Positions 1 through 64,000 of a stretch of 64,000 nt of DNA are shown one piece after another; within the stretch, counting starts at the first letter, position 1, and the number at the start of each line of letters is the position of its first letter. The stretch covers positions 7,484 to 71,483 of the forward strand of contig CAYMOY010000001.1 of the NCBI GenBank assembly GCA_964392435.1. The letters run 5' to 3'. The DNA is from Candidatus Micrarchaeota archaeon. Its GTDB lineage: Archaea > Micrarchaeota > Micrarchaeia > Anstonellales > Anstonellaceae. The notes beneath the pieces were generated by a model. That model did no database searches. It saw only the letters and a list, made by a program, of their open reading frames with translations, and was not told the DNA's origin. Made by a program: the position numbers and the translations under genes.

Positions 1-1338
1 GCTTGCCCTCATTCTTGCCATGGTGGTAGCGCACGCATAGGGGCAGCACGGCATCAGGCGAGCCCTTGGTTATCACCAGATGCTCATGGCCCTCCTTCAC
101 CACCACGCTCATTCGCCTGCGCACGAAATCGAAAGGTATCTCATCTATCTTGCTGGTGCCAGCCAGCCTCTTCTTTCCCAATGCCTCGTCGTGCGCAAGC
201 ACTGCGCCGTCCATAGGGTTTTTCAGCCCGGTCTGGTAATAGGAGTTCAGGTAAGCAAGCTTCAGCACGCGCACGTCCTCCTGGAAATCTATGTTGACAT
301 GGCGCACCAGCTCTATCTTGTCCTCGGTCAGCGTCCCTGTCTTGTCCGTGCAAAGCACGTCCATGGCACCCAGGTTCTGGATGGAGGGCAGCCGCTTGAC
401 TATCGCCTCCTTCTTCGCCATGTTCTTCGCCCCCTGCGAAAGATTGGCAGTCACGATGACTGGCAGCATCTCCGGGGCCAGCCCGACAGCCACCGCAAGG
501 GAGAAGAGCACCGAGGCGATGATGTCGTTTTTGGTGAAGAAGTTGATGAGGAAAATGCCGACCACTAGGACGAGTATGAATTTCACCATGAGGTTGCTGT
601 AGTCGCTGATTCCCCTGTCAAACGCAGTCTCAGGCGCCGTCTGCTGCAACCGCCTGGCAAGCTCACCAAACTGCGTGTCCATGCCGGTCCGTATCACAAG
701 CACCTCCGCCGAGCCTGAAATCACGCTGGAGCCGAAGAAGACCGCGTTTGCCATTTCCTGCACCGGGGCATTTTGCCGCGACGGGCTGGCGCTTTTTTCA
801 ACAGGCAGCGACTCTCCAGTCAGGGCAGCCTGGTTGACGAAGAAGTCCTTGCACGAAGCCACCCTGCAGTCCGCAGGCACCAGGTCCCCTGCGGAGAGCC
901 TGACGATGTCCCCTGGGACCAGGAACTTTAGGGGGATTTCGCGCACGTTGCCGTCCCTGACTACGGTTGCGGTGTTGCGTATCATCTTGCGCAGCTTCTC
1001 TGCAGCGTCGCGCGCGGTGTATTCCTGGTAGAAGCTGAGCGACACGGACACGAACACCATCGCCGCGATGATTTCTGCAGAGAGGCTGTTCCCGAGGAAA
1101 TAGGAAACGGTTGCGACGGTGAGGAGAAGGAGCATGAGCGGGCTGGCGAAATAAGAGAGGAAAAGCAAGAGCGCGCCCCGCTTTTTTTTCGGAGCCAGCT
1201 CGTTCTTGCCGAAAATCCCCTGCCGCTTCTCAGCCTCGTGCTCAGATATTCCGGTTTGCGATGCCACAAGAAGCTCGTATGCTTGCTCCAGGGGCACTGA
1301 CCACAGGTGCGCCTTTTTCAGGCTCTCGCGCGAGAACA
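1..1338 (-). CDS. P-type cation-transporting ATPase, MgtA-like (N-terminal ~445 aa; C-terminus runs off window start)
   Basis: Manual minus-strand translation from ATG at 1338: MFSRESLKKAHLWSVPLEQAYELL...; contains DKTGTLTEDK phosphorylation motif and LNSYYQTGLKNPMD (MgtA-like). Not in ORF track because no in-window stop. Confidence 0.75.
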
Positions 1339-1467
1339 TCGCTTCAATTGCTTGGTATAGGTATTTATTAGGGTGCCAAAAAGTTGCTTTCGCACATTGG
1401 CACTCAGGTTTCCCCCAGCGAAAGAGCCGTCGCTCTTTTATTCTGCTCGCATTCAAAACTTTCAGAT

Positions 1468-1612
1468 GGGCCCGTAGTCGAACAACCCTTTTGCTCGCTC
1501 CAGATGGGGACGCTCGCAAAAGCGTTGACGGAAAATTGCAAAGGGGTTCGACAATGGTTAAGACGTCGCTCTTACACAGCGAAGATTCGGAGTTCGATTC
1601 TCCGCGGGCCCA
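1468..1612 (+). tRNA. tRNA-Val (anticodon TAC) with ~72-nt non-canonical intron in the D-loop
   Basis: Acceptor GGGCCCG/CGGGCCC, D-stem GTCG/AGAC, anticodon stem TCGCT/AGCGA with loop CTTACAC, T-arm CGGAG-TTCGATT-CTCCG, discriminator A; 5' exon 1468-1482 separated from rest (1555-1612) by intron. Confidence 0.6.
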
Positions 1613-1648
1613 CTGATATTCGGAGTTCGACCGCAAACTGCGCGGCAG

Positions 1649-3406
1649 CTAGCACACCTGGCTGGCTGGAGGGCAAACCGGATTCTGCCCAGGGCAATCG
1701 GTGCATGGGTGCTCCGTCTTCCAGGTGCTTATGGGCCCAAGGCAGCAGCAGCCGTAGGAAAAGGAATTGAACGAAAGCGAAAGGTAGGTGCTGTTCGTGC
1801 TTGAATACCTGCAGGTGGTGAAACACTGTCTGGCTTGAATTGCGGCAAGCGCAGCATTGACATCTGCAGCTATTTTCTGTTCGCACGCGGCGCGCGCGTT
1901 TTCTCCCTGCGCATAGGCGGTCAGCCCTATTCCCTGGCATTCGATTGCGCAGTTCACCGGGACAGGGTCGCAAACATCTCCAATCCCATCCCCGTCATGG
2001 TCGGACTGGCTTGGGTTGTAGCTGCTCGGGCAATTATCTGCAAAGTCGCATTTCCCGTCGGCATCAGTATCCTGGCAGGCGCATAGGCATGACTGGGAGC
2101 AGGAATAGTTTTGCGGGCAGGAGCCAGCATTCCCGTCGCACTCCTCGCCGCCTTCCTTCACTCCGTTTCCGCAGGCTGCGGGCGCTACTGTGTTCTGGCA
2201 GGAACACTGCTGGTTGCAAGTCTGGCTGCCCGAACAAGCGTTTCTATCAGCACCGTCGCACTGCTCGCTTCCCTCGCGGACATTGTTGCCGCACACTGCT
2301 TGCGCGGCTGTTGCCCAGCAGTAGCAGTTGGAGCAGGTCTGTGTCGCATTGCAGTAGCCCCGGTCCGCCCCGTCGCACTGCTCGCTTCCTTCGCGAACAT
2401 TGTTGCCGCACGTGGCGGTGGTGACAGAATCGATTATCAGCACCAGCCCCTTGGTGCTCTGGTTCACAGGGCATCTGCAGTTTGGCTGGCACACTGCGCC
2501 GCCGCAAAGCTCGGCTGATGCCCCGTCGCACTGCTCGGTTATTTCCCTTATCCCGTTGCCGCACACCCCCTTCGTGCCCACCACGCATTCGCACTCTGAT
2601 GAGCATACCTCGTTTGAATCGCAGTACCAGTCCTGATTGCCGTCGCACTCCTCCATCGCCTCCTTGAAATTGTTGCCGCAGGTGTGCGAGGTCACATCCT
2701 TTGGTATGCACGTGCAGGTCCTCAGGTCGCACTTGTAGTCCATGCCGAACAGGTCCGAGCAGTCGTCGCCGCAAGAGGGCAGGGTGGTCCAGATGAAATT
2801 GTTGAGCCCTGTGGATGAGGCGTACTGGTGGTTCGCCTTGCAGCTTATGGGCATTGCCGCGGTGTAGCATTTGCAGCCGCTGCAGTATTCCCCACCGCGG
2901 CATCCGTTGGCTGATGGCTTGTCCTTGCTGCCGACATCGCAAACCTCCCCAGAATCAAGGGTGCCGTCCCCGCAATAAGGCTGGGCGGCCTTGGGCGCAG
3001 GCGGAGCCGTGGTGTTGTTCTGCATCCCTTGCCCTGCGGCATCGGCAGGCTTTGCCTTGCACAGGCAACTGGAAATATTGCATTGCCGATTGGCATCCTG
3101 GCATGCGATGCCCCCCTCGCACTGCTCGCCCCCCTCCAGCTTGCCATTGCCGCAAGATGGAGCTGGCGGTTGCTCTGTTTTGTTTTCTGCGGATGGCGCG
3201 GCAGCCGGGGCAGGTGGCTGGGCATCCTTCTTCACGCACTTGCAAGACCTGCATATTTCATCGATGCCAGCGCAGCCAGCGTCGCTTTCGCACACTTCGC
3301 TCGCATCCAGCCTGCCATCGCCGCAAACAGGGGCAGGCTGCGTGCATCCGAAATACAACAAGGCTGATGATAGCAGAACAAGCAGCAACAAACGGGAAAA
3401 CTCCAC
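1649..3406 (-). CDS. Secreted cysteine-rich repeat protein (Myxococcus-type Cys-rich repeats CGNGxxExxEQCDG plus thrombospondin type-3-like DxDxDGxxDxxDNCP repeat)
   Basis: ORF 1649..3493; probable GTG start at 3406 gives a signal peptide (M)EFSRLLLLVLLSSALLYFGC. Repeated VCGNGIREITEQCDG / TCGNNVREGSEQCDGADR units; DTDADGKCDFADNCPSSYNPSQSDHDGDGIGDVCD. Confidence 0.7.
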   Translation of the reverse strand: MEFSRLLLLVLLSSALLYFGCTQPAPVCGDGRLDASEVCESDAGCAGIDEICRSCKCVKKDAQPPAPAAAPSAENKTEQPPAPSCGNGKLEGGEQCEGGIACQDANRQCNISSCLCKAKPADAAGQGMQNNTTAPPAPKAAQPYCGDGTLDSGEVCDVGSKDKPSANGCRGGEYCSGCKCYTAAMPISCKANHQYASSTGLNNFIWTTLPSCGDDCSDLFGMDYKCDLRTCTCIPKDVTSHTCGNNFKEAMEECDGNQDWYCDSNEVCSSECECVVGTKGVCGNGIREITEQCDGASAELCGGAVCQPNCRCPVNQSTKGLVLIIDSVTTATCGNNVREGSEQCDGADRGYCNATQTCSNCYCWATAAQAVCGNNVREGSEQCDGADRNACSGSQTCNQQCSCQNTVAPAACGNGVKEGGEECDGNAGSCPQNYSCSQSCLCACQDTDADGKCDFADNCPSSYNPSQSDHDGDGIGDVCDPVPVNCAIECQGIGLTAYAQGENARAACEQKIAADVNAALAAIQARQCFTTCRYSSTNSTYLSLSFNSFSYGCCCLGPISTWKTEHPCTDCPGQNPVCPPASQVC

Positions 3407-3504
3407 ATTCCCACCCCCTGAGGTTATCCTCGTTTCGGTTTTTATTTCTTTTGGGCATCCCGAAGCATCATGCTCAAAGCACGCTCCTTCCAAGCCAGGA
3501 AAAA

Positions 3505-4137
3505 TTAGCCCGAATTATTCTGGCTTGGGGAAAGGCGGGGCTCGGCCGGAAGCTCAAAGTCTGCCTCGCCCACAAAATAGGCGATGTCCGTCAAATACTC
3601 CACCTTGATGCCCTTCCCAGTCGCGTTCTGCTCGTCGTAGGCAACCACCCCTCTGTCAGTCAGGCAAACCTTCCTGGTTTCGAATTGCAAGGTGGGCATA
3701 ATGTAGCATCTGCCCTTCGTGTTTCCTATAGCCACCTCTTCCGCCTCCTTCGCGCCTGACAGGTCCGGGGGCGCGAAGAATATTTCCGCGTCTTTTTTGC
3801 TCAGTCCGGCGCTGATGTCAAAGCAGAGGGCATCCGGTCCAGCCCCCCTGCACGAATAAGCCCGGTTTCCCAAAAAGTAAAACCCCAGCCCCCCTTCTTG
3901 GCCTGAGGAGAACTGCAGCCGCATCTTTTGCCCGCTGCGCCACACCTCCTTGACAGTCTCAACTCCGTTGTCATTGATTATGTAGCGCGCCGAATAATCC
4001 AGGCTGCTTTGCGGCACCATGAAGCTTCCAGTATGCATCCCGGCTGAGGGGGGCAGACCGCCTTGAGGTTTCCCTTCCTGCGCGCAGCCGGCAAGAAGAA
4101 CCATTGCCGCAAGCAAGAGGGGCAAGCAGAGTCTCAT
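3505..4137 (-). CDS. Hypothetical secreted/lipoprotein (lipobox LAGC)
   Basis: Internal Met MRLCLPLLLAAMVLLAGCAQEG is a signal peptide; upstream part of the ORF (to 4368) unlikely to be coding. Confidence 0.5.
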   Translation of the reverse strand: MRLCLPLLLAAMVLLAGCAQEGKPQGGLPPSAGMHTGSFMVPQSSLDYSARYIINDNGVETVKEVWRSGQKMRLQFSSGQEGGLGFYFLGNRAYSCRGAGPDALCFDISAGLSKKDAEIFFAPPDLSGAKEAEEVAIGNTKGRCYIMPTLQFETRKVCLTDRGVVAYDEQNATGKGIKVEYLTDIAYFVGEADFELPAEPRLSPSQNNSG

Positions 4138-4188
4138 GGCTCGATTTCTTGTAGAACTTTTATTAGCCTTGTCCGGCAAATCCCAGCC

Positions 4189-4482
4189 ATGTACCTCAAG
4201 CTCCACAACACGCCTGCCGGCCAGGTGGTGGCTGTCTGCGACGCCGCCATCATGGGCAAAGTTCTCTGCGAGGGCAACCGCAGGCTGGATTTGGAAGCCC
4301 ACTCTGGATTTTACCGGGGAAAAAAGGTCGGCTTGCCCGAGGCGGCAGAGGCGCTTTCTGGCGCGCAAAACGCCAACCTGGTCGGGGAGAAGTCAATAAA
4401 AGCGGCATCTTTGGCAGGGCTTGACGTTTCTGGCGCAATCACAATCTCCGGTGTTCCGCACCTGCAGGTTTACAGGTTTTAA
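4189..4482 (+). CDS. Hypothetical small conserved protein
   Basis: ORF 4063..4482; plausible start MYLKLHNTPAGQVVAVCDAAIMGK at 4189. Confidence 0.35.
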   Translation: MYLKLHNTPAGQVVAVCDAAIMGKVLCEGNRRLDLEAHSGFYRGKKVGLPEAAEALSGAQNANLVGEKSIKAASLAGLDVSGAITISGVPHLQVYRF

Positions 4483-4530
4483 CCCATTTGGCAGGGGCAT
4501 CTCAATATAATTGTTCTTGCTGATTTAGGG

Positions 4531-4941
4531 TTGGTCTGCATGAAACAGATAGCCATAGTTTCCGATGACAAGGTGGGCCTGCTTGCCGATATCTCATACA
4601 TTCTTGGCAAGGCAAGGATAAACATCGAGTCAATCTCAGTCCAGACGCACGGGGGCAAGGGCGTCATCAACCTTACGGTCAAAGACGACCAAAAAGCGAT
4701 AAAGATGCTCTCCTCAAACGGCTTCGAGGTTCTCTCCTCCGAGATTATGCTAATCAGGCTCAAGGACGAGCCTGGAGAGATGTCTAAAATGACCAAGATG
4801 CTCAAGGACAACCACGTCAACATCGAATCTCTTTATATCGTGGCCCGGGGGGAAGATGGGTTTGCCATACACGCGCTCAAGGTGGACAAGCCCAAAAAGG
4901 CGAAGAAGCTGCTTTCCCACTCAATAATGACTTCAGACTAG
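4531..4941 (+). CDS. ACT-domain protein (tandem ACT-like)
   Basis: IAIVSDDKVGLLADISYILGKARINIESISV... ; C-terminus KVDKPKKAKKLL shared with next gene. Confidence 0.6.
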   Translation: MVCMKQIAIVSDDKVGLLADISYILGKARINIESISVQTHGGKGVINLTVKDDQKAIKMLSSNGFEVLSSEIMLIRLKDEPGEMSKMTKMLKDNHVNIESLYIVARGEDGFAIHALKVDKPKKAKKLLSHSIMTSD

Positions 4942-5049
4942 CCAGTCAGGTCTTGTTTTAGGGTGCCCGCAGTAGGCTGTCCTGCTTGCGGCAGAACGCT
5001 TTTATACTCCGGCAGCGATTGTTTGCCGGGAGGTGGGTCTGTGAAGCAG

Positions 5050-5436
5050 ATGACTCTAGTCGCCCATGACAGGGTGGGGGTACTTGCCGAAATCTCCCGC
5101 ATCCTGGGCAAGGCTAAAATAAACATAGATTCCGTTTCCGCTGTCTCAATCGGCGACAGGGCTATCCTCACCTTCCTTCTTAAGAATGAAAAAAAAGCGG
5201 CAGGCCTGCTTCGCCGCAGCGGCTACCATGTGCTGGAATCCGAAATATTCGTGGTGCGCCTGAGAGACGAGCCAGGCGCGCTCTCAGCACTCTCTTGCAG
5301 GATGGTGGATGAGAAAATAAACATCATCAACCTTTACATAGTCGCAAAAGAGCCAGGGGTTTCAGTTGTCGCACTTAAGGTGGACAAGCCAAAAAAAGCA
5401 AAGAAGCTGCTTGCCCCATACATGAATTTCGACTAG
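5050..5436 (+). CDS. ACT-domain protein, paralog of the upstream gene
   Basis: MTLVAHDRVGVLAEISRILGKAKINIDSVSA...; same KVDKPKKAKKLL C-terminus; ORF track start 4963 probably too far upstream. Confidence 0.6.
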   Translation: MTLVAHDRVGVLAEISRILGKAKINIDSVSAVSIGDRAILTFLLKNEKKAAGLLRRSGYHVLESEIFVVRLRDEPGALSALSCRMVDEKINIINLYIVAKEPGVSVVALKVDKPKKAKKLLAPYMNFD

Positions 5437-5474
5437 GCAACTGACGAGTTGGGTGGCGATGGGAAAGCTTCTGC

Positions 5475-6371
5475 TCACCCAACTTCAATTTCCAGCACCG
5501 CCCCCTTCAGAATCGCGCCCCTGCCGGAAAGCCAGCCGTTTATCTCCGCCTCGCTTCTCCCCTCTTTTTTCATGCGCCGCACCTGGGTCAAAAGCGCCTC
5601 TGCCCTTTCAAAGTCCGAATATATGGCATCGCCTGAAAGCTTTGCCGCCTTCTTTTCAGCAATCAGCCCCTCGACAGATTTTTGCTGCAGCTCCAGCCTC
5701 TGCTGCAGACTGGCGATTTTATGCGCAGCCTCCTTTTGCGCCTCGCTTTCTTCCTTCTGGTTCGCATAGTAAAAGTCCGCAGCTTCTGAAAATGTTTTGA
5801 ACGGCACATCGGTTTGTGCGGCTTGCAATGAATAGGAAACCGGCACCCCCTTCTCGTCCAATTTCACCCCGAACACTGGCTTTTGTGGAAGCTTAAGCTC
5901 AAATGAGGTCTCACGCGGGTAACAGTATTTCTCGCCTCTTGCTATCTTCCGCCCGCCGGCTTCCTCCCTGTTCAGGCACGATATGATGACCCCGTCTTCT
6001 CCCACAAAAATCAGATTGCCTTTCCTGAAAAGCTCGAAAACAAGCCTTTCATTGCTTTTTGTCCCTATCTCCACTATCCTGTCGGTTTTGTACTGGCTTA
6101 TCCTCTGCGCTGTTTTCCCCTCGAGATTCTTCCTCAAAAAGGCGACAAATCCGTCTGGCGCGCCCATCGCCTGGTGCGCCTGCATTGTGAGGTGGAACCT
6201 GACAGTCGGCTCAAACAGCAGCTCCGCCCCCCCTATCTTGAACAGGAAAACGCCCCGGTCGGTTTTCCTTATTTTAGCTATCCTCTTCCCCTCCAAAAGC
6301 TTCAGCTCAGAAACTGCAAAATGAAGGTCGGCACCGGACATTTTCTGCATGCCTTGCTTGAAGCGCGGCAT
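5475..6371 (-). CDS. NFACT-N / FbpA-like domain protein (Rqc2/NEMF-family N-terminal domain homolog)
   Basis: ...LHFAVSELKLLEGKRIAKIRKTDRGVFLFKIGG...FEPTVRFHLT... typical NFACT-N; ORF to 6491, likely start MPRFKQG at 6371. Confidence 0.55.
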   Translation of the reverse strand: MPRFKQGMQKMSGADLHFAVSELKLLEGKRIAKIRKTDRGVFLFKIGGAELLFEPTVRFHLTMQAHQAMGAPDGFVAFLRKNLEGKTAQRISQYKTDRIVEIGTKSNERLVFELFRKGNLIFVGEDGVIISCLNREEAGGRKIARGEKYCYPRETSFELKLPQKPVFGVKLDEKGVPVSYSLQAAQTDVPFKTFSEAADFYYANQKEESEAQKEAAHKIASLQQRLELQQKSVEGLIAEKKAAKLSGDAIYSDFERAEALLTQVRRMKKEGRSEAEINGWLSGRGAILKGAVLEIEVG

Positions 6372-6412
6372 AGTTAATATAATATATTGTGCAATGAAGA
6401 GCCGGGGATTCC

Positions 6413-7702
6413 ATGTCCAAGGTAAAGGATATTTCGCTTGCAAAAAAAGGGGAGCTGGAGCTTGAGTGGGCACGGCGCAACATGCCAGCACTTGGCGAAA
6501 TAAAGGCGCGCTTCGAGCGGGAAAAGCCGTTTTCCGGCCTCACCGTCGCAACAGCGCTGCACCTTGAGAAAAAAACCGGCATACTGCTTGAAGCTCTCGC
6601 GGCGGGCGGAGCCCGCGTTTTCGCCTCCTCTTGCAACCCCATGACAACTGATGACTCGGTTGCAGCGGCGATCGCCAAAGGGGGCAAGATAGAGGTTTTT
6701 GCCTGGGCGGGCCAGACAAATGAAGAGTATTACTTCTGCTTAAACTCCGTTCTTGACGCAAAGCCAGACATAATTATAGACGACGGCTGCGACCTTATCA
6801 ACTTGCTGCATACCTCCCGCAAATCAGAGCTTCCCAAGGTGAAAGGTGCGTGCGAGGAGACCACAACGGGCATAGTGCGCCTGCAGGCGATGCAGAAAGC
6901 AGGCAAGCTTCTCATTCCGGTTTTCGCGGTGAACAACGCCTACTCCAAGTTCCTGCTGGACAACCAGTTCGGCACCGCGCAATCCACTGTCGCGGCAATC
7001 GCGCAGGCGACCAATCGGCTGCTCGCAGGCAAGACTGTGGTGGTGGCAGGTTACGGCTGGTGTGGCAGAGGCATAGCCTCCCGTATGAAGGCGATGGGTG
7101 CGAATGTGATAGTGGTGGAGATAGACGGCACGCTCGGGCCGCACGAGTCGGGCCTGCAACGGGGGCTGTCCGCGCTTTACGACGGCTTTAGGGTGATGGA
7201 TATGCCCCAGGCGGCGGCGCAAGGCGACATATTCATCACAGCCACCGGCAACAAGCATGTCATCTCCTCGCAGCATTTCCCCCTGATGAAGGATGGGGCA
7301 ATGCTTTGCAATGCCGGGCACTTCAACGTGGAGATAAACGAGCCTTCCCTAAGGAAAATGAGCAGGGCGGTGGAGGAGCTGAAAGACAACATCTCCGGCT
7401 ATAGCCTAAAAAACGGCAAGACGCTCTATCTCCTGTCAGAAGGGAGGCTTGTGAACCTGGCGCGCCCCTCTGGGCAAGGGCACCCCATAGAGATAATGGA
7501 CGGCAGCTTTGCCATACAGGCGCTCTGCTGCGAAATGCTGGCAAAATCGAAAAAAGGCGGCATGAAGCCAGGCGTGCACAGCGTCCCCAAGGAAACGGAC
7601 GATGCCGTGGCGAGGCTCATCTTGCGCTCCCAGAACGTGCGGCTTGAAAAGCCGACATCGGAGCAGCTTGAGTACTCGGAGAGCTTTGACGAAGGGACGT
7701 AA
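6413..7702 (+). CDS. ahcY: S-adenosyl-L-homocysteine hydrolase
   Basis: 429 aa; NAD-binding VVVAGYGWCGRG, CEETTTGIVRL, DDGCDLINLLH; full-length archaeal-type SAHH. Confidence 0.9.
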   Translation: MSKVKDISLAKKGELELEWARRNMPALGEIKARFEREKPFSGLTVATALHLEKKTGILLEALAAGGARVFASSCNPMTTDDSVAAAIAKGGKIEVFAWAGQTNEEYYFCLNSVLDAKPDIIIDDGCDLINLLHTSRKSELPKVKGACEETTTGIVRLQAMQKAGKLLIPVFAVNNAYSKFLLDNQFGTAQSTVAAIAQATNRLLAGKTVVVAGYGWCGRGIASRMKAMGANVIVVEIDGTLGPHESGLQRGLSALYDGFRVMDMPQAAAQGDIFITATGNKHVISSQHFPLMKDGAMLCNAGHFNVEINEPSLRKMSRAVEELKDNISGYSLKNGKTLYLLSEGRLVNLARPSGQGHPIEIMDGSFAIQALCCEMLAKSKKGGMKPGVHSVPKETDDAVARLILRSQNVRLEKPTSEQLEYSESFDEGT

Positions 7703-7866
7703 AGGGCACACTTCTGGCTGCCATTGGCTTGGAACACTGGATAATGGTCAAGCCCAATCATCTCCGGACGCGTTCGAAGAAAGGCTGCCCGCAAGCTATT
7801 TATGCCTTTTCCACTTTAACCCTCCTTCGCTCTTAATTTAGATTAATGTGTGGGGGGACAGATATC

Positions 7867-8154
7867 ATGAAAATAAGCGAATTGAAATCCGGAACGGGCA
7901 ACGTGGATATCGAAGGCGAGCTTGTGAGCAAGGAAGAGGGCCGCGATGTCATCACCAAGTTCGGGAAGAAGACCCGCGTGGCAAACGCGACCATGAAAGA
8001 CGACTCTGGGGAAATCACCCTCTCGCTTTGGGGCGACGATGCCGACGCATTTTCGCAGGGAGACAAGATAAAGATTGAGAAGGGCTGGGTTTCCGAGTAC
8101 AAGGGCAACCTGCAGCTTTCAGCCGGCAAGTTCGGGAAAATCTCCAAGCTTTAA
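7867..8154 (+). CDS. OB-fold ssDNA-binding protein (SSB/RPA-like)
   Basis: MKISELKSGTGNVDIEGELVSKEEGRDVITKFGKKTRVANATMKDDSGEITLSLWGDDA... single OB fold; start at second Met of ORF 7846..8154. Confidence 0.55.
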   Translation: MKISELKSGTGNVDIEGELVSKEEGRDVITKFGKKTRVANATMKDDSGEITLSLWGDDADAFSQGDKIKIEKGWVSEYKGNLQLSAGKFGKISKL

Positions 8155-8176
8155 GAAAGTGGCAAAATGTGGATAA

Positions 8177-8225
8177 GTTAATACGATATTGACATATATT
8201 TAAAAATGTTAATACTGTATTGACA
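8177..8225 (+). promoter_or_regulatory. Two tandem 18-bp direct repeats (GTTAATACGATATTGACA / GTTAATACTGTATTGACA) upstream of thermosome gene; TATA-like AAATTTATAG at ~8256
   Basis: Repeats at 8177-8194 and 8208-8225, each preceded by AAAATGT; 60-100 bp upstream of ths start. Confidence 0.4.
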
Positions 8226-8283
8226 GAAGCCTTGGTTCAGGTCTGCTCTAAGTGTCCAAGTAAAATTTATAGAGGTGGTTTAG

Positions 8284-9945
8284 ATGGCAAAGAATCTAGA
8301 AGGACAACAGGTAATGGTTCTCCCCGAGGGGAGCAACCGCGTGCTTGGGCGGGACGCGCAGCGCATAAACATAGCCGTGGCTTACGCGGTTGCAAACATC
8401 GTGCGCACCACGCTTGGGCCAAAGGGCATGGACAAGATGCTGGTTTCCGAGCTTGGCGACATTGTGATAACAAACGACGGGGCGACCATCCTTGAGGAGA
8501 TGAATGTCGAGCACCCGGCGGCAAAGATAATGGTGGAAATTGCCAAGACGCAGGACAAGGAGGTCGGCGATGGCACCACCACCTCTGTCATGCTCGCAGG
8601 GATGCTTCTGAAGAAGGCGGGCGACCTTCTGGACCAGGACATACACGCCTCCACCATAGTGAAGGGCTACGACCTGGCTTCAAAGAAGACAAATGAGTTT
8701 CTGAACAAGATAGCCACCAAAGTGTCCATAAGCGACAAGGCAATCCTGGAGAAAATCGCATCCATTGCGATGGGCTCCAAGTCAATAGGCGTGGGCACCA
8801 ACAAGGATGCGCTTGCAAAGCTGGTGGTCACCGCCGTCACGCAGGTGGCGGAGCTGAAGAACGGCGCCTACTTCGTGGACGACGAGCTTGTCAAGATTGA
8901 GAAAAAGGCGGGCGGGGACATCAACGACACCGCGCTCATACAGGGTGTGCTTGTCGACAAGGAGATAGTCCACCCGGGCATGCCGAAAAACATCAAGAAC
9001 GGGAAGATTGCCCTTCTGGACTGCGCCCTTGAGATAGAGAAGACCGAAATCGACGCAAAGATAGAGATAACCTCGCCAGACCAGATGCAGGCTTTCCTTG
9101 GGCAGGAGGAAAAGATGCTTCGTGACATGGTGGACAAGATAGCGGCAACAGGGGCGAACGTGGTCTTCTGCCAAAAAGGCATTGACGATGTCGCGCAGCA
9201 CTTTTTGAACAAGAAGGGAATCTCAGCAGTGCGCCGCGTGAAGAAGTCGGACATGGAAAAGCTCGCCCGCGCTACAGGTGGCAAGATAGCCACCACGCTG
9301 GATGACCTGTCAGCAAAGGACCTCGGCTTTGCAGGCGATGTGAACGAGAAGTCAATTGCCGGCGAGAAGATGGTCTTCGTGGAAAACTGCAAGGACGCCA
9401 AGTCGGTGACAATATTCGTGCGCGCCTCCACGGACCACGTGGTCTCGGAAGGCGAGCGGGCGATAACCGACGCGATTGGCGCGGTTTCCTCGGCAATAGA
9501 GGACGGCAGGTACGTGACAGGCGGAGGCTCCACTGAAATCGAGCTTTCCATACAGCTTGGCAAGTACGCAACCGAAATCGGAGGAAGGGAGCAGCTTGCC
9601 ATACAGGCATTCGCAGAGGCGCTGGAGACAGTGCCGCGCACGCTTGCGGAAAACGCGGGCATGGACGCGATTGACGCGCTTGTCAGCTTGCGCTCCAAGC
9701 ACAAGAAGGAGGGCGGGGAGCACTTCGGCGTGGACGTTTACGGCGGGCAGGTTTCCGACATGAAGGCAATCGGGGTGTTCGAGCCACTCAAGGTGAAAAC
9801 ACAGGCAATCGCCAGCGCCTACGAGGCAGCGAAGATGCTGCTGCGCATTGACGACATGATTGCCTCCAAAGGAAAGAGCGGCGGAATGCCTCCTGGCGCA
9901 GGCGGCCCTGGCGGCATGGGCGGCGGCATGGGCGGGGACTACTAA
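8284..9945 (+). CDS. ths: Thermosome (group II chaperonin) subunit
   Basis: 553 aa; [24 protein letters not shown] motifs; C-terminal GGM repeat tail [21 protein letters not shown]. Confidence 0.92.
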
Positions 9946-9962
9946 GGCTTTTTTCTTTTTTT
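9920..9962 (+). repeat. Direct repeat copy 1 (thermosome 3' end + T-rich terminator), matches 11321-11362
   Basis: gcggcggcatgggcggggactactaaggcttttttcttttt identical 42 nt at both sites. Confidence 0.8.
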
Positions 9963-10147
9963 ATTTTCTTTTTTTCCCGGGCTTTTTCACATCAAGCCCG
10001 GAATCCGTTTTTTGCAAATCCCTTCTGCTTTTCCGAAAGGTTTTCAAGTGCGGCTTGTCCAAACTGCCGGCAAACCATCGCCCAATCCCATCAATCATCA
10101 AGCCGGATTTTAAAAATGAGATAATTTATTGCAGTCGTTAGTGTTTT

Positions 10148-10176
10148 TACTAGATTAAATATATTCAAATCTAGTA
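10148..10176 (+). promoter_or_regulatory. Perfect 9-bp inverted repeat TACTAGATT-N11-AATCTAGTA embracing a TATA-like box upstream of the NTase gene
   Basis: tactagattaaatatattcaaatctagta, ~40 bp upstream of 10215 start. Confidence 0.35.
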
Positions 10177-10214
10177 ATAACAAGCTTTATATGTTTTCAG
10201 GCTAAAGCAATACC

Positions 10215-10805
10215 ATGGACAATGCATTCGGCAGAAAATACAAGCGGGTGCTGGAGATACTCCCAGATGTTGCGGAGTGCGCAGGGGAAAAACTGATCCT
10301 GGTGGGCGGGACCGCCCTTGCCCTCTTCCATTTGAAACATCGCGTCAGCGTAGATTTGGATTTCGTGCCTGCCGGCGGCAACGACATCAGGCTAAAGGAA
10401 GAGCTCAAAGGCTGTATGTCAAAGAGAGGCTACCGGACCTCTCCTGGGCGCTTCAAAAACCAGTTCGTGGTGCAGTTTGAGGACACCAGCATAAAAGTGG
10501 AGATTTTCATCCCAGACAGGAAAATCAAGCGCGTCGAAGAGCACGAATTTTGCGCCAGAAAGATACGGGTGGCTTCCTGCGAGGACATTTTTCAGATGAA
10601 AATTGCCGCCTATAAGGACAGGAGAGAGGCGCGCGACCTGTTTGACATATTCTGCATACTTCAGGCCCGCGGGCGGGATTTTGGCATGGTGAAGAAACTA
10701 TTATCCGGCGGCATGCCGAAAAATATCGGCGACCTGGAGATTATGGCGCTTAACCGGTCTGATGCGACTGGATTGCGGAAGGTGATTCTTGATGCTTCTT
10801 CCTAA
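10215..10805 (+). CDS. Nucleotidyltransferase-fold protein (AbiEii/DUF1814- or MNT-like toxin/antitoxin-type NTase)
   Basis: Pol-beta NTase motif LILVGGTALALFHLKHRVSVDLDF (hG[GS]...DxD). Confidence 0.55.
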   Translation: MDNAFGRKYKRVLEILPDVAECAGEKLILVGGTALALFHLKHRVSVDLDFVPAGGNDIRLKEELKGCMSKRGYRTSPGRFKNQFVVQFEDTSIKVEIFIPDRKIKRVEEHEFCARKIRVASCEDIFQMKIAAYKDRREARDLFDIFCILQARGRDFGMVKKLLSGGMPKNIGDLEIMALNRSDATGLRKVILDASS

Positions 10806-11346
10806 GCAGGCAATCAGTTTCCGGTCTCTTTTCGCCCAGGGCTTTGCCAAAACAGAAATCTCATCAATGTCCGCTTCTCTCAAGCTGTTTCCCTCCCCTT
10901 TCAAGGGGATTTATTATGTGCCTTTGGAGGAGGAAAGGAAAGGCGGGTTCATCGAAAAGCCGCTTGCGGCGCTATCCCAGGCAATTCGCATTTTCCTGGG
11001 AAATAGCAATTTTTATTTCAGCTGCCAGACCGCTGAGGAGGCGCTCGGATTTGACTGGCAGCCCTCGGGCAGCGTGCATGTGGTCAATGAGAGGCTTTCC
11101 AGGCGGATAAACCTGAACCGAAGGATTGAGGCAAACCGTGCAAAAGGCAGCTGGCGCTCAAGGAAAATTGCGAAGCTGCTTTCATTTTACGGGACCGAGA
11201 TAGTGTTCCATCGCGGCAGCATTGAACGCGCCAGGACAAAACAGATGCCTTACGGGCAATTCGCGCGCCTGTCGCAAATAAAAAAAGACAGGAAAAGGTT
11301 CAGGGAAATCAAGGGAAACAGCGGCGGCATGGGCGGGGACTACTAA
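10789..11346 (+). CDS. Hypothetical partner protein of the NTase; C-terminal residues NSGGMGGDY are encoded by the duplicated thermosome tail
   Basis: Overlaps upstream gene by 17 nt; ORF terminates with the same stop codon context as ths. Confidence 0.4.
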   Translation: MMLLPKQAISFRSLFAQGFAKTEISSMSASLKLFPSPFKGIYYVPLEEERKGGFIEKPLAALSQAIRIFLGNSNFYFSCQTAEEALGFDWQPSGSVHVVNERLSRRINLNRRIEANRAKGSWRSRKIAKLLSFYGTEIVFHRGSIERARTKQMPYGQFARLSQIKKDRKRFREIKGNSGGMGGDY

Positions 11347-11362
11347 GGCTTTTTTCTTTTTT
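11321..11362 (+). repeat. Direct repeat copy 2 (duplicate of thermosome 3' end), right boundary of inserted cassette
   Basis: Identical to 9920-9961. Confidence 0.8.
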
Positions 11363-11420
11363 ACTTTTTTTGTTTCTTCCTTTTCTTTCTATAGTGCTTG
11401 TCATGCGCTTTTCCATGCAC

Positions 11421-12449
11421 TCACTTCTCATCCGGCGCACACAGCCTTTCCGATATTTTCTTTCCTGAAGGAAGGTATTTTGAGAGGCTATGCGGCAGCT
11501 GCGCGGTCATCCTATAAGTGGAAACACCGATTGGTTTTTTTACCTCTTTCAGCGCATACTCCACAATCGTCCTGTCCTTGCTCTTGCAGATGATTATTCC
11601 AATCGAAGGCTTTTCGCCCCCCATTCTCACCTTGTCATCAAGCACCGAGAGATAGAATTGCATCTTTCCCGCGTACTCAGGCATGAACTCCCCGACTTTT
11701 AACTCTATTGCCACGAGGCATTTCAACTTCCTGTGGTAAAGCAGCAGGTCAACAAAAAACTCGCTGCCGCCGACTTCAAGCCGGAACTGGTTCCCAATAT
11801 AGCAGAAACTGCCGCCCATTTCCACAAGAAAGCTTCTCACCCGTTTCATGAGCGCGCCTTTCAGTTCTTTTTCAGAATGCTCCCCTCCCAGCTCAAGAAA
11901 ATCAAACGTGTACTCATCTTTGACTGCCAGCTTTGCCTGCCCTTTGTACCTGGCTGGCAAGGCTTTATCGAAATTAGTCTGGTTTGTGAGATATTTCTCA
12001 TACGACCTATTCTCAATCTGGTGGATAAGCACGCTTTTCGTCCAGCCAAACTTCCGGATCATTTTGATATAGAACTCCCTTTCAAGGTCGTTTTTGCACT
12101 TCTCCATGACAACTAGGTTCTTAGCCCAGCTGATTTCTCGCACCAATGGTGCGAGTTTTGCATTTTTGCAGTAGCTTTGGTAGAAATTCCGCATTCTCCA
12201 AAGACTGGCGGGGGAAAAGCCATGCACACCGGGATACTCCTTCTGCAGATCAAACGCAAGCCTTTCTACAATCGCCTTGCCCCAGCTGAACTTTTCCTGC
12301 TTCTCGGCTATTTCCCTGCCGATGTCCCAGTAAAGATTAACGAGCTCCTTATTGACTGCCTTCAGCGCGGAATACTGCGCCTCCCGTATCCTGTTCTTAA
12401 TCTCAATTACAAAATCCCTGTAGCCAGATTCCTTTACGAGCGCACTCAT
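11421..12449 (-). CDS. PDDEXK-nuclease family protein (DUF1016/YhcG-like)
   Basis: N-terminal ...AVNKELVNLYWDIGREI... and C-terminal LVAIELKVGEFMPEYAGKMQFYLSVLD match DUF1016; start at internal Met (12449) of ORF 11421..12500. Confidence 0.6.
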   Translation of the reverse strand: MSALVKESGYRDFVIEIKNRIREAQYSALKAVNKELVNLYWDIGREIAEKQEKFSWGKAIVERLAFDLQKEYPGVHGFSPASLWRMRNFYQSYCKNAKLAPLVREISWAKNLVVMEKCKNDLEREFYIKMIRKFGWTKSVLIHQIENRSYEKYLTNQTNFDKALPARYKGQAKLAVKDEYTFDFLELGGEHSEKELKGALMKRVRSFLVEMGGSFCYIGNQFRLEVGGSEFFVDLLLYHRKLKCLVAIELKVGEFMPEYAGKMQFYLSVLDDKVRMGGEKPSIGIIICKSKDRTIVEYALKEVKKPIGVSTYRMTAQLPHSLSKYLPSGKKISERLCAPDEK

Positions 12450-12524
12450 TTCAACCACATCGCGCAAATGTGGGCAGTTCCACGCATTAAAAACATTCAC
12501 AGGGTAGCATGCCAGTAGTTTTTC

Positions 12525-13409
12525 TCACTTCCTTTCCCATCCCCTTGCCATCTCCTTTTCCAGGAATCTCACCAGGGGCGCCACCCCGCGATTGGTCTCG
12601 TAAGCGTGAAGCGCAGAATAGTAGGCGTGCCTTTTCCGGTAAAAGATGACCACGGGCGGCAGGCCGTTTTTCAGCAGTATGTTGTTCATCAGCAGCCTTC
12701 CCACCCTGCTCGTGCCTTCACGGAAAGGGCGGATGTTCTCGAACTGGCAATGCACCAGTGCGGCAAGCACCAGCGGATGGCGCCTTTCCCTGTTGTTATT
12801 ATACCATTCCGCCAGCCCAAAAAGCAAGCCCTTCACCTGGCTCCAGGGGGCGCCCCTGTGCACAATCTCGCCCTGCCGGTTCCTTACCACCAAGTCGACG
12901 CGCCTCAGTTTCCCTGCAAACGGCTCGGAATTCCTGAAAGCCGCCTTGTGCAGCTCCAGCATCAAAGGAACGGACAGGTGCGTTTTTGTCTCAGCCAGCA
13001 TCCTTGTTGCTCTTGCAACCCCGTAGGTTTCGGCAATGTCCTCCTTTGGCTTGTCGGGCCAGAGGTTGTTCTTCAATATCTCGCCTGCCTCCCTCCGGGT
13101 AATGCTTGAGCCTTCGATGGCATTGCTGTTGTAGGTGAAATCCACCACAAATTCCTCCCACTTCTTTTTTCCCACCCTTGCCCTCATTGCCCTTGCCTCC
13201 ACGCTGCCAAATGCGATTTCCCACTGCCCCATCAGCTTTTCCCTGCCCTCAAGCTGCTTTCTGGCAGCCTCGTGTTTGAGCACCAGCTCCTCCCTTCCCA
13301 AATTGGTGCCCAGGTAAACCCTGTCTTTCCTCACCTTCTGCCCCTGCCGGTACGAGCGGGTCAGGTAGAATTTCCTCATTTTCCTTTTTCCCCTTGCCTC
13401 AATGTACAT
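12525..13409 (-). CDS. Fic/DOC family protein with degenerate active-site motif (RPFREGTSRVGR instead of HPFx[DE]GNGRxxR)
   Basis: FTYNSNAIEGSSIT N-terminal Fic motif; core motif has His->Arg and GNG->GTS; TATA-like TTAATAAAT ~25 bp upstream of ATG 13409. Confidence 0.65.
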   Translation of the reverse strand: MYIEARGKRKMRKFYLTRSYRQGQKVRKDRVYLGTNLGREELVLKHEAARKQLEGREKLMGQWEIAFGSVEARAMRARVGKKKWEEFVVDFTYNSNAIEGSSITRREAGEILKNNLWPDKPKEDIAETYGVARATRMLAETKTHLSVPLMLELHKAAFRNSEPFAGKLRRVDLVVRNRQGEIVHRGAPWSQVKGLLFGLAEWYNNNRERRHPLVLAALVHCQFENIRPFREGTSRVGRLLMNNILLKNGLPPVVIFYRKRHAYYSALHAYETNRGVAPLVRFLEKEMARGWERK

Positions 13410-13735
13410 GCACCATCTTGGGTGCCTACAATTTATTAATGCTTTCCAAAAGGTGACCACAAAACAGGCAAATCTTCCTCTGCTCCCCCCTTTTTTCCCA
13501 TCTGCCCCCGCCGCAAGAAAGCGCATCCGGCCCTTCCAAAAGCTGAACCGGCGCATCCTTGGCTCTTTGCGCGCGCAAGGGGGGCGAAGAAATGCTTAAA
13601 AACATTACTTTCGAAGCGTCTGAACGTGGAAGGCAGAATACAGGGCAGTTCAGACTTTTCCAGATGCGAGCACGAGCCCAGCCCCCACAAGGCAATAATT
13701 TTCAGCCAGCGTCAGTACTAATCGAGGTGAGCCAT

Positions 13736-16700
13736 ATGGTGTCCCAAAACACAAAGCAAACGTCCGCGCGCATCTTTTCCGCGATTCTATTCGTAGCGCT
13801 TTTCGCCGGGACGGTTGCTGCCGCGTCAAGTGTAACATCGGTTTCAGCAACTACTGCAAACGGTTCCTATAAGGCCGGTTCCTTCATAAATATAACAGTA
13901 ACATTCAACGAATCGACCTATTATATCGGCGGTATTGGAAATCCCTATTTGCTTTTGAATGTGACTACTGGTGGAAGAAATGTGTCCATATTCTCTCCAG
14001 CTCCTGGAATGGGCTCATTGATATTTAACTTCAACTATACAGTTCAGGAAGGCGACACTTCTGCAGTTTTAGACTATATGAACAATGCATCTCTCACCGG
14101 TAGCATTAAGACCATGGAGGACTCTTCGTCATCCATCTTGACTCTTCCAAATCCTGGTGCGGCAGGTTCGCTTGGCGCGAACAAGAATATTACAATCGAC
14201 ACGTCCATCCCAGGAATCACATCAATCAGCACCAACACAACCGACGGCTCTTACAAGGCAGGGACCAAAATCTACCTGTTCGTTGTCTACAACGACTCTG
14301 TAACAGTGTCAGGCGGAACGCCGACAATCGACCTTAACTCAGCAGGAACTGCCCAGTATGTGGGCGGCTCAGGCTCCACCAACCTCTCCTTCCTATACAC
14401 TGTCGCTGCAGGCGAGAACTCTGCAGGGCTGGTCTACAACACGACAACTTCTCTTAACCTCAACGGCGCCACAATCAGGGACGCTGCAGGCAACGACGCG
14501 GTCGAAACCCTGCCAGCAACCGCGACATTCACAGGGGCACACGCAATTGTCATCGACACCATACCCCCGGTAATCACCGGCCTTGCGCTTTCCCCAAGCA
14601 GCGGCTACGCCAAGATAGGTGATGTAATCCACCTGGCGATAACAGCTGACGCGGCAGGCTACACCAACACATCAATAACGGTCAACGGCATCCCGGCAGA
14701 GGATTTCGAGGACCTGACCGGCGGCGCCTACGGAGTTAACTACACAATCGCAACCGGCCACAGCGACAGGGCAGCAGGGTTAGTCCCTGCAAGCGTCACC
14801 CTGTCCGACGCCGCTGGCAACTCAGTGACGTATTCCACAGTGGGTGCGAACACACTTGAAATAATCGCAAATGCGCCAATAGTCTCCTCAAACGCAATTG
14901 TCACTCCCGCGGGCTCCTACAAGGCTGCGGATGTTTTGAGCTTCTCGGTAACCTACAACAAGACAGTGGTGGTGACCGGCACGCCCAGAATAAAGCTCAA
15001 TGTTGTGGGAGCTGCCACCAGGTATGCGAATTTTGTCTCAGGCAACGATTCGGCCATTCTGGTGTTCAATTACACGGTGGTTGACGGAGACAACTCGGCT
15101 GACCTTGGGGCTGAGGACACAAGCTCGCTTGATCTGAACAGCGGCACAATAAAGGACCTGGCCGGCAACAACGCGGTCAACACGCTTGATGACGACTTCA
15201 CAGGAAGCAGCGTGGTAGTTGACACGTCCATCCCTGGAATAACGTCAATCAGCACCAACACAACCGACGGCTCTTACAAGGCAGGGACCAAAATCTACCT
15301 GTTCGTTGTCTACAACGACTCTGTAACAGTGTCAGGCGGAACGCCGACAATCGACCTTAACTCAGCAGGAACTGCCCAGTATGTGGGCGGCTCAGGCTCC
15401 ACCAACCTCTCCTTCCTATACACTGTCGCTGCAGGCGAGAACTCTGCAGGGCTGGTCTACAACACGACAACTTCTCTTAACCTCAACGGCGCCACAATCA
15501 GGGACGCTGCAGGCAACGACGCGGTCGAAACCCTGCCAGCAACCGCGACATTCACAGGGGCACACGCAATTGTCATCGACACCATACCCCCGGTAATCAC
15601 CGGCCTTGCGCTTTCCCCAAGCAGCGGCTACGCCAAGATAGGTGATGTAATCCACCTGGCGATAACAGCTGACGCGGCAGGCTACACCAACACATCAATA
15701 ACGGTCAACGGCATCCCGGCAGAGGATTTCGAGGACCTGACCGGCGGCGCCTACGGAGTTAACTACACAATCGCAACCGGCCACAGCGACAGGGCAGCAG
15801 GGTTAGTCCCTGCAAGCGTCACCCTGTCCGACGCCGCTGGCAACTCAGTGACGTATTCCACAGTGGGTGCGAACACACTTGAAATAATCGCACATCTGCC
15901 TGTGGTTTCTTCAGTTAGCTCGGATGGTCGGACATTCAATACTGGGGGCAGTTCAACCTCTATAATAACAGTTACTTTCAACAAGAGCATGAGTGTTGCC
16001 CCCTCAATATCTGTCAACAGCTTAAGTTTAACAGTGAATGACTGTGGCGACTCGAATGCAACGACTTTCTGCATTGCCTACCAAATACCGAGCTCATACG
16101 CAGGCAGTATGACTATACAGATTTCCGGGGCAAAGGACCTGGCAGGAAACACGATGGCGGCGGACAACTCGCACACTTTCGATGTTGACACCGTCCTGCC
16201 CACAGTGACCGCATCCTCGCCGCAGGGAGGCACTTCCGCATCCTCGCCCATTACAATTAACGTGACCACCAGCATAGCGGCATACTGCAAGTATGACACG
16301 CAGGACCGGTCGTATGCCACAATGGCATACAACTTCAGCAACGGGCAGGGAACAACCGCGCACACAAGCAGCGTGGCACTCGCCTCGCAGGGGCTCAACA
16401 ACATCTACGTGGCTTGCGCGAGCATGAACGGAAGCGCAATGACCTCATCTGTGAGGCTGTACACCACATATGACACCACCAGCAACTTCAACTACACCAA
16501 GCAGCTCAACCTTGGGTGGAACGACATGCCTCTGCCCAGAGTGGTTCTGGAGGACCTCGACTCGTTCTCTGACGGGAACTACAGCGTGGTGAACGTGCTT
16601 GAGACAAAGGGCGGGATAGGCGGCAGCTACGACTACCTGTACTACCGCAACGGCACCTCCTGCTCGTCGCAGAACGGGAGCTGCTGGCTGTTCTACGACC

Positions 16701-16798
16701 CGTCACTTGTGACTGGCACCCTGTCTGAGTTCAACGACTGGGACAACCTGCCATACTGGATACACATGAACGCCAGCGACAGGCTGGAGCTCAACTAG
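13736..16798 (+). CDS. Large secreted surface (S-layer-like) glycoprotein with repeated Ig-like domains and internal perfect DNA repeats
   Basis: SD GAGGTGA then MVSQNTKQTSARIFSAILFVALFAGTVAAA signal; >60 N-x-S/T sequons; repeated ~110-aa SYKAG...LNGATIRDAAGNDAVETL modules. Confidence 0.75.
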   Translation: MVSQNTKQTSARIFSAILFVALFAGTVAAASSVTSVSATTANGSYKAGSFINITVTFNESTYYIGGIGNPYLLLNVTTGGRNVSIFSPAPGMGSLIFNFNYTVQEGDTSAVLDYMNNASLTGSIKTMEDSSSSILTLPNPGAAGSLGANKNITIDTSIPGITSISTNTTDGSYKAGTKIYLFVVYNDSVTVSGGTPTIDLNSAGTAQYVGGSGSTNLSFLYTVAAGENSAGLVYNTTTSLNLNGATIRDAAGNDAVETLPATATFTGAHAIVIDTIPPVITGLALSPSSGYAKIGDVIHLAITADAAGYTNTSITVNGIPAEDFEDLTGGAYGVNYTIATGHSDRAAGLVPASVTLSDAAGNSVTYSTVGANTLEIIANAPIVSSNAIVTPAGSYKAADVLSFSVTYNKTVVVTGTPRIKLNVVGAATRYANFVSGNDSAILVFNYTVVDGDNSADLGAEDTSSLDLNSGTIKDLAGNNAVNTLDDDFTGSSVVVDTSIPGITSISTNTTDGSYKAGTKIYLFVVYNDSVTVSGGTPTIDLNSAGTAQYVGGSGSTNLSFLYTVAAGENSAGLVYNTTTSLNLNGATIRDAAGNDAVETLPATATFTGAHAIVIDTIPPVITGLALSPSSGYAKIGDVIHLAITADAAGYTNTSITVNGIPAEDFEDLTGGAYGVNYTIATGHSDRAAGLVPASVTLSDAAGNSVTYSTVGANTLEIIAHLPVVSSVSSDGRTFNTGGSSTSIITVTFNKSMSVAPSISVNSLSLTVNDCGDSNATTFCIAYQIPSSYAGSMTIQISGAKDLAGNTMAADNSHTFDVDTVLPTVTASSPQGGTSASSPITINVTTSIAAYCKYDTQDRSYATMAYNFSNGQGTTAHTSSVALASQGLNNIYVACASMNGSAMTSSVRLYTTYDTTSNFNYTKQLNLGWNDMPLPRVVLEDLDSFSDGNYSVVNVLETKGGIGGSYDYLYYRNGTSCSSQNGSCWLFYDPSLVTGTLSEFNDWDNLPYWIHMNASDRLELN
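14222..14869 (+). repeat. 648-bp perfect direct repeat, copy 1 (inside surface protein gene)
   Basis: Identical to 15245-15892 (offset 1023 bp); ORF track shows identical spurious ORFs 14358..14573 and 15381..15596. Confidence 0.9.
15245..15892 (+). repeat. 648-bp perfect direct repeat, copy 2
   Basis: See copy 1; flanking 25 nt nearly identical with 3 mismatches. Confidence 0.9.
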
Positions 16799-16855
16799 CC
16801 CCCATTTTTTATTTTTTTCATTTTTTTGTTTTTCAAGCTTTAAACGAGGTGTACT

Positions 16856-18445
16856 ATGGTCGCAAAAAACGCGCTGCTCTTCGCAGCATTGCTTGCAAGC
16901 TCCATGTTGTCTGCCGGTATGGGGAGTTGGTACGGGCAGGTGCTCATCAACGGCACGCTGGCAGCTGACGGCACCCTGGTTTGCGCCTATGTGAACGGTG
17001 TTGAAAATTCCAGGGCTTCAGTTGGCAGTTGCCCAGGCAGCCATTATTGCATGACTGTGATAGGCAACACCGGTGACAACGTAACTTTCAAAGTTTTCTG
17101 CGACAGCAATTATCCAGCAAAAGAAGGGGTGCAGGCATGGTCTGCAAGCCCCCCGACCAACATACTAAACCTCACTGTTGATTATGCCTCGGTTGAGGGC
17201 AACGCTTCGGATATAGTCACAAACGGCACCGGCACCCTCAACATAACGATAAACGGCACCGTCCCGGGCAACACCACCTATTATAACGACGTAGAGACCG
17301 TGACCATCTCTTCCCCAAGCGGAGCCATCCTGTCGTTTGGCTACAATTTCAGCAATTCGTTCCTTAATCTTTCCACCATCAGCATAGCAAACGGAACAAG
17401 CGGCGGCGCCTCCTACATATCGGTCAGCGGGGTGAACAACAGCGGCGGGCAGTTCGGCACCAAGACGCTCGTGGTCTACAACACGAGTCCATCATACAAC
17501 TCCATCTGCGTGAAAGACGCTGAAGGGGTGACATACCTGAACATAACCGCCGCCTGCACCGACGCAAATGAGGTGCAGGTGCCCTGCACCGGCACGGCAA
17601 GCGGAATAACCTGCACGAAGTCAGGGACCACCCTCACCATTTCAGGGCTGGTGCACTCCGCAGCCATGCAATTCAACATAGTCACTCCAACGCCAACTCC
17701 CTCGCCTTCAGGCAGCTCATCAAGCGGAGGCGGCTCGGTCGGCGGAGGAGCGGCTGGGGCAACCTCCACCAAGCTGTCCACCGATTATGTTGTGGACATA
17801 GGCACGGCAAACTGCACAGTCAGCCTGAAGCGCGAGCTTGTTTCAGGCAACGTTTCGGTGCTAACAACCAATGTTGAGAACAAAGGGGGAAGCGAGTGCA
17901 CCATGGCGGACTTTGTCTTTTCAGACACCATACCTGACAGCTTCGCATCGATGAACGAGATAAACTTCACCCCGGCATACACCTCGCGCGAGGGCTGGAA
18001 GGTGGCGTTCACTTTCCCGACATTCGTGGGCGGCGAATCCAAGTCAATAACCTACTCGGTTGGCAAGCGGGTGCCCCCCTCAAGGGTGAATAACTTCACC
18101 ACTGTGGAGATGTCTGCGGAGAAGAAGTTGCCTGCGCCCAAGGTCAATGCCCCAACAACAACGCCCAAGGAAGAGCCTGAAGTTGCGCCTCCGGCGCCAG
18201 GTTCCGACAAGGACATACACGGCTGCATAGGCTCGGCAGGCTATGCCTGGTGCGAGGCAAAGCAAAAGTGCCTGCGCGCCTGGGAGGAGGAGTGCGTTGC
18301 GCCGGCAAAGGCCGCCCCGCAGGAGCAGGCGAAATCTGACAACACCGCGCAGATGGCGCTCATAGCTGCAGTCATTCTTGCGGGCATTGCCATAGTCGGC
18401 GCAGGAGTTTACTTTTTGGCAAAGAGGAAGCACAAAAGCAGCTAA
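16856..18445 (+). CDS. Secreted surface glycoprotein with Pro/Thr/Ser/Gly linker and C-terminal transmembrane anchor
   Basis: Signal peptide MVAKNALLFAALLASSMLSAG; many NxS/T sequons; PTPTPSPSGSSSSGGG linker; C-terminal MALIAAVILAGIAIVGAGVYFLAKRKHKSS. Confidence 0.7.
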   Translation: MVAKNALLFAALLASSMLSAGMGSWYGQVLINGTLAADGTLVCAYVNGVENSRASVGSCPGSHYCMTVIGNTGDNVTFKVFCDSNYPAKEGVQAWSASPPTNILNLTVDYASVEGNASDIVTNGTGTLNITINGTVPGNTTYYNDVETVTISSPSGAILSFGYNFSNSFLNLSTISIANGTSGGASYISVSGVNNSGGQFGTKTLVVYNTSPSYNSICVKDAEGVTYLNITAACTDANEVQVPCTGTASGITCTKSGTTLTISGLVHSAAMQFNIVTPTPTPSPSGSSSSGGGSVGGGAAGATSTKLSTDYVVDIGTANCTVSLKRELVSGNVSVLTTNVENKGGSECTMADFVFSDTIPDSFASMNEINFTPAYTSREGWKVAFTFPTFVGGESKSITYSVGKRVPPSRVNNFTTVEMSAEKKLPAPKVNAPTTTPKEEPEVAPPAPGSDKDIHGCIGSAGYAWCEAKQKCLRAWEEECVAPAKAAPQEQAKSDNTAQMALIAAVILAGIAIVGAGVYFLAKRKHKSS

Positions 18446-18486
18446 GCTCCCTTTTCTCTTTTTATTTTTTTCCTGAAGAATGGCTA

Positions 18487-19599
18487 GTGGTGGATATGCA
18501 AAAAACAATACTGATTTTGGCGCTTGCCTGCCTTATTGCCCCTGCTTGGGCTTCATTCCCCTATGAAAATTTTGTCCCTGACAACATGAGCTACTCAATA
18601 GAGAATTTCACCCACCAGGGAAAGGTCCATCAGGCGCTGCTGGTGCAATCGCAGCTTTACGCCTTTCTTATGCCCCATAATGATTCCACTCTCAAGCCCG
18701 TAGGCGAAATTGGGCTGATAAAAAGCCTTCTTCACAGCTACCATCTCTCCACCGGATACTCCCCGGACACAGTGCAGAACCTGCAGAAGGTGCATGCTGG
18801 GATAGACAACATAAGGAATGCCCGCAAAGAGGGCGAGGCGAAATGCCGGACATTGCTTGGCACAGACCGCCTTCCCTGCGAAAGCTTTGAGACGTGCCTG
18901 CAGGCGTGCTATTCGGTCACCTCGTTCTGCCAGCCAGTCGCCTTGGGGGCTGGCAGGCCATTCATAAACACCGTGTGGGAGTTTGAGAACAACAGCCGCA
19001 TGCTGGATGAGGCGTATGATGCAGAAGCTGCCGCCTACGAGGAGGTCTCAAAGGGAGCAACCTATGAAAACCTGAAGGCATACCTCTCCTCGATAGAGCA
19101 GATAAACAGGCGGGCGACCAAGGCTTCCTCCAGCCAGCTTTACGATTCATACTCATACTGCTTCTCGCCAGACTACTCCATGCCGGCGCTCACCAACCTG
19201 CAGCTTCTGGCGCAAAAGAGCTACTCCAACTTCTCCCGCTTCTTTGAGCTTGATTTTGACTCGCAGGTCATATTGAACCTGACAAATTATGGGCTGAAGA
19301 AAATGGAGTACCTTCGGGCATCCGCCCAGGCAAGCGCTGGCGGGGGGGAACAGAACCAGAGCGTTGGGGGCAGCGAGCTTGCCGAAAAATACCGTTTCCT
19401 CGAAATCACCAGGGGGCTTTTCAAGCTGGGCCCCTACAACCAGTCCTGGGCAAAAAAAGCCGAGCCTGCTCAACCACAGGATGAGGGGCAGCATTTCAAC
19501 ATCCAGACCCTGATGATAGCCTCTCTTGTCTCATTTGGGGCAATCGTGGTGGCAATCCTGGTTTTTTTCAAGATGCGCGATGCCCGGGACAGGCTCTAG
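18487..19599 (+). CDS. Secreted protein with C-terminal TM anchor (surface protein, unknown function)
   Basis: Signal peptide ILILALACLIAPAWA; C-terminal LMIASLVSFGAIVVAILVFF TM; NxS/T sequons. Confidence 0.55.
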   Translation: MVDMQKTILILALACLIAPAWASFPYENFVPDNMSYSIENFTHQGKVHQALLVQSQLYAFLMPHNDSTLKPVGEIGLIKSLLHSYHLSTGYSPDTVQNLQKVHAGIDNIRNARKEGEAKCRTLLGTDRLPCESFETCLQACYSVTSFCQPVALGAGRPFINTVWEFENNSRMLDEAYDAEAAAYEEVSKGATYENLKAYLSSIEQINRRATKASSSQLYDSYSYCFSPDYSMPALTNLQLLAQKSYSNFSRFFELDFDSQVILNLTNYGLKKMEYLRASAQASAGGGEQNQSVGGSELAEKYRFLEITRGLFKLGPYNQSWAKKAEPAQPQDEGQHFNIQTLMIASLVSFGAIVVAILVFFKMRDARDRL

Positions 19600-19672
19600 C
19601 CCCGCCTGCGAACTATTATTAAATTTTTATACTATTATATAGAATGTATAATAGTCATTCAGGGGTGCAATC

Positions 19673-21028
19673 ATGGCTGAAAAGAAAAAAATAACGCCTG
19701 CTAAAGGGAAGCTGGGGGTGCTCACTCCCGGCCTTGGCGCGGTCTCCACCACTTTCATAGCGGGCGTCATGCTTGCGAGGAAAAACGGCATGCTTCCTGC
19801 GGGGAGCCTCACGCAGATGCAGACGATACGCCTTGGGAAGCGCGACGAGAACCGCTCGCCTTTGATTAAGGATTTCGTGCCCCTCGCCTCCCTTTCCGAC
19901 CTGGAATTCGCGGCATGGGACATCTTCCCTGACAACGCCTACGAAGCCGCGAGGAAAGCCGGCGTGCTTTCCGCCGAGCACCTCGATTTGGTGAAAGGCG
20001 AGCTTGAAAAAATCAAGCCCATGAAGGCGGTATTCGACCGCAATTTCATCAAGAACATCAACGGGCCGAACGTGAAAACCGGCGCGAACAAGATGGAGCT
20101 TGCACAACAGGTAAGAGACGACATCCGCCGCTTCAAGAAGGAGAAGAACCTCTCGCGCATGGTCGCGGTCTGGTGCGCAAGCACCGAGACTTATACCGAG
20201 CAGCAGCCCGTGCACGCATCGCTTGTTGCATTCGAAGAGGGGCTTGCCAAAAGCGACCCCGCGATAGCCCCCTCGATGATTTACGCGTACGCCGCTCTGA
20301 TGGAAGGTGTGCCGTATGTGAACGGCTCCCCGCAACTGACACTGGACATTCCCGCGCTTGAGGAGCTTGCAAGAAAGCAGGGTCTTCCGATTGCAGGAAA
20401 GGACTTCAAGACAGGGCAGACCCTGGTAAAAACCACGATTGCGCCCATGTTCAAGACAAGAATGCTTGGCGTCAAGGGCTGGTTTTCCACGAACATACTG
20501 GGCAACCGCGACGGGCTTGTGCTTGACGACGCCGGCTCATTCAAGAGCAAGGAAATGAGCAAGAAGTCATCGCTGGACTTCATATTCCAGCCCGCAATGT
20601 ACCCCGACTTGTACAAGGACATGTACCACAAGGTAAGAATCGAGTACTATCCCCCGAAGGGCGACGACAAGGAGGGCTGGGACAACATAGACATATTCGG
20701 CTGGATGGGCTACCCCATGCAGATAAAAATCAACTTCCTGTGCAAGGACAGCATCCTCGCCGCGCCGATTGTCCTTGACTTGGCGCTGTTCATGGATTTG
20801 GCGCAAAGGGCCGGCATGGTGGGCATGCAGGAGTGGCTGTCGTTTTACTTCAAGGCGCCCATGCACGCGCCGACAGTTTCTCCGGAACACGATATCTCCA
20901 TCCAGCACATGAAGTTGAAAAACACGCTTAGGTACATCATGGGCGAGGATTTGATTACCCATCTGGGCGTGGAATACTACGACTATTGGGGCAAGGGGAA
21001 GCAGGCAGCCGAAGGGAAAGGCACTTAA
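19673..21028 (+). CDS. ino1: myo-Inositol-1-phosphate synthase
   Basis: Motifs VAVWCASTETY (LWTANTERY-like), NGSPQLT (NGSPQNT), STNILGNRDG (SYNHLGNNDG); 451 aa. Confidence 0.85.
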   Translation: MAEKKKITPAKGKLGVLTPGLGAVSTTFIAGVMLARKNGMLPAGSLTQMQTIRLGKRDENRSPLIKDFVPLASLSDLEFAAWDIFPDNAYEAARKAGVLSAEHLDLVKGELEKIKPMKAVFDRNFIKNINGPNVKTGANKMELAQQVRDDIRRFKKEKNLSRMVAVWCASTETYTEQQPVHASLVAFEEGLAKSDPAIAPSMIYAYAALMEGVPYVNGSPQLTLDIPALEELARKQGLPIAGKDFKTGQTLVKTTIAPMFKTRMLGVKGWFSTNILGNRDGLVLDDAGSFKSKEMSKKSSLDFIFQPAMYPDLYKDMYHKVRIEYYPPKGDDKEGWDNIDIFGWMGYPMQIKINFLCKDSILAAPIVLDLALFMDLAQRAGMVGMQEWLSFYFKAPMHAPTVSPEHDISIQHMKLKNTLRYIMGEDLITHLGVEYYDYWGKGKQAAEGKGT

Positions 21029-21061
21029 ACCTGTGTCTGCACAAATTCCTGTGTGATTTAA

Positions 21062-21367
21062 ATGGCAAATATAACACTTTCAATACCCGACGCAATCCGC
21101 GTGCAGATGGACCAGCACTCCGAGATAAAGTGGAGCGAAGTCGCAAAGAGCGCCATCGCGGCAAAGGTAATCGAGCTTCACAAGCTTTCCATCCTCAAAA
21201 AATACATCGACAAAGAACCCATTTCCGAGGCGGACTGGGCGTGGATGGACCAGCACGATTGGCATCCTGTGGACGAACTACCAATGAAAAAATCATTCAT
21301 TGCCAGCCTGAAGGCTTCGCGCAAGGAAAAGTCCAGTCCGACTACCATCGACGCGCTTTTCAAGTGA
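21062..21367 (+). CDS. Putative ribbon-helix-helix antitoxin
   Basis: N-terminal NITLSIPDAIRVQMDQHSEIKWSEVAKSAIAAKV fits beta-strand + two helices of RHH; directly upstream of RelE-like gene. Confidence 0.45.
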   Translation: MANITLSIPDAIRVQMDQHSEIKWSEVAKSAIAAKVIELHKLSILKKYIDKEPISEADWAWMDQHDWHPVDELPMKKSFIASLKASRKEKSSPTTIDALFK

Positions 21368-21371
21368 GCCG

Positions 21372-21632
21372 ATGTATTCCCTTGAAAAAACAGACCACTG
21401 CAAGCTGCAAATACGCAAGCTTACTTCCAAAAACAAGCGGTTGGAAAATGCCCTGCGGAGCAAAATTGATGAAATACTGGAAAACCCCTATCATTTCAAG
21501 CCATTGGGCAACGTTATGGCTGGCATGCGCAGGGTCCACATAATGGGGTGTTTTGTGCTGACTTATGACATTGACGAGCCAAGCGGGAAAGTTATCCTGA
21601 AGCGCTTTTCCCACCACGACGAGGCTTATTGA
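21372..21632 (+). CDS. RelE/ParE-family toxin
   Basis: 86 aa; C-terminal GMRRVHIMGCFVLTYDIDEPSGKVILKRFSHHDEAY matches RelE/YoeB pattern (R..g.yRiiY.id...v.il.i.hR.d.Y); 4-nt overlap with next gene. Confidence 0.6.
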   Translation: MYSLEKTDHCKLQIRKLTSKNKRLENALRSKIDEILENPYHFKPLGNVMAGMRRVHIMGCFVLTYDIDEPSGKVILKRFSHHDEAY

Positions 21633-22237
21633 TGGCACTGAAAAAAATCCCAGTTCTATTATCCATTCAAAAGTCAGCGGGGCGCATCTTTGCCGCGCTC
21701 CCCTTCTCCGCGAACCAGATAACGGTTTCCTCGGTCGTTCTTGCGGCAATCGGCTTTTTCTTTTCCCTCTCGCAGCAGCTCTATCCCTCGCTGTTCTTCT
21801 TCCTGCTTTCCGCGGCGGCTGACGCGCTTGACGGGGCGGTCGCACGCGCAAAGAAGCAGGTGTCCGCCCGCGGGGCGTACATAGACGGCATAACTGACAG
21901 GCTGGTGGAATTCCTCTTCATCCTCTCGCTTCTTGCCTATCCCCTGCCCTCATTCATCATTTCAGCCCCGCTGCTGCTGATAATCATCCTCTTCTTCGGC
22001 TCGGCAATGACTTCCTTTGCAACCGCCTACGCGGAGCACAGGCATGTTGCCGACGCGAAGAAGATAGCCGCCCAGCCCGGCATCCTCCCGCGTGCGGAAC
22101 GCATTATCCTGCTCGCGCTGGCGATGATAACGATTCCCGCCAATCCGGCTTTCGCGTCAGGCGTGCTGTTCGCAACAGCCGCGCTGTGCATGGTGACATT
22201 CGCGCAGAGGTTTTGCTACTTTGCCGCTGATGATTAG
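21629..22237 (+). CDS. CDP-alcohol phosphatidyltransferase (probable archaetidylinositol-phosphate synthase)
   Basis: DGAVARAKKQVSARGAYIDGITD = D-G-x2-A-R-x8-G-x3-D-x3-D motif; multi-TM; adjacent to ino1. Confidence 0.8.
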   Translation: MMALKKIPVLLSIQKSAGRIFAALPFSANQITVSSVVLAAIGFFFSLSQQLYPSLFFFLLSAAADALDGAVARAKKQVSARGAYIDGITDRLVEFLFILSLLAYPLPSFIISAPLLLIIILFFGSAMTSFATAYAEHRHVADAKKIAAQPGILPRAERIILLALAMITIPANPAFASGVLFATAALCMVTFAQRFCYFAADD

Positions 22238-22635
22238 GCGAAGTAATTGAATTCTTCCCTGTTTTTGTCCTTTATCTCCGTGTTATCCTTTACTGGCTTC
22301 ATGAAAAAGGCAGTCAGGAAATTCAAGTCTACCTGGCTTTGGGGGAGCCTATTGCTTCGCGCCTGCTCGCCCACGAGCCGGGCAAGCTCCTTTTCCACTC
22401 TGGCTGCAAAATCGCCAAGCCCGTTATTTCGAAGCGCCCCTAGGAACTCTTTTCTTTCAGACTCCACCTTAAGGTCGTATTGGGTGGTCGTCTCCACCTG
22501 CGTATTTTTGGAAAATACGCTTATTGTTCCAGTCATCTTGCTAACATCCACTCTCACAGTTGTTATGGAATCCGGCGTCTCTTTCCGGACTGATTGGTCC
22601 GTTGTCTTGAGGGCCACCAGCTGCATAAGCATCAT
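22234..22635 (-). CDS. Hypothetical protein
   Basis: 133 aa ORF translationally coupled (ATGA overlap) to upstream minus-strand gene. Confidence 0.35.
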   Translation of the reverse strand: MMLMQLVALKTTDQSVRKETPDSITTVRVDVSKMTGTISVFSKNTQVETTTQYDLKVESERKEFLGALRNNGLGDFAARVEKELARLVGEQARSNRLPQSQVDLNFLTAFFMKPVKDNTEIKDKNREEFNYFA

Positions 22636-23369
22636 AATTTAGCACCATAAGTCGGGTCAACTCTCACGCTAGTCGATCCATCTGGGGAAAAATGCACCAG
22701 ATAGCCCAGTATTGCCGGGTCCCGCATGTCCGCGCCACCTTCTGCGGGCGTGAATTTCGGGTTTTGCAGGTCTGGAAAGTTGCTATCGGAGTCCTTATTC
22801 ACGTACAATTTGCCCCCCTTCCCGGTAATAATCATGGAAGAAGTCGGCGTAGTTGCGAAGATTGCTCCGTTTGGGGCAATAAAAATCTGCTCCGGGCCAA
22901 TGAAGATCCGGCTTGAGTCATCAGCGTATATGAATGACACCCTGGCTGTTCTGTTCTTGGCATCCGGGGCAACCCTCATTATCCCATCTGTGAAAACAAG
23001 ATAAGCGCTCTTTCCTATGCCCTCGACTTGGGCGTAAATCACCAGCCTGATGCCGCTGAGGGTCAGCTTCGCAAGCCAGCTGTCTTTCAATTGCCTGGCA
23101 AAATCAACCTCTAAGTCGTAGTGCTGCCCCTCGAACTCAAAGCCTTTTAGGCGCAACACCCCGTCTTTCAGGCTGTCAATGTCGAAATATTTCTTCCCGC
23201 GGACCTCAAAGCCTGTTTGCTGCCAGACCAACCCGCTCGGGTCGCGATCCCTTGTCTGCGCCAGGGTGCCGCTTTGATTTTGCGCAATCGAGAATACCGC
23301 GGCCATTATGGTCGCAGCGTAAATAGGATGCCTCAACGCGAACCTGCCCGCCCTCAGGGCCTCCTTCAT
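22632..23369 (-). CDS. Hypothetical secreted protein
   Basis: Signal peptide from internal Met MKEALRAGRFALRHPIYAATIMAAVFSIAQN; ORF track extends to 23696. Confidence 0.45.
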   Translation of the reverse strand: MKEALRAGRFALRHPIYAATIMAAVFSIAQNQSGTLAQTRDRDPSGLVWQQTGFEVRGKKYFDIDSLKDGVLRLKGFEFEGQHYDLEVDFARQLKDSWLAKLTLSGIRLVIYAQVEGIGKSAYLVFTDGIMRVAPDAKNRTARVSFIYADDSSRIFIGPEQIFIAPNGAIFATTPTSSMIITGKGGKLYVNKDSDSNFPDLQNPKFTPAEGGADMRDPAILGYLVHFSPDGSTSVRVDPTYGAKL

Positions 23370-23515
23370 TCTCCTTCTGAAAACAGAATCAGAGCGCAAT
23401 TTTTCTGACCTATCGGCAGCTTGGGTTTGGATTTTTTTTCTCAGGGCTGGCATTTGCATTGCCTTTGGTCGCATGTTTGTCTGCTGCAAGCGAATATTTA
23501 ACCCTTTCTGCAAAT

Positions 23516-24127
23516 TTACTGCGTGTCTTTTGCCAAGTCGAACTCGCGAAGGATCTTTTTCACGCCTTGCTCGATGAAAAGAACAAGCTTGCTCTCCTTG
23601 CCGTTCACATCCGTGACGGTTATTATCGCCCACTTGTCCTTGCCCTTGCCGTAAGAAACTGCATTCCCTGAGACTATCTCCGCCGCGCTTTCCCACAAAT
23701 CGTCAATCTGGTCGCGGCTTCCCCTGCCTTCCCTGCTGGCAACAACGCCGTGCTTCATTATCAGTATCGGGATGCCCCCGCTGTTGTACATCAGCAAAAC
23801 ATCGCTGTTCTGGGCCTCTTCCTCCCCGGTTCTTCCCGCCGCCTTACTCAGGACAGAAGGGGATATGACCATGGTGGTGTTGTAGACCTTTCCGTATTCA
23901 TTGGCGAAATTGTTCACGCTCAGCCAGCCGCCGCTTTTCAGCTCCCCAATTATCCTTACCGGGCCGTCTGGCTGTTTGGTCTCCTGCATCAGCAGGCTGT
24001 TTTCATTGATGGGCTTGTCAAAGAATTTGCCGAAGGCCCCCTGCGGGATTTTCGCATCCAGCTTGGCAGCTCCAGTCGCAAGCATCCCAACTGCAAGAAA
24101 AACGGCTGTACTTTTTCTCATCTCCAC
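23516..24127 (-). CDS. Hypothetical secreted protein
   Basis: Signal peptide MEMRKSTAVFLAVGMLATGAAKLDA. Confidence 0.5.
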   Translation of the reverse strand: MEMRKSTAVFLAVGMLATGAAKLDAKIPQGAFGKFFDKPINENSLLMQETKQPDGPVRIIGELKSGGWLSVNNFANEYGKVYNTTMVISPSVLSKAAGRTGEEEAQNSDVLLMYNSGGIPILIMKHGVVASREGRGSRDQIDDLWESAAEIVSGNAVSYGKGKDKWAIITVTDVNGKESKLVLFIEQGVKKILREFDLAKDTQ

Positions 24128-24248
24128 ACCCCCGTTAAACTGGGAAAATATGGGCGGCGTGGTATTTATTGGTTTGCCAAAAATGGCAAAAAGCGTATAA
24201 GCTATTCAGCCCGCCCTTCTCAACAAAGCCTGCCTGTGAAAACCAAGC

Positions 24249-25082
24249 TCACCCTGCGCGGCGCAGCAGCGCCTGCCTTCCCTTGCGCGTGAGCCGGTAA
24301 TAGACGAATTTCCGCCCTGGCGTGGCAAGCCTTTCGACAAATCCGGCGGAAAGAAGCGCTTCCAAATGCTCCACCACAGTTGCCTTGCTCTTTCCAAGCC
24401 GGGCTGACAGGTCGGTGGGAATCTTGTCCGCAGCTGACAGCTCCTCCATTATGCCCGCGCGGGTCCGGTTCTCAAGAAGCCGCTCCTCCTGAGGGTCAAG
24501 CTGCACCTGGGCCTGCCTTTGCTGCAAGACAAGATATGAGGCAACAATCACAAGCACGAATGCGCCCACCAGCTGGGCAACCTGCTCAAGTGAAATCTTC
24601 GATGGTGGAACGGCAGCCCTGGCGGCTGCATCCGAGTATTGTTCGCCTTCCCCCCCAAGACCGATGTCCTGCGCAGCCATTTTCTGCGCAGCAGCCTCTG
24701 GCGAACCGTTTTTTGTGGCCATCATGCACTCCAGCGTCTGGTCGCAATCCAGCCAATTGCCATTTGCGCAATAATAATTCCGGTAGGAAAGCGCGTAAAG
24801 CGCGGTGCTGTTGCAGCCAGTCTGAAGCGCCCTGTTTTCCGCCAGCCACTCTAGCTCCAAAACAAGAGCCTGCTGGCTTGCCTCCTGCCCGCTCACTGAT
24901 ACATACGCGGGCTGGGGAAAGGCATTTGCAAAGACGGCATAGTTCCCGAAATGCCCCTCAAAAGTGGCGTTTTGCCCAGAAAGGGCAAATGCCGACTCTG
25001 GAGAAAAGTAAGCCCTGTACTCTGCTGCGGCTGACAGCGAAAGCAGGAGCGCGAGGCTTGCTGCCAATAGCGGAATTCTCAT
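24249..25082 (-). CDS. Membrane-anchored transcriptional regulator: signal peptide + extracellular domain + TM helix + cytoplasmic winged-helix (ArsR/MarR-like) domain
   Basis: MRIPLLAASLALLLSLSAAAEY; TM QLVGAFVLVIVASYLVL; C-terminal IMEELSAADKIPTDLSARLGKSKATVVEHLEALLSAGFVERLATPGRKFVYYRLT; TATA TTTATATT ~28 bp upstream of ATG 25082. Confidence 0.55.
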   Translation of the reverse strand: MRIPLLAASLALLLSLSAAAEYRAYFSPESAFALSGQNATFEGHFGNYAVFANAFPQPAYVSVSGQEASQQALVLELEWLAENRALQTGCNSTALYALSYRNYYCANGNWLDCDQTLECMMATKNGSPEAAAQKMAAQDIGLGGEGEQYSDAAARAAVPPSKISLEQVAQLVGAFVLVIVASYLVLQQRQAQVQLDPQEERLLENRTRAGIMEELSAADKIPTDLSARLGKSKATVVEHLEALLSAGFVERLATPGRKFVYYRLTRKGRQALLRRAG

Positions 25083-25117
25083 GCAATTCTTCCCCCTGCC
25101 CGTGAATATAAATCGTT

Positions 25118-25200
25118 CGGTTTTTATTCGGCGCACCGAATAAAAATCTGATGCATTTTCGTTGCAACGAAAATGGCACATCGGTTTTTATTCGGCGCAC
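25118..25200 (+). promoter_or_regulatory. Palindrome cluster: IR TTTTTATTCGG-N4-CCGAATAAAAA (25121-25146), perfect 18-bp palindrome TTTTCGTTGCAACGAAAA (25156-25173), second copy of CGGTTTTTATTCGGCGCAC (25182-25200)
   Basis: Located between histone 3' end and the start of the membrane-anchored regulator gene. Confidence 0.45.
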
Positions 25201-25364
25201 TGAACAATAAGCGATGCGTTCTGCAGCGCAAAACCGCGCCCCTTTTTGCCCCGCAAAAAAGACGCCTTCCACACCTCTGTGATGGTGGCAAAGGGGGAAA
25301 AGACGATTTGCAGCTATGACTCTGATTCCGTAAAACAGGCCAGGCGCCAGGGGCCTGAATGGGG

Positions 25365-25562
25365 CTAGGGCTTTGCCAGCTTGATGTCTGCTGCGGTTAC
25401 TGTCTTTCTGCCCGCGTGCTTGGCGAATCTTATTGCCCTTGAGGAAATCTCCAGCCCCGCCCTCTCCAATATCTCGGCCAGCTCTTCTGCGGCATCGTCG
25501 CTGACCCGGTCAGCGCCAGCCTCGCGTATTATCTTTTCAACAGGGGCTTTCGGAAGTATCAT
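25365..25562 (-). CDS. Archaeal histone (HMf-like histone fold)
   Basis: 65 aa: [61 protein letters not shown]. Confidence 0.85.
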
Positions 25563-25621
25563 CTTTCCACCGGCAATCTTGTGCAGTCATGTAATTAAAT
25601 GCTATCTTCGTTTTCTGGCGC

Positions 25622-27247
25622 ATGGCAGGAATCATCAGGCCAGGCATCCTCCCGAGGGCCTACCAGCTGGCAATAGCCTCCTCCGCATTGGCAAAAGGCA
25701 ACACGCTGGTTGTGCTGCCCACAGGCCTGGGAAAGACGCTAATCGCCTTTCTGGTGATTGAAGGGCGGATAAATGGGGGAAGGGTGATTTTCCTGGCCCC
25801 AACAAAGCCTCTGGTCTCCCAGCACCACCGGACTTTTCTCGAATCGGCAGACTTTCTGGAGCAGGACTGCTCGCTTATCACCGGGGAGGTGGCACCGAAA
25901 AAACGCGAAGAGCTTTGGAAAAGGCGCGTGTGCTTTTCCACCCCGCAGTCCTTCCAAAACGACATCAAGGCTGGGCGCACGGACGGCGCCTGCTCGGTCT
26001 GCGTCATAGATGAGGCGCACCGCTCGGTGGGAAGCTATGCCTACACGTTTGTGGCCAAGAAAGTCGCAACGTCGGGCGGGCAGCTTTTGGGGCTTACTGC
26101 CTCTCCCGGGGGAAGCAGGCAGAGGATACAGGAAATAGTGGATGCTCTTGGCATACAGAACATAGAGATACGAACTGCGCAGGACGGGGATGTTGCGCCA
26201 TATGTCAAGCGCCTGGAGATATCGTACATACGCGTTCCTTTGGGCCAGCGCTTTTCCGAAATCCGCCGCCAGCTGCAGCTGATGCTTTTTGACAACGCCA
26301 AGTGGCTCTCCAGCCTGGGCTTCCACGCCCCGCTGCGCTCGAAAAAGGGCCTTGTGGAGCTTCGGGGGAAAATACTGCGCGCTTCGGACCGCGTCAAGTA
26401 TTCCGCGCTTTCCTACTACACGACAATATTCAACCTGGTGCACATGCTGGAGCTTATAGAGACCCAGGGGCTTGCCACTTTTCTTGCCTATGTGGAGAAG
26501 CTCAAGGCAAGGGACGAGACGAAGGCAAAAAGGCGCCTGCTCTCGGACGAGCGGTTCAAAATCGCGCTGGAGCTTTGCCAGTCTGCGCAGGAGCACCCCA
26601 AACTCGAGGAGCTTATCGGGCTTCTTGAGAAAAGGCGGGGGGAAAAAGTGCTGGTCTTTGCGCAGTACCGCAAGCAGGTCGAGACCATAGTCGGGGCACT
26701 GCGCGCAAAAGGCTGGAAGGCTGAGCGCTTCTTGGGGAAAAAGGAAGGGGTAACATCCGAGGAGCAGAAAATCACCATAGAGCGGTTCAGGAAAGGCGAG
26801 TTTGATGTGATGGTGGCCACCTCCATCGGGGAGGAGGGGCTGGACATACCCTCTGTGGACACTGTGGTCTTTTTTGAGCCAATCCCCTCAGAAATACGCT
26901 CGATACAGAGGCGGGGAAGGGCAGGCAGGCTCAAGGCAGGCAATGTTTTCGTGCTGATAACAACTGACACGCGCGACGAGGCATCATACCGCTCCTCGAA
27001 AAAGAAGGAGGAGAATATGCATCGCATAGTGGGGCATATGAAGCGGCAATTTTCAAGCGGGGCCCGCATGATGCAAAACGCAGGGCTTTCTGGCGAGCAA
27101 AAGCAGGCAATCGCAACTGGCGGGGCAGGGCAGGAAAAATCCGAAGCCTCGGGCAAAGGGCGGCTTTTGAAGGATGCGGCTTATCCGATGCCATCTGCGA
27201 AAAAAAAGCGCAACGAGCAATCGCAATCCAGGCTGACGGACTTCTGA
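25622..27247 (+). CDS. hef: Hef/FANCM-family DEAH-box helicase (helicase domain only, no nuclease domain)
   Basis: RAYQLAIA...VVLPTGLGKT (motif I), VIDEAH (motif II), C-terminal helicase motifs VATSIGEEGLDIP, QRRGRAGR. Confidence 0.75.
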   Translation: MAGIIRPGILPRAYQLAIASSALAKGNTLVVLPTGLGKTLIAFLVIEGRINGGRVIFLAPTKPLVSQHHRTFLESADFLEQDCSLITGEVAPKKREELWKRRVCFSTPQSFQNDIKAGRTDGACSVCVIDEAHRSVGSYAYTFVAKKVATSGGQLLGLTASPGGSRQRIQEIVDALGIQNIEIRTAQDGDVAPYVKRLEISYIRVPLGQRFSEIRRQLQLMLFDNAKWLSSLGFHAPLRSKKGLVELRGKILRASDRVKYSALSYYTTIFNLVHMLELIETQGLATFLAYVEKLKARDETKAKRRLLSDERFKIALELCQSAQEHPKLEELIGLLEKRRGEKVLVFAQYRKQVETIVGALRAKGWKAERFLGKKEGVTSEEQKITIERFRKGEFDVMVATSIGEEGLDIPSVDTVVFFEPIPSEIRSIQRRGRAGRLKAGNVFVLITTDTRDEASYRSSKKKEENMHRIVGHMKRQFSSGARMMQNAGLSGEQKQAIATGGAGQEKSEASGKGRLLKDAAYPMPSAKKKRNEQSQSRLTDF

Positions 27248-27283
27248 TTCCCCTTTTTAATCCTTTTTTGCCATTCTTATAAC

Positions 27284-29947
27284 ATGGGAGACGAATATTG
27301 GCATTCTTACACGCTGGGCAGGCTTTTCTCGCAGCTGCGCACTTCTTCCCGCGGGCTTTCGGAAAAGGAAGCGGGCCAAAGGCTTTCCTCTTATGGCGCA
27401 AACGAGATTTCCGAGGTGAAAAAGGACGAGTGGTATGTCATGCTTTTCAGGCAGTTCTCCAGCCTGCCCATCCTGCTTTTGATTGCAGCGGCGGCAATCT
27501 CGCTTGCCCTGGGGATGACGGTTGATGACAAGAAAATAATCGACGCGATTGCCATAACCGCGGCGGTCCTGATTGCCGTCTCATTCGGATTTTTCCAGGA
27601 ATACCGGGCTGAAAAGGCGCTTGCAGCCCTGAAGAAAATGGTGGTGCTCCGCTCTGTCGTACTGCGCGGCGGAAAGGAGATAGCAATCGAATCCCGCGAG
27701 CTTGTTCCTGGCGACATAGTGATACTTGAGGAGGGTAACCGGGTGCCAGCGGACATGCGGCTGATGGAGTCTGCCAACCTGGCGGTTGAGCAGTCCGCGC
27801 TGACAGGCGAGTCCGTTCCCTCGCAAAAATCGGTATGCACCCTTGCCAAAAAGACGGTGCTCTCGGACAGGGAAAACATGCTCTTCGCAGGCACCACTAT
27901 AGTGCGCGGGCACTGCAAGGGCATGGTGGTTGAAACCGGGATGAAAACTCAATTCGGCAAGATAGTTGGCTATGTAGAGGGGGAAGGGGAAAAGGAAACC
28001 CGGCTGCAAAAAGACATAACAGAGCTTTCCAAGAACCTGGGGTATGCCGGCATTTTCCTTGCATTGGTCTTTTTCGCAATAGGGATTCTCCGCGGGGAAA
28101 CCGCCACTGATATGTTCGTGGTGGCAGTCACATTGGCGGTAGCCGTTATCCCTGAAGGGCTTCCTACGGTGCTTGCGATAACGCTGGCGCTCGGGGTTCA
28201 GAAAATGGCAAAGCAAAACGCAATCGTGCGCAAGATGCCTGCCGTGGAAACGCTTGGCTCGGCAACGGTCATATGCACAGACAAGACAGGGACAATCACG
28301 CAAAACAGGATGACTGTGCAGGAGATAGTCCTGGTGCAAAGCTCATATGCGATTGCGCAGGGCAGTCTTGACCCAAGCTTTATCCGCAAGAATCCCGCGC
28401 TGCGCCGCGCTGTTGAGATAATGGCGCTTTGCAACAACTCGATGGCAATCGAGTCTTACGGCAAGAAGGTCTTAAGCGGGGACCCGACCGAGACCGCGCT
28501 TCTCTCCGCGGTCTCATCGTGCGGCGGGAATGAAAAGAAACTGCGCTCCGAGCACAGGCTGGTCGGGGAGGTCCCCTTTGATTCCGAGCGCAAGATGATG
28601 AGTGCGATTCGCATCTACAATGGTAAAAGGCTTGCATTGGTCAAAGGCGCCCCTGAAAAGGTTCTTCCCCGCTGCTCAAGGCTCCTGACAAACTCTGGCG
28701 AGGAAATCATGCGCCCTGAAAGAAGGAAGAAGGCGCTTTCCGATTCCCATGATTTGGGCAACGAGGGCAAGCGGGTGCTTGCATTGGCTTACCGCCCGAT
28801 AGGGAAAATGGCGAAATACACCCCTGCCGCGACCGAGCGCTCGCTGGTGTTTGTCGGCCTGGTGAGCATGGAAGACCCGCCCCGCCCTGAAGTGCCAGAA
28901 GCAATATCCCTCTGCCGCTCTGCGGGCATACGGGTGGTGATGATTACCGGGGACTCGCTTGCAACCGCCCGTGCGATAGCCATGAAAGTCGGGCTTTTGG
29001 AGCAGGGCAAGAGGGCATTGGACGGCTCTGAACTGGAAAACATCTCAAACTCCAAGCTGGAGGCGCTGCTGCCCCAGGTTGCGGTTTTTGCGCGCGTGAC
29101 CCCGGAGCAAAAATACAAGATAGTCTCAGCCTTCATGCGGATGGGGGAGATAGTCGCAGTGACTGGGGACGGGGTCAATGATGCGCCTGCCATAAAGAAG
29201 GCAGACATAGGGGTTGCAATGGGGATTTCGGGCACCGATGTCACCAAGGAATTGTCCGACATGGTGCTTACAGACGACAATTTCACCTCAATAGTCAACG
29301 CGGTCAAGTACGGCAGGACAATCTTCAACAATATCAAGTCATTCGTGCGGTACCAGATATCCACAAATGTCGCCGCCCTTTCGCTGATGTTCGCAGCCCC
29401 GGCGCTCTCGCTTCCGCTTCCCCTGCTTCCGCTGCAGCTTTTGTGGATAAACATCATGATAGACGGGCCGCCAGCCCTTGCTCTCGGCGCCGAGCCGCCC
29501 TCGCATGATGAGATGAGAAAACCGCCCCGCAACCCCAAGGCGAGCTTTGTGAACAGGAACATGGTCCTCTCGATTTTCATGCTGGGGCTGCTGATGGCTG
29601 CAATAGCACTGGCGGTTTTCGGTTTTTACCTGTCGTATTCCCCGGAAAAGGCATACACGGTGGTCTTCACGCTATTCGTCTTTTTGCAGCTTGCAAACGC
29701 GCTCAACTGCCGCTCTGCGCAGGATTCGCTTTTCAGCCGCCTGTTTTCCAACCCGTATGTCTTCCTGGCCATCATAATTTCCTTCGCCCTTCAGATGGCG
29801 ATAGTCTACTATTCGCCCCTTGAGGACATATTCAAGACAGTGCCGCTTGCCGCAGAAGACCTTGCGGTCATATCCTGCGCCTCGTTATTGGTGCTGATTT
29901 TCGAGGAGCTCAAGAAAAGGTTCTTCAGGCAGACTACGGTCTATTGA
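27284..29947 (+). CDS. P-type Ca2+/cation-transporting ATPase (type IIA)
   Basis: 887 aa; CTDKTGTITQNRMTV, TGDGVNDAPAIKKADIGVAMG, TGES, 10 TM. Confidence 0.85.
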   Translation: MGDEYWHSYTLGRLFSQLRTSSRGLSEKEAGQRLSSYGANEISEVKKDEWYVMLFRQFSSLPILLLIAAAAISLALGMTVDDKKIIDAIAITAAVLIAVSFGFFQEYRAEKALAALKKMVVLRSVVLRGGKEIAIESRELVPGDIVILEEGNRVPADMRLMESANLAVEQSALTGESVPSQKSVCTLAKKTVLSDRENMLFAGTTIVRGHCKGMVVETGMKTQFGKIVGYVEGEGEKETRLQKDITELSKNLGYAGIFLALVFFAIGILRGETATDMFVVAVTLAVAVIPEGLPTVLAITLALGVQKMAKQNAIVRKMPAVETLGSATVICTDKTGTITQNRMTVQEIVLVQSSYAIAQGSLDPSFIRKNPALRRAVEIMALCNNSMAIESYGKKVLSGDPTETALLSAVSSCGGNEKKLRSEHRLVGEVPFDSERKMMSAIRIYNGKRLALVKGAPEKVLPRCSRLLTNSGEEIMRPERRKKALSDSHDLGNEGKRVLALAYRPIGKMAKYTPAATERSLVFVGLVSMEDPPRPEVPEAISLCRSAGIRVVMITGDSLATARAIAMKVGLLEQGKRALDGSELENISNSKLEALLPQVAVFARVTPEQKYKIVSAFMRMGEIVAVTGDGVNDAPAIKKADIGVAMGISGTDVTKELSDMVLTDDNFTSIVNAVKYGRTIFNNIKSFVRYQISTNVAALSLMFAAPALSLPLPLLPLQLLWINIMIDGPPALALGAEPPSHDEMRKPPRNPKASFVNRNMVLSIFMLGLLMAAIALAVFGFYLSYSPEKAYTVVFTLFVFLQLANALNCRSAQDSLFSRLFSNPYVFLAIIISFALQMAIVYYSPLEDIFKTVPLAAEDLAVISCASLLVLIFEELKKRFFRQTTVY

Positions 29948-29966
29948 GCTTGGCAGAGGTGATTGT

Positions 29967-30719
29967 ATGGATGCTTTGACAGCAGAGAAAAAGGCAGTCT
30001 CCTTCATCCGCGCATATTTCCGCAAATCTGGACGGAAAATGGCTGTGCTGGGGCTTTCCGGGGGGCTGGACTCCGCTGTGGCACTCGCTCTTTGCGTCCG
30101 GGCGCTTGGCGCAAAAAACACGATTGCCGCCATTCTTCCCTCGGATTCCACCCCCAAAGCAGACCTTCGCGATGCCCTGGGGCTTGCAAAAAGGCTCAAT
30201 GTGAGGGTAATAAAATCAAACATCGAGCCGGCCCTTTACGCATTCGGCTGGCTCTCGGAAAACACTATGGGCAGGGCGAACCTATCCGCCCGCGTGCGCA
30301 TGGCAGTTCTCTATTCCCTTGCCCACAAGTATAATGGGCTGGTGGTGGGCACAGGAAACAAATCAGAGCTTTTGCTTGGCTACTTCACCAAGCACGGGGA
30401 CGGCGCGGCTGACCTTTTCCCGCTGGCAGGGCTTTACAAGACCGAAGTGAAGCGCCTGGGGGCTCACCTTCGCCTGCCAAAACGCATGCTGGGCAAGCCG
30501 CCCTCACCCGCTTTGTGGGGGGGGCAGACTGCGGAAAAAGAGCTGGGCTTTTCCTACGAAGAGGCGGACGGGATACTGATGGGGCTTGAAAAGAGGACTC
30601 CGGTTGCTGCGCTATGCAGGAAATTTTCCAAGAAGACTGTGCAATCAGTGCTTAGGCTCATGAGACAAAACAGGCACAAGCTTTTTCCCGCCCCAATCTG
30701 CAAGATGCCAGGCATTTAA
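29967..30719 (+). CDS. nadE: NH3-dependent NAD+ synthetase
   Basis: PP-loop LGLSGGLDSAV; 250 aa. Confidence 0.85.
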   Translation: MDALTAEKKAVSFIRAYFRKSGRKMAVLGLSGGLDSAVALALCVRALGAKNTIAAILPSDSTPKADLRDALGLAKRLNVRVIKSNIEPALYAFGWLSENTMGRANLSARVRMAVLYSLAHKYNGLVVGTGNKSELLLGYFTKHGDGAADLFPLAGLYKTEVKRLGAHLRLPKRMLGKPPSPALWGGQTAEKELGFSYEEADGILMGLEKRTPVAALCRKFSKKTVQSVLRLMRQNRHKLFPAPICKMPGI

Positions 30720-30771
30720 TTTGCCCCGGGGGCGTATCCATTTCCCTCGCCTAGCCTGCGGGTCAGCTTCT

Positions 30772-30897
30772 GGAAAAAGCTCACGCTTTTTCCATCTTAT
30801 CTGAGCCTGTCGGCTCAGATTCAGGAAAAATCTATCAAGATTTTTCCATCCGATTGGAATTGAGATTCCAAGTCTGGAAAAAGCTCACGCTTTTTCC
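30772..30897. repeat. Array of five hairpins in convergent intergenic region: GGAAAAAGCTCACGCTTTTTCC (30772-30793 and identical 30876-30897), variant GGAAAAATCTATCAAGATTTTTCC (30824-30847), interleaved with palindromes CTGAGCCTGTCGGCTCAG (30801-30818) and TTGGAATTGAGATTCCAA (30854-30871)
   Basis: 52-bp periodicity of the GGAAAAA/TTTTTCC units; T5/A5 runs on both strands suggest bidirectional terminators. Confidence 0.6.
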
Positions 30898-31391
30898 ATC
30901 CTATCCAAAAAGCCCTGCGCCTTTTTCCGTATGCCCTGGCTGCCCAGAGGCACCACCACCGCGCCGGCATCGGGCTGCCCGTAAACAAGGGTGCCCCCCT
31001 TTGCGCGTGCCATAACAAGAAGGGAAGTCAAATCGTCCTCGCCAACCACAAATATCGCGCCGCTGCCTGCCGCAAGCACGCTGTCCACGGCTGATGAAAG
31101 CTCGTCGGTTATAACTCCGGGCGGGGAGAGGACCACAAAAGCGCTTGCAGCATGCAAAGCAAAGGTTTTTTTCATATCCAAAGGTATTTCCGCCCGCTTT
31201 ATCTTGAAATCAAATGCCAGTATGTCAGGCGCATTGCCAAGCCGTATCATGTCAAATGCGCATTGGTCCCCAACCGATATGAGCGGCCTTTTCGCCGCGG
31301 CAAGGGCAGCTTCCAGTTTTTCCTTTCCCAAAACAGTGCCAAAGGGCTTGCGCACCTCGTCTCTTAGGTGTTCTGGCAATCTCAGCATCAA
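30885..31391 (-). CDS. DUF359-family protein (possible GTP-dependent dephospho-CoA kinase)
   Basis: 168 aa; weak recollection-based family assignment (ISVGDQCAFDMIRLGNAPDILAFDFKIKR). Confidence 0.4.
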   Translation of the reverse strand: MMLRLPEHLRDEVRKPFGTVLGKEKLEAALAAAKRPLISVGDQCAFDMIRLGNAPDILAFDFKIKRAEIPLDMKKTFALHAASAFVVLSPPGVITDELSSAVDSVLAAGSGAIFVVGEDDLTSLLVMARAKGGTLVYGQPDAGAVVVPLGSQGIRKKAQGFLDRMEKA

Positions 31392-31392
31392 A

Positions 31393-32064
31393 CTACCTTA
31401 TTTTTCTGGCAGTCCCATCCTCATTTCCCACAATCACAACCGGCTTTTTTTGTGTGAACAGCCCGTTGTCCACAACTCCCGCTATGCAGTTTATCTCATC
31501 TTCGAGGCGCCGCGGGTCCTTTATCTGGGGGAACAGGGCATGCAAAATCAGGTTGGAGTTGTCAGATATGAACTTCCTTCTCCCATCCATGCGCGTCTCG
31601 AACCGTCTGGCGCCAAGCTTCACCAAGTCGCGCTTGACAGCATCCTCGGCAAGGGGTATCACCTCTACCGGCACGATTCCGGACAGACATCTGGCAAGCT
31701 TGTTCTCCCCTACCATGACTGCGAAAGTCTCAGACCGGTAGTCGACTATCTTTTCGCGCACCAGCGCCCCCCCGAGCCCCTTTATCAGGTTGAGGTTCTT
31801 ATCCACCTGGTCTGCCCCGTCAAACGCGATATCCAGCCTGGAAAGCGTGTCAAAGCCCTCCAGGCGAAGCCCGAGTTTTTTAGCCTGGTATTCTGATGCG
31901 ACGGAGGTGGCTATGCAGGTAAGGTCCAAATGTTCCCTCCTGTTCCTCTCGCCTAGCAGGTCTATGAAAACCTTCGCGGTGCTGCCTGTCCCAAGGCCAA
32001 TATTCATGCCTGGCCTGACCATGCTAAGTGCGGCCTGGGCTGAGGCCGCCTTCGACTTGTCCAT
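31393..32064 (-). CDS. rpiA: Ribose-5-phosphate isomerase A
   Basis: GLGTGSTA, DGADQVD, KGLGGALVREK motifs. Confidence 0.85.
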   Translation of the reverse strand: MDKSKAASAQAALSMVRPGMNIGLGTGSTAKVFIDLLGERNRREHLDLTCIATSVASEYQAKKLGLRLEGFDTLSRLDIAFDGADQVDKNLNLIKGLGGALVREKIVDYRSETFAVMVGENKLARCLSGIVPVEVIPLAEDAVKRDLVKLGARRFETRMDGRRKFISDNSNLILHALFPQIKDPRRLEDEINCIAGVVDNGLFTQKKPVVIVGNEDGTARKIR

Positions 32065-32141
32065 GCAGGGCTAACCCAGATTAGCGTTAAAACCCTTCGC
32101 TAGGCGGCAGGCTCGTCCACTAGATTTTCAGGCGGGCAAAG

Positions 32142-32684
32142 CTAGATGGACTTGAGAAGGTCCGCCTTGGTGATTATGCCCGCAACCTCCCCCCGCCGCA
32201 GCACCAGCACAGCAGGGTAGTGCTGCAATAGTGGCGCTATGGAGGAAATCGGGGCATCTGGCAATATTGTGGGGAAAGCCTCGCCCATTGCTTCGCAAAC
32301 ACGGCAGCGCGCAAGGCTTTTTCCTGCGGAAAACTGCTCCAGCATGGTCTGCTCGCTTATGCTGCCGATTATTTTCTTCCCATCTGCAACAGGGAGCTGG
32401 GAAATGCCCTTTTTCCTCATCAGCGAGGCGGCAAAATGCAGCGTTTCATCGCATGAGACCGTCGCCACCCCCTCATGCATCACGTCCTTGGCTTTTTTCT
32501 CAGATGAATGGCGCATGCTGCGCAGCGAGTCGATTATCCTGGACGCCTTGGAATATGCAGGGTCTATGCTCCCAGCCTCTATCTTTGCCACAAGCGACTG
32601 CGAAACACCGGCTGCCTTGGCAAGGGCGTGCTGCGTGATGCCAAGCCGCCGCCGCATCTCCTTTATCGCACGTAGGTCTTCCAT
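32142..32684 (-). CDS. Transcriptional regulator, XRE-type HTH fused to CBS-domain pair
   Basis: MEDLRAIKEMRRRLGITQHALAKAAGVSQSLVAKIE... then two CBS motifs; start at internal Met 32684. Confidence 0.65.
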   Translation of the reverse strand: MEDLRAIKEMRRRLGITQHALAKAAGVSQSLVAKIEAGSIDPAYSKASRIIDSLRSMRHSSEKKAKDVMHEGVATVSCDETLHFAASLMRKKGISQLPVADGKKIIGSISEQTMLEQFSAGKSLARCRVCEAMGEAFPTILPDAPISSIAPLLQHYPAVLVLRRGEVAGIITKADLLKSI

Positions 32685-32724
32685 GCAGAACCAGTGCCGA
32701 TGGCCATTTATATTCCTATCGGAA

Positions 32725-32925
32725 TTAATGTATGGTTTCAGGCTTTGGCTTGGATTTCTCGGCTTTCCTCTCAAAATCCGCATTTCTGCCCGCAAAAGCC
32801 GTGCCGTATCCTGCCAGCGCGCCGGTCTTGGTTATGTCTTTTGTCGGGTTGAACCGGTATTTCTCGCCGTTTATTGCCACTATCTGGCCTCCCCGCCCGC
32901 CGCCAATCACTGTTTTTTGAGTCAT
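32725..32925 (-). CDS. Small hypothetical protein (Gly-rich)
   Basis: SD GAGGTG 7 nt before ATG; MTQKTVIGGGRGGQIVAINGEKYRFNPTKD... Confidence 0.35.
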   Translation of the reverse strand: MTQKTVIGGGRGGQIVAINGEKYRFNPTKDITKTGALAGYGTAFAGRNADFERKAEKSKPKPETIH

Positions 32926-33412
32926 GAGCCGCACCTCATCTTCCTTGGCGGTGCAAGACGTTTATATAGTTCCCTGAAAGTTTTATTCTGATAAGAATTA
33001 GGCTGCGCTTTTTTCCAAAAATGAAGCGCCGGCATCGTTTTCCTGATGGGAACGGCCGCCATCGTTATGAGTAAAATGTGCCACGCTATTTTTGCCTGCG
33101 GACAAAAATGCGCAGCCTTTTTTGCTGAAGCAAAAAAGTGCCAAGGGCGTGATTTGTTCGTGCGCCAAAACGCGGGGTTTGGGCGGAATTGAACACGCGG
33201 CTTCCAGATTTCTCGGTTTGCTGCGCGCAACATTCTGCACGCAGAGTGTCATTTTATATCATCGCTGAACGGTCAGCTCATCACTCAAATTATGCGGGTT
33301 CCCTCCTGCGAAGTCCCCCAAATATGAGTCTGGCACTCTAACCAAGCTGAGTTACCTTGGCACGGATGATTGTTGGGGGGAAAGGCATTAAAAGCAGTTC
33401 ATCTTCCAATAA

Positions 33413-33722
33413 TGCGGAGCGGCGGGAGGACGGCTCACCGCGCCCTGCTTTGCGGGGCGGGGAGGAAGTTCTGCCCACCGGAAAGAGTCCAAATCGCTTA
33501 AGGCGATATCGGGAACAGAAACGATTAACCGCCCCCTCCGATGAGAATGACGAAAGGAGAGGGGGGGAGCGGGTTGAAACGGCCCGTGCTTGGAAACAAG
33601 ATGCACGGTGCAAGGCCTTGTGCCGCTTGTCCATCCGCGAGGATGGATAGCTGGGGGGCAAAAGCCCTCCGGATAGTCCAATGCCGTCTGAAACAGAAGG
33701 CAGACTACTACCTGCCGCTCCT
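33413..33722 (+). ncRNA. rnpB: RNase P RNA (archaeal type A)
   Basis: GGGGAGGAAGTTCTGCCCACC (cf. GGAGGAAAGUCCGGGCUCC, P4 5' strand), GAAACAGAAGGCAGACTA (ACAGAAnCCGGCUUA, P4 3' strand), GGTGCAAGGCC (conserved GCAAGGCC), GNRA loops, P1 pairing GGAGCGGC/GCCGCTCC; TATA-like CATTAAAAG ~25 bp upstream; overlapping ORFs are low-complexity. Confidence 0.65.
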
Positions 33723-33739
33723 CATACTGAAGTGGGATA

Positions 33740-34738
33740 ATGGATTTCTCTCCTGAAGAAAAAGAAGAAGAGGCCAAGCGGCTGTATGCCAAGCTTTCCA
33801 CATTGGGCTGGAGCCTGGATGCCTGCAGGGTTTCATCCCCGCTCACCCTTGAGGTAAACAGGCTGAAAAAGGAAAAGGACGCGGTTGTGCTTGCGCATTC
33901 CTACCAGACTCCGGATATCATTTACGGGGTTGCTGATTTTACCGGCGACTCATATGCGCTATCTCTTCAGGCAAGCAAAACCAGCGCAAAAACTATTGTT
34001 TTCGCAGGGGTGCGCTTCATGGCGGAGACCGCCAAGCTTCTCAACCCTGAGAAGCGCGTGTTCATCCCCTCTCTCGAAGCAGGCTGCTCGCTTGCAGACG
34101 GAATAACTGCGCAAGAGGTGCGGCAGCTTAAGGCAAAGCACCCTGGCGCCCCGGTGGTCTGCTATGTGAACACCAGCGCCGCGGTGAAGGCCGAGTCAGA
34201 TGTGTGCTGCACCAGCGCCAATGCGGCAAAGATAATCTCAAGCTTCAAGGAAAAGGAAATAATATTCGTCCCAGACCAGTTCATGGCGGAAAACCTTTCG
34301 CGCCAGACCGGCAAGAAGCTCATAGGCTGGCATGCCAGATGCGTGGTGCACCAGGATTTTGACCAGAAAAAAATAGACGCAATCCGCGCCGGTTTCCCGG
34401 GCGTGAAGGTGCTTGCGCATTCCGAGTGCCCGCCATCGGTTGCAAAAGCCGCTGACCTGGTGGGCGGCACCGCGGACATGGAGCGGTTCGTAAAATCTTC
34501 AAATGCACCCTCCTTCATGCTGGTGACTGAATGCGGGCTTTCAGACAGGCTGCGGGCCCAGTCTGGCGGCAAGCAGTTCCTGGGCATGTGCTCGCTTTGC
34601 CCTTATATGAAGAAGAATTCGCTGCCTAGTATAATTTCTGCTCTTAAAGGCGGAGAAAAGGGAAATGAAATAGTGCTGGATGAAATCATTGCAACTAGGG
34701 CAAGGAAGTCGTTAGAGCGTATGCTCGCCCTGTCCTAG
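33740..34738 (+). CDS. nadA: Quinolinate synthase A
   Basis: 332 aa; VLAHSYQTPDI, FMAETAK, three conserved Cys regions (CSLADG, CYVNTS, HSECPP). Confidence 0.85.
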   Translation: MDFSPEEKEEEAKRLYAKLSTLGWSLDACRVSSPLTLEVNRLKKEKDAVVLAHSYQTPDIIYGVADFTGDSYALSLQASKTSAKTIVFAGVRFMAETAKLLNPEKRVFIPSLEAGCSLADGITAQEVRQLKAKHPGAPVVCYVNTSAAVKAESDVCCTSANAAKIISSFKEKEIIFVPDQFMAENLSRQTGKKLIGWHARCVVHQDFDQKKIDAIRAGFPGVKVLAHSECPPSVAKAADLVGGTADMERFVKSSNAPSFMLVTECGLSDRLRAQSGGKQFLGMCSLCPYMKKNSLPSIISALKGGEKGNEIVLDEIIATRARKSLERMLALS

Positions 34739-34743
34739 CCTTC

Positions 34744-34983
34744 TTAGTCGCCGCCGCCCTTGTTGAGCTTGGAAAGCAGGATGAAGACCATAACAGCCGC
34801 CACTAGGCCTGCTGCGTATGGGACGTACCACTCATCAAGCCCCATCCGGTTTTCGCTCCACACCCAGGCTATTGCGTAGCCCACTACCAATGCCAAAGCC
34901 AGCTTGGCAAACCCGAGTATTGCCCGGGTCTTGTCAGATCCCATGCAATCGATTTTCCAGCCAACGCTTAAAAGCCTGCCCAA
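34744..34983 (-). CDS. Small hypothetical membrane protein (2 TM)
   Basis: 79 aa ORF; weak. Confidence 0.3.
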   Translation of the reverse strand: MGRLLSVGWKIDCMGSDKTRAILGFAKLALALVVGYAIAWVWSENRMGLDEWYVPYAAGLVAAVMVFILLSKLNKGGGD

Positions 34984-35072
34984 AGCGGAATTCCCCGGCA
35001 GCTCCAGGCTTTGGTTTAAAACGTTTTTCCCCCGTATCCTTGCGCTCCCATTTTTTGGGGGAGGTTGGTTTG

Positions 35073-35297
35073 ATGGTGGAAAAAAGACCTTTTGACATAC
35101 TAAATGGCGCCCTGAACAACACCGTGGTGGTGGGCCTCAAGGGAGGCAGGGAGCTTCGCGGAACAATGGCATCCTACGATGTCCACATGAACATAGTGCT
35201 TGAAAAGGCGGAACATTTGGAAAACGGGGAGGTCAAGCGCGGGCTGGGCACTGTCCTGGTGCGCGGAGACTCGGTCGTGTACATTTCCCCTTCCTGA
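35073..35297 (+). CDS. Sm-like (LSm/SmAP) protein
   Basis: SD GGGGGAGGT; MVEKRPFDILNGALNNTVVVGLKGGRELRGTMASYDVHMNIVLEKAEHLENGEVKRGLGTVLVRGDSVVYISPS. Confidence 0.85.
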   Translation: MVEKRPFDILNGALNNTVVVGLKGGRELRGTMASYDVHMNIVLEKAEHLENGEVKRGLGTVLVRGDSVVYISPS

Positions 35298-35311
35298 GTT
35301 TTTTCTCAACC

Positions 35312-35416
35312 GGGCTTGTGGCGCAACGGTAGCGCGCCTGCATGGCATGGCCATTTCGCAGCGGCGGAATGGGCACATAGTGCAGGAGGCTGGGGGTTCG
35401 AATCCCCCCGAGTCCA
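35312..35416 (+). tRNA. tRNA-Ala (anticodon GGC) with 33-nt canonical intron (after position 37)
   Basis: G3:U70 identity pair, A73, D-arm GCGC/GCGC, anticodon stem CCTGC/GCAGG, loop ATGGCA|intron|T, T-arm GGGGG-TTCGAAT-CCCCC. Confidence 0.75.
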
Positions 35417-35575
35417 TACCTAAAACCTTAGGGGCAGCAGAGGCCCATTCTATCCCCATATAGGTCACCCCTGGTCTAGTTCACTCCAATCCAGGTCTCC
35501 CCTTCGGGCTCTCCAGCATCCCCTTGCCGCCCTACCAATAGGGTTATTATTCTCCTCTAGTTATTTTTCGCAGGT

Positions 35576-37204
35576 GTGGGAATGGCGGAGCAGTTTACTG
35601 ACAAGGAGAAGGCGATACTCTCGCAGTTTTGCACCAACCTGGACAGCGACTGCTTTGTGCTGGTCAACCTCCCGGAGGCGGTGAAGGGCGCGCTTTTCTC
35701 CCGCTATTCGCGCTCCTCAAAGTCATTGCGCCGCGTGCTTCTCGAGGAATTCATACAGAGCCCCGAGTCAGGCTTTGAGGCGATTGTCGGTTCAGCGCAG
35801 GGCAGGGGGGAGTCGCAGCTTGTCGCAACCAAAAAAGCGGAAGATTTCTACGACCGCGTGCTGGTGGGCTATGGCGACGACTCGGTTGCGGAACTTGGCG
35901 GGGCGCACCTTGCGGCAGAGAACATCTCAAACTTAGTGACAAAAGTGATGCAGGACAGCAGAATAGGCGTTTCCCCGCTTGAAAAGTCCACGCGCTACGT
36001 TTACTTCGACCAGAAAGAGAACGGGCGCTACCGCTACTTGCGCGAGGATCGCATCATGTCCTCCAAGTTTGCGGATGAATACGTGCGTGTGTGCGACCTT
36101 CTATTTGAAACTTATGCATCCCTCATAGCTCCTTTGACCGAGGTTGAGCAGAAGAAAAATCCGCGTGGAGCGGATGTCTCTGACAGGGCATACGCATCCA
36201 CGATAAGGGCAAAAGTGTGCGACCTGCTCCGGGGCATATTGCCATCCAGCACACTCACCAACGCCGGCTTTTACGGGAACGGGCGCGCATTCGAGTACAT
36301 GCTTGCCAAAATGTACGCCTCCCCCCTTTCCGAGGCGCGCTCAGTTGCCAAAAGTGCCCAGGCAGAGCTGTCCAAAGTTATCCCCTCGTTCGTGAAGCGG
36401 GCGGATGACAAATACGGCAAGGAGCTGCAGGGCTATATCTCTGCGAACAGGGAGGCGATAGAAAAGCTTGCTTCAGGCTACCTGCAGCTGCAAGCGGCAT
36501 CACCAGACACCGCGCACGTTTCTCTCATTGACTATGACAAGGATGCAGAAGACAAAATCCTCGCAGCCATTATCTTCTCCGCTTCTCACTCAGAGATGAA
36601 TGAGGTCAAGGCTGCAGTCCAGAAAATGCCGCCCTCTGAAAAGCAGCAGCTCCTCTCAGCATACATCGGCACGCGCGCCAACAGGAGGCAAAAGCCGGGC
36701 CGCGCGTTCGAAGCGGCTTACTACACGTTCTGCGTCACAGGCAACTTCGGCATGTATCGCGACTTGCACCGCCATAGGATACTCACCCAGGAGCGGCAAT
36801 TGCTCACTACGAAACACGGGTTCGATATGCCCCCGCAGCTGGTGGATGCCGGCTTTGCTGAAAAAGTTTCAGCCGCAGTGGCAGCGGCAGACGCCCTCTT
36901 CACGCGCATGTCTCCTTCCATGCCCTACGAGGCGCAGTATATTGTGCCGCTTGGCTGCCGCATGCGCTGGTACATCAGGATGAACCTGCGCGAGTGCTAC
37001 CATTTCTGCGAGCTTCGCTCAATGCGACAGGGCCACCTGGACTACAGGCGGGTTGCGCAGGACATCCACAGGCTGATTGCCTCGGTGCACCCGAATCTGG
37101 CGGCAGGGATGAAGTTCGTGGACTATGGGAGCTACGAGCTTGAGCGGCTGGAAGCAGAGAAAAAGATAGACAGGAAGCTTGATGCTCTCAAGAAAAAAGG
37201 CTAG
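35576..37204 (+). CDS. ThyX-like (flavin-dependent thymidylate synthase family) protein, apparently with duplicated domain
   Basis: C-terminal half has LHRHRILTQERQ and LRSMRQGHLDYRRVAQDIHRLI resembling ThyX RHR and aQWEiR motifs; N-terminal half FSRYSRSSKSLRR degenerate. Tentative. Confidence 0.4.
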   Translation: MGMAEQFTDKEKAILSQFCTNLDSDCFVLVNLPEAVKGALFSRYSRSSKSLRRVLLEEFIQSPESGFEAIVGSAQGRGESQLVATKKAEDFYDRVLVGYGDDSVAELGGAHLAAENISNLVTKVMQDSRIGVSPLEKSTRYVYFDQKENGRYRYLREDRIMSSKFADEYVRVCDLLFETYASLIAPLTEVEQKKNPRGADVSDRAYASTIRAKVCDLLRGILPSSTLTNAGFYGNGRAFEYMLAKMYASPLSEARSVAKSAQAELSKVIPSFVKRADDKYGKELQGYISANREAIEKLASGYLQLQAASPDTAHVSLIDYDKDAEDKILAAIIFSASHSEMNEVKAAVQKMPPSEKQQLLSAYIGTRANRRQKPGRAFEAAYYTFCVTGNFGMYRDLHRHRILTQERQLLTTKHGFDMPPQLVDAGFAEKVSAAVAAADALFTRMSPSMPYEAQYIVPLGCRMRWYIRMNLRECYHFCELRSMRQGHLDYRRVAQDIHRLIASVHPNLAAGMKFVDYGSYELERLEAEKKIDRKLDALKKKG

Positions 37205-37207
37205 CCT

Positions 37208-37978
37208 TCAGCCTGGCACACTCTTCAGCCCGAACCAGTCGCCCAGCACCTTTCCGATGAGCCAGCCGGTTATTGCCGCGAGCATTCCGATGACTGCCAT
37301 CTCAAGCCCGCTCTTCCACCATTGCCCGACTGTTATCTTCGCCTTGTAAGCCCCGACTGCGAAAAGCACCAGTGTTGAAAGAACAAGCGAAACAGGTATT
37401 GCGACAGAAACAGGCAGGAAGGCGAAGGGTGCCAGGGGCAGCGCCGAGCCTATTATCGCCGAGCCGCCCACCACCGCCGCTGCCTTGACGGGGTTGGAGC
37501 TTTCAATCGGGGCAAGCCCCAGCTCCTCTGTCATCATCACCGAGAGCCAAAGCTCCTCGTTGGAGGTCACTGACCTGACCATGCGCTCAAGCTCGGCGCC
37601 CCTAAAGCCCTTCTGCATGTAGATAAGCCTAATCTCTTCTGTTTCCACTTCGGGCACATGCTTTATCTCCCATTTCTCATTCTCAAGCTCAGACCTGTAG
37701 TGGTCCTGCTCTGCCCGCGTGGAGGTATAGGCAACAGCAGCCATTGAAATTGACTCTGCAAAGGTGGCGACCAGCCCTGCCACCAGCACTATGAAATGGT
37801 CGTTGGTGGCAGAGGCGACTCCCAGCACAATGCCAAGCACGTTGACCAGCCCGTCCTGCCCGCCGAGTATCACGTCTGAGAGCATGCCCGCCCCGCCGCG
37901 CTTCTTTTCCTCCTCCAAATGAGACTGCACCTTGGCGGTGAACTCTTTCATTTCAGAAGGGCTGCGTTTTTTTGCCAT
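37208..37978 (-). CDS. VIT1/CCC1-family iron/manganese transporter
   Basis: GGQDGLVNVLGIVLGVASA... and C-terminal TM bundle typical of VIT family. Confidence 0.7.
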   Translation of the reverse strand: MAKKRSPSEMKEFTAKVQSHLEEEKKRGGAGMLSDVILGGQDGLVNVLGIVLGVASATNDHFIVLVAGLVATFAESISMAAVAYTSTRAEQDHYRSELENEKWEIKHVPEVETEEIRLIYMQKGFRGAELERMVRSVTSNEELWLSVMMTEELGLAPIESSNPVKAAAVVGGSAIIGSALPLAPFAFLPVSVAIPVSLVLSTLVLFAVGAYKAKITVGQWWKSGLEMAVIGMLAAITGWLIGKVLGDWFGLKSVPG

Positions 37979-38016
37979 GTGAAAACCGGATTCCTTCTGC
38001 CTTCTTTCGCATCCAC

Positions 38017-39210
38017 CTATTTCTTCCCTACGCCAAGCTTCTTCCCCACTTTTTCAAACGCCCCAAGCGCATCGTTGAGGTCGTCCTTGGAGTGCGCCGC
38101 GGTAATCATCGTCCTTATCCTCGCTTTGTCGCGCGCCACCATAGGAAAGACAATGGGCAGGGCGAACACGCCCTCTGCAAAAAGCTCCTTGGAGAAGTCC
38201 TGTGCCAGCTTGCTGTCCCCCAGCATCACCGGGGTAATGGGTGTCTCGCTCTCACCCGTGTCAAAGCCGAGCTTCTTGAGGCCCTTCTTCCAGTAGCGCG
38301 TGTTCCTCCAAAGCTTTTTCACCAGCCTGTCGTCAGACTCCAGAAGCTCAAGGGATGCCTTGCATGCCGCCACTGTTGCCGGCGGCGCAGAGCCTGAAAG
38401 CAAAAATGAGCGCGCCTTGTTCTGCAAGAATTCGCAAAGCGCAGCGCTGCCTGCCACATAGCCGCCCACCACCCCGAACCCTTTGGAAAAAGTGCCCATC
38501 TCAGCCTCTATTTTCCCTTCGAGCTTGAAGTGCGAGACAATCCCCCTGCCATGCTCGCCAAGCACGCCGTCCCCGTGCGCGTCATCCACGTATATGTGGG
38601 CGCCGTACTCGTGCGCAAGCTTCTCTATCTTGTCCAAGGGGGCGATGTCTCCGTCCATTGAGAAAACCCCGTCGGTTATCACCCAGATTTTCTTGTAGGT
38701 GCCCTTTGCCTTGGCCTCGGAAAGCACGCGCTGCAAATCCGCCATGTCCTTGTGCTTGAATATGGCCCTTTCAGCCTTGGTCAGCCTCACCCCGTCGATT
38801 ATGCTGCCGTGGTTCAGCTCGTCTGAAATCATGAGGTCCCCCTCTATCCCCAGCTGGGGCAGCGAGCCTTGGTTTGCCGCAAAGCCGGTCTGGAAGTAAA
38901 GGGCGGCCTGGGTGTGCTTGAAGCGCGCAATAGTCTTCTCCAGCTCAAGGTGCAGGTCCATTGTCCCTGCAATCGCGCGGACTGAGCCTGAGCCGACCCC
39001 GTGGGATTTTGTCGCCGCTATGGCGGCTTTCTTCAGTTTTTTGTTCTCGGACAGCCCCAGGTAGTTATTCGAGCAGAGCATGATGACGTCTTTCCCCTCC
39101 ACATTGCAGCGCGGCTTGCTCCCGCCGGACAGCTTCCGCAGCTGCCAGTTGAGGCCCTTTTCCTTAAGTGAATTTACCTCTGACATAAAGTATTCGTCCA
39201 AAGCCATCAT
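38017..39210 (-). CDS. PLP-dependent alpha-oxoamine synthase (2-amino-3-ketobutyrate CoA ligase / 8-amino-7-oxononanoate synthase family)
   Basis: ~398 aa from MMALDEYF; GFAANQG, FSKGFGVVGGY (PLP Lys) regions; ORF track start 39348 too long. Confidence 0.8.
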   Translation of the reverse strand: MMALDEYFMSEVNSLKEKGLNWQLRKLSGGSKPRCNVEGKDVIMLCSNNYLGLSENKKLKKAAIAATKSHGVGSGSVRAIAGTMDLHLELEKTIARFKHTQAALYFQTGFAANQGSLPQLGIEGDLMISDELNHGSIIDGVRLTKAERAIFKHKDMADLQRVLSEAKAKGTYKKIWVITDGVFSMDGDIAPLDKIEKLAHEYGAHIYVDDAHGDGVLGEHGRGIVSHFKLEGKIEAEMGTFSKGFGVVGGYVAGSAALCEFLQNKARSFLLSGSAPPATVAACKASLELLESDDRLVKKLWRNTRYWKKGLKKLGFDTGESETPITPVMLGDSKLAQDFSKELFAEGVFALPIVFPMVARDKARIRTMITAAHSKDDLNDALGAFEKVGKKLGVGKK

Positions 39211-39393
39211 CTCACCGGTTTTCACTGGTTTGGCAATATTTAAACAGCTAATGCCAGCCCTGGGAAAGTGCCGCCTCCATGCCTGGCAATTTCTCAGCCC
39301 CCTTATCTGGCAACGCGGCAAAAGCTCTGCTTTCATTCCCAGCGGCATTGCGCCCGGATAAGAGTTTTAAACCGAGTTGATTGTAATGCTGCC

Positions 39394-40179
39394 ATGTTCC
39401 ATTTGCTGCGCTTCTACTCTGGCGAGGGCAAGCCTGTTCTCCTTTCCAGAGGTGAAAGCGGCGAGGTTGGATGCGTTGGGCTTTCTCAAGGGAGCAGCGC
39501 AGACATAAGCTTCGGCGACCTTTTTTGTTGCATCGGCTACCGCACCCCGGAAAAATACATCCATTGCCCAAACAAGGCAACGCACACCCGCCAATGCCCC
39601 ACTTGCGCAGCCCGCGATGTTGCCAAGGCATACACAGTGGGCGATTTTTCGGGGTATCCAGCGCTTTATGCAGAGGCGCAGCATGAACAGTACTGCCTCT
39701 ACCTTGCCCAGTTCGGGGAAGAAATAACCAAGTGCGGAGTGACCCGCAAGGAGCGCTTTTCTGAGCGCATGCGCGAGCAGGGGGCTGATTTCGGCTGCGT
39801 AATCGCATCATTTATCGGGCCTGACGAGGTCTATGGCGCGGAATCCGCGGTGCAATCGCGCTTCTCGTTTGCGAATTCGGTGAGGCTGGCGCAGAAGTTG
39901 CGGCTTATCTCATTTGACTCCTCTGTTGCCAAGGAACGCATTTCCTCCTCAGTTGAGCTGGTGCGCTCCTCCGGCATTCTGCCGGATTTCACCCCCCAGA
40001 TAGAGGATTTCTCGCAGCACTATCCGCGCGTAAGGAATGTCCGGCAGACTTATTCGGTGCTCGGGGAGATACTCGGGGCTAAAGGGGAAATACTACTTTT
40101 TCGCTCAGACTCTGGCAAGGATTTCGCAGTCAACATGCGTTCCAAGGTGGGCAGCTTCTTCAGCATGGACGGGCAATAG
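39394..40179 (+). CDS. Hypothetical protein with Cys/His cluster (CPNKATHTRQCPTC)
   Basis: Start uncertain (ORF 39268..40179). Confidence 0.35.
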   Translation: MFHLLRFYSGEGKPVLLSRGESGEVGCVGLSQGSSADISFGDLFCCIGYRTPEKYIHCPNKATHTRQCPTCAARDVAKAYTVGDFSGYPALYAEAQHEQYCLYLAQFGEEITKCGVTRKERFSERMREQGADFGCVIASFIGPDEVYGAESAVQSRFSFANSVRLAQKLRLISFDSSVAKERISSSVELVRSSGILPDFTPQIEDFSQHYPRVRNVRQTYSVLGEILGAKGEILLFRSDSGKDFAVNMRSKVGSFFSMDGQ

Positions 40180-40182
40180 CGC

Positions 40183-40890
40183 TTACCTGACCGGGTCGTA
40201 GTGCTTGGCAGGCGAGGCGAGGAAGTGCGATCGTATGAAATTTCCAGTATGGAATGCGATGTATTTCAAATAGCCCCACTTGTGCACGCGGCGCATGGAT
40301 GCCCTGACATTGGCATTGTTTACGAACCTGAACCGCCCTGCTTTGCGCAGCCGTATCGCCAGGTCAGTATCCTCTCCGGTGATAAGCTCGGGCTTGAATC
40401 CGCCAGCCTTGCGGTAAACCTTTTCCTTGCAGACCATGTTCTCCGCATAAACATAGGGCAGGCAAAGAAAATTCATCAGCATGGCAATTGGGCGCAGAAT
40501 GAAGACAAGCGCTTCGTCCAAGGGCGTTCCGTCCAGGGGGGTGACGCTGCCAAGCACCCAGTCCGCCTTGCCCTCCTCAAGCGGCGCAATAGCCTTTTCG
40601 AGCCAGTCTGGCGCCACTTCAACATCTGCTCCTGTGAATGCAAGTATCCTTCCCCTCGCCTTCATAGCTGCGGCATACCTCCCTCCTGATGGCGTGCCAT
40701 ATTTTTCAGTTACCACCCGCGCCCCATAATCGCGGGCAATCTTGGCGGTCCTGTCCTTGCTGCACCCGTCCCCGATAACTATCTCATAGGTTTTCGAGAA
40801 TTTCTGGCGGCGTATCGAGCTTAGCGCAGCCCCGATGTATTTTTCCTCGTTGTAGGTCGGTATGATTATCGACACCTCGGGTTTTTTCAT
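40183..40890 (-). CDS. Family 2 glycosyltransferase
   Basis: MKKPEVSIIIPTYNEEKYI... DGCSKD... GED; start at internal Met 40890. Confidence 0.75.
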   Translation of the reverse strand: MKKPEVSIIIPTYNEEKYIGAALSSIRRQKFSKTYEIVIGDGCSKDRTAKIARDYGARVVTEKYGTPSGGRYAAAMKARGRILAFTGADVEVAPDWLEKAIAPLEEGKADWVLGSVTPLDGTPLDEALVFILRPIAMLMNFLCLPYVYAENMVCKEKVYRKAGGFKPELITGEDTDLAIRLRKAGRFRFVNNANVRASMRRVHKWGYLKYIAFHTGNFIRSHFLASPAKHYDPVR

Positions 40891-40894
40891 AAAA

Positions 40895-41737
40895 TCACCT
40901 TGAAAGCGCAGCGCCTTCCTCGCACGTTTTCGCCCTGAGCAATAGCTTCGGCTTGCTGGAAAGCTTAAGCGGAATGTCCGAGAAGAGCGTCTGCCCCACC
41001 ATCGCCATGCCCGCGCGCGGGTTTTTTTCCATCTCGCCCTCGCACCAATGGGCGAGCCCTGACTGGAGCGCGAACTGCCTTGAGGCGGCAACAAAGCCGT
41101 CCCAGCTTTTTTCCCCAAACAGCCCCTCCAGGGCATCTTTGCCAGCGCGGTTGACCTTTTCCTTCCAAGACTCATCGCGGATTACGCTTGCTGTTTTTAT
41201 CGGGGAGAAAAAGGCGAGCTCCAATCCCTTTTCCTCAAAAGGCAGCTTAACAGGCGTGCTATCCAGGTCTTTGCGCGCCAAAATCCCTCCCACAGCCTCG
41301 GCGTCCACGCCCGAAAGGCCTGTGCCGCACTCCACGTCCGCATCATGCGCGATTTTCACGCACTCTTGCCGCGAAAAGCCAGCCCCGAGAAATTCGTTTA
41401 GCGCAAGCGAAAGGGAGAGCGCCCCTGCAGCGCTCATGCCAAGCCCGTATCCAATCGGCACGTCTGTGGCGTGATTTATCTCCAGCAGCCCGATTTTTCC
41501 GCAGCGCTTTGCGTATCGCCTCAGCACGGATTTGGAAACCGGCGCATCCGATTCCTTGCCGTTTATAGTTATCCTTGTGCTGCCGCTTTTCCTTTCTGAG
41601 ACCTCGGTTGCCATCCTGCGGTCGATTGCAAAGCCGGCTCCGGCGGCATCATTCTCCCCTATTGTGAAAATGCCGGTCAGGTAGGCTGGGCAAAACGCAG
41701 AGATTTTCTTCATGGAAAGGGTGCTCTGTAAACCCAT
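40895..41737 (-). CDS. GHMP-family kinase, pantoate-kinase-like (COG1829)
   Basis: PIGYGLGMSAAGALS (GHMP PxGxGLGSSAA motif); N-terminal AFCPAYLTGIF. Confidence 0.5.
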   Translation of the reverse strand: MGLQSTLSMKKISAFCPAYLTGIFTIGENDAAGAGFAIDRRMATEVSERKSGSTRITINGKESDAPVSKSVLRRYAKRCGKIGLLEINHATDVPIGYGLGMSAAGALSLSLALNEFLGAGFSRQECVKIAHDADVECGTGLSGVDAEAVGGILARKDLDSTPVKLPFEEKGLELAFFSPIKTASVIRDESWKEKVNRAGKDALEGLFGEKSWDGFVAASRQFALQSGLAHWCEGEMEKNPRAGMAMVGQTLFSDIPLKLSSKPKLLLRAKTCEEGAALSR

Positions 41738-41775
41738 TTAAATATTGGGTATCACAAAAATCGTGCTTTCTGATT

Positions 41776-41880
41776 GGGCCCATAGTCGAATGGCCGCCTG
41801 TCCTTGGGGCTGCGGCTCGACAATGGTAAGACGTCTGCTTGACGTGCAGAAGACTCGGGGTTCGATTCCTCGTGGGCCCA
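41776..41880 (+). tRNA. tRNA-Val (anticodon GAC) with 33-nt non-canonical intron in the D-loop
   Basis: Acceptor GGGCCCA/TGGGCCC, D-stem GTCG/AGAC, anticodon stem TCTGC/GCAGA loop TTGACGT, T-arm CGGGG-TTCGATT-CCTCG, A73; intron 41794-41826 (CCGCC...AATGG). Confidence 0.6.
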
Positions 41881-41947
41881 TTCCGAACCCAGGGGAACCT
41901 ACGGTTCCCCTAGGTTTGAGGTTCTTCCGTAACCCCTCCCTTTTTCT

Positions 41948-42030
41948 GAAGACTCGGGGTTCGACCGCCAACTGCGAAGCAGTTGGGGGGACAGGAGAGC
42001 CGCAGCTCTCCTGGATTCCTCGTGGGCCCA
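41948..42030 (+). repeat. Partial duplicate of tRNA-Val(GAC) positions 42-73 with a 50-nt insertion in the T-loop
   Basis: GAAGACTCGGGGTTCGA + CCGCCAACTGCGAAGCAGTTGGGGGGACAGGAGAGCCGCAGCTCTCCTGG + ATTCCTCGTGGGCCCA; insertion contains GAGCCGCAG complementary to CTGCGGCTC in the tRNA's own D-loop intron. Confidence 0.6.
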
Positions 42031-42129
42031 CTCCCATAGGGGGCAGATGCAAACAGTCTGTCCCCCTAAGGGTTTCACCCCCTCTGGATTCCTTAGGTGC
42101 CCACGTTTTTCACTGCTTCGCAGAGGCTC

Positions 42130-42669
42130 TCAAAGCCTTTTCTGCCCGTAAAATTCGCGCCTTATTTCGCGCATAAGCTTCTGGACGAATGTTTCGTCCT
42201 TGAAAAACTGCTTTATCATCTCGTAAACCGCGCGCCCGTCAGCTTTGAGGGGCTTGCCCCTGCCACTCACGAATCCCGTGCGGCTTATGCCATAAAACGG
42301 GTCCAGGCATAGCTCCAGCAGGCTGTTGCGGTTGTTCTCATCGGACAAGGCGCGTCTGCCGACCTCTCCCGCCCTATCCACCAGCTTTCCCAGGTTTTTC
42401 CTCACCAGCGTTTCTGCGCCCATGCTCCCCCAGGTGCAGCTTCGCACCAATCTCGCATTGCCAAAAAGCATTTCTGCAGGCTCGCGAAAGCCTGGCTTGA
42501 GGGCAACCTTCAGCAGCCCGCCATCCTGAGCCAGGGCGAGCTTGCGTTTGCGTTTCTTTGGCACAGCTGCCAAATCCTCATTGAGGATGCCCTGGAATTC
42601 CCTCAGGCGGGCACTTATAGGCAACTGCGCCGTTATTTTGGCAGCAGGGGGCTTGGGCTTCAGCTTCAT
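42130..42669 (-). CDS. Hypothetical basic protein (KRKRK motif), co-oriented with dnaG
   Basis: ORF 42130..42711; start likely MKLKPKPP. Confidence 0.4.
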   Translation of the reverse strand: MKLKPKPPAAKITAQLPISARLREFQGILNEDLAAVPKKRKRKLALAQDGGLLKVALKPGFREPAEMLFGNARLVRSCTWGSMGAETLVRKNLGKLVDRAGEVGRRALSDENNRNSLLELCLDPFYGISRTGFVSGRGKPLKADGRAVYEMIKQFFKDETFVQKLMREIRREFYGQKRL

Positions 42670-42771
42670 CTTCCCACGCCAAAATAAGGGGCAGAAGGGA
42701 ATAAAAAACAAGGGCAGAATAAAAGAAAAAAGGGAGAAACAAAAGAAAAAATTGGCGCTTGCGCGCCGAAT

Positions 42772-44127
42772 TTACGTTTTGGTGTGTATCAGCACGCTTG
42801 CGGGTTTCCTAAACACGTTGCCAAGCTTCATGGCCGCCAGAATTCCGACCTTCTTGTTCTCGGCCATATCAGCCAGCCTCTGCGTGATGATGCCGTCGAA
42901 GACGATGGCGAAGACTTCCTTCTCCTCCTCAAGCGACTTTATCATGTCCCGCACTGGCATCTCCTTTGTCGAGGCAAGCTCGGCGTTGTAGAAGCGAGCG
43001 CGCAAGGTGTTTTCCAGCTCGTCAAGCGACGACAAAAGCGCCGGTGGCACTTCCGCGGGCTTGTTCTGGGCTGGCGTTTCCTCCTTGGGCGGCTCTGGCG
43101 CCTTGGCCTCAGCCATCTGTGGGGCTTGCGCTTCGGAAGGCGGGCTGGCTATCTGCACAGGGGCGCTCTGCCCATCACGCATGGGGCGGTCCCGTTCCCC
43201 CCGCCTGTCATCCCTTCCCTCGCGCCGCCTGTCGTCCCGCTCAAAACGCCTTCCGCCGCGGTCGCGCCTGTCATACTCGCGCCTTTCCTCCCCGCCTTCC
43301 TTCTGGCTGTTCCCCTGCTCAAAGGGCATTTTCGCCCTCAGGCACTTTATCAGTTCCTTGCGGGTCAGCTCCTCCACTTCCTTTCCAGCCGGAGCGCGGG
43401 CAACGAAATCGATGTCCGCCACGCGGGCAAGCTCGGTAAGGATGATGTCCCCGCCGCGGTCGCCGTCCAAAAAGACGGTCACCTCCTTTTCGCGGGCAAG
43501 CTTGGCAATCGCATTGGTCACATTCGCCCCGCCAACCGCAACCACGTTGGTCACGTCGTTTTTCAGAAGATTGATGACGTCCGCCCGACCCTCGACGATT
43601 ATTATCGAGTCCACCTTGTCAATCCCTGGCCCGCAGGGCAGCTTTTCAGGCCCGTACTCCTCTATTTCTGCAACCTTCACTTCCTGGCGGACCATTTCCG
43701 AAATTTCCTTGCTTTCCGGTATTTCGTTTGTCAGCAGGCTTTTGAGAAGATTCTTTGCCCTGTCCACCAGAACCTTGCGCTTGGAGTTGCGGGTGTCCTC
43801 CACCTTTTCTATCGCGATTTTCGCTTCGCAGGGGCCCACCCTGTCCACTGTTTCCAGCGCGGCTGCCAGTATGCAGGTTTCCACCATGTCTAAGGACGAT
43901 GGCAGCTTTATCTTGCCCACGCTCCTTCCTCCGCGGGGCTGCAAATCAACCTCTATCCGGCCTATCCTGCCGTTTTTCTGCAAATCCCGCAAGTCCAGCT
44001 CGTCGCCAAGCAGCCCTTCGGTCTGGCCAAAGACAGCGCCGACCACATCGGGCTTCTCGACCATTCCGTCTATCTCCACGTTAGCGTACACCAGGTATTT
44101 CACTGTGTCAATGTATGTCTTTCCCAT
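42772..44127 (-). CDS. dnaG: Archaeal DnaG-type primase (Toprim domain)
   Basis: MGKTYIDTVKY..., IIIVEGRADVINL, FLDGDRGGD Toprim motifs; Arg/Asp/Glu-rich low-complexity insert. Confidence 0.85.
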   Translation of the reverse strand: MGKTYIDTVKYLVYANVEIDGMVEKPDVVGAVFGQTEGLLGDELDLRDLQKNGRIGRIEVDLQPRGGRSVGKIKLPSSLDMVETCILAAALETVDRVGPCEAKIAIEKVEDTRNSKRKVLVDRAKNLLKSLLTNEIPESKEISEMVRQEVKVAEIEEYGPEKLPCGPGIDKVDSIIIVEGRADVINLLKNDVTNVVAVGGANVTNAIAKLAREKEVTVFLDGDRGGDIILTELARVADIDFVARAPAGKEVEELTRKELIKCLRAKMPFEQGNSQKEGGEERREYDRRDRGGRRFERDDRRREGRDDRRGERDRPMRDGQSAPVQIASPPSEAQAPQMAEAKAPEPPKEETPAQNKPAEVPPALLSSLDELENTLRARFYNAELASTKEMPVRDMIKSLEEEKEVFAIVFDGIITQRLADMAENKKVGILAAMKLGNVFRKPASVLIHTKT

Positions 44128-44144
44128 ATTTTCACCTTTTGCTC

Positions 44145-44402
44145 TCATTCCTTCAACTTTGCAAGCAGCTGTTCCGGTGTGCAATCCGCGGCAAGAGTCT
44201 TTCTCCTGCTTGCTTTTCCCGCAACTATGCCCACCGGGCAGCCCAGCATCTTCTCAAGGCAAGAAACCAGCACCCTGTTTGCCTCGCCTTTCACAGGCTC
44301 GGCGGGTATCTCCACGCGCAGGGCAATCGGATTTTTGGAAAGCAGGCGGGCTGAAAAACTCCCCTTGCTTGCCGATGCCCTGACGGAAAATACTGTTGCC
44401 AT
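44145..44402 (-). CDS. DUF167 (YggU-like) family protein
   Basis: LRVEIPAEPVKGEANRVLVSCLEKMLGCPVGIVAGKASRRKTL. Confidence 0.55.
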   Translation of the reverse strand: MATVFSVRASASKGSFSARLLSKNPIALRVEIPAEPVKGEANRVLVSCLEKMLGCPVGIVAGKASRRKTLAADCTPEQLLAKLKE

Positions 44403-44929
44403 TCCAATGGCTCCAATACAAAGACACGGGGTCCTCCCGTTTCCTCAGCTGGCTTGCAGCTGCGGATTCGCGCCTCGCGCCGGCACGCTTCGCCGGCTTT
44501 TTCAGCAAGTTTCCTTGCCCCGCAGCCCAAAAGGGCAACGGAAATGAGCGTGAAATCCTTGTGATGCCTGGTCTTGCCAGGCTGTGATGCTTTTTTCTTG
44601 TTTGAAATCCGGGGTGCATTGCCCCCTTCTGCTTGTCATGTGCGGTGCGTTGAGCCTGCTGGCTCCTCGTCCGACACAGTTCTGCTGAACTTGTGCGGTG
44701 CGCCGGGCTTTGTTGTGGTGCTGTTGCGCCACTTAGCCGCAAAGTGCGTCGCACTTCCGCGGTCGCCCGCCATCCGCCAATTGCTGTTGCAATTGTGCGG
44801 TGCGCTGTTGACAGTGGATTCATTGCCTTGCGGCTCCTGCTGCCATCCACGCACAGCAACTCAGCCTATGGATTTTGGGGTATATAAGCCTTCGCTTCCG
44901 AAAACGGTTTTAAGTGTTTGTATTAGATT

Positions 44930-45316
44930 ATGGGCAATGGTGGTTTGATGCAATATATACACAGCCAGGCAAAAAAGGCATATGCGAGCGGTATAATTCC
45001 CTTCAGCTTCAGCAGCGAGGCCCGCGCAATAGGCATAACGCGGTACAAAAACAAGGACTATCTTGTGGCTACTAGCAAATCCAACGAAATACTCAGGCTT
45101 TACGGGCAGTGCAAATCAATAGAACGCGGCCTGAAAGACAAGCCTGCCGCATCCGGGCTTGTTGGTCGGGAATTTTTCCTCAAGGTTTCCAACCACTTCA
45201 CTGACCGTTCTGACTACTACTCGTTCATTCACCTTCGGGCAGACGAGCGGGCGAAGCTTGTTTCTGGGATGAACAAGGGCAGGAGCGGGCACAAGGACTC
45301 TGTGGGGAGAAACTAG
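44930..45316 (+). CDS. Hypothetical protein
   Basis: 128 aa ORF preceded by TATA-like GTATATAAG at ~44880. Confidence 0.4.
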   Translation: MGNGGLMQYIHSQAKKAYASGIIPFSFSSEARAIGITRYKNKDYLVATSKSNEILRLYGQCKSIERGLKDKPAASGLVGREFFLKVSNHFTDRSDYYSFIHLRADERAKLVSGMNKGRSGHKDSVGRN

Positions 45317-45498
45317 TTGGTCTTGAAAAGGTAGTATGCGACCAGCAGGAAGACTATTGCCATTATCAGGCCGGACCAGGGTGCGTATGGCAGCGCCACA
45401 TCTATCCTCACCCCTGCAAAAGGCATCAGCATTTCTACTCCAAGCAGGAAGAGCATCCCGGATATGAAGCTTTTGAACTCCATTTTTTCACTCCGCAC
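45313..45498 (-). CDS. Small hypothetical membrane protein
   Basis: 61 aa, two hydrophobic helices. Confidence 0.3.
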   Translation of the reverse strand: MRSEKMEFKSFISGMLFLLGVEMLMPFAGVRIDVALPYAPWSGLIMAIVFLLVAYYLFKTN

Positions 45499-45551
45499 TC
45501 TTTAGGCAAGTTCATTTTAAAAACTTTGATTGCGATTCTCCCATTGGAGGT

Positions 45552-46100
45552 GTGGACATGGCGGTTGATGTGAAGATAGGGCAATGTATGACAGTGGGTG
45601 TGTTCACTCTTCCAGCGGACAAGACAGTGCGCGATGCCGCGCGCCTGTTGCGCAAAACCAACGTGGGCTCGGTCATAATCACCCAGAAGGGCAAGGCAAA
45701 GGGAATTATCACTGAGCGGGACATAGTCTACAAAGTAATTGCCGTAGGGCGCGACCCGGCGAAAACCAAGCTCAAAAGCGTGATGAGCCGCCCCCTGAAG
45801 GTAATCAAGGCTTCAGACCGGATAGACTCTGCCGCAATGGCGCTAAGAAACAACAAGGTGAAGCGCTTGCCGGTTGTGGACAAGGGCGGCAGGCTGGTTG
45901 GCATAATAACCGAGGGGGACCTGCTTCGCGTCTATCCGGGCATGGTGGATGTGGTTTCCGAAATGCGGGAAATACGTCCTGGCAAGCCCAACGAGTTTTT
46001 CACAGGAGTTTGCGAGAGTTGCGGCTGCTATGCCGAAGACCTCAAGCGCGAGGGAGGCAAGCTCAAGTGCGAAGAGTGCTTAGAGGAAGAAGAAGTCTGA
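45552..46100 (+). CDS. CBS-domain pair protein with C-terminal C4 zinc ribbon
   Basis: Two CBS motifs; C-terminal CESCGCY...CEEC. Confidence 0.7.
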   Translation: MDMAVDVKIGQCMTVGVFTLPADKTVRDAARLLRKTNVGSVIITQKGKAKGIITERDIVYKVIAVGRDPAKTKLKSVMSRPLKVIKASDRIDSAAMALRNNKVKRLPVVDKGGRLVGIITEGDLLRVYPGMVDVVSEMREIRPGKPNEFFTGVCESCGCYAEDLKREGGKLKCEECLEEEEV

Positions 46101-46152
46101 AACTGGATTTTTGCACCTGCCCGCCAAAAGCAATTTCCAGCTAATTTTCTTT

Positions 46153-46908
46153 TCATTGCCTTACTGCCAACAGCGCGGCTATTGCGCATGCTGCCGCCAA
46201 TCCCAAAGCAAGCGCTATGATGGGCAGCCGCCTGTCCTTGCACGAAAATGCGTCTGGCAAAAGTTCGAAGAGGGTGACAAACGCCATCGCGCCTGCTGAA
46301 AAGGCAAGCGCAACCGGGGTGAGCGTGGTGGTGGCTGCTATCAAAAAAAAGCCGACAATTGCCGCGCCTGCCTCGACCGCGCCCGAGAAAACGCCCCAGA
46401 AAACCGACTGTTTTTTGCTGATTCCATAAGCCGCAAGGGGAGCCGAGACAATCAGCCCCTCTGGGAAGTCCTGGACTGCCATTGAAACGGACACCAGCCA
46501 TCCAAGAGGGCTTGAGGCTGCAAACGCAGCGGCTATTGCAAACCCCTCGGGAATATTGTGGAGAGTGATGGTTCCTCCGACAAGCAACGCCTTTTTCCCC
46601 TCCTCCGACATGCCCGGCGCCTTTTTTCCCTTCACAAACGCATGCGCGTGGGGAATCAGCCGCTCCATTGCAAACAGGACAGCTCCCCCGAGCAAAAAGC
46701 TTCCAATCACCCTCCACAATCCCAACAGAGCATAAGCCTGCAACAGCATTTCTCCGGCGGAAAAGAGCATGACTCCGGATGAGAAAGCGATTATCGCAAG
46801 ATGCTCGCGGCGTCCAAGTTTTTTTATCAAAAACAATCCGGCTGCCCCTGCGGCTGTTGCGGCAAACGCCAGCATCGCCCCGAAAAATACATCCGGTATC
46901 TCAAGCAT
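46153..46908 (-). CDS. ZIP-family metal (Zn/Fe) transporter, ZupT-like
   Basis: HNIPEGFAIA and DFPEGLIVS signature regions; 8 TM. Confidence 0.8.
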   Translation of the reverse strand: MLEIPDVFFGAMLAFAATAAGAAGLFLIKKLGRREHLAIIAFSSGVMLFSAGEMLLQAYALLGLWRVIGSFLLGGAVLFAMERLIPHAHAFVKGKKAPGMSEEGKKALLVGGTITLHNIPEGFAIAAAFAASSPLGWLVSVSMAVQDFPEGLIVSAPLAAYGISKKQSVFWGVFSGAVEAGAAIVGFFLIAATTTLTPVALAFSAGAMAFVTLFELLPDAFSCKDRRLPIIALALGLAAACAIAALLAVRQ

Positions 46909-47008
46909 ATGCGGTTGTATCCAATCGCACCATTCTTATTCCTTGCTTCCATCATCTATCTGCCAATATGGGCCGCTAGGCGGTTTCCAGGCTGGCAAGG
47001 GTTTTTCA

Positions 47009-47395
47009 ATGGCATTTGGCACCTATCGCAAAGGCGCGAGGGCTGAGCGCGAGCTTATACACTATTTCTCCAGCCACGGCTTTGAGGTAATCCGCGCCGC
47101 AGGCTCCGGGGTCAATTCCCTCTCGCCCGACCTTCTTGCCTTCAGGGCTGGCAGGCAATACGCAATAGAGTGCAAGGCATGGGACAAGTCTTCCCTCTCA
47201 TTCGATAAAGAGAGGCTTTCAGGCATGAAAAGGTGGGAGGAAGTGACTGGCATCACCTATCTTATTGGCTGGAGGCAAAACAGGGAGGGGTGGCTCTTCT
47301 TCCCAATCCATATGCTCGAGGAGCAGAATAAGAGCTTCACCATCACGCTTTCCAAGGCAAGGCTGATTGGGCAGAAGATTGAAGAACTGGTCTAG
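47009..47395 (+). CDS. hjc: Holliday junction resolvase Hjc
   Basis: KGARAERELIHYFSSHGFEVIRAAGSG...DLLAFRAGRQYAIECKA... typical Hjc; start at internal Met 47009 of ORF 46769..47395. Confidence 0.8.
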   Translation: MAFGTYRKGARAERELIHYFSSHGFEVIRAAGSGVNSLSPDLLAFRAGRQYAIECKAWDKSSLSFDKERLSGMKRWEEVTGITYLIGWRQNREGWLFFPIHMLEEQNKSFTITLSKARLIGQKIEELV

Positions 47396-47408
47396 TGGTA
47401 ATACTCGC

Positions 47409-47468
47409 GGCAAATGATGACAAGTACGACTCCGATTCCAAATGACGATGTGACTTGACTCTGATGCC
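47409..47468 (+). ncRNA. Probable C/D-box sRNA
   Basis: GGCA-aATGATGA(C)-12nt-CGAT(D'-like)-5nt-ATGACGA(C')-12nt-CTGA(D)-TGCC with 4-bp terminal stem; second C-box/D-box pair at 47475-47503. Confidence 0.45.
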
Positions 47469-47566
47469 CAAAAAATGATGACATCAGCAACCAAAAGCGC
47501 TGAGGCGCGGCTTGGGGGGCCCCTGAAAAGCCCAGGCTAGGCAAATTCATTTCCGGGCAAAAAGCT

Positions 47567-47779
47567 TCAGGCGGGCTGGGAAACAAACCCGATCTTGACC
47601 AGAAGCTCTTCCTTTTCCTTCTTTGAAAGCTTCGGATGTTCCACTATTCCCTGCTTGAAAATGCGGCAGTAATCCTCGTGCTGGGTGGTGCTGCCCTCGT
47701 TCTTCCGATAGCGCTTTGACTGCTCGTCGGCATAGCGGTTCCACGCAGTTATTATTTGCAGTTTTATCTCATCACTCAT
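47567..47779 (-). CDS. Small hypothetical protein
   Basis: 70 aa ORF. Confidence 0.3.
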   Translation of the reverse strand: MSDEIKLQIITAWNRYADEQSKRYRKNEGSTTQHEDYCRIFKQGIVEHPKLSKKEKEELLVKIGFVSQPA

Positions 47780-48091
47780 GCTTTCATCTCCTAATCAGAG
47801 CAGATACTTTGGCCTTGAACTAAATTCAGAAGGCGTAGTTTTATCTTATGCTCAAACATGTTTAAATAGCTTGCTACTGCGGCGACTGAGGGCGGTCTGC
47901 GGCAGGAAGGGGGCTGCGGGGCTGCCAAACGCAAGACACTGGCTTGCCTTGGGAGGGGAAAGCGCGCAAGCGGCTGGCTGCAAACGATAAATAGGCTCCG
48001 GTTGCAATCAATGCGCGCGCGGATGAGGAAAACGTGGATTCTAGCAGCCGTGTCTAGCGGCAATGGCTTCAATCTGGAGATCTGACGTGCG

Positions 48092-49246
48092 CTAAGCTTC
48101 TCTGCAGTCTCCAGCCTGCAGTCCAGTTTTTTTCTGCGCGCCAATCAGCTTCATGCTCCAGGCTGCGTACAAGATGAGGGAGAGGGCGCAAGCCAGGAAA
48201 ATCGGGGCAAAACCAAGGCTTTGCACGGCGAAGCCTGAGGCTGCCGAAGCTAAAAACACAGCAACCGTCCCGGGCGCATGCAAAAGCGCGATGTCGGTAG
48301 CCCTTTTCTTGCTCGGCTTTGCCTGCAGGTAAATCATTTCTTCCCAAACCAGCGCAAGGTTGGCGTCTCCCAGGGCCATTATCAGGAAAAAAAGCGGCAC
48401 AAGATGATTGGGGGCAGCAACAATCCCAGCAATGGCAATCGCAAAAATTGCGGCGCCAAAAGTCGCAGCTCTTTGGGTTCCCCAGCCCCGATGCGAAATG
48501 TATTGCAGTGTAAAGCCGAAAATCAGGAAATACGCGGCATAGATGAGCCCTATTTCAAAAGCGGAAAAGCCCGTCATGCTCAGGAAAAGGGGCGCGAGCA
48601 GGTAAAGCATGACCATGTAAAAGGTGCTTCCAACCGCCATTGCTGCAGAGGTTTCGTAGAAAGTTTTGCTCCGGCCTAGCATCGCAAGGTCAGACCACCG
48701 CACTTTTTCCCTTGCCGGGCTGTTTTTCACCCCAAAAGAAAGGTAAAGCGTTATCAGCGCCACTATTATGGCGAGCAGGAACAGCATACTGTAGCCGGCT
48801 AGCGGGGCAAGCAAGGCTACTGATAGGCTGCCAAGGGCGAAATACACCTGCCTTCCGCCCACCATGCTGCCCAGCGTGAAATGCTCATCATGGGGCTTGG
48901 CTGCGATTATGCTGCTTCGGTTGACCGCCCATATGAGCGAGCCTCTCGCCCCGTCGAAAAGCTTGCCGGCTGCAAACCCGAGTGCGGTTGGCGAAAAAAG
49001 GTAGGCTGCCCCCTGCGCGGCATTTGAGGCTGCGCTGAGGCTGTAGCAAATCCTCTCCCCTGCCAAATCCGCCAGCACAGAAGCTGCCATCCTTACTGCA
49101 AGGGCGGCTAGTGGCGCTGCTGCAAAAACCAGGCCAATTAGGGCAAGATCGATTTCCTGCTCCAGCATGGCAAGCGGGACCGCCAAGGTTACAATTCCCC
49201 CTATGAAGGCATCGAAGAAATTAAGCCAGAAAACGCGGCGCACCAT
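48092..49246 (-). CDS. MFS-type transporter
   Basis: 384 aa, ~12 predicted TM helices. Confidence 0.65.
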   Translation of the reverse strand: MVRRVFWLNFFDAFIGGIVTLAVPLAMLEQEIDLALIGLVFAAAPLAALAVRMAASVLADLAGERICYSLSAASNAAQGAAYLFSPTALGFAAGKLFDGARGSLIWAVNRSSIIAAKPHDEHFTLGSMVGGRQVYFALGSLSVALLAPLAGYSMLFLLAIIVALITLYLSFGVKNSPAREKVRWSDLAMLGRSKTFYETSAAMAVGSTFYMVMLYLLAPLFLSMTGFSAFEIGLIYAAYFLIFGFTLQYISHRGWGTQRAATFGAAIFAIAIAGIVAAPNHLVPLFFLIMALGDANLALVWEEMIYLQAKPSKKRATDIALLHAPGTVAVFLASAASGFAVQSLGFAPIFLACALSLILYAAWSMKLIGAQKKTGLQAGDCREA

Positions 49247-49325
49247 TGTTCTGTTTTCTTTAGAGGAGATTAAAAATCCGAGCCAGAAAGCCAGTCAGAT
49301 CCGAATAAGCAATGGGATAATGCCT

Positions 49326-50039
49326 TTAGGGCCTGTAGGCATCCATATCGTCCTGCATGAATTCCACGGCTTCCAGCACTTCTATTGCAAGCTTAACTGT
49401 TTTTATTTCACCGGGACTGAATTTTCCGCTTTTTCTCATCTTTGCGGCCAGCCAATCTTTCCCATCCAAATACTGCTTTGGCGATTCAAGCACCAGCCCC
49501 TGGTCATATATAATCACATTGAGCCTGCCTGCCAGAATCTCATTTGCAATATCGGGCAGCTTCTCCGAGGCTTTGGCGATGATGGAGTATATCTGAAAAG
49601 CAGCCTTTGCGTGCTGGTTGTTTGCCCCTGAGGCGAGGTAAGAGTCCGCTTCCCCGCCGCAGAAGCAATTGCGCAATATTTCCAGGCAATCAAAGATGGT
49701 CTGCAAATCCTTTACAGACGCATTGCCTGCCTTCACATTCTCGATTGCCTTGCCCGCATTCTTAAGCCTCATCGGGTTAAGGCGGTATTCTACCGCCCCC
49801 GGCCAAGCTTTCCTGATGGCCCCAATCAATCCGGCAACATCGATGTTGTCAAGCTCCCCGGTGTTTTTCCTCAATCTGCACACATCATTTATCCTTTCAG
49901 TCAGATTTGCCGGCACAGGCTCGGTGATGCTGCGGTTCAAGAATGCCGTTCCTGGGGCGTTTGTGCGGATTGCCCCGCATCTGCCTGTGGCCTGCAAGAT
50001 AATCGATGAAGCATCAATTGGTTTGGTCTTAATGTTCAA
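49326..50039 (-). CDS. Hypothetical protein
   Basis: 237 aa ORF, no recognisable motif. Confidence 0.4.
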   Translation of the reverse strand: MNIKTKPIDASSIILQATGRCGAIRTNAPGTAFLNRSITEPVPANLTERINDVCRLRKNTGELDNIDVAGLIGAIRKAWPGAVEYRLNPMRLKNAGKAIENVKAGNASVKDLQTIFDCLEILRNCFCGGEADSYLASGANNQHAKAAFQIYSIIAKASEKLPDIANEILAGRLNVIIYDQGLVLESPKQYLDGKDWLAAKMRKSGKFSPGEIKTVKLAIEVLEAVEFMQDDMDAYRP

Positions 50040-50186
50040 GCTCTCACCTGGCTCATCTGTGTATGCAAGTGTATTTAAATGTATTTATCTTGGGCTTTGC
50101 CCGGTTGCCGGGCAGCTTCAACACTCTTTGCGCAGCAGCTTCTTGGGTCTCTTTTTTATAACCATCTCCCCTTAACCGATATCAGT

Positions 50187-50260
50187 GGCCACGGTGGTGT
50201 AGCCTGGTAGCACGGGAGACTGTGGATCTCTTAGCCCGAGTTCAAATCTCGGCTGTGGCC
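50187..50260 (+). tRNA. tRNA-His (anticodon GTG)
   Basis: G-1 opposite C73, acceptor GCCACGG/CTGTGGC, anticodon stem GGAGA/TCTCT with loop CTGTGGA, T-arm CCGAG-TTCAAAT-CTCGG. Confidence 0.75.
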
Positions 50261-50296
50261 TCACTTCGTTCAGCCACAGTCTCGCCGCCTTTCGGC

Positions 50297-50380
50297 GTCG
50301 ATCGGCTGTGGCCCTCGCAATGCGTTGCTCGTGCCACATCTGTCGCAAACCTAAGGGTTTGCTCCATCGGCTGTGGCCCT
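50297..50380 (+). repeat. Two partial copies of tRNA-His 3' end (TCGGCTGTGGCC) downstream of the gene, first preceded by CCGCC-type insert, second by hairpin GCAAACC-TAA-GGGTTTGC
   Basis: cggctgtggcc at 50301-50311 and 50368-50378 vs tRNA 3' end 50250-50260. Confidence 0.55.
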
Positions 50381-50432
50381 TCGCTTCGCCTTTTTGGCAA
50401 ATCTAATTAAACTTCACCTGGGAAATTGGCGC

Positions 50433-51020
50433 ATGAAGACATCGGTGCTGCTCTTGCTGCTCATCGGAGTGGCCCTAGCCATATCATTTTACGTATTCCT
50501 CAAGCCTGCTTATCCGATGACAGAGGCGGATGCGAAGAGGTTTTTCCTTGAGGACCTGAAGGAAAAATACCCCGCGGCGGACGTGCGGGAAATAATGGAG
50601 ATAATCTCCCTGACTGCGCAGGATGGAACCCCGTACTACCAGCTCAAGGCAAGGGTTACAACCGGCATCTATTCGCCATGCCCTGAGCGCATCCACGTAT
50701 ACTATGATTATCCGCCGAAGAATTTCGTTTCCCAGCCCCCTGAGTACATCACGCGCGGCTGCCAGATATGCATCAACGAACCCAATTGCATAATCGCGTT
50801 TCCTGAAGAGGCTATAATCGCTTCGCACACTTATCCGGGGGCCGAAAAAGTCGCAAATTTCATAAGGAATAACGCGGATGCCGCAGCCGAGCTGCCAGTC
50901 TCTCTGGATAGCTACAATGGCTATTCTGGCGTCTGGAGGGTCAAGTGGAACTCGGCTTCAAGCGGGGGGTCCATCTCGGTGATAGTTCTCAAGTCGCAAA
51001 ACAAGGTGCTGCCCGAATAG
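50433..51020 (+). CDS. Hypothetical secreted/membrane-anchored protein
   Basis: MKTSVLLLLLIGVALAISFYVF signal anchor. Confidence 0.45.
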   Translation: MKTSVLLLLLIGVALAISFYVFLKPAYPMTEADAKRFFLEDLKEKYPAADVREIMEIISLTAQDGTPYYQLKARVTTGIYSPCPERIHVYYDYPPKNFVSQPPEYITRGCQICINEPNCIIAFPEEAIIASHTYPGAEKVANFIRNNADAAAELPVSLDSYNGYSGVWRVKWNSASSGGSISVIVLKSQNKVLPE

Positions 51021-51036
51021 CGCCCCGCCTTCTTTC

Positions 51037-52857
51037 TCAGCCCTCGTAATAGTAGTACTCGCCAGCCTCCTTTTGTTCGCGGTCAAGCGCAGAATCCGGC
51101 TTGTTTATGCGCGGCCTCCTGGAATCCTTGTCTCGCCTCAAGGTTATACCCACACCGGCAAGGAAACGGTTCATTCCCTCCCGCTTGCCTGATGGAGCCA
51201 AAGCGCGCCCCTGCACCCCGGGCTTGCCCTCAAATATCGCCATGCGCGAGGAAATGGCATCCAGCAGCACCAGGTCATGGTCTATGACAAACGCGCATTT
51301 TTTCGAGTCCACTATCAGATGCTGCAAAAGGGATGCGAATTCCAGCCTCTGCTCAATATCCAAAAATGCGGAAGGCTCGTCGAACAGATAGATGTCGGCT
51401 TCTTTTGAAAGCGAAAGGCCTATTGAAACGCGCTGCAGCTCGCCCCCCGAAAGCGTGGTGAGGCTTTTTTCCATAAGCGTGTTGAGGTTCAGCCTGCGCT
51501 TTGCCTGCTCCGCAACTGCCATGTCAAGAGAGGATGCGGCAGCCCCGCCCAAGGCATCTGAGGATGGGCAAAGGTCGCGTTCCCCGGTGAAAAGCTGGCG
51601 CACTTCGATTCCCTCCTCTGGTTTCACATACTGCGGCTTGTAAGAGACGCGAAGCGCGTTTCCAACCTCTCCGTTGTCTGGCTTTTCAGCCCCGGCAATC
51701 ATCTTTATGAAAAGCGATTTGCCAATCGCGTTTTGCCCAAGCAGGCCGATTATCTCCCCTTCCATTATGCTGCCCTGCTCCGAGGAAAATGAGAATCTGT
51801 CGAATTTCTTCTCAAGCTTGGGGTAGGCAAACTTTGTCTTGTTCGCCTTTATCTGCCCTGCCGATGCGACTGAGAACGTGATTGAATGGTCCCTGAAGCG
51901 CGTGTTTTCCTCCCTCAAAAACCCTTCCAGATACTCGTTTATTCCGCTTCGCGCTGCCTTTACTCCAGAGACTGCGCCGTATGCGTTCTCCTGGCCGTAA
52001 AAGACGTGCACGTAATCCGAGAGATAGTCGAATATCGCAAGGTCGTGCTCGATTACCACCACGCTTTTTTGTTCTGAGAGTTCCTTGAGGGCGCGCGCTG
52101 CAGCCAGCCTCTGCATTATGTCAAGATAAGCTGCCGGCTCGTCGATGTAATAGATATCTGCATCTTTGCAATACGCCACAGCTATCGCCAGGCGCTGCAG
52201 CTCGCCGCCGGACAGGACCGACACGCGCTTTTCCATTATTTCTGATAGGAAAAACGCCTCTTCGGCTTTTTTCGCAGCATGCCTCTCGTCTGATTTTTCC
52301 AAAAGCTGCCTGGCGGTCCCACTGAAAAGCTCAGGTATCCTGTTTATGTTCTGCGGCTTGAGCGCAACACGGAGCTTCTTGTCAAGTATGGTCTTGAAGT
52401 AATTCTGCAAGTCGGGCGAAAGCCGTTTGAGTATCTCCTCCGGCTCCGGCTTTTTTTCAAAATCTGCGAAGTTGGGAGATAGCTGGGCTGCCATCAGCTT
52501 TATCGCAGTGCTTTTGCCTATCCCGTTCTTGCCGATAAGGCCCACCACCCCTTTTTGGGGGAGCGGAAGGCCGTAGAGCCGAAATGAGTTCTCCCCATAT
52601 TGGTAGATGGGGTGGGACATTTCCTGCGCGAGGTTGATGATTGTGATGCAGTCTGCCGGGCATTTTTTTGGGCATATGCCGCAGCCGGTGCAAAGCTGCT
52701 CCGATATGATGGGAAAGCCATCAGCATCCACGATGACCGTGTCGTCTCCCATGCGCACTCCAGGGCAAACTTTCATGCATAGGTAGCCGCATTTCTCCTT
52801 GAGGCACTTGTCCCTTTCAATGACTGCAATGCGGGTCTTCCCGAAATAATTTTCCAT
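51037..52857 (-). CDS. ABCE1/RLI ribosome-recycling ATPase (Fe-S domain + twin ABC cassettes)
   Basis: N-terminal CxxCxxCxxxCP ferredoxin motifs; two Walker A GxNGxGKST, two LSGGELQR signatures. Confidence 0.9.
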   Translation of the reverse strand: MENYFGKTRIAVIERDKCLKEKCGYLCMKVCPGVRMGDDTVIVDADGFPIISEQLCTGCGICPKKCPADCITIINLAQEMSHPIYQYGENSFRLYGLPLPQKGVVGLIGKNGIGKSTAIKLMAAQLSPNFADFEKKPEPEEILKRLSPDLQNYFKTILDKKLRVALKPQNINRIPELFSGTARQLLEKSDERHAAKKAEEAFFLSEIMEKRVSVLSGGELQRLAIAVAYCKDADIYYIDEPAAYLDIMQRLAAARALKELSEQKSVVVIEHDLAIFDYLSDYVHVFYGQENAYGAVSGVKAARSGINEYLEGFLREENTRFRDHSITFSVASAGQIKANKTKFAYPKLEKKFDRFSFSSEQGSIMEGEIIGLLGQNAIGKSLFIKMIAGAEKPDNGEVGNALRVSYKPQYVKPEEGIEVRQLFTGERDLCPSSDALGGAAASSLDMAVAEQAKRRLNLNTLMEKSLTTLSGGELQRVSIGLSLSKEADIYLFDEPSAFLDIEQRLEFASLLQHLIVDSKKCAFVIDHDLVLLDAISSRMAIFEGKPGVQGRALAPSGKREGMNRFLAGVGITLRRDKDSRRPRINKPDSALDREQKEAGEYYYYEG

Positions 52858-53067
52858 CCCAACCGCGCCTTATTTGCCCTATTCAGTTTAATAGCTTCTT
52901 CCTCTTTTTTTGTTGTAGCAAGTGTAAAGGTAAGTTTATATAGGCTTTGTGGCATAAGCTGGTCAGGCGGGCTATCCGTCGGTGTGGGGGATGGAAGCGA
53001 AACAAACTTCCGAACAAGATAAGTTTTCCAAGAACGGCCGGCCCGCCGCACGCTTCAAAAAGATGGG

Positions 53068-54447
53068 GTGAATCTCATGGCAGAATTCAAGCAGTTGCAA
53101 ACCACCGGCCAGAGAAACCCCCCAAGGGGCGAGATAAAAGGCTCCCCTGTGATAAGTCAATTCATCAAAATGCACCCCCTGGCAAACCGCCATCTTGCGC
53201 TTAGGGACTGGGGTGAATCCCCCTGGAAAATCGGGCTCATTGTTTCGGAAGCCATTCTTGCCCTTGAGCGGGAGTCTGGGAACGTTCAGAAAAAAGAGCT
53301 GGCAGCAAAAACAATCAAAGATGTGCGGGAAAGAATAAACGGGGCCAAGCAGCTTTACAAGGAAATTTTTGATGAAAATGGCGGTGAAAGCGAAGCCGCC
53401 CTCAAGCTGCTCGACGACATATCGTTCATGGAAAACATGTGCAACATAATCGAGGCGCAGGTAAACGGTCTGGTATCACGGCAGAATAGCTGGAAAGCAA
53501 GAGTCTACGACATCGGGGAGAGATACACCAAGCAAGTCTTGATTTCCACCCCTTGGGAAAACATCCGTAAGAAAAACCCCTGGATAACCATTGCAATGGG
53601 CGCAGGCGTGGGGCTTGCTGCCGCCTGGTTCACCAACGGCTGGAACGCGGCGGTGCAGATGACCCAATATGTCCTGCAGCTGGGGCACCAAAGCACGTTT
53701 ATTCTTGAGAGGATAAAGCCAATTACCGATTTCGCATCCGGGGTGATTTCAACCCTTGGGGCAGGCGCCATTTTTTACAAACTTTCAAAATCAGATGCCT
53801 TGCGAAGGTTCTACACCAAGCACATCAGGGGCAACCAGGCGGCAATAATGAAGCACGCCTCCTGGATTGGGGCTGCCGCAGGCATGGCATCCGGCTTTGC
53901 GCTTTTCGCCTCGGGGCAGCTGGACGGGGCGATACACGCAATGCAGTATTTCTGGAAGACCCTTCATACAGACCCGGCAATCAAGAATTTCATCAATCCG
54001 CTCACAGAATTCTTCTGGAATGTCGGGGGGATGATTTTTTTCGGGTGGGGCGTGAACAAGCTGGACCGGGAGTCCTTCAAGAAGAAAGAGAAGCTTGCAG
54101 ACGAGTGCGAGCAAAAGCAGCTTGCCATAGTTGAGGAGGAAAAGCTGTTCCGCAGGAAGACAATTGCGATAATAAAGCAAAAGGCGATACTTCTTTCTGC
54201 CCTGTATGGATACTGCGCAGAGCTAGACTTGGTGGATCCTGAAATTTCTGCGCTTGCCGAAGCCGGGAATTTTGGGAAAATAAACGAAATCCACAAGGAG
54301 AGGATGCGGGAGATTTTCGGGGATGAAAAGATTCCCGACTATCTTCTGGATGCCGCCAGCCAAGACTCCACATCCACAGACAGCGTTGTTAAAGTGCCGG
54401 AGGCTCCCATCACCAAGGAAATCCGCCCTTCCAAGCCAACCAATTAA
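53068..54447 (+). CDS. Hypothetical membrane protein
   Basis: 459 aa, hydrophobic core. Confidence 0.45.
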   Translation: MNLMAEFKQLQTTGQRNPPRGEIKGSPVISQFIKMHPLANRHLALRDWGESPWKIGLIVSEAILALERESGNVQKKELAAKTIKDVRERINGAKQLYKEIFDENGGESEAALKLLDDISFMENMCNIIEAQVNGLVSRQNSWKARVYDIGERYTKQVLISTPWENIRKKNPWITIAMGAGVGLAAAWFTNGWNAAVQMTQYVLQLGHQSTFILERIKPITDFASGVISTLGAGAIFYKLSKSDALRRFYTKHIRGNQAAIMKHASWIGAAAGMASGFALFASGQLDGAIHAMQYFWKTLHTDPAIKNFINPLTEFFWNVGGMIFFGWGVNKLDRESFKKKEKLADECEQKQLAIVEEEKLFRRKTIAIIKQKAILLSALYGYCAELDLVDPEISALAEAGNFGKINEIHKERMREIFGDEKIPDYLLDAASQDSTSTDSVVKVPEAPITKEIRPSKPTN

Positions 54448-54471
54448 ATCCCATCGCCCCATCTTCTTCAC

Positions 54472-55512
54472 ATGAAGCTTGGCAAGCAGGACCCAAAAGA
54501 GGGCGAAATCAGGCTCACTCCCGAGAACACAGAGGACTTGTGGCACATAGAGCGCATACTCCAGCCTGGCGACAGGGTGCTCTCCAAGTCGTTCCGGCGC
54601 TACAAGGCAACCGAGGGGGACGCGGGCGAGAAAAAGCCGGTCACAATCAAGCTTCTTGTGGAAAAGGTGGAGTTCTCCCGCTTTGCCAACCGGCTGCGCG
54701 TCACAGGCAAAATACTCGAGGGCACGCCGGCTGAATTTGTCCAGCAGGGCTCCTACCATACAGTGGACATAGAGCAGGATTTCCCTGTTTCAATAATCAA
54801 GGACAAATGGATGTCCCATCATCTTTCGCGCATCAAGCAGGCGGTTGCCGAGACGAAACGCCCCAGGCTCGGCATGCTGGTGATGGATGAGAGCAAGGCG
54901 ATTTACGCGACATTGCGCGGCTACGGTGTGGAATACGAGCTTGAACTGGAGAACTGCGCGAGCAAGCGAGACGACAGGTTCGATGAGAAAAAACTTGCGT
55001 TTTTCGGCGAAATCACAAAAAAGCTCCAATCCTCCCAGGTTGGGCGGATTATTGTCGCTGGGCCAGGCTTTGGCGCTGAGAACCTCATGAAGTTCATAAA
55101 GCAGAAATTCCCTGAGCTTGCCAAGAAAATAATAGTGGAGCACTGCACCTACGCAGAGCGCACGGGCATAAACGAGCTTCTCAAGCGCGGAGTTGTCTCA
55201 AAGGTGGCTTCTGAGGAGAGGGCGGGAAACGAGCTTGCGCTCATGGAAGAGTTCTCAACCCGGCTGAGAAAGGATTCTGGCCTGGTTGCCTATGGTCTTG
55301 CGGAGGTGCAAAACGCAGTTGCCGCATCATCCGCCCAAACCATCATGGTGATAGATGAGCTTCTGCGCAACAAAAAGGAAATAGAGGCTGTTGTGGAGGA
55401 GGCGGAAAAGAAAAAAGTAAAGCTGGTCGTCTTCTCGCACGAGTCCGACGGCGGGCGCGAGCTTGAGGGGTACGGCGGCTTTGCCGCGCTTCTCCGGTTC
55501 AGGGTGCGGTGA
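54472..55512 (+). CDS. pelA: Pelota (Dom34-like mRNA surveillance factor)
   Basis: 346 aa; eRF1-like domain order; conserved N-terminal MKLGKQDPKEGEIRLTPENTEDLWHIERIL. Confidence 0.85.
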   Translation: MKLGKQDPKEGEIRLTPENTEDLWHIERILQPGDRVLSKSFRRYKATEGDAGEKKPVTIKLLVEKVEFSRFANRLRVTGKILEGTPAEFVQQGSYHTVDIEQDFPVSIIKDKWMSHHLSRIKQAVAETKRPRLGMLVMDESKAIYATLRGYGVEYELELENCASKRDDRFDEKKLAFFGEITKKLQSSQVGRIIVAGPGFGAENLMKFIKQKFPELAKKIIVEHCTYAERTGINELLKRGVVSKVASEERAGNELALMEEFSTRLRKDSGLVAYGLAEVQNAVAASSAQTIMVIDELLRNKKEIEAVVEEAEKKKVKLVVFSHESDGGRELEGYGGFAALLRFRVR

Positions 55513-55647
55513 ATTTAAAAAAATAAAAAAAGGAACAGTTTCTTGCTGCGCAGGGCGATGCTCCCCCAGAGGCCAGCAAAGCTTTAGGTCAGGACGCTAT
55601 GTTGGCTTTCCAAAACCTGGCAGACGCACGCATTTTTCGCACATGCC

Positions 55648-55866
55648 TCATCTCCAGGCTGGAGAAAAAGCAACTGGCGCCTCTGGTTCGCCAGAACGGA
55701 CAATCGCCCTCCAAACAGTCATGTGCGACACCTTCATGGCATCAGCCACCTCTCTGACTGGCATGCCCTCGCTGAAGTAAAGCTGCAGCGCCAGGGCGAC
55801 TTGCTCCCGTGTCATCTTTCTGGGTCTTCCGGCCCAGCATTTCTCAGCATTTCCGAATTTTTCCAT
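55648..55866 (-). CDS. Small HTH-domain protein (resolvase/transposase-type HTH; possible IS N-terminal remnant)
   Basis: GRPRKMTREQVALALQLYFSEGMPVREVADAMKVSHMTVWR. Confidence 0.35.
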   Translation of the reverse strand: MEKFGNAEKCWAGRPRKMTREQVALALQLYFSEGMPVREVADAMKVSHMTVWRAIVRSGEPEAPVAFSPAWR

Positions 55867-56167
55867 TGCAAACCCCTCCGTTTTTCCCTATTCCAAAAGG
55901 GGCGCAAAAAGTGCGACCGCTAATGGTCATACGGTCCGGAGGCCCGTGCAGTTTGCCAGCCACACAAGCCAGTGCTCATCCAGCACAGACAAGCTTCAGA
56001 ATAAGAGCGGTGCTGGGCATGGGCGAAAAATGCCTATATGCGAATTTTTTCCCAGCCATTTTCTGCACCGCAAAACTCAGTATATGCTTGACTGGGAAAG
56101 AGTATTTATATGTTTGTAACAGGCCGTGTTGCATCTGAAATGAGGTTTGCGCATCTTGTTTTTCTGC

Positions 56168-57121
56168 TTATTTTATCAGCAGCAGCTGGGCCAAAAGCGC
56201 CTCGACCTGCAGCATCTCATTCGCGCCTTCGACCAGCCTGAAGTTGTACTCGCCAATCTTGTCAACGATTGCGACTTTTTCCCGCTCGGTTATGGTAAGC
56301 GCATCCACGGTCCGGTACATCTGCAGCAGCACGTCCTCCCCTGACATCCCATAGCTTATCATCAGCTGATGCAGCTTTTTTCTGGCATCTATAAACTTCC
56401 TGTCCAGCGCCAGCTCCATCATCTGCTTCACTTCGGCGGGCTCTGCCCTGCTTGAGGACTTGTAAACAGACTCTGCGGTGATGCTTTTCGAGTGCAGCGC
56501 AGCCCCCTGCAGCGCGTTTATGGCCCTGCGCATGTCCCCCTCGGATACATAAAGAAGGGCCTCCATCGCCTTTCCGTCAACCTTCAGTTTCTGCCCGTTT
56601 GACACCCGGTCTATCATCTCCTTGCATTCCTCCGCGCTTAGAGGGCGGAAGCGGAAAACGGAGCAGCGAGACTGGATGGGCTCTATTATCTTCGATGAGT
56701 AGTTTGCAGATAGTATGAAGCGCGTCACGTTCACGTAGATTTCCATCGTCCTGCGAAGGGCGTTTTGCGCGTCATTGGTGAGCGAGTCAGCTTCGTCCAG
56801 AAAGATTATCTTGAAAGGCACCTCGCCCAGCGAGACGGTGCGGGCAAAGTCCTTTATCTTGCCCCTAACAACATCTATGCCCCTCTCATCCGAGGCATTC
56901 AGTTCCAATATGCTCTCCTTGTAGCTCTCGCCGTACAAGTCCCGGGCAAGCGCAATGGCGGCAGTGGTTTTCCCAATGCCGGGCGGCCCGGCAAAAAGCA
57001 GGTTGGGCATGTTCTTTTCCTTGACGTAAGCCTTGAGTATTGATACGGTTTCTTTCTGGCCCACAATGTCCTTCAGGCTGCGCGGGCGGTATTCCTCAGT
57101 CCAAGGCGTGTATTCCGACAT
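56168..57121 (-). CDS. rfcS: Replication factor C small subunit
   Basis: PWTEEYRP, GPPGIGKTT Walker A, DEAD-like FLDEADSL, SRC motif. Confidence 0.9.
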   Translation of the reverse strand: MSEYTPWTEEYRPRSLKDIVGQKETVSILKAYVKEKNMPNLLFAGPPGIGKTTAAIALARDLYGESYKESILELNASDERGIDVVRGKIKDFARTVSLGEVPFKIIFLDEADSLTNDAQNALRRTMEIYVNVTRFILSANYSSKIIEPIQSRCSVFRFRPLSAEECKEMIDRVSNGQKLKVDGKAMEALLYVSEGDMRRAINALQGAALHSKSITAESVYKSSSRAEPAEVKQMMELALDRKFIDARKKLHQLMISYGMSGEDVLLQMYRTVDALTITEREKVAIVDKIGEYNFRLVEGANEMLQVEALLAQLLLIK

Positions 57122-57197
57122 GTTCCCCCCCTCTTACTTGCTGCGACAAATACTTATATACATTGGGCATAACAATTAGCCAGCATCGGGGAAAGCT

Positions 57198-57527
57198 ATG
57201 GATGATTTCACATTTTCGCTTGCGGCAGGGGCAGCAGTTTCGGCGCTAGCACTGCTTCTGTTTTCCCCAAGCGGTTTTTCGCTTGCCGCATTCATCTTCC
57301 TTCTGGCGCTTTCGCAGGCGGGTTTTTTCGCCCGGTCAGCGCTTTTGAAATCGGGTTTTGCCCCAAAGCGAGCGGAATACATGTTCATCGCTGCCGTTGT
57401 TGCCTGTTTTTTTGCCGCAGCATTGTCCCTGGGGGTAAAATTCGGGGAAATGACCCAGGTTTTTCCGGTTCCTCTGGCTCTTTGTGCCGCTCCGGCGGCT
57501 TTGCTGTCCAAGCATTACTTCTCTTAG
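57198..57527 (+). CDS. Small hypothetical membrane protein
   Basis: 109 aa, 3 hydrophobic helices. Confidence 0.35.
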   Translation: MDDFTFSLAAGAAVSALALLLFSPSGFSLAAFIFLLALSQAGFFARSALLKSGFAPKRAEYMFIAAVVACFFAAALSLGVKFGEMTQVFPVPLALCAAPAALLSKHYFS

Positions 57528-57531
57528 GTGA

Positions 57532-60500
57532 TTGCCTTTGCATGACCAAGTGAAACTGGAGCATTCCATTCTGGATTTCTGGAAAAAGGAGAAGATATAT
57601 TCAGAGGTCAAGCTCCAGAACAAGGTGGGCAAGGCATTCTATTTCTGCGACGGGCCCCCTTATGCCACCGGGCAGATACATCCTGGCACAGCATGGAACA
57701 AGTCCATAAAGGACGCAATCTGCCGCTACAAGCGCGCAAATGGCTTTTCGGTGCGGGCGCAGCCTGGCTTTGACACGCACGGCCTTCCAATCGAGGTGAA
57801 AGTAGAGCAGACCCTCAAAATATCTGACAAGCGCCAGATTGAAAAGCTCGGGGTGGAGGCTTTTGTGGAGAAATGCAAGGTCTTTGCCACCCAATATATA
57901 GGCGTGATTTCGGACCAGTTCATCCGCTGCGGTGTCTGGATGGATTTCGAAAGCCCCTACATAACATACAAAGACAGCTATATCGAATCTTCCTGGAAAA
58001 CCCTTGCCGCAGCACACCAGAAAGGTTTGCTGCACGAGGGCGTGTATGTGGTGCCCTATTGCAGCCGCTGCGAAACCACGCTTGCCAACTACGAGCTGGA
58101 ATACTCAGAGCAGTCCGACCCGTCAATATATGTGAAATTCAAGTCGGTCTCTTCGGACAACGAATACTTCATCATTTGGACCACCACGCCTTGGACGCTG
58201 GTCTCCAACATGGCAATAATGGCGCACCCCATTTACACATATGTGAAGGTGAGGGTGGGGGACGAAATCTGGATATTGGCAAAGGACCGATTGGACCATC
58301 TGATGGGCTTGGTGGGGCAGCCATCCGCAGTGCTCGGGGAAATCTCGGGCAAGAAGCTTGAGAAAGAAAAGTACGAGCACCCCCTCCAGGACAAAATCGG
58401 AAAGCAATGCGAACGCAGGGTCGTCCTGTCTGACGAATTTGTCACCCTTGAGGATGGCAGCGGCTTGGTGCATTGCGCCCCGGGGCATGGGCCTGAGGAC
58501 TTCATAATCGGCAAGCGGTTCGGGCTGGAGATATTCTCACCTGTGGACGGGGCTGGCAAATTCACCCGGGATGCCGGAGCCTACCATGGCACACAGGTGA
58601 GGGCAGCCTCTGAAAAGGTGATAGAGGACCTTCGGGCTTGCAAAGCGCTGGTGCACTCCTCTTCAGTCACCCACAGGTATCCCCACTGCTGGCGCTGCAA
58701 AACGCCACTCATCTTCATGGCAACAGACCAGTGGTTCATCACGATAAGCAAGCTCAAGGAGAAGATGCTATCTGAGATAGAAAATTGCGACTGGAACCCT
58801 CCGTTTGCAAAAACGCGCTTCCGCGAATTCGTTGCAGGCGCCCCGGATTGGTGCATCAGTCGCCAGCGCTATTGGGGCATACCATTGCCCATCTGGAAAT
58901 GCGGAAGCTGCAGCCACCTCAAAGTGGTCAGCTCAAGGGCTGAGCTTCCCCCCGTTTCAGAGCTTCATCGCCCATACATAGACCGCGTGAAGCTCAAATG
59001 CGAAAAATGCGGCTCTGCCGCGCACAGGATACCGGACATACTCGACGTCTGGTTCGACTCTGGCAATGCGGTATGGGCATCACTCTCCGAAGAGGAGAGG
59101 CGCAACGAAGCCTTTGCGCGCACAGAATTCATAGTGGAGGGGAAAGATCAGACGCGCGGCTGGTTCTACTCGCTTTTAGGCTCAGGGGTTGTGCTCAATA
59201 ACGAGATACCTTACAAGACGCTTCTAATGCACGGATTTTTCGTTGATGAAAAAGGGGAAAAGATGAGCAAGTCGGTGGGCAATTTCGTACCTCTTGAAGA
59301 GGTGGTTGACAAGTACGGCGCAGATTCCTTCCGGCTTTGGGCGCTTTCCAACACAGTGTGGGAAGACCTGCGCTTCAACTGGAATGAGATAAAAGAAGCG
59401 CATGGGACGATAGGCACCATATACAACCTGGGCGTGTTCCTCTCACGATTCTGCAATTCACAGGCCAAGCCAATCATCCCATCCGATGAATATCTGCGCA
59501 TAGAGGATAAGTGGCTGCTTTCACGGCTTTCAGCAACCGTATCTGAATGCGGGGGAGCGTTCGATTCTTACAAGCCTCACCTGGCAGCCAAGGCGGTGCG
59601 CGAATTCCTTCTTGAGGACATCAGCAGGTTCTACATGAAGCTGGCAAAGCAGAGGATAGATGAGGAAGGCGATGGGTGCCCGGCAATTGCAGTGCTATAT
59701 TCTGCAATATTCGAATCCCTCTGCCTGCTTTCCCCCATCGCGCCATTCATATCCGAGGGAATCTACCAGTCATTCTATCGAAAATACGAGGGCAAGAAAT
59801 CAATAAGCCTGTTCTCCTGGCCTGTTGCTGACAAGAGGCGCCACGATGCATTGCTTGAGAAAAGGTTCGCAATCTCCCGCCAGATAGGCACGGCAATCGC
59901 CTCGGCAAGGCAAAAGGCGAATGTGCCTCTGCGCTGGCCAATGGATGAGGCGCGAATAGTCTCCGAGTCCACCGAAGTGCTTTCTTCTGTGGAGCACCTC
60001 TCCGGATTGATAGAGGCGCTTGGGAATGTGCGCCTGGTCCGGGCGGCCAAGCAGCCCAAGACGGAAATAATAGTCTCGATAAACCGCTCGAAAGTCGGGG
60101 CAAAATTCAAGCGGGAATCGCCAGCCGCAATCAAGGCATTGGAGCAAGTGCCCCCCGCTGAAATATCAGCCTGGATTTCTGGCGGTGGCAAGGAGCTGGT
60201 TCTGGCGGATAAGTTTGCAATCGAGCCTGACATGGTCAGCCTGGAGGAGACATCCGAGGGCTTTGCAATAGCCGCATTTGACGGCGGCAAGGTCTACCTC
60301 AAAAAAGAGATAAGGCGCGAGCTATATGAGGAGGCGATGGTGCGGGAGGTGGCCCGCCGCGTGCAGCTGATGAGGAAGGAAAGGAAGCTGGTGGAGTCCG
60401 ACGCAATATCTCTGCACATGCAAACAGATGACAAGGAGCTTGCCTCAATTTTGCGCAAGCACGCCTCGGAGCTCGCATCCCAGGTCAATGCGCAGGAAGT

Positions 60501-60600
60501 CATCTTCGCCAAAATATCAGGCGGCTTTTCCAAGGAATGGGCGATAGGCGAAGCGGAGGTTTCAATCTCATTTGAGAAGAAGCGAGGCTCCCCAGAATAA
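57532..60600 (+). CDS. ileS: Isoleucyl-tRNA synthetase
   Basis: DGPPYATGQIHPGTAWN (HIGH-region variant), KMSKS, WCISRQRYWGIPLP, Zn-binding Cys pairs; 1022 aa. Confidence 0.85.
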   Translation: MPLHDQVKLEHSILDFWKKEKIYSEVKLQNKVGKAFYFCDGPPYATGQIHPGTAWNKSIKDAICRYKRANGFSVRAQPGFDTHGLPIEVKVEQTLKISDKRQIEKLGVEAFVEKCKVFATQYIGVISDQFIRCGVWMDFESPYITYKDSYIESSWKTLAAAHQKGLLHEGVYVVPYCSRCETTLANYELEYSEQSDPSIYVKFKSVSSDNEYFIIWTTTPWTLVSNMAIMAHPIYTYVKVRVGDEIWILAKDRLDHLMGLVGQPSAVLGEISGKKLEKEKYEHPLQDKIGKQCERRVVLSDEFVTLEDGSGLVHCAPGHGPEDFIIGKRFGLEIFSPVDGAGKFTRDAGAYHGTQVRAASEKVIEDLRACKALVHSSSVTHRYPHCWRCKTPLIFMATDQWFITISKLKEKMLSEIENCDWNPPFAKTRFREFVAGAPDWCISRQRYWGIPLPIWKCGSCSHLKVVSSRAELPPVSELHRPYIDRVKLKCEKCGSAAHRIPDILDVWFDSGNAVWASLSEEERRNEAFARTEFIVEGKDQTRGWFYSLLGSGVVLNNEIPYKTLLMHGFFVDEKGEKMSKSVGNFVPLEEVVDKYGADSFRLWALSNTVWEDLRFNWNEIKEAHGTIGTIYNLGVFLSRFCNSQAKPIIPSDEYLRIEDKWLLSRLSATVSECGGAFDSYKPHLAAKAVREFLLEDISRFYMKLAKQRIDEEGDGCPAIAVLYSAIFESLCLLSPIAPFISEGIYQSFYRKYEGKKSISLFSWPVADKRRHDALLEKRFAISRQIGTAIASARQKANVPLRWPMDEARIVSESTEVLSSVEHLSGLIEALGNVRLVRAAKQPKTEIIVSINRSKVGAKFKRESPAAIKALEQVPPAEISAWISGGGKELVLADKFAIEPDMVSLEETSEGFAIAAFDGGKVYLKKEIRRELYEEAMVREVARRVQLMRKERKLVESDAISLHMQTDDKELASILRKHASELASQVNAQEVIFAKISGGFSKEWAIGEAEVSISFEKKRGSPE

Positions 60601-60651
60601 CATATATATTACTTTGCCCTTATATCGAGGTCAACGCTATTAGGTGATGGA

Positions 60652-60831
60652 TTGATTTGCGAAAGATGCTCCGACCAGTGCTATACGACTGAAAAATGCA
60701 ACTATTGCAGCAAGAACGTCTGCGAGGCTTGCAAGAAGTCTGCAAAGCGCGTCAAGAAAGTGCGCCGCTTCGTCATATGCAAGGACTGCTGGGGCAACAT
60801 AGCCAAGCGCAGCAAGTTCAAGGCGCTTTAG
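60652..60831 (+). CDS. Small zinc-ribbon protein (four CxxC pairs), TTG start
   Basis: SD AGGTGA 6 nt before TTG; (M)ICERCSDQCYTTEKCNYCSKNVCEACKKSAKRVKKVRRFVICKDCWGNIAKRSKFKAL; not in ORF track (<60 aa / non-ATG). Confidence 0.4.
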   Translation: MICERCSDQCYTTEKCNYCSKNVCEACKKSAKRVKKVRRFVICKDCWGNIAKRSKFKAL

Positions 60832-60882
60832 GCAGACCGAGAGTTTTTTTAACTATCACTGCTTCTTAATTCCGGTGAAGTC

Positions 60883-62154
60883 TTGCCTAGGATTACCAAA
60901 GTCATAGCCCGCGAAGTGCTCGACTCGCGGGGCAATCCGACCGTGCAGGCGGAAGTGTTCTCTGAAAAGGGATGGGGGAGGGCGACCGCGCCCTCAGGGG
61001 CATCGACAGGCGTGCACGAGGCTCTCGAGCTTCGAGACGGGGGAAGCCGCTATGGCGGCAAGGGCGTGACAAAGGCAATCGCCAGCGTCAACGGCCCGAT
61101 AGCCAAGGCTCTCTTTTCCGCAGAGGCATCGGACCAGCGCGCGATAGATGCGCTGCTTTGCGACCTGGACGGCACGCCCAACAAGTCAAGGCTTGGGGCG
61201 AACGCGACCACCGCGGTTTCGCTTGCTGTCGCGCAATGCGCAGCTTCAGAGGAAGGGGTGGGGCTTTATCGGATAATTGCCAGGGGAAAAAAGCCGATTC
61301 TGCCTTCTCCAATGATGAATGTCATCAACGGGGGCAAGCACGCCGGAAGCGGGCTTTCGATACAGGAGTTCATGATTTTCCCAATCGGCTTTCAAAAATT
61401 CTCAGAGGCTCTTCGCGCTGGCTCTGAGATTTACCATTCTCTTGGGGAGCTGATTGCGAAAAAATACGGCAAGCAGGCAACCGGGCTTGGGGATGAGGGG
61501 GGGTTTGCCCCTCCGTGCAAAACAACCGGCGATGCACTCGACCTTCTAGAATCTGCAACAGAGGATTGCGGTTACCTAAAAAAAGTGAAGTTTGCGATTG
61601 ATTCTGCGGCATCCTCTTTCTTCGAGGCAAAGTCTGAAAAGTACCTGGTGGACGGCAAGAAGCTCTCGGCAGGTCAGCTTTCAGACTTTTACGTGCGCCT
61701 TGCAAAAGAATACCCCCTGGAGTCAATCGAGGACCCATTTGAAGAAGAGGCGTTTGACGAGTTTGCGGCCCTTCACAAGAGGCTTTCCGGCAAGGTGCAG
61801 CTTGTGGGGGACGACATTTTTGTCACCAGCCTTTCCCGACTGAAGAGGGGCATAGCCACGAATTCAGCATCCGCGCTTCTCCTAAAAGTGAACCAGGTTG
61901 GCACGCTCACCGAGGCGCTTGACGCGGCAGAGCTTTGCAGGCAAAGCAGCATGGGCGTGGTGGTTTCGCACCGCTCTGGGGAAACGGAGGACACCTCGAT
62001 AGCGGACATTGCAACCGGAATAGCCTGCGGGCAGATAAAGACCGGCTCGCTTGCGCGGGCAGAGCGGACTGCAAAATACAACCGCCTCTTGCAGATAGAG
62101 GACGAGTTGCCTCCCACCAGCTTTGCGGCTGGGTCTAAGATAGCAAAGGGATGA
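60883..62154 (+). CDS. eno: Enolase
   Basis: 423 aa; SRGNPTVQAEV, GASTG, DDIFVT..., SHRSGETED motifs. Confidence 0.9.
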   Translation: MPRITKVIAREVLDSRGNPTVQAEVFSEKGWGRATAPSGASTGVHEALELRDGGSRYGGKGVTKAIASVNGPIAKALFSAEASDQRAIDALLCDLDGTPNKSRLGANATTAVSLAVAQCAASEEGVGLYRIIARGKKPILPSPMMNVINGGKHAGSGLSIQEFMIFPIGFQKFSEALRAGSEIYHSLGELIAKKYGKQATGLGDEGGFAPPCKTTGDALDLLESATEDCGYLKKVKFAIDSAASSFFEAKSEKYLVDGKKLSAGQLSDFYVRLAKEYPLESIEDPFEEEAFDEFAALHKRLSGKVQLVGDDIFVTSLSRLKRGIATNSASALLLKVNQVGTLTEALDAAELCRQSSMGVVVSHRSGETEDTSIADIATGIACGQIKTGSLARAERTAKYNRLLQIEDELPPTSFAAGSKIAKG

Positions 62155-62158
62155 CATC

Positions 62159-62572
62159 ATGCTTACATTCACTCTTGAGGAAAAAAGAAAATTCCCGCTG
62201 ATTTCGCTTCTGTTCAATATCTCCCTTGGCGCTCTGCTTTTGCTTGGCGCATTATCAATGTCATTTGCAAATTTCATGCTGGGGGCGATATTGTTTTCTC
62301 TGGGGCTGGTGCTGCTTCTTGGCAATGAATACCTGGCTTTCCGCCGCTTGAAGATACGCGGCTTTGCCAGGGCAAAAACCGTCTCGCCGACAGCGTTCCT
62401 TTCGGGTATTCTCAATTTTGCGATATTGGCTCTTTTCCCAGCAGTTGCCGCGCTGGTGCTTTATTTCGGCTTTGGGGCGGAAGAAAGAGTTCTGCTGCTG
62501 GTCTTCGCATCTCTTTGTGTTGCCAGCATAAAGGTGGCTGCCCGCACAGCCGAGCTATTCCTTGTAAAATAA
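62159..62572 (+). CDS. Hypothetical membrane protein
   Basis: 137 aa, 4 hydrophobic helices. Confidence 0.4.
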   Translation: MLTFTLEEKRKFPLISLLFNISLGALLLLGALSMSFANFMLGAILFSLGLVLLLGNEYLAFRRLKIRGFARAKTVSPTAFLSGILNFAILALFPAVAALVLYFGFGAEERVLLLVFASLCVASIKVAARTAELFLVK

Positions 62573-62624
62573 GCCCATAAAGTCCCGCTGCACCTGCCCC
62601 GGGCGAATGTGGGGGAAAAGGCGC

Positions 62625-62948
62625 TTACTGCAGACCATATTTTTTCCTTATTCCGTTTTCCGGATGCTCTGCGACGGCGCGCAGCTGCTCAACCAGAAAG
62701 CCCACAAGCGTCTTTGCAGCCTCGGCTTCCTTCTCGCTTTTGCCCTCAAGGCGGCTGTCTATGTTGCTGCGCCAGTTCCATTGGGCGGCAAGCTTGCTTT
62801 TGTCCCCTGTCCGGTCTACTTCGTGCAAGGTGGTAAGGACCAGAAGATAGGGCCTCCCATCGCTTTCTTTCATCAGCTTCTCATTCGCCTCATCGACTAT
62901 TTTGCGAACCCTTTCCTCTTCCTCGGTTATTTTTTTCTCGTCTGCCAT
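62625..62948 (-). CDS. Hypothetical acidic protein
   Basis: MADEKKITEEEERVRKIVDEANEKL... Confidence 0.4.
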   Translation of the reverse strand: MADEKKITEEEERVRKIVDEANEKLMKESDGRPYLLVLTTLHEVDRTGDKSKLAAQWNWRSNIDSRLEGKSEKEAEAAKTLVGFLVEQLRAVAEHPENGIRKKYGLQ

Positions 62949-63017
62949 GATGATTACCTCTTTTGCGCGCCAGCGCAAAACTGCACGGATGGCGAAGCGC
63001 CTCGGGCAGGATGGAGC

Positions 63018-63076
63018 AAACCGAAGGTTTGCGACAGCTTTGGAGCTTCAGCTCCAAACTGCACTGATGGCGAAGC
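63018..63076 (-). repeat. Partial duplicate of tRNA-Asn 3' end plus 20-nt trailer (TCCTGCCCGAGGCGCTTCGCCATCxGTGCAGTTT), separated from the gene copy by hairpins GGAGCTGAAGCTCC and GCAAACCTTCGGTTTGC
   Basis: Plus-strand ctgcacggatggcgaagcgcctcgggcagga (63022-63052) vs ctgcactgatggcgaagcgcctcgggcagga (63060-63090). Confidence 0.6.
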
Positions 63077-63205
63077 GCCTCGGGCAGGACTTGAACCTGC
63101 GACCTATGGATTGCTGCCGTTGCATTCGCAACAGTTAACAGTCCATCGCTCTACCGTTCAGTCTCAAGAGGGCGCACCCTCAAGAAAAGACTGAGCTACC
63201 GAGGC
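63077..63205 (-). tRNA. tRNA-Asn (anticodon GTT) with two introns: 33-nt D-loop intron and 24-nt canonical 37/38 intron
   Basis: Acceptor GCCTCGG/CCGAGGC, D-stem GCTC/GAGC, anticodon stem ATGGA/TCCAT, loop CTGTTA|intron|A, T-arm GCAGG-TTCAAGT-CCTGC, G73. Confidence 0.65.
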
Positions 63206-63237
63206 AGATTGTCCAAAACGTCTCTATAGTTTTGTCC

Positions 63238-63368
63238 ATGCCACTGGCCGGATTTGAACCAGCAACACATCGGTGCCGAAACCACCGGCGGATTTTGGCG
63301 CATCCTGCGTCCGTTACTCCGCTGGCAATTCTTCAGCCGATTGCTCTCCCAGGTTGAGCTACAGTGGC
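63238..63368 (-). tRNA. tRNA-Phe (anticodon GAA) with ~56-nt canonical intron
   Basis: Acceptor GCCACTG/CAGTGGC, D-arm GCTC-AACCTGGGA-GAGC, anticodon stem ATCGG/CCGAT with loop CTGAAG|intron|A, T-arm GCTGG-TTCAAAT-CCGGC; TATA-like TTTATTAA ~25 bp upstream (minus strand). Confidence 0.7.
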
Positions 63369-63401
63369 GTGCATTCGATTGTACGGAAAAACGTTAATAA
63401 A

Positions 63402-63818
63402 TCAAAGCCTATCCCCCAATGCCCGCCCGGCATGCTCCCTCATGAGGCACCTGTCCATCACAACCAGCAGCCCCGCCTCCTCCGCCTCCGAGGCGGCAGC
63501 AGGGCTTATTACACCCTCCTGCATCCAGACTGCCTTTGCCCCCAATTCAATTGCTGATGCAACTATGGGCGGTACCTTCTCGCTTTTCTGGAAAATGTTC
63601 ACCACGTCTATCTTGAATGGGACGGTTTCAAGGCTGGGATAGCTTTTCTCCCCCATCCACATCTGCACTGACGGGTTGACCGGCACCACGCGGTATCCTT
63701 GCATCTTGAGGTAAGATGCCACCCTGAATGAGGGCCTCTCCTTTTTGTCAGAAAGCCCGACTATCGCAACGGTCTTCATCCCAAGTATCTTCCCTATAGT
63801 TTCAGGCTCGTTCATCAT
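63402..63818 (-). CDS. CoA-binding domain protein (YccU-like)
   Basis: MNEPETIGKILGMKTVAIVGLSDKKERPSFRVASYLKMQGYRVVPVNP...; start at internal Met of ORF 63402..63896. Confidence 0.6.
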   Translation of the reverse strand: MMNEPETIGKILGMKTVAIVGLSDKKERPSFRVASYLKMQGYRVVPVNPSVQMWMGEKSYPSLETVPFKIDVVNIFQKSEKVPPIVASAIELGAKAVWMQEGVISPAAASEAEEAGLLVVMDRCLMREHAGRALGDRL

Positions 63819-64000
63819 TAAGCCTCGCCATTGCTCCTGCAAAGTGCGCTGATGATTTCTCCGTGCGGGGCATCTGTGCGCACCGCGGTCGGGCAAAAAT
63901 GCGTCCGCCCTGCCGCAAACCCTTTCTTTCTAAGGCTGCCAAGCGCCTCTTCAATCCCCATTATCCTGCCCTTCATTTTCTTTGCCAGATGGTGAAGGTC

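Follow-up and report, generated by a model that had tools for sequence, protein, structure and literature searches.

Organization of the locus

The locus consists of three separately acquired, self-contained units and is not a new defence system built from a Fic protein and a nuclease. The window analysed here is a 64-kb stretch of DNA, in which positions 10215–13409 encode four proteins: an AbiEii nucleotidyltransferase and the partner that overlaps it, followed by a PD-(D/E)xK nuclease of the DUF1016/YhcG family and a Fic protein. The arrangement is very probably a mosaic of three self-sufficient units gathered in one intergenic slot that extends from a thermosome gene to a surface-protein gene. 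Profile searches upheld all four family assignments made in an earlier sequence-only reading: AbiEii, YhcG and Fic were recovered with PADLOC and with Pfam (PF08843, DUF1016_N plus YhcG_C, and PF02661, respectively), and the partner, which has no Pfam match, was placed by an AbiEi profile and by its fold. The same reading had extended the island to 13556; the Fic gene starts not there but at 13409 (MYIEARG), and its 294-aa product is identical to a called protein.

The description of the stretch as accessory and variable was borne out, since the equivalent slot in relatives holds different cargo or none. L005, L007 and L008 keep Fic and the surface-protein gene adjacent and divergently oriented. 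The slot behind Fic is empty in L005–7, is occupied by MNT, HEPN and DUF4325 genes in L002–4 and by a Schlafen AlbA_2/HATPase_c_4 gene in L008, and contains YhcG and a gene for a 321-aa protein in L090. Such filling of one slot between conserved genes with different cargo, together with the clustering of toxin–antitoxin and defence genes, resembles defence islands and "minimal mobile elements". The insertions seen here differ in leaving locus-specific direct repeats of 25–180 nt derived from the end of the neighbouring gene; to our knowledge, long repeats of this kind have not been described for islands and slots of either type. Long direct repeats specific to the locus border Fic, YhcG and AbiE cassettes far more frequently than they border adjacent genes.

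An AbiE-like pair between thermosome repeats

The AbiEii-family nucleotidyltransferase (10215–10805, plus strand; 196 aa), a putative toxin, matches PF08843 (E 7e-18), the family formerly called DUF1814, and the PADLOC AbiEii profile (E 1.9e-17). Its GGT (residues 31–33) and DLD (47–49) motifs are intact. The gene for its partner, a putative antitoxin/repressor of 184 aa (10792–11346, plus strand), overlaps it by 14 nt, in agreement with the overlap noted earlier. The window copy of the partner matches the PADLOC AbiEi profile weakly (E 0.008), and 19 of 31 family members match it, the best at 2e-5. An AlphaFold2 model (pLDDT 90.8, with a disordered tail at residues 176–184) has AbiEi-family antitoxins as its four best PDB matches, headed in Foldseek by Rv2827c (1zel) and AbiEi (6y8q), at a modest level of similarity (TM 0.34–0.44; E 9e-3 to 6e-2). 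Predicted fold and PADLOC profile identify the partner as a divergent AbiEi. The nucleotidyltransferase pair, with the toxin gene first, forms an AbiE-like cassette distributed across Micrarchaeota, and the same overlapping genes occur in unrelated contexts (L170, L172–175 and L177–178).

Homology between cassettes begins about 80 nt upstream of the AbiEii ATG, in a leader (10135–10214, plus strand) that is kept as a block in six independent cassette loci. The leader contains a palindrome, ACTAGATT...AATCTAGT (10149–10175, plus strand), and a TATA-like TTTATAT (10186–10192, plus strand) located about 25 nt upstream of the ATG. AbiEi proteins are autoregulatory, and by analogy the palindrome is a putative AbiE operator. 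The closest known system is the AbiE type IV toxin–antitoxin and abortive-infection system (AbiEi–AbiEii of Lactococcus and Streptococcus agalactiae; MenA–MenT of Mycobacterium tuberculosis), with which the pair shares the intact GG[ST] and DxD motifs of an AbiEii/DUF1814 nucleotidyltransferase, the promoter palindrome, and a small, overlapping partner that comes closest in predicted fold to Rv2827c and S. agalactiae AbiEi. It differs in placing the toxin before the antitoxin, in a partner from a Micrarchaeota-restricted family (about 134 members, about 175 aa) outside all Pfam models, and in an archaeal promoter, TATA box included, whose transcript is apparently leaderless. A further difference lies at the end of the antitoxin: the conserved core of the family stops at KKDRKRFRE, and the final nine residues of the window copy come from a duplicate of the thermosome 3' end.

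This duplication, which had been noticed beside the islet, is real and encloses the AbiE pair only. The left repeat, DR1 (9920–9976, plus strand), runs through the final 26 nt of the thermosome gene, followed by the stop codon and a T-rich tail. The right repeat, DR2 (11321–11376, plus strand), reproduces the thermosome 3' end and provides the partner gene with its stop codon and a T-rich terminator. The repeat is 57 nt long with the first 42 nt identical, its Smith–Waterman score of 92 compares with a maximum of 30 for shuffled sequences, and it is the only pair of such kind within the window. Between DR1 and the cassette leader lies a spacer (9977–10134, plus strand), which aligned with none of the other cassette loci and gave a single, sub-threshold chance match in Rfam; it contains a GC hairpin with a T-run after it (about 9971–10010).

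The insertion of a 1.34-kb AbiE-like toxin–antitoxin cassette at the thermosome 3' end, generating the 57-nt direct repeats, would be the latest event at the locus. The cassette would have brought in the palindromic operator, the TATA box, the AbiEii nucleotidyltransferase toxin and the overlapping, divergent AbiEi-like antitoxin. Our search for a genome with an empty site for this insertion found none, and we therefore infer its direction and mechanism. By analogy with AbiE and MenAT, the nucleotidyltransferase would stop growth through tRNA nucleotidylation or GTP use, and the partner would both neutralise it and act on the palindrome as the repressor of the operon.

A mobile YhcG nuclease cassette

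The YhcG/DUF1016 nuclease (11421–12449, minus strand) has 342 aa when read from the Met at 12449, with the longest ORF reaching 12500. It matches both Pfam domains (PF17761 and PF06250; DUF1016_N 5e-44, YhcG_C 5e-60), retains an intact D...ELK catalytic motif, and aligns over its full length with the PADLOC candidate PDC-S02 (E about 1e-142 to 1e-143), a group of DUF1016/YhcG nucleases typically found within type I restriction-modification (RM) loci and the closest known system. Relatives with 61–86% identity occur in archaea and bacteria, and relatives adjoin hsdM, hsdS and hsdR; the commonest neighbours of YhcG are type I RM genes (HsdM in 8/79 and HsdS in 8/79 loci). The window gene, by contrast, belongs to an archaeon and follows a Fic gene, with no RM system nearby. 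Type I RM loci have been reported to harbour DUF1016 as well as Fic/DOC genes (PMC9881135). YhcG is also present on 525 plasmid records, and in finished plasmids it lies between traD and traI as well as between cas3' and cas10d.

Upstream of the gene, a conserved leader (12450–12515, minus strand) carries a TATA-like GTTTTTAAT and is promoter-like in sequence. It was recognised by eye on printed upstream sequences of the window, L090, L088, L089 and L168; it accompanies YhcG in other genomes, including contexts that lack Fic, and its homology starts about 10 nt past the Fic stop. In L090, a 134-nt repeat with 94% identity between copies encloses YhcG alone and includes the last 36 nt of Fic, and direct repeats likewise enclose YhcG alone in L108 and L109. 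In the window, local alignment detects a decayed copy of the last ~48 nt of Fic (about 70% identity) just past the YhcG stop (11367–11424, minus strand), starting at the same GTGAG as the L090 repeat. Its significance is marginal (p 0.001–0.04 by scoring), making it weak evidence taken singly. We propose that a cassette consisting of the ORF and its promoter-bearing leader of about 80 nt would have inserted straight behind the Fic stop, duplicating the Fic 3' end.

A probably resident Fic gene with a degenerate active site

The Fic gene (12525–13409, minus strand) encodes a class II (FICD-like) protein (PF02661, E 3e-15) and is preceded, about 26 nt upstream of its ATG, by a TATA-like TTAATAAATT (13430–13439, minus strand), a putative promoter whose mRNA would be leaderless. 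The closest known proteins are the class II Fic AMP-transferases (FICD/HYPE, and SoFic, a single-gene defence system), with which it shares the fold, the (S/T)xxxE(G/N) motif of the N-terminal inhibitory helix, present here as SNAIEG, and a stand-alone gene. It departs from them at the active site: in an alignment with 29 homologues the motif reads RPFREGTSRVGR, with Arg (codon CGC) for the catalytic His and GTS for GNG. An independent Logan contig encodes an identical protein. The family would act as auto-inhibited AMP-transferases; lacking the catalytic His, the window copy is probably inactive as an AMPylase.

PADLOC matches SoFic (E 7e-25) and PDC-S04 (E 2e-27), but the protein is not a SoFic orthologue: with NF046030, whose cut-off is 550 bits, it reaches 33.8, and it lacks the C-terminal wHTH, its family having instead a basic N-terminal extension of about 45 aa. 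A small antitoxin gene of the AS1 kind (PMC12249575) is not evident downstream, the next gene being YhcG. Across DPANN and Bathyarchaeia, genomes with a member of the family are very common. No repeats were found flanking the Fic gene of the window, and it would be the resident gene of the slot, kept in this lineage beside the surface-protein gene.

Alternative explanations

The sequence-only reading had proposed that Fic and DUF1016 could form a two-gene defence module. In such a module Fic could, for instance, be the sensor or regulator of a nuclease effector, YhcG, with both genes transcribed together from the Fic promoter. The two genes are indeed co-directional and separated by 75 nt when YhcG starts at Met 12449, no strong terminator lies between them, and a degenerate Fic active site could suit a regulatory role. 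Nevertheless, the pair does not recur, and the module is for this reason largely refuted and very unlikely. The neighbourhoods were read from metagenome-assembled contigs, of which many are short; among the 80 Fic loci, 67 extend 1.2 kb or more past Fic on the downstream side. A tblastn search of these 80 species-representative Fic loci found YhcG within 6 kb in none, an HMM search over 1416 ORFs of Fic neighbourhoods gave no YhcG match at E ≤ 1, and no family recurred beside Fic in more than 4/77 loci. Conversely, 77/80 YhcG loci have no Fic gene of any kind within 5 kb. The three exceptions are L090, a related genome with the same Fic-to-YhcG order as the window, and the unrelated L108 and L109, in which the adjoining Fic proteins belong to other subfamilies (30–33% identity). 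In all three the repeats enclose YhcG without Fic, and the nuclease gene has its own TATA-bearing leader. Moreover, its closest relatives (L088, 86%; L089, 82%; L168, 79%) lack Fic, and the closest relatives of the Fic protein (66–74%) lack YhcG. A housekeeping role for Fic as a regulatory AMPylase/de-AMPylase of the FICD kind, acting for example on a chaperone and functionally tied to the nearby thermosome gene rather than serving as toxin or defence protein, is unlikely but deserves more weight. FICD is by far its closest solved relative (E 7e-32 versus 2.5e-12 for SoFic), and the family is uniform in length, spans at least 586 species-level genomes and conserves the autoinhibitory motif. 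Against this, the family has no conserved neighbour, its members in relatives do not stand beside a thermosome gene, direct repeats bracket 13/69 family loci, as expected of mobile cassettes, and loss of the catalytic His would be unexpected in an essential regulator.

That the whole 3.6-kb block arrived as one horizontally acquired element, such as an integrated plasmid or virus remnant, would fit the mobile, accessory nature of all four families and the tyrosine integrase with a tRNA-Leu-like att sequence that adjoins the AbiE cassette in another genome (L172/L170). Composition favours it only in part: GC content is reduced over 10–12.5 kb and YhcG has the lowest value of 52 ORFs (0.476, z −2.5), but all four genes have an unremarkable GC3 and Fic is native-looking in both measures. 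The block contains neither integrase nor tRNA, viral contigs yielded no member of the AbiE partner family, the thermosome repeats leave out Fic and YhcG, and relatives lacking the other three genes still have Fic in synteny with the surface-protein gene; a single acquisition is accordingly hardly credible. Integrons have reportedly been found in Archaea, often with toxin–antitoxin cassettes (PMC9668308), and single genes between direct repeats of 40–180 nt look like cassette arrays. Yet it is extremely improbable that the 57-nt repeats and their counterparts elsewhere are attC-type sites of an archaeal integron: they are specific to each locus and often correspond to the coding 3' end of a neighbour (thermosome, Fic or helicase), mismatches between copies favour third codon positions, long imperfect hairpin folds are absent (z −0.6 to +1.8 for most, with local hairpins only in L090), and no integrase gene lies near in the window.

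Biological implications

The YhcG cassette moves widely among archaea and bacteria, and our best guess is that it encodes a defence or selfish nuclease that targets DNA and works on its own. Defence is a putative function of PDC-S02: the single representative assayed in E. coli did not protect against T4, T5 or T7 (bioRxiv 10.1101/2024.09.26.614923). Three adjacencies in 80 YhcG loci are somewhat above naive random expectation, and Fic and YhcG may for this reason act in functional synergy within defence islands. As the three units are separate and self-contained, what this Micrarchaeota-type archaeon carries here is an ordinary toxin/defence islet.

Gene content and composition of the locus

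The closest relatives of the window genes indicate a DPANN archaeon of Micrarchaeota type. Four genes occupy the interval from the thermosome gene (8284-9945) to a large surface-protein gene that starts at about 13737 and extends over 13737-16798. On the forward strand, an AbiEii nucleotidyltransferase (10215-10805) is followed by a partner gene (10792-11346) that overlaps it by 14 nt. On the reverse strand lie a YhcG nuclease (11421-12449), with DUF1016_N and YhcG_C domains, and a Fic protein (12525-13409), which among the PADLOC defence models matches PDC-S04 at 2e-27 and SoFic at 7e-25. A sequence-only reading had placed four such genes here; all are present, and the AbiEii, YhcG and Fic families match by Pfam and PADLOC. 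The 75-nt gap that it reported between Fic and YhcG also holds, with YhcG starting at 12449. Its Fic start at 13556 had to be revised to 13409, from where the product is 294 aa long and exactly matches a called protein, and a TATA-like element lies ~26 nt upstream of this start.

Among the 52 ORFs of the window, YhcG has the lowest GC content (z -2.5). GC3 is ordinary in all four genes, and the composition of Fic looks native. The ordinary GC3, together with the synteny of Fic in relatives, argues against the whole block being one foreign island. The locus is an ordinary toxin/defence islet, composed of three independent units of known families.

A FICD-like Fic protein with a substituted active site

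The Fic fold was assigned by PF02661 (3.2e-15), and the closest solved relatives of the family are FICD structures, matched by the family profile at 6.6e-32. In comparison, SoFic is a far weaker structural match (2.5e-12, covering only residues 149-271 of 374), and its layout with a C-terminal domain is not matched by the window Fic. The window Fic is not an orthologue of SoFic: its score with the NF046030 equivalog is 33.8 bits, below the cut-off of 550. Alignment with homologues revealed the motifs of the family, a class II inhibitory (S/T)NAIEG and a canonical HPFxDGNGRxGR. The inhibitory helix motif (S/T)xxxE(G/N) is present as SNAIEG in the window copy and as TNAIEG in the family consensus. 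The active site of the window copy reads RPFREGTSRVGR and is without the canonical HxFx(D/E)GNGRxxR: arginine (codon CGC) occupies residue 227, the position of the catalytic histidine in 29 of 29 aligned homologues, and GTS replaces GNG. The Arg-for-His substitution is not an assembly error, since an independent Logan contig encodes an identical protein. In Fic enzymes, loss of the catalytic histidine abolishes AMP transfer; judged from its sequence, the window Fic, though full length, is probably catalytically dead.

All 30 of the 30 aligned Fic sequences share a conserved basic N-terminal extension (residues 1-45, MHIExRxxGxxKKYYLAHSYRxGGKVRKxRxYLG), for which Pfam gave no match. Fic relatives are encoded by at least 586 species-representative genomes of Micrarchaeota, Woese-, Pace-, Alti- and Bathyarchaeota. 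This FICD-like family is very common in DPANN archaea and has the character of a stand-alone gene, one that is often mobile.

The YhcG nuclease is highly mobile

YhcG contains the domains PF17761 (4.8e-44) and PF06250 (5.3e-60) and matches PDC-S02, a PADLOC candidate model, at 9.8e-143 over residues 7-338 of 346. The predicted PD-(D/E)xK residues are present, read by eye from the sequence as FFVDLLLYH...LVAIELKVG. A YhcG search against the PDB gave no match. A PDC-S02 representative examined in a published study did not protect against T4, T5 or T7 (bioRxiv 10.1101/2024.09.26.614923).

We collected 80 metagenome loci with YhcG relatives (61-86% identity), in which the commonest neighbours are HsdM (8/79), HsdS (8/79) and a second YhcG (7/79). 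The HsdM and HsdS neighbours agree with reports of DUF1016 and Fic/DOC genes flanked by core genes of type I RM systems (PMC9881135). YhcG occurs on 525 plasmid records, and in finished plasmids its relatives lie inside otherwise contiguous operons, traD/traI or cas3'/cas10d. YhcG is highly mobile. In Anabaena pANA02 the relative separates cas3' from cas10d in a type I-D CRISPR-Cas locus (L184), and in a Rickettsiales plasmid it separates traD from traI (L187).

A leader of ~75 nt with a TATA-like GTTTTTAA(G/T)G is conserved upstream of YhcG in the window, in the related genome with the same gene order (L090), and at three loci where it is present without Fic (L088, L089, L168). In the window, leader homology starts ~10 nt past the Fic stop. 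Just upstream of the YhcG promoter, CCACTGG(A/C)AT (CACYGGMAT) is repeated 2-4 times in all archaeal copies (window 12490-12515, L088, L089, L090, L168); the same motif lies downstream of Fic in L008 (6240-6350), where the cargo gene differs.

Fic and YhcG as adjacent but separate units

The adjacent Fic and YhcG genes had been put forward as a possible two-gene defence module. Viewed from the Fic side, recurrence was absent: by tblastn, YhcG lay within 6 kb of Fic in 0 of the 80 best Fic-family loci, 67 of which cover 1.2 kb or more on the downstream side of Fic, and a YhcG HMM search of 1416 ORFs from Fic-family loci returned nothing at E<=1. No other gene recurs next to Fic either, the largest neighbour cluster covering 4 of 77 loci. 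From the YhcG side, a Fic gene lay within 5 kb in 3 of 80 loci. One of these, L090, is the orthologous arrangement in the relative; in the other two, a Fic of another subfamily sits beside YhcG, inside a type I RM remnant (L108) or adjoining a Schlafen-like gene (L109).

The slot after Fic varies among the closest Fic relatives (66-74% identity). It is empty in three loci (L005-7), holds MNT, HEPN and DUF4325 in three more (L002-4), and holds a Schlafen AlbA_2/HATPase_c_4 gene in L008; the divergent surface-protein neighbour of Fic is kept in these relatives. Direct repeats enclose YhcG and no other gene in L090, L108 and L109; the L090 repeat is 134 nt long and 94% identical, and its left copy holds the last 36 nt of Fic. 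Directly behind the window YhcG stop lies a decayed match to the Fic 3' end, of marginal significance (p 0.001-0.04), which begins at the GTGAG where the L090 repeat also begins. In L005, part of the Fic 3' end is repeated ~50 nt past the Fic stop (1944-2030) without an intervening cassette, perhaps as the remnant of an insertion since lost.

These repeats around YhcG only, and a leader conserved without Fic, speak against movement of Fic and YhcG as one unit. The neighbourhood statistics and the insertion scars show that the two genes came in separately. Because of the neighbourhood counts and the evidence of YhcG arriving alone, a two-gene module of Fic and YhcG is not supported, and the reading of the locus as a novel system is refuted. 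The locus serves mainly as a caution that adjacent defence-looking genes are not necessarily one system.

A toxin-first AbiE-like pair

The nucleotidyltransferase matches PF08843 with 65.9 bits against a cut-off of 22.5 (E 7e-18) and is also matched by 20 PADLOC AbiEii models (best 1.9e-17). Its catalytic motifs hG[GS] and DxD are present, read from the sequence as GGT (31-33) and DLD (47-49). The partner belongs to a family of ~134 proteins of ~175 aa each, restricted to Micrarchaeota. In every locus examined, the partner directly follows and overlaps a 195-200-aa AbiEii gene, and these pairs occur in unrelated contexts: after tRNA-Leu, beside an integrase, or adjoining a RuBisCO, PEPCK or histone gene. 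No AbiE partner was found in viral contigs.

For the partner, neither Pfam nor a sequence search against the PDB gave a match. The PADLOC AbiEi model is matched by 19 of 31 members of the family (best 2e-5), the window copy being weak (0.008). The AlphaFold model of the partner has a pLDDT of 90.8, and its four best Foldseek PDB matches are AbiEi-family proteins (Rv2827c, S. agalactiae AbiEi), with probabilities of 0.84-0.99 and TM scores of just 0.34-0.44.

AbiE type IV TA/Abi systems are antitoxin-then-toxin operons, whereas the window pair has the reverse order, with AbiEii preceding its partner, as do 7 of 7 independent loci. A leader of ~80 nt, common to all AbiE cassettes, consists of a palindrome with 10-bp arms and then a TATA box; the palindrome, CTAGATTAAA...TTTAATCTAG, is conserved in 6 loci. 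AbiE systems carry promoter inverted repeats for autoregulation, of which the conserved promoter palindrome is a putative counterpart. We read the pair as an AbiE-type TA cassette with toxin-first order and, by analogy, take the partner as a putative antitoxin and autorepressor.

In L172/L173 (5540-6885), a tyrosine integrase follows the AbiE cassette, and a sequence like the 3' end of tRNA-Leu precedes the integrase. In L170 (4137-4424), a genuine tRNA-Leu(CAG) lies ~200 nt before the cassette, and the stretch between them retains part of that integrase-upstream sequence. These contexts suggest that the AbiE cassette sometimes rides on an integrative element. In a relative of the window organism (L178-L183; inositol-1-phosphate synthase 83% identical), the AbiE cassette occupies another slot, syntenic with window 19.6-27 kb, together with an RHH/PIN pair, ParE/RHH and a Fic gene that differs from the window copy (29% identity).

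The repeated thermosome 3' end

Segments 9920-9976 and 11321-11376 are direct repeats, identical over 42 nt and then diverged, that comprise the last 26 nt of the thermosome gene, its stop codon and a T-rich tail. They enclose the AbiE pair only and are the only pair of their kind in 64 kb. The conserved core of the AbiEii partner is complete and then reads through in frame into the repeat, giving a disordered 9-residue tail, so that its stop and terminator are borrowed from the duplicated thermosome 3' end. In a search for the empty site of the presumed insertion, the exact thermosome protein had no database record.

The window contains repeats of other kinds. A 1023-bp internal tandem duplication (99-100% identity, 14198-15520) lies within the surface-protein gene, and a 48-nt Cys-codon-rich direct repeat occurs six times (2127-3155) inside the gene at 1649-3493. 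Repeat pairs of 30-52 nt, some palindromic and intergenic, lie at 25117-25210, 30769-30905 and 62960-63089.

Direct repeats around cassettes at other loci

Repeats were counted as flanking when sequences lying wholly outside the ORF aligned with a Smith-Waterman score of 40 or more. Such repeats flank Fic in 13 of 69 loci, compared with 16 of 524 other ORFs from the same loci (odds ratio 7.4, p 4e-6), and YhcG in 15 of 66 loci, compared with 11 of 221 (odds ratio 5.6, p 6e-5). Long, locus-specific direct repeats flank individual accessory genes (Fic, YhcG, the AbiE pair, NYN, AAA_14) 5-7 times more often than neighbouring ORFs (L008-L167 and window 9920-11376). Of 7 independent AbiE cassette loci, 3 carry them. 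Repeat lengths span 24-179 nt and identities 77-100%; the repeated sequence is often the end of the neighbouring resident gene on its 3' side, and the downstream copy begins 0-5 nt past the cassette stop codon in 10 of 28 cases. Ten control ORFs with repeats, taken from among the highest-scoring, were of accessory type by Pfam (NYN, AAA_14/DUF4143, or no match). No repeats were found around the window's own Fic gene, nor at YhcG in finished plasmids, where n=4 only. Tandem paralogues encoding ACT-domain-like proteins (window 4531-4941 and 4963-5436) have homologous 3' ends that give a false flanking-repeat signal, an effect kept out of the statistics by placing flanks strictly outside the ORF.

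Several explanations of these repeats were considered. An assembly artefact is unlikely, as the copies are imperfect and their mismatches fall preferentially at third codon positions (13/18/37, p 8e-4), a bias which indicates that the repeats are real target-derived sequence. An integron attC reading is rejected: the repeats are coding ends of neighbours and show no attC-like hairpin folding. An Rfam search of the repeats found no relevant family, and the four-gene block contains no integrase gene. Candidate mechanisms are single-crossover integration of a circularised cassette with a short piece of the neighbouring gene, staggered-cut target duplication, or template switching. We tentatively consider, as a minority possibility, that cassettes made of a promoter and ORF insert by the ends of resident genes, with a target duplication of 25-180 nt and no cassette-encoded recombinase. 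The cassettes concerned would be those observed here, namely the AbiE pair, YhcG, Fic and further accessory genes such as NYN and AAA_14, from DPANN archaea and from some bacteria.

The residual interest of the locus lies in its toxin-first archaeal AbiE variant and in the pattern of repeat-flanked cassettes. The former is widespread in Micrarchaeota and comes with a putative antitoxin family so far unannotated. The latter, if insertion by resident-gene ends is true, would represent an unrecognised mobility mode for single-gene defence and toxin cassettes, of which the thermosome-end duplication in the window would be a fresh example. If the repeats reflect a distinct insertion pathway, this would be relevant to the spread of defence genes between archaea and bacteria.

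Follow-up and report, generated by a model that had tools for sequence, protein, structure and literature searches.

The Micrarchaeota and other DPANN archaea live attached to the cells of a host, and no part of this lifestyle is less well understood than their surface proteins. In the 64-kb stretch of DNA analysed here (the window), which belongs to a Micrarchaeota (DPANN) archaeon, one gene for a large surface protein carries two segments of 648 nt that match letter for letter. The question is how two such copies came to lie in one reading frame and what they might do to the protein. We think it probable that the gene encodes a secreted array of Ig-like modules shaped by intragenic recombination, in which the two copies of a cassette of modules A2 and B have been homogenised by the recent conversion of an older duplicate. 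The gene is laid out as follows, with its parts in the order SP-A1-A2-B-A3-A2'-B'-C-D-E.

13736 to 16798, forward strand: gene for the 1020-aa, secreted, sequon-rich multi-module surface protein

13736 to 13831, forward strand: predicted signal peptide MVSQNTKQTSARIFSAILFVALFAGTVAAASS, recognised in the sequence by a basic n-region, by a hydrophobic stretch that peaks at 2.18 (Kyte-Doolittle) and by an AAA-S site, and conserved in the closest full-length homolog (P0002)

13832 to 14206, forward strand: module A1, a divergent A-type Ig-like module with 36-38% amino acid and 43-46% nucleotide identity to A2 and A3 and saturated third codon positions

14198 to 14221, forward strand: left flank of copy 1, encoding DTSIPGIT, homologous to 15221-15244 with 3 synonymous differences

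14222 to 14869, forward strand: perfect repeat copy 1, modules A2 (14207-14560) and B (14561-14872), 648/648 identity

14870 to 15244, forward strand: spacer between the copies, made up of the divergent module A3 (14873-15226) and the left flank of copy 2 (15221-15244)

15245 to 15892, forward strand: perfect repeat copy 2, modules A2' and B', an exact match to copy 1

15896 to 16192, forward strand: module C, which matches the bacterial Ig-like profile Big_5 of Pfam (PF13205) at 23.8 bits, where the cut-off is 23.6; its counterpart in P0002 is 62% identical

16193 to 16480, forward strand: module D, an Ig-like beta-sandwich (AF2 model of D+E, pLDDT 94), repeated in other family members

16481 to 16795, forward strand: domain E, a conserved domain at the extreme C-terminus with the motifs SxQNGSCW and WDNLPYW, of no annotated family and proposed to act in docking

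The start at ATG 13736 is preceded by a ribosome-binding site (GAGGTGA), and P0002 begins at the same MVSQN... sequence. The NCBI gene call for this protein (P0001) places the start 48 codons further upstream; it is otherwise identical to the translation of the window and contains the 216-aa unit twice. The earlier note had described perfect 648-bp direct repeats in a gene of 1020 codons, and the length of the frame, given the ribosome-binding site and the start of P0002, is right as well as the repeats. The protein has 33 N-X-S/T sequons, a density of 3.2 per 100 aa where the window's cytoplasmic proteins have 0.2-0.3, and beyond the signal peptide no transmembrane segment was found in it. 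On these sequence features, it is secreted and probably N-glycosylated. AF2 folds the repeat unit into two beta-sandwich domains (pLDDT 87.7), for which Foldseek finds tandem Ig-like proteins, with E values of only about 1e-3. A surface protein made of Ig-like modules, as had been proposed, agrees with all of these results. Each copy of the repeat had been taken for a single Ig-like module; it is in fact two, A2 of 118 aa and B of 104 aa. Module C alone passes its Pfam gathering threshold, with nothing above threshold for A2, B or D. More than 1000 homologs exist for module A, some of them annotated as Big_5, Big_12 or SWM_repeat, and the module D region of the query is matched in multiple stretches by many homologs.

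The two copies (window 14222-14869 and 15245-15892) agree at 648 of 648 nt at an offset of 1023, a figure of 100% that may be slightly overstated, in that minor differences between long copies can be lost in graph-based assembly. No longer exact run exists at that offset, and the repeat search also reports the pair. It is the only long pair of exact repeats in the 64-kb window; those that follow it measure 42, 28 and 24 nt, and there are no inverted repeats of at least 24 nt. A runner-up of 42 nt across 64 kb rules out a chance origin. The copies lie in direct orientation and in frame, codon-aligned at codons 163-378 and 504-719 of the open reading frame 13736-16798, and 375 nt of divergent sequence (module A3) separate them, so that the array has a period of 1023 nt and about 1.6 copies. 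They are thus interspersed rather than head-to-tail, with one divergent module in between; TRF reports no tandem array, and a simple tandem repeat is ruled out.

The edges of the repeat coincide with the module linkers ..DT..P and ..EIIA. On the right, the repeat comes to a sharp stop where module B ends, and outside the repeat, sequences 1023 nt apart agree no better than by chance. To the left, 14198-14221 and 15221-15244 differ at 3 of 24 nt, all of them synonymous third-position changes, and because of this the repeat at the protein level is 224 aa. The three mismatches of the earlier note are there, and what has to be amended is their setting: they lie in a left flank of 24 nt only, not in flanks of 25 nt, and the right end is abrupt. 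Counted in codons, the synonymous differences number 3 among the 8 of the flank and none among the 216 of the core (Fisher p=3e-5); compared by position, the contrast has p about 1e-4, with a flank sample of 24 nt only.

It is this contrast, 3 of 24 nt in the flank against 0 of 648 nt in the core, that points to a homogenised older duplicate and not to one clean new duplication. The array of Ig-like modules, in a protein of the beads-on-a-string kind, would have evolved through homologous recombination inside the gene. Both copies of 648 nt would go back to an older duplicated cassette of two modules (A2-B), and a very recent non-reciprocal recombination, that is, gene conversion between misaligned copies, would have made them identical. 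The conversion tract would have ended 24 nt inside the duplicated unit on the left and at the end of module B on the right. Conversion requires enough prior similarity between the copies. We infer both its direction and its timing. The other A modules give a sense of the background: A3 and A2 share 48% amino acid and 56% nucleotide identity, and comparisons of these other A modules give 43-56% identity in nucleotides, with third positions at 22-38%. Judged by these identities, the divergence among them is ancient.

The relatives also favour the conversion of an older duplicate. Exact tracts occur in three of them (92 nt in L001; 242 nt in L018, at a spacing of 927; 208 nt at a spacing of 1983 and a further 302 nt in L017), and these tracts lie in graded mosaic repeats of several modules that are 70-97% identical. 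The earlier note had offered either a very recent duplication or ongoing gene conversion. This is the right class of explanation, and within it the contrast between flank and core together with the mosaics in relatives tips the choice to conversion. P0002 shares its signal peptide and its C-D-E end with the protein of the window, with 10 A and 2 B modules against 4 A and 2 B here (12 against 6 in all). Inside P0002 the members of a module family are 68-90% identical; the pair of B modules reaches 87%, compared with 43-44% between either of them and the B module of the window. No module-by-module orthology between the two proteins could be assigned, with identities flat at 33-54%, and therefore the array as it stood before conversion cannot be reconstructed.

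Perfect direct copies in one frame, at a distance of 1023 nt, form a ready substrate for RadA-type recombination. Such recombination could delete A3 and one cassette, giving a protein of 679 aa, or add A3 and a cassette, giving one of 1361 aa, and the length of the extracellular stalk would shift in steps of 341 residues. The earlier note predicted frequent expansion and contraction, and with it a surface antigen of variable length. Steps of 341 codons may well still be going on in the population, which is a reasonable if hypothetical reading of the sequence. With two copies only, their identity could also reflect a one-off event without a continuing process.

A rival account is a single, very recent segmental duplication, in which A2-B was copied and inserted after A3 with neither an earlier duplicate nor continuing conversion. 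The absence of differences over 648 nt, the abrupt right end exactly on a module boundary and the mere two copies all suit such an event. The 302-nt exact tract of L017 suits it also, with a left flank at chance level and a right flank only about 70% identical over about 100 nt, and it resembles a fresh tandem duplication. However, a homologous left flank of 24 nt with 3 synonymous differences is improbable beside a clean core on both of the counts given above. The architecture is a second difficulty: with R for the repeat, a single unequal crossover could not have led from A1-R-A3-C to A1-R-A3-R-C without duplicating A3 as well. We regard a single duplication as unlikely, and conversion of an older duplicate as the better account.

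A real repeat whose identity or copy number is an effect of assembly is more doubtful still. De Bruijn collapse or polishing might have hidden slight differences, at least three R-A3 units or a mix of alleles. A repeat of 648 nt exceeds typical short reads, identical Ig-like extenders are mis-assembled from such reads (bioRxiv 10.1101/2025.09.30.679566), and short-read assemblies do not give a precise repeat number (PMC13106166). An independent k=31 Logan assembly contains a contig (L016, from SRR12133403) that equals window 11333-14251 at 100%; one of its ends reaches exactly k-1 nucleotides (30 nt) into the 648-nt repeat, the other exactly 30 nt into the 42-nt repeat. The graph is therefore unresolved at the repeat edge, and the earlier note was right to warn of assembly trouble at this site. 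Ends that lie k-1 inside repeats in a k=31 de Bruijn graph also mean that the repeat edge branches in the reads, as it does for a true repeat. Against an effect of assembly, the path A1-R-A3-R-C needs R on both sides of A3 in real molecules, so that there are at least two copies. The deposited contig of 518 kb passes straight through the locus, both copies are present in the public protein P0001, neither the frame nor the domain boundaries are disrupted, and the 3 flank differences were kept apart by the assembler.

A same-species allele of the gene was found neither in the genome-contig search, whose only match for close strains was an unrelated Bacteroidales, nor by exact look-ups. The look-ups gave no match for P0001, the 529-aa partner described below, the long Fic open reading frame, the thermosome, YhcG from ATG 12449 or the C-terminal fragment predicted for a contig to the right of copy 2 (15863-16798); they yielded Logan contigs for the inositol-phosphate synthase and the shorter Fic call only. 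The locus is a caution for metagenome assembly, with a k=31 assembly breaking right at the repeat, and the count of two copies is the count as assembled.

DGRs are known in DPANN archaea and target surface proteins. Programmed diversification, by a DGR template/variable repeat pair or a silent-cassette system, is nevertheless extremely unlikely here and is rejected: the copies show no mismatch at all, where a DGR pair would diverge at adenines, templates are usually several times shorter than 648 nt, both copies lie in one reading frame, and no reverse transcriptase was found among the neighbour genes scanned.

What the module array may do is suggested by its last domain and by the genes downstream of it.

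16856 to 18445, forward strand: partner gene, 529 aa, with a signal peptide, 18 sequons and a C-terminal transmembrane anchor

18487 to 19599, forward strand: gene for a 370-aa protein with a signal peptide and a C-terminal transmembrane segment, also kept near the cluster in L001, L004 and L005

A query of D+E gave 321 matches at E<=1e-3 among 1.84 billion representatives searched. Domain E lies no more than 18 aa from the C-terminus in 45 of 52 proteins, and it has no Pfam, NCBIfam or confident PDB match. By tblastn, a homolog of the partner lies directly 3' of the E-domain gene in 14 of 15 other loci (L001, L003-L014 and L018), with no tblastn match at L017. This conserved pairing, in which a variable array with domain E at its end goes with a membrane-anchored partner, is possibly the more useful lead.

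We propose a docking role for domain E, and we infer a role in attachment for the protein as a whole. A more speculative possibility, which we put forward tentatively, is that the array is the variable part, setting the reach, of an as yet undescribed Micrarchaeota attachment apparatus: an adjustable Ig stalk docked through domain E to the downstream membrane-anchored protein, with stalks of different length, as given above, in one population. If that were true, recombination between cassettes would tune host contact in a DPANN episymbiont. An array reshaped by recombination in a surface gene is a good marker locus for tracking strains and a candidate attachment determinant.

Among known surface systems, the gene pair is like the SlaA/SlaB type in that a large secreted, sequon-rich beta-sandwich protein without a transmembrane segment is followed by a smaller transmembrane-anchored gene, and archaeal S-layers are anchored through co-expressed accessory proteins (bioRxiv 10.1101/2024.05.28.596244). 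We rejected an S-layer protein on two grounds: the 1020-aa protein has no sequence or profile match to S-layer families, solved SLPs included, and for Micrarchaeota the prediction is that S-layer proteins form MSTP-like tiles rather than arrays of Ig modules (bioRxiv 10.1101/2024.05.28.596244). Since the family spans about 200 to 4200 aa, adhesins or fibrils fit it better than a fixed lattice does.

The closest analogues are the identical Ig-like extender repeats of the bacterial RTX and Alp adhesins. In the Alp/Rib group (alpha C, Rib, R28 and Alp1-4), the proteins modelled have 2 to 14 repeats, and recombination has made mosaics of the genes (PMC13106166). An Alp repeat measures about 80 aa and is strictly tandem, in a protein that ends in an LPXTG wall anchor, whereas here the repeat is 216-224 aa, comprises two modules and is interspersed. 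Variation in repeat number is documented for the Alps, and the present repeat is known from one assembled allele. The 1020-aa protein has no Pfam or NCBIfam match to Rib/alpha-like or RTX/T1SS features and no LPXTG.

RTX adhesins are likewise long fibrillar surface proteins of tandem beta-sandwich modules. Their extenders can be nucleotide-identical, at about 250-650 bp per unit; two dissimilar extenders that form a pair, with the pair repeated, are a known pattern; one isolate of Bordetella parapertussis has lost one extender pair; and short-read assemblies break at these repeats or mis-count them (bioRxiv 10.1101/2025.09.30.679566). The present protein differs in its archaeal host, its Sec-type signal peptide and its domain E in place of an RTX/T1SS C-terminus; it has two copies only, with a divergent module between them, and shows no sequence-family link. 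Set beside identical intragenic domain repeats in general (RTX extenders, Alp/Rib and SasG/Aap-like proteins), it is a secreted protein in which whole beta-sandwich domains are repeated in frame at near-100% nucleotide identity, but its units are not head-to-tail, with a module of 375 nt between the copies. The repeat mechanism is well documented in bacteria; no new mechanism is involved here, and the locus adds an archaeal example to it.

The two copies at 14222–14869 and 15245–15892 are identical at 648/648 positions and lie in one gene, as the earlier note had claimed. They form the longest exact run at offset 1023, which was also found by repeat search, and outside the repeat the identity at that offset is about 25%, the chance level. 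Between the copies are 375 nt of unrelated sequence, and Tandem Repeats Finder reported no tandem array at the repeat. The next longest exact direct repeats in the 64-kb window are 42, 28 and 24 nt, and no inverted repeat of at least 24 nt is present in it; a chance origin is therefore excluded, and the repeat is a real feature. Both copies start at a codon boundary of the open reading frame at 13736–16798 and occupy codons 163–378 and 504–719. The 1020-aa model of this gene is supported by a ribosome-binding site, GAGGTGA, just upstream of ATG 13736 and by the closest homolog, which begins identically. In the NCBI annotation of a 518-kb contig, the product is P0001 (1068 aa), with its start placed 48 codons before that ATG. 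Its sequence is identical to the translation of the window gene and carries the 216-aa unit twice, so the two-copy structure stands in the deposited record.

The protein is a string of modules in the following order.

Signal peptide – A1 – A2 – B – A3 – A2' – B' – C – D – E

The earlier note had equated the repeat with one Ig-like module; instead, the unit comprises two whole modules, A2 (118 aa) and B (104 aa), with linker motifs (..IDT/SIP.. and ..EIIA) at the edges. An AlphaFold2 model of A2–B from a 29-sequence alignment (pLDDT 87.7) has two all-beta domains. Every Foldseek match of it in the PDB is a tandem Ig-like structure (the SbsC S-layer protein, Fab fragments, filamin, butyrophilins), with E only about 1e-3. 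Module C lies just over the Pfam Big_5 threshold (23.8 vs 23.6 bits), and A, B, D and E matched no Pfam or NCBIfam family. A-like modules occur in more than 1000 bacterial and archaeal proteins. The protein has 33 N-X-S/T sequons, or 3.2 per 100 aa, against 0.2–0.3 for the window's thermosome, IleRS and P-type ATPase, and no hydrophobic segment follows the signal peptide. These features together point to a secreted protein that is probably N-glycosylated.

To the left of the perfect core, 24 nt (14198–14221 vs 15221–15244) are homologous with three differences (CCA/CCT, ATC/ATA and ACA/ACG), all synonymous, so that the repeat is 224 aa long at the protein level. The flank mismatches of the earlier note are found on the left only; on the right the repeat stops sharply where module B ends. 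Differing codons number 3/8 in the flank and 0/216 in the core (Fisher p=3e-5), and for three random differences to fall together in a single terminal stretch of 24 nt out of 672 the probability is about 1e-4. Identity drops from 100% through 87.5% to no homology, a gradient that fits a duplication of greater age with a recently homogenised interior, that is, a gene-conversion tract. The earlier interpretation was correct in kind. A single young duplication would account for the identical core but would give uniform near-zero divergence along both copies, contrary to this gradient. Nor could one unequal crossover turn A1–R–A3–C (R being the 648-nt A2–B cassette) into A1–R–A3–R–C without duplicating A3 as well, which likewise argues for conversion of a pre-existing (A–A–B)x2 arrangement. 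Recent gene conversion would then have homogenised the interior of that older duplicate into the 648-nt tract. The other A modules, judged by sequence, are ancient paralogs, with 36–48% amino acid and 43–56% nucleotide identity and third positions 22–38% identical.

Exact-protein look-ups led to two Logan contigs of run SRR12133403, both 100% identical to the window.

L015: window 19467–22648
L016: window 11333–14251

L016 ends at 14251, exactly 30 nt into the 648-nt repeat, and its opposite end (11333) likewise lies exactly 30 nt into the 42-nt repeat at 11321–11362. A k=31 de Bruijn graph breaks exactly there when one sequence has two contexts, so the reads do branch at the left edge of the 648-nt repeat. 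The break leaves the copy number free, in that the R–A3 loop could be passed more than once, and it is compatible with small collapsed differences between the copies. At least two copies must nevertheless exist, because the path A1–R–A3–R–C needs R on both sides of A3 in real molecules. Since short-read assembly selects against such repeats, their frequencies in relatives should be taken as lower bounds.

Pop-out recombination between direct repeats of a few hundred bp is routine in archaeal genetics, and perfect 648-nt direct repeats are good substrates for homologous recombination. We infer that recombination between the copies would delete 1023 nt (A3 and one cassette), leaving an in-frame 679-aa protein, and that unequal exchange between sister chromosomes would yield one of 1361 aa. 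The frequent expansion and contraction foreseen in the earlier note would be a predicted outcome of such events.

The closest full-length homolog, P0002 of locus L001, is 45% identical and shares the signal peptide and the C–D–E end (C 62%, D+E 78%). It has 10 A and 2 B modules, where the window gene has 4 A and 2 B, and its modules group into families with 68–90% internal identity. Its two B modules share 87% identity, against 43–44% with the window B, as would fit concerted evolution and independent duplications alike. Exact repeats within this gene reach 92 nt at most. After the partner gene of L001, two positions further downstream, is a second giant surface gene (11766–17858, more than 2031 aa, cut off by the contig end). 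With its repeats of period 510 nt, which are 77–92% identical and include exact tracts up to 152 nt, it is another array undergoing homogenisation.

Scanning metagenomes with the conserved C-terminus as seed added 12 loci, most of them lacking exact repeats of at least 25 nt. Such repeats do occur in two further family members: L018 (P0274) has an exact tract of 242 nt at spacing 927, and L017 (P0355) has one of 208 nt (spacing 1983) and one of 302 nt (spacing 297). The tracts in L018, L017 (spacing 1983) and L001 are nested in stretches of 70–97% identity with one side ending abruptly, a mosaic pattern that they share with the window gene. In a set of 52 E-domain proteins, no exact amino acid repeat is longer than the 224 aa of the window protein, and those that follow measure 99, 88, 50 and 34 aa. 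In 119 homologs of the A module, exact repeats reach at least 30 aa in 47 and at least 100 aa in 3.

Domain E, the last ~105 aa (16481–16795), carries the motifs SxQNGSCW and WDNLPYW. It is conserved, unannotated and terminal to very diverse surface proteins (L001, L003–L014, L017 and L018), lying within 18 residues of the C-terminus in 45/52 proteins of 108–4231 aa. A search with D+E gave 321 representatives at E<=1e-3. AlphaFold2 modelled D+E with pLDDT 94, and D folds as an Ig-like sandwich; for E there was no confident match in the PDB and none in Pfam or NCBIfam. Directly downstream in 14/15 other loci examined is a homolog of the partner gene (16856–18445, plus strand), which encodes 529 aa with a signal peptide, sequons and a C-terminal transmembrane anchor; L017 gave no hit. 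The conserved order suggests the hypothesis that E docks the variable array onto this membrane-anchored protein. The 57-nt gap between the two genes contains a T-rich imperfect tandem at 16803–16835 (CATTTTTTTGTTTTT x2). This may act as an oligo-T terminator of the archaeal type, and the two genes would then perhaps not share a transcript. The 370-aa protein encoded at 18487–19599 has a homolog near the cluster in L001, L004 and L005.

Directly upstream of the surface gene are two accessory genes.

11421–12500, minus strand: YhcG-type PDDEXK nuclease
12525–13556, minus strand: Fic/DOC protein, start probably ATG 13409 per the Logan call

With an AbiE cassette added, these genes make up a small accessory islet. 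The 42-nt exact direct repeat (9920–9961 and 11321–11362) duplicates the thermosome 3' end (..GGMGGDY, stop and T-run). Between its copies are an AbiEii toxin gene (10215–10805; PF08843, 7e-18) and a 185-aa reading frame that takes its last 9 codons from the duplicated thermosome tail. The element (10215–11346) looks like a small AbiE toxin–antitoxin cassette that entered at the thermosome 3' end and duplicated its target. In L005, a Fic homolog with 71% identity lies ~2 kb upstream of the gene with domain E. At 20986–21600 (L015 1596–2166, from gene calls on that identical contig), between the inositol-phosphate synthase and CDP-alcohol phosphatidyltransferase genes, an RHH_12 antitoxin and a weak ParE-type toxin would make a second small toxin–antitoxin pair near the surface cluster.

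The gene content identifies the host as a Micrarchaeota (DPANN) archaeon. The window encodes a thermosome, an ABCE1-type protein and an archaeal RNase P RNA, and its IleRS shares 71–79% identity with proteins named Candidatus Micrarchaeia, Micrarchaeota or Anstonellaceae. Two tRNA matches are long (105 and 130 nt vs a 71-position model) and probably contain introns. The surface protein is unlikely to be the S-layer protein: a search for S-layer homology found none, and MSTP-like tiles are the predicted SLPs of Micrarchaeota (bioRxiv 10.1101/2024.05.28.596244).

The nearest parallels are bacterial. In RTX adhesins, identical 250–650-bp repeats encode Ig-like extender domains, the patterns include pairs of dissimilar extenders in series, one isolate has lost one pair, and short-read assemblies misassemble the repeats (bioRxiv 10.1101/2025.09.30.679566). 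The streptococcal Alp proteins have identical beta-sandwich repeats in variable number in mosaic genes (PMC13106166). The window gene works like both but is outside both families, being without LPXTG, an RTX/T1SS end or a profile match. It also differs in its archaeal host and in having its identical units interspersed rather than in tandem. The locus adds a new, archaeal member to a kind that is already well known.
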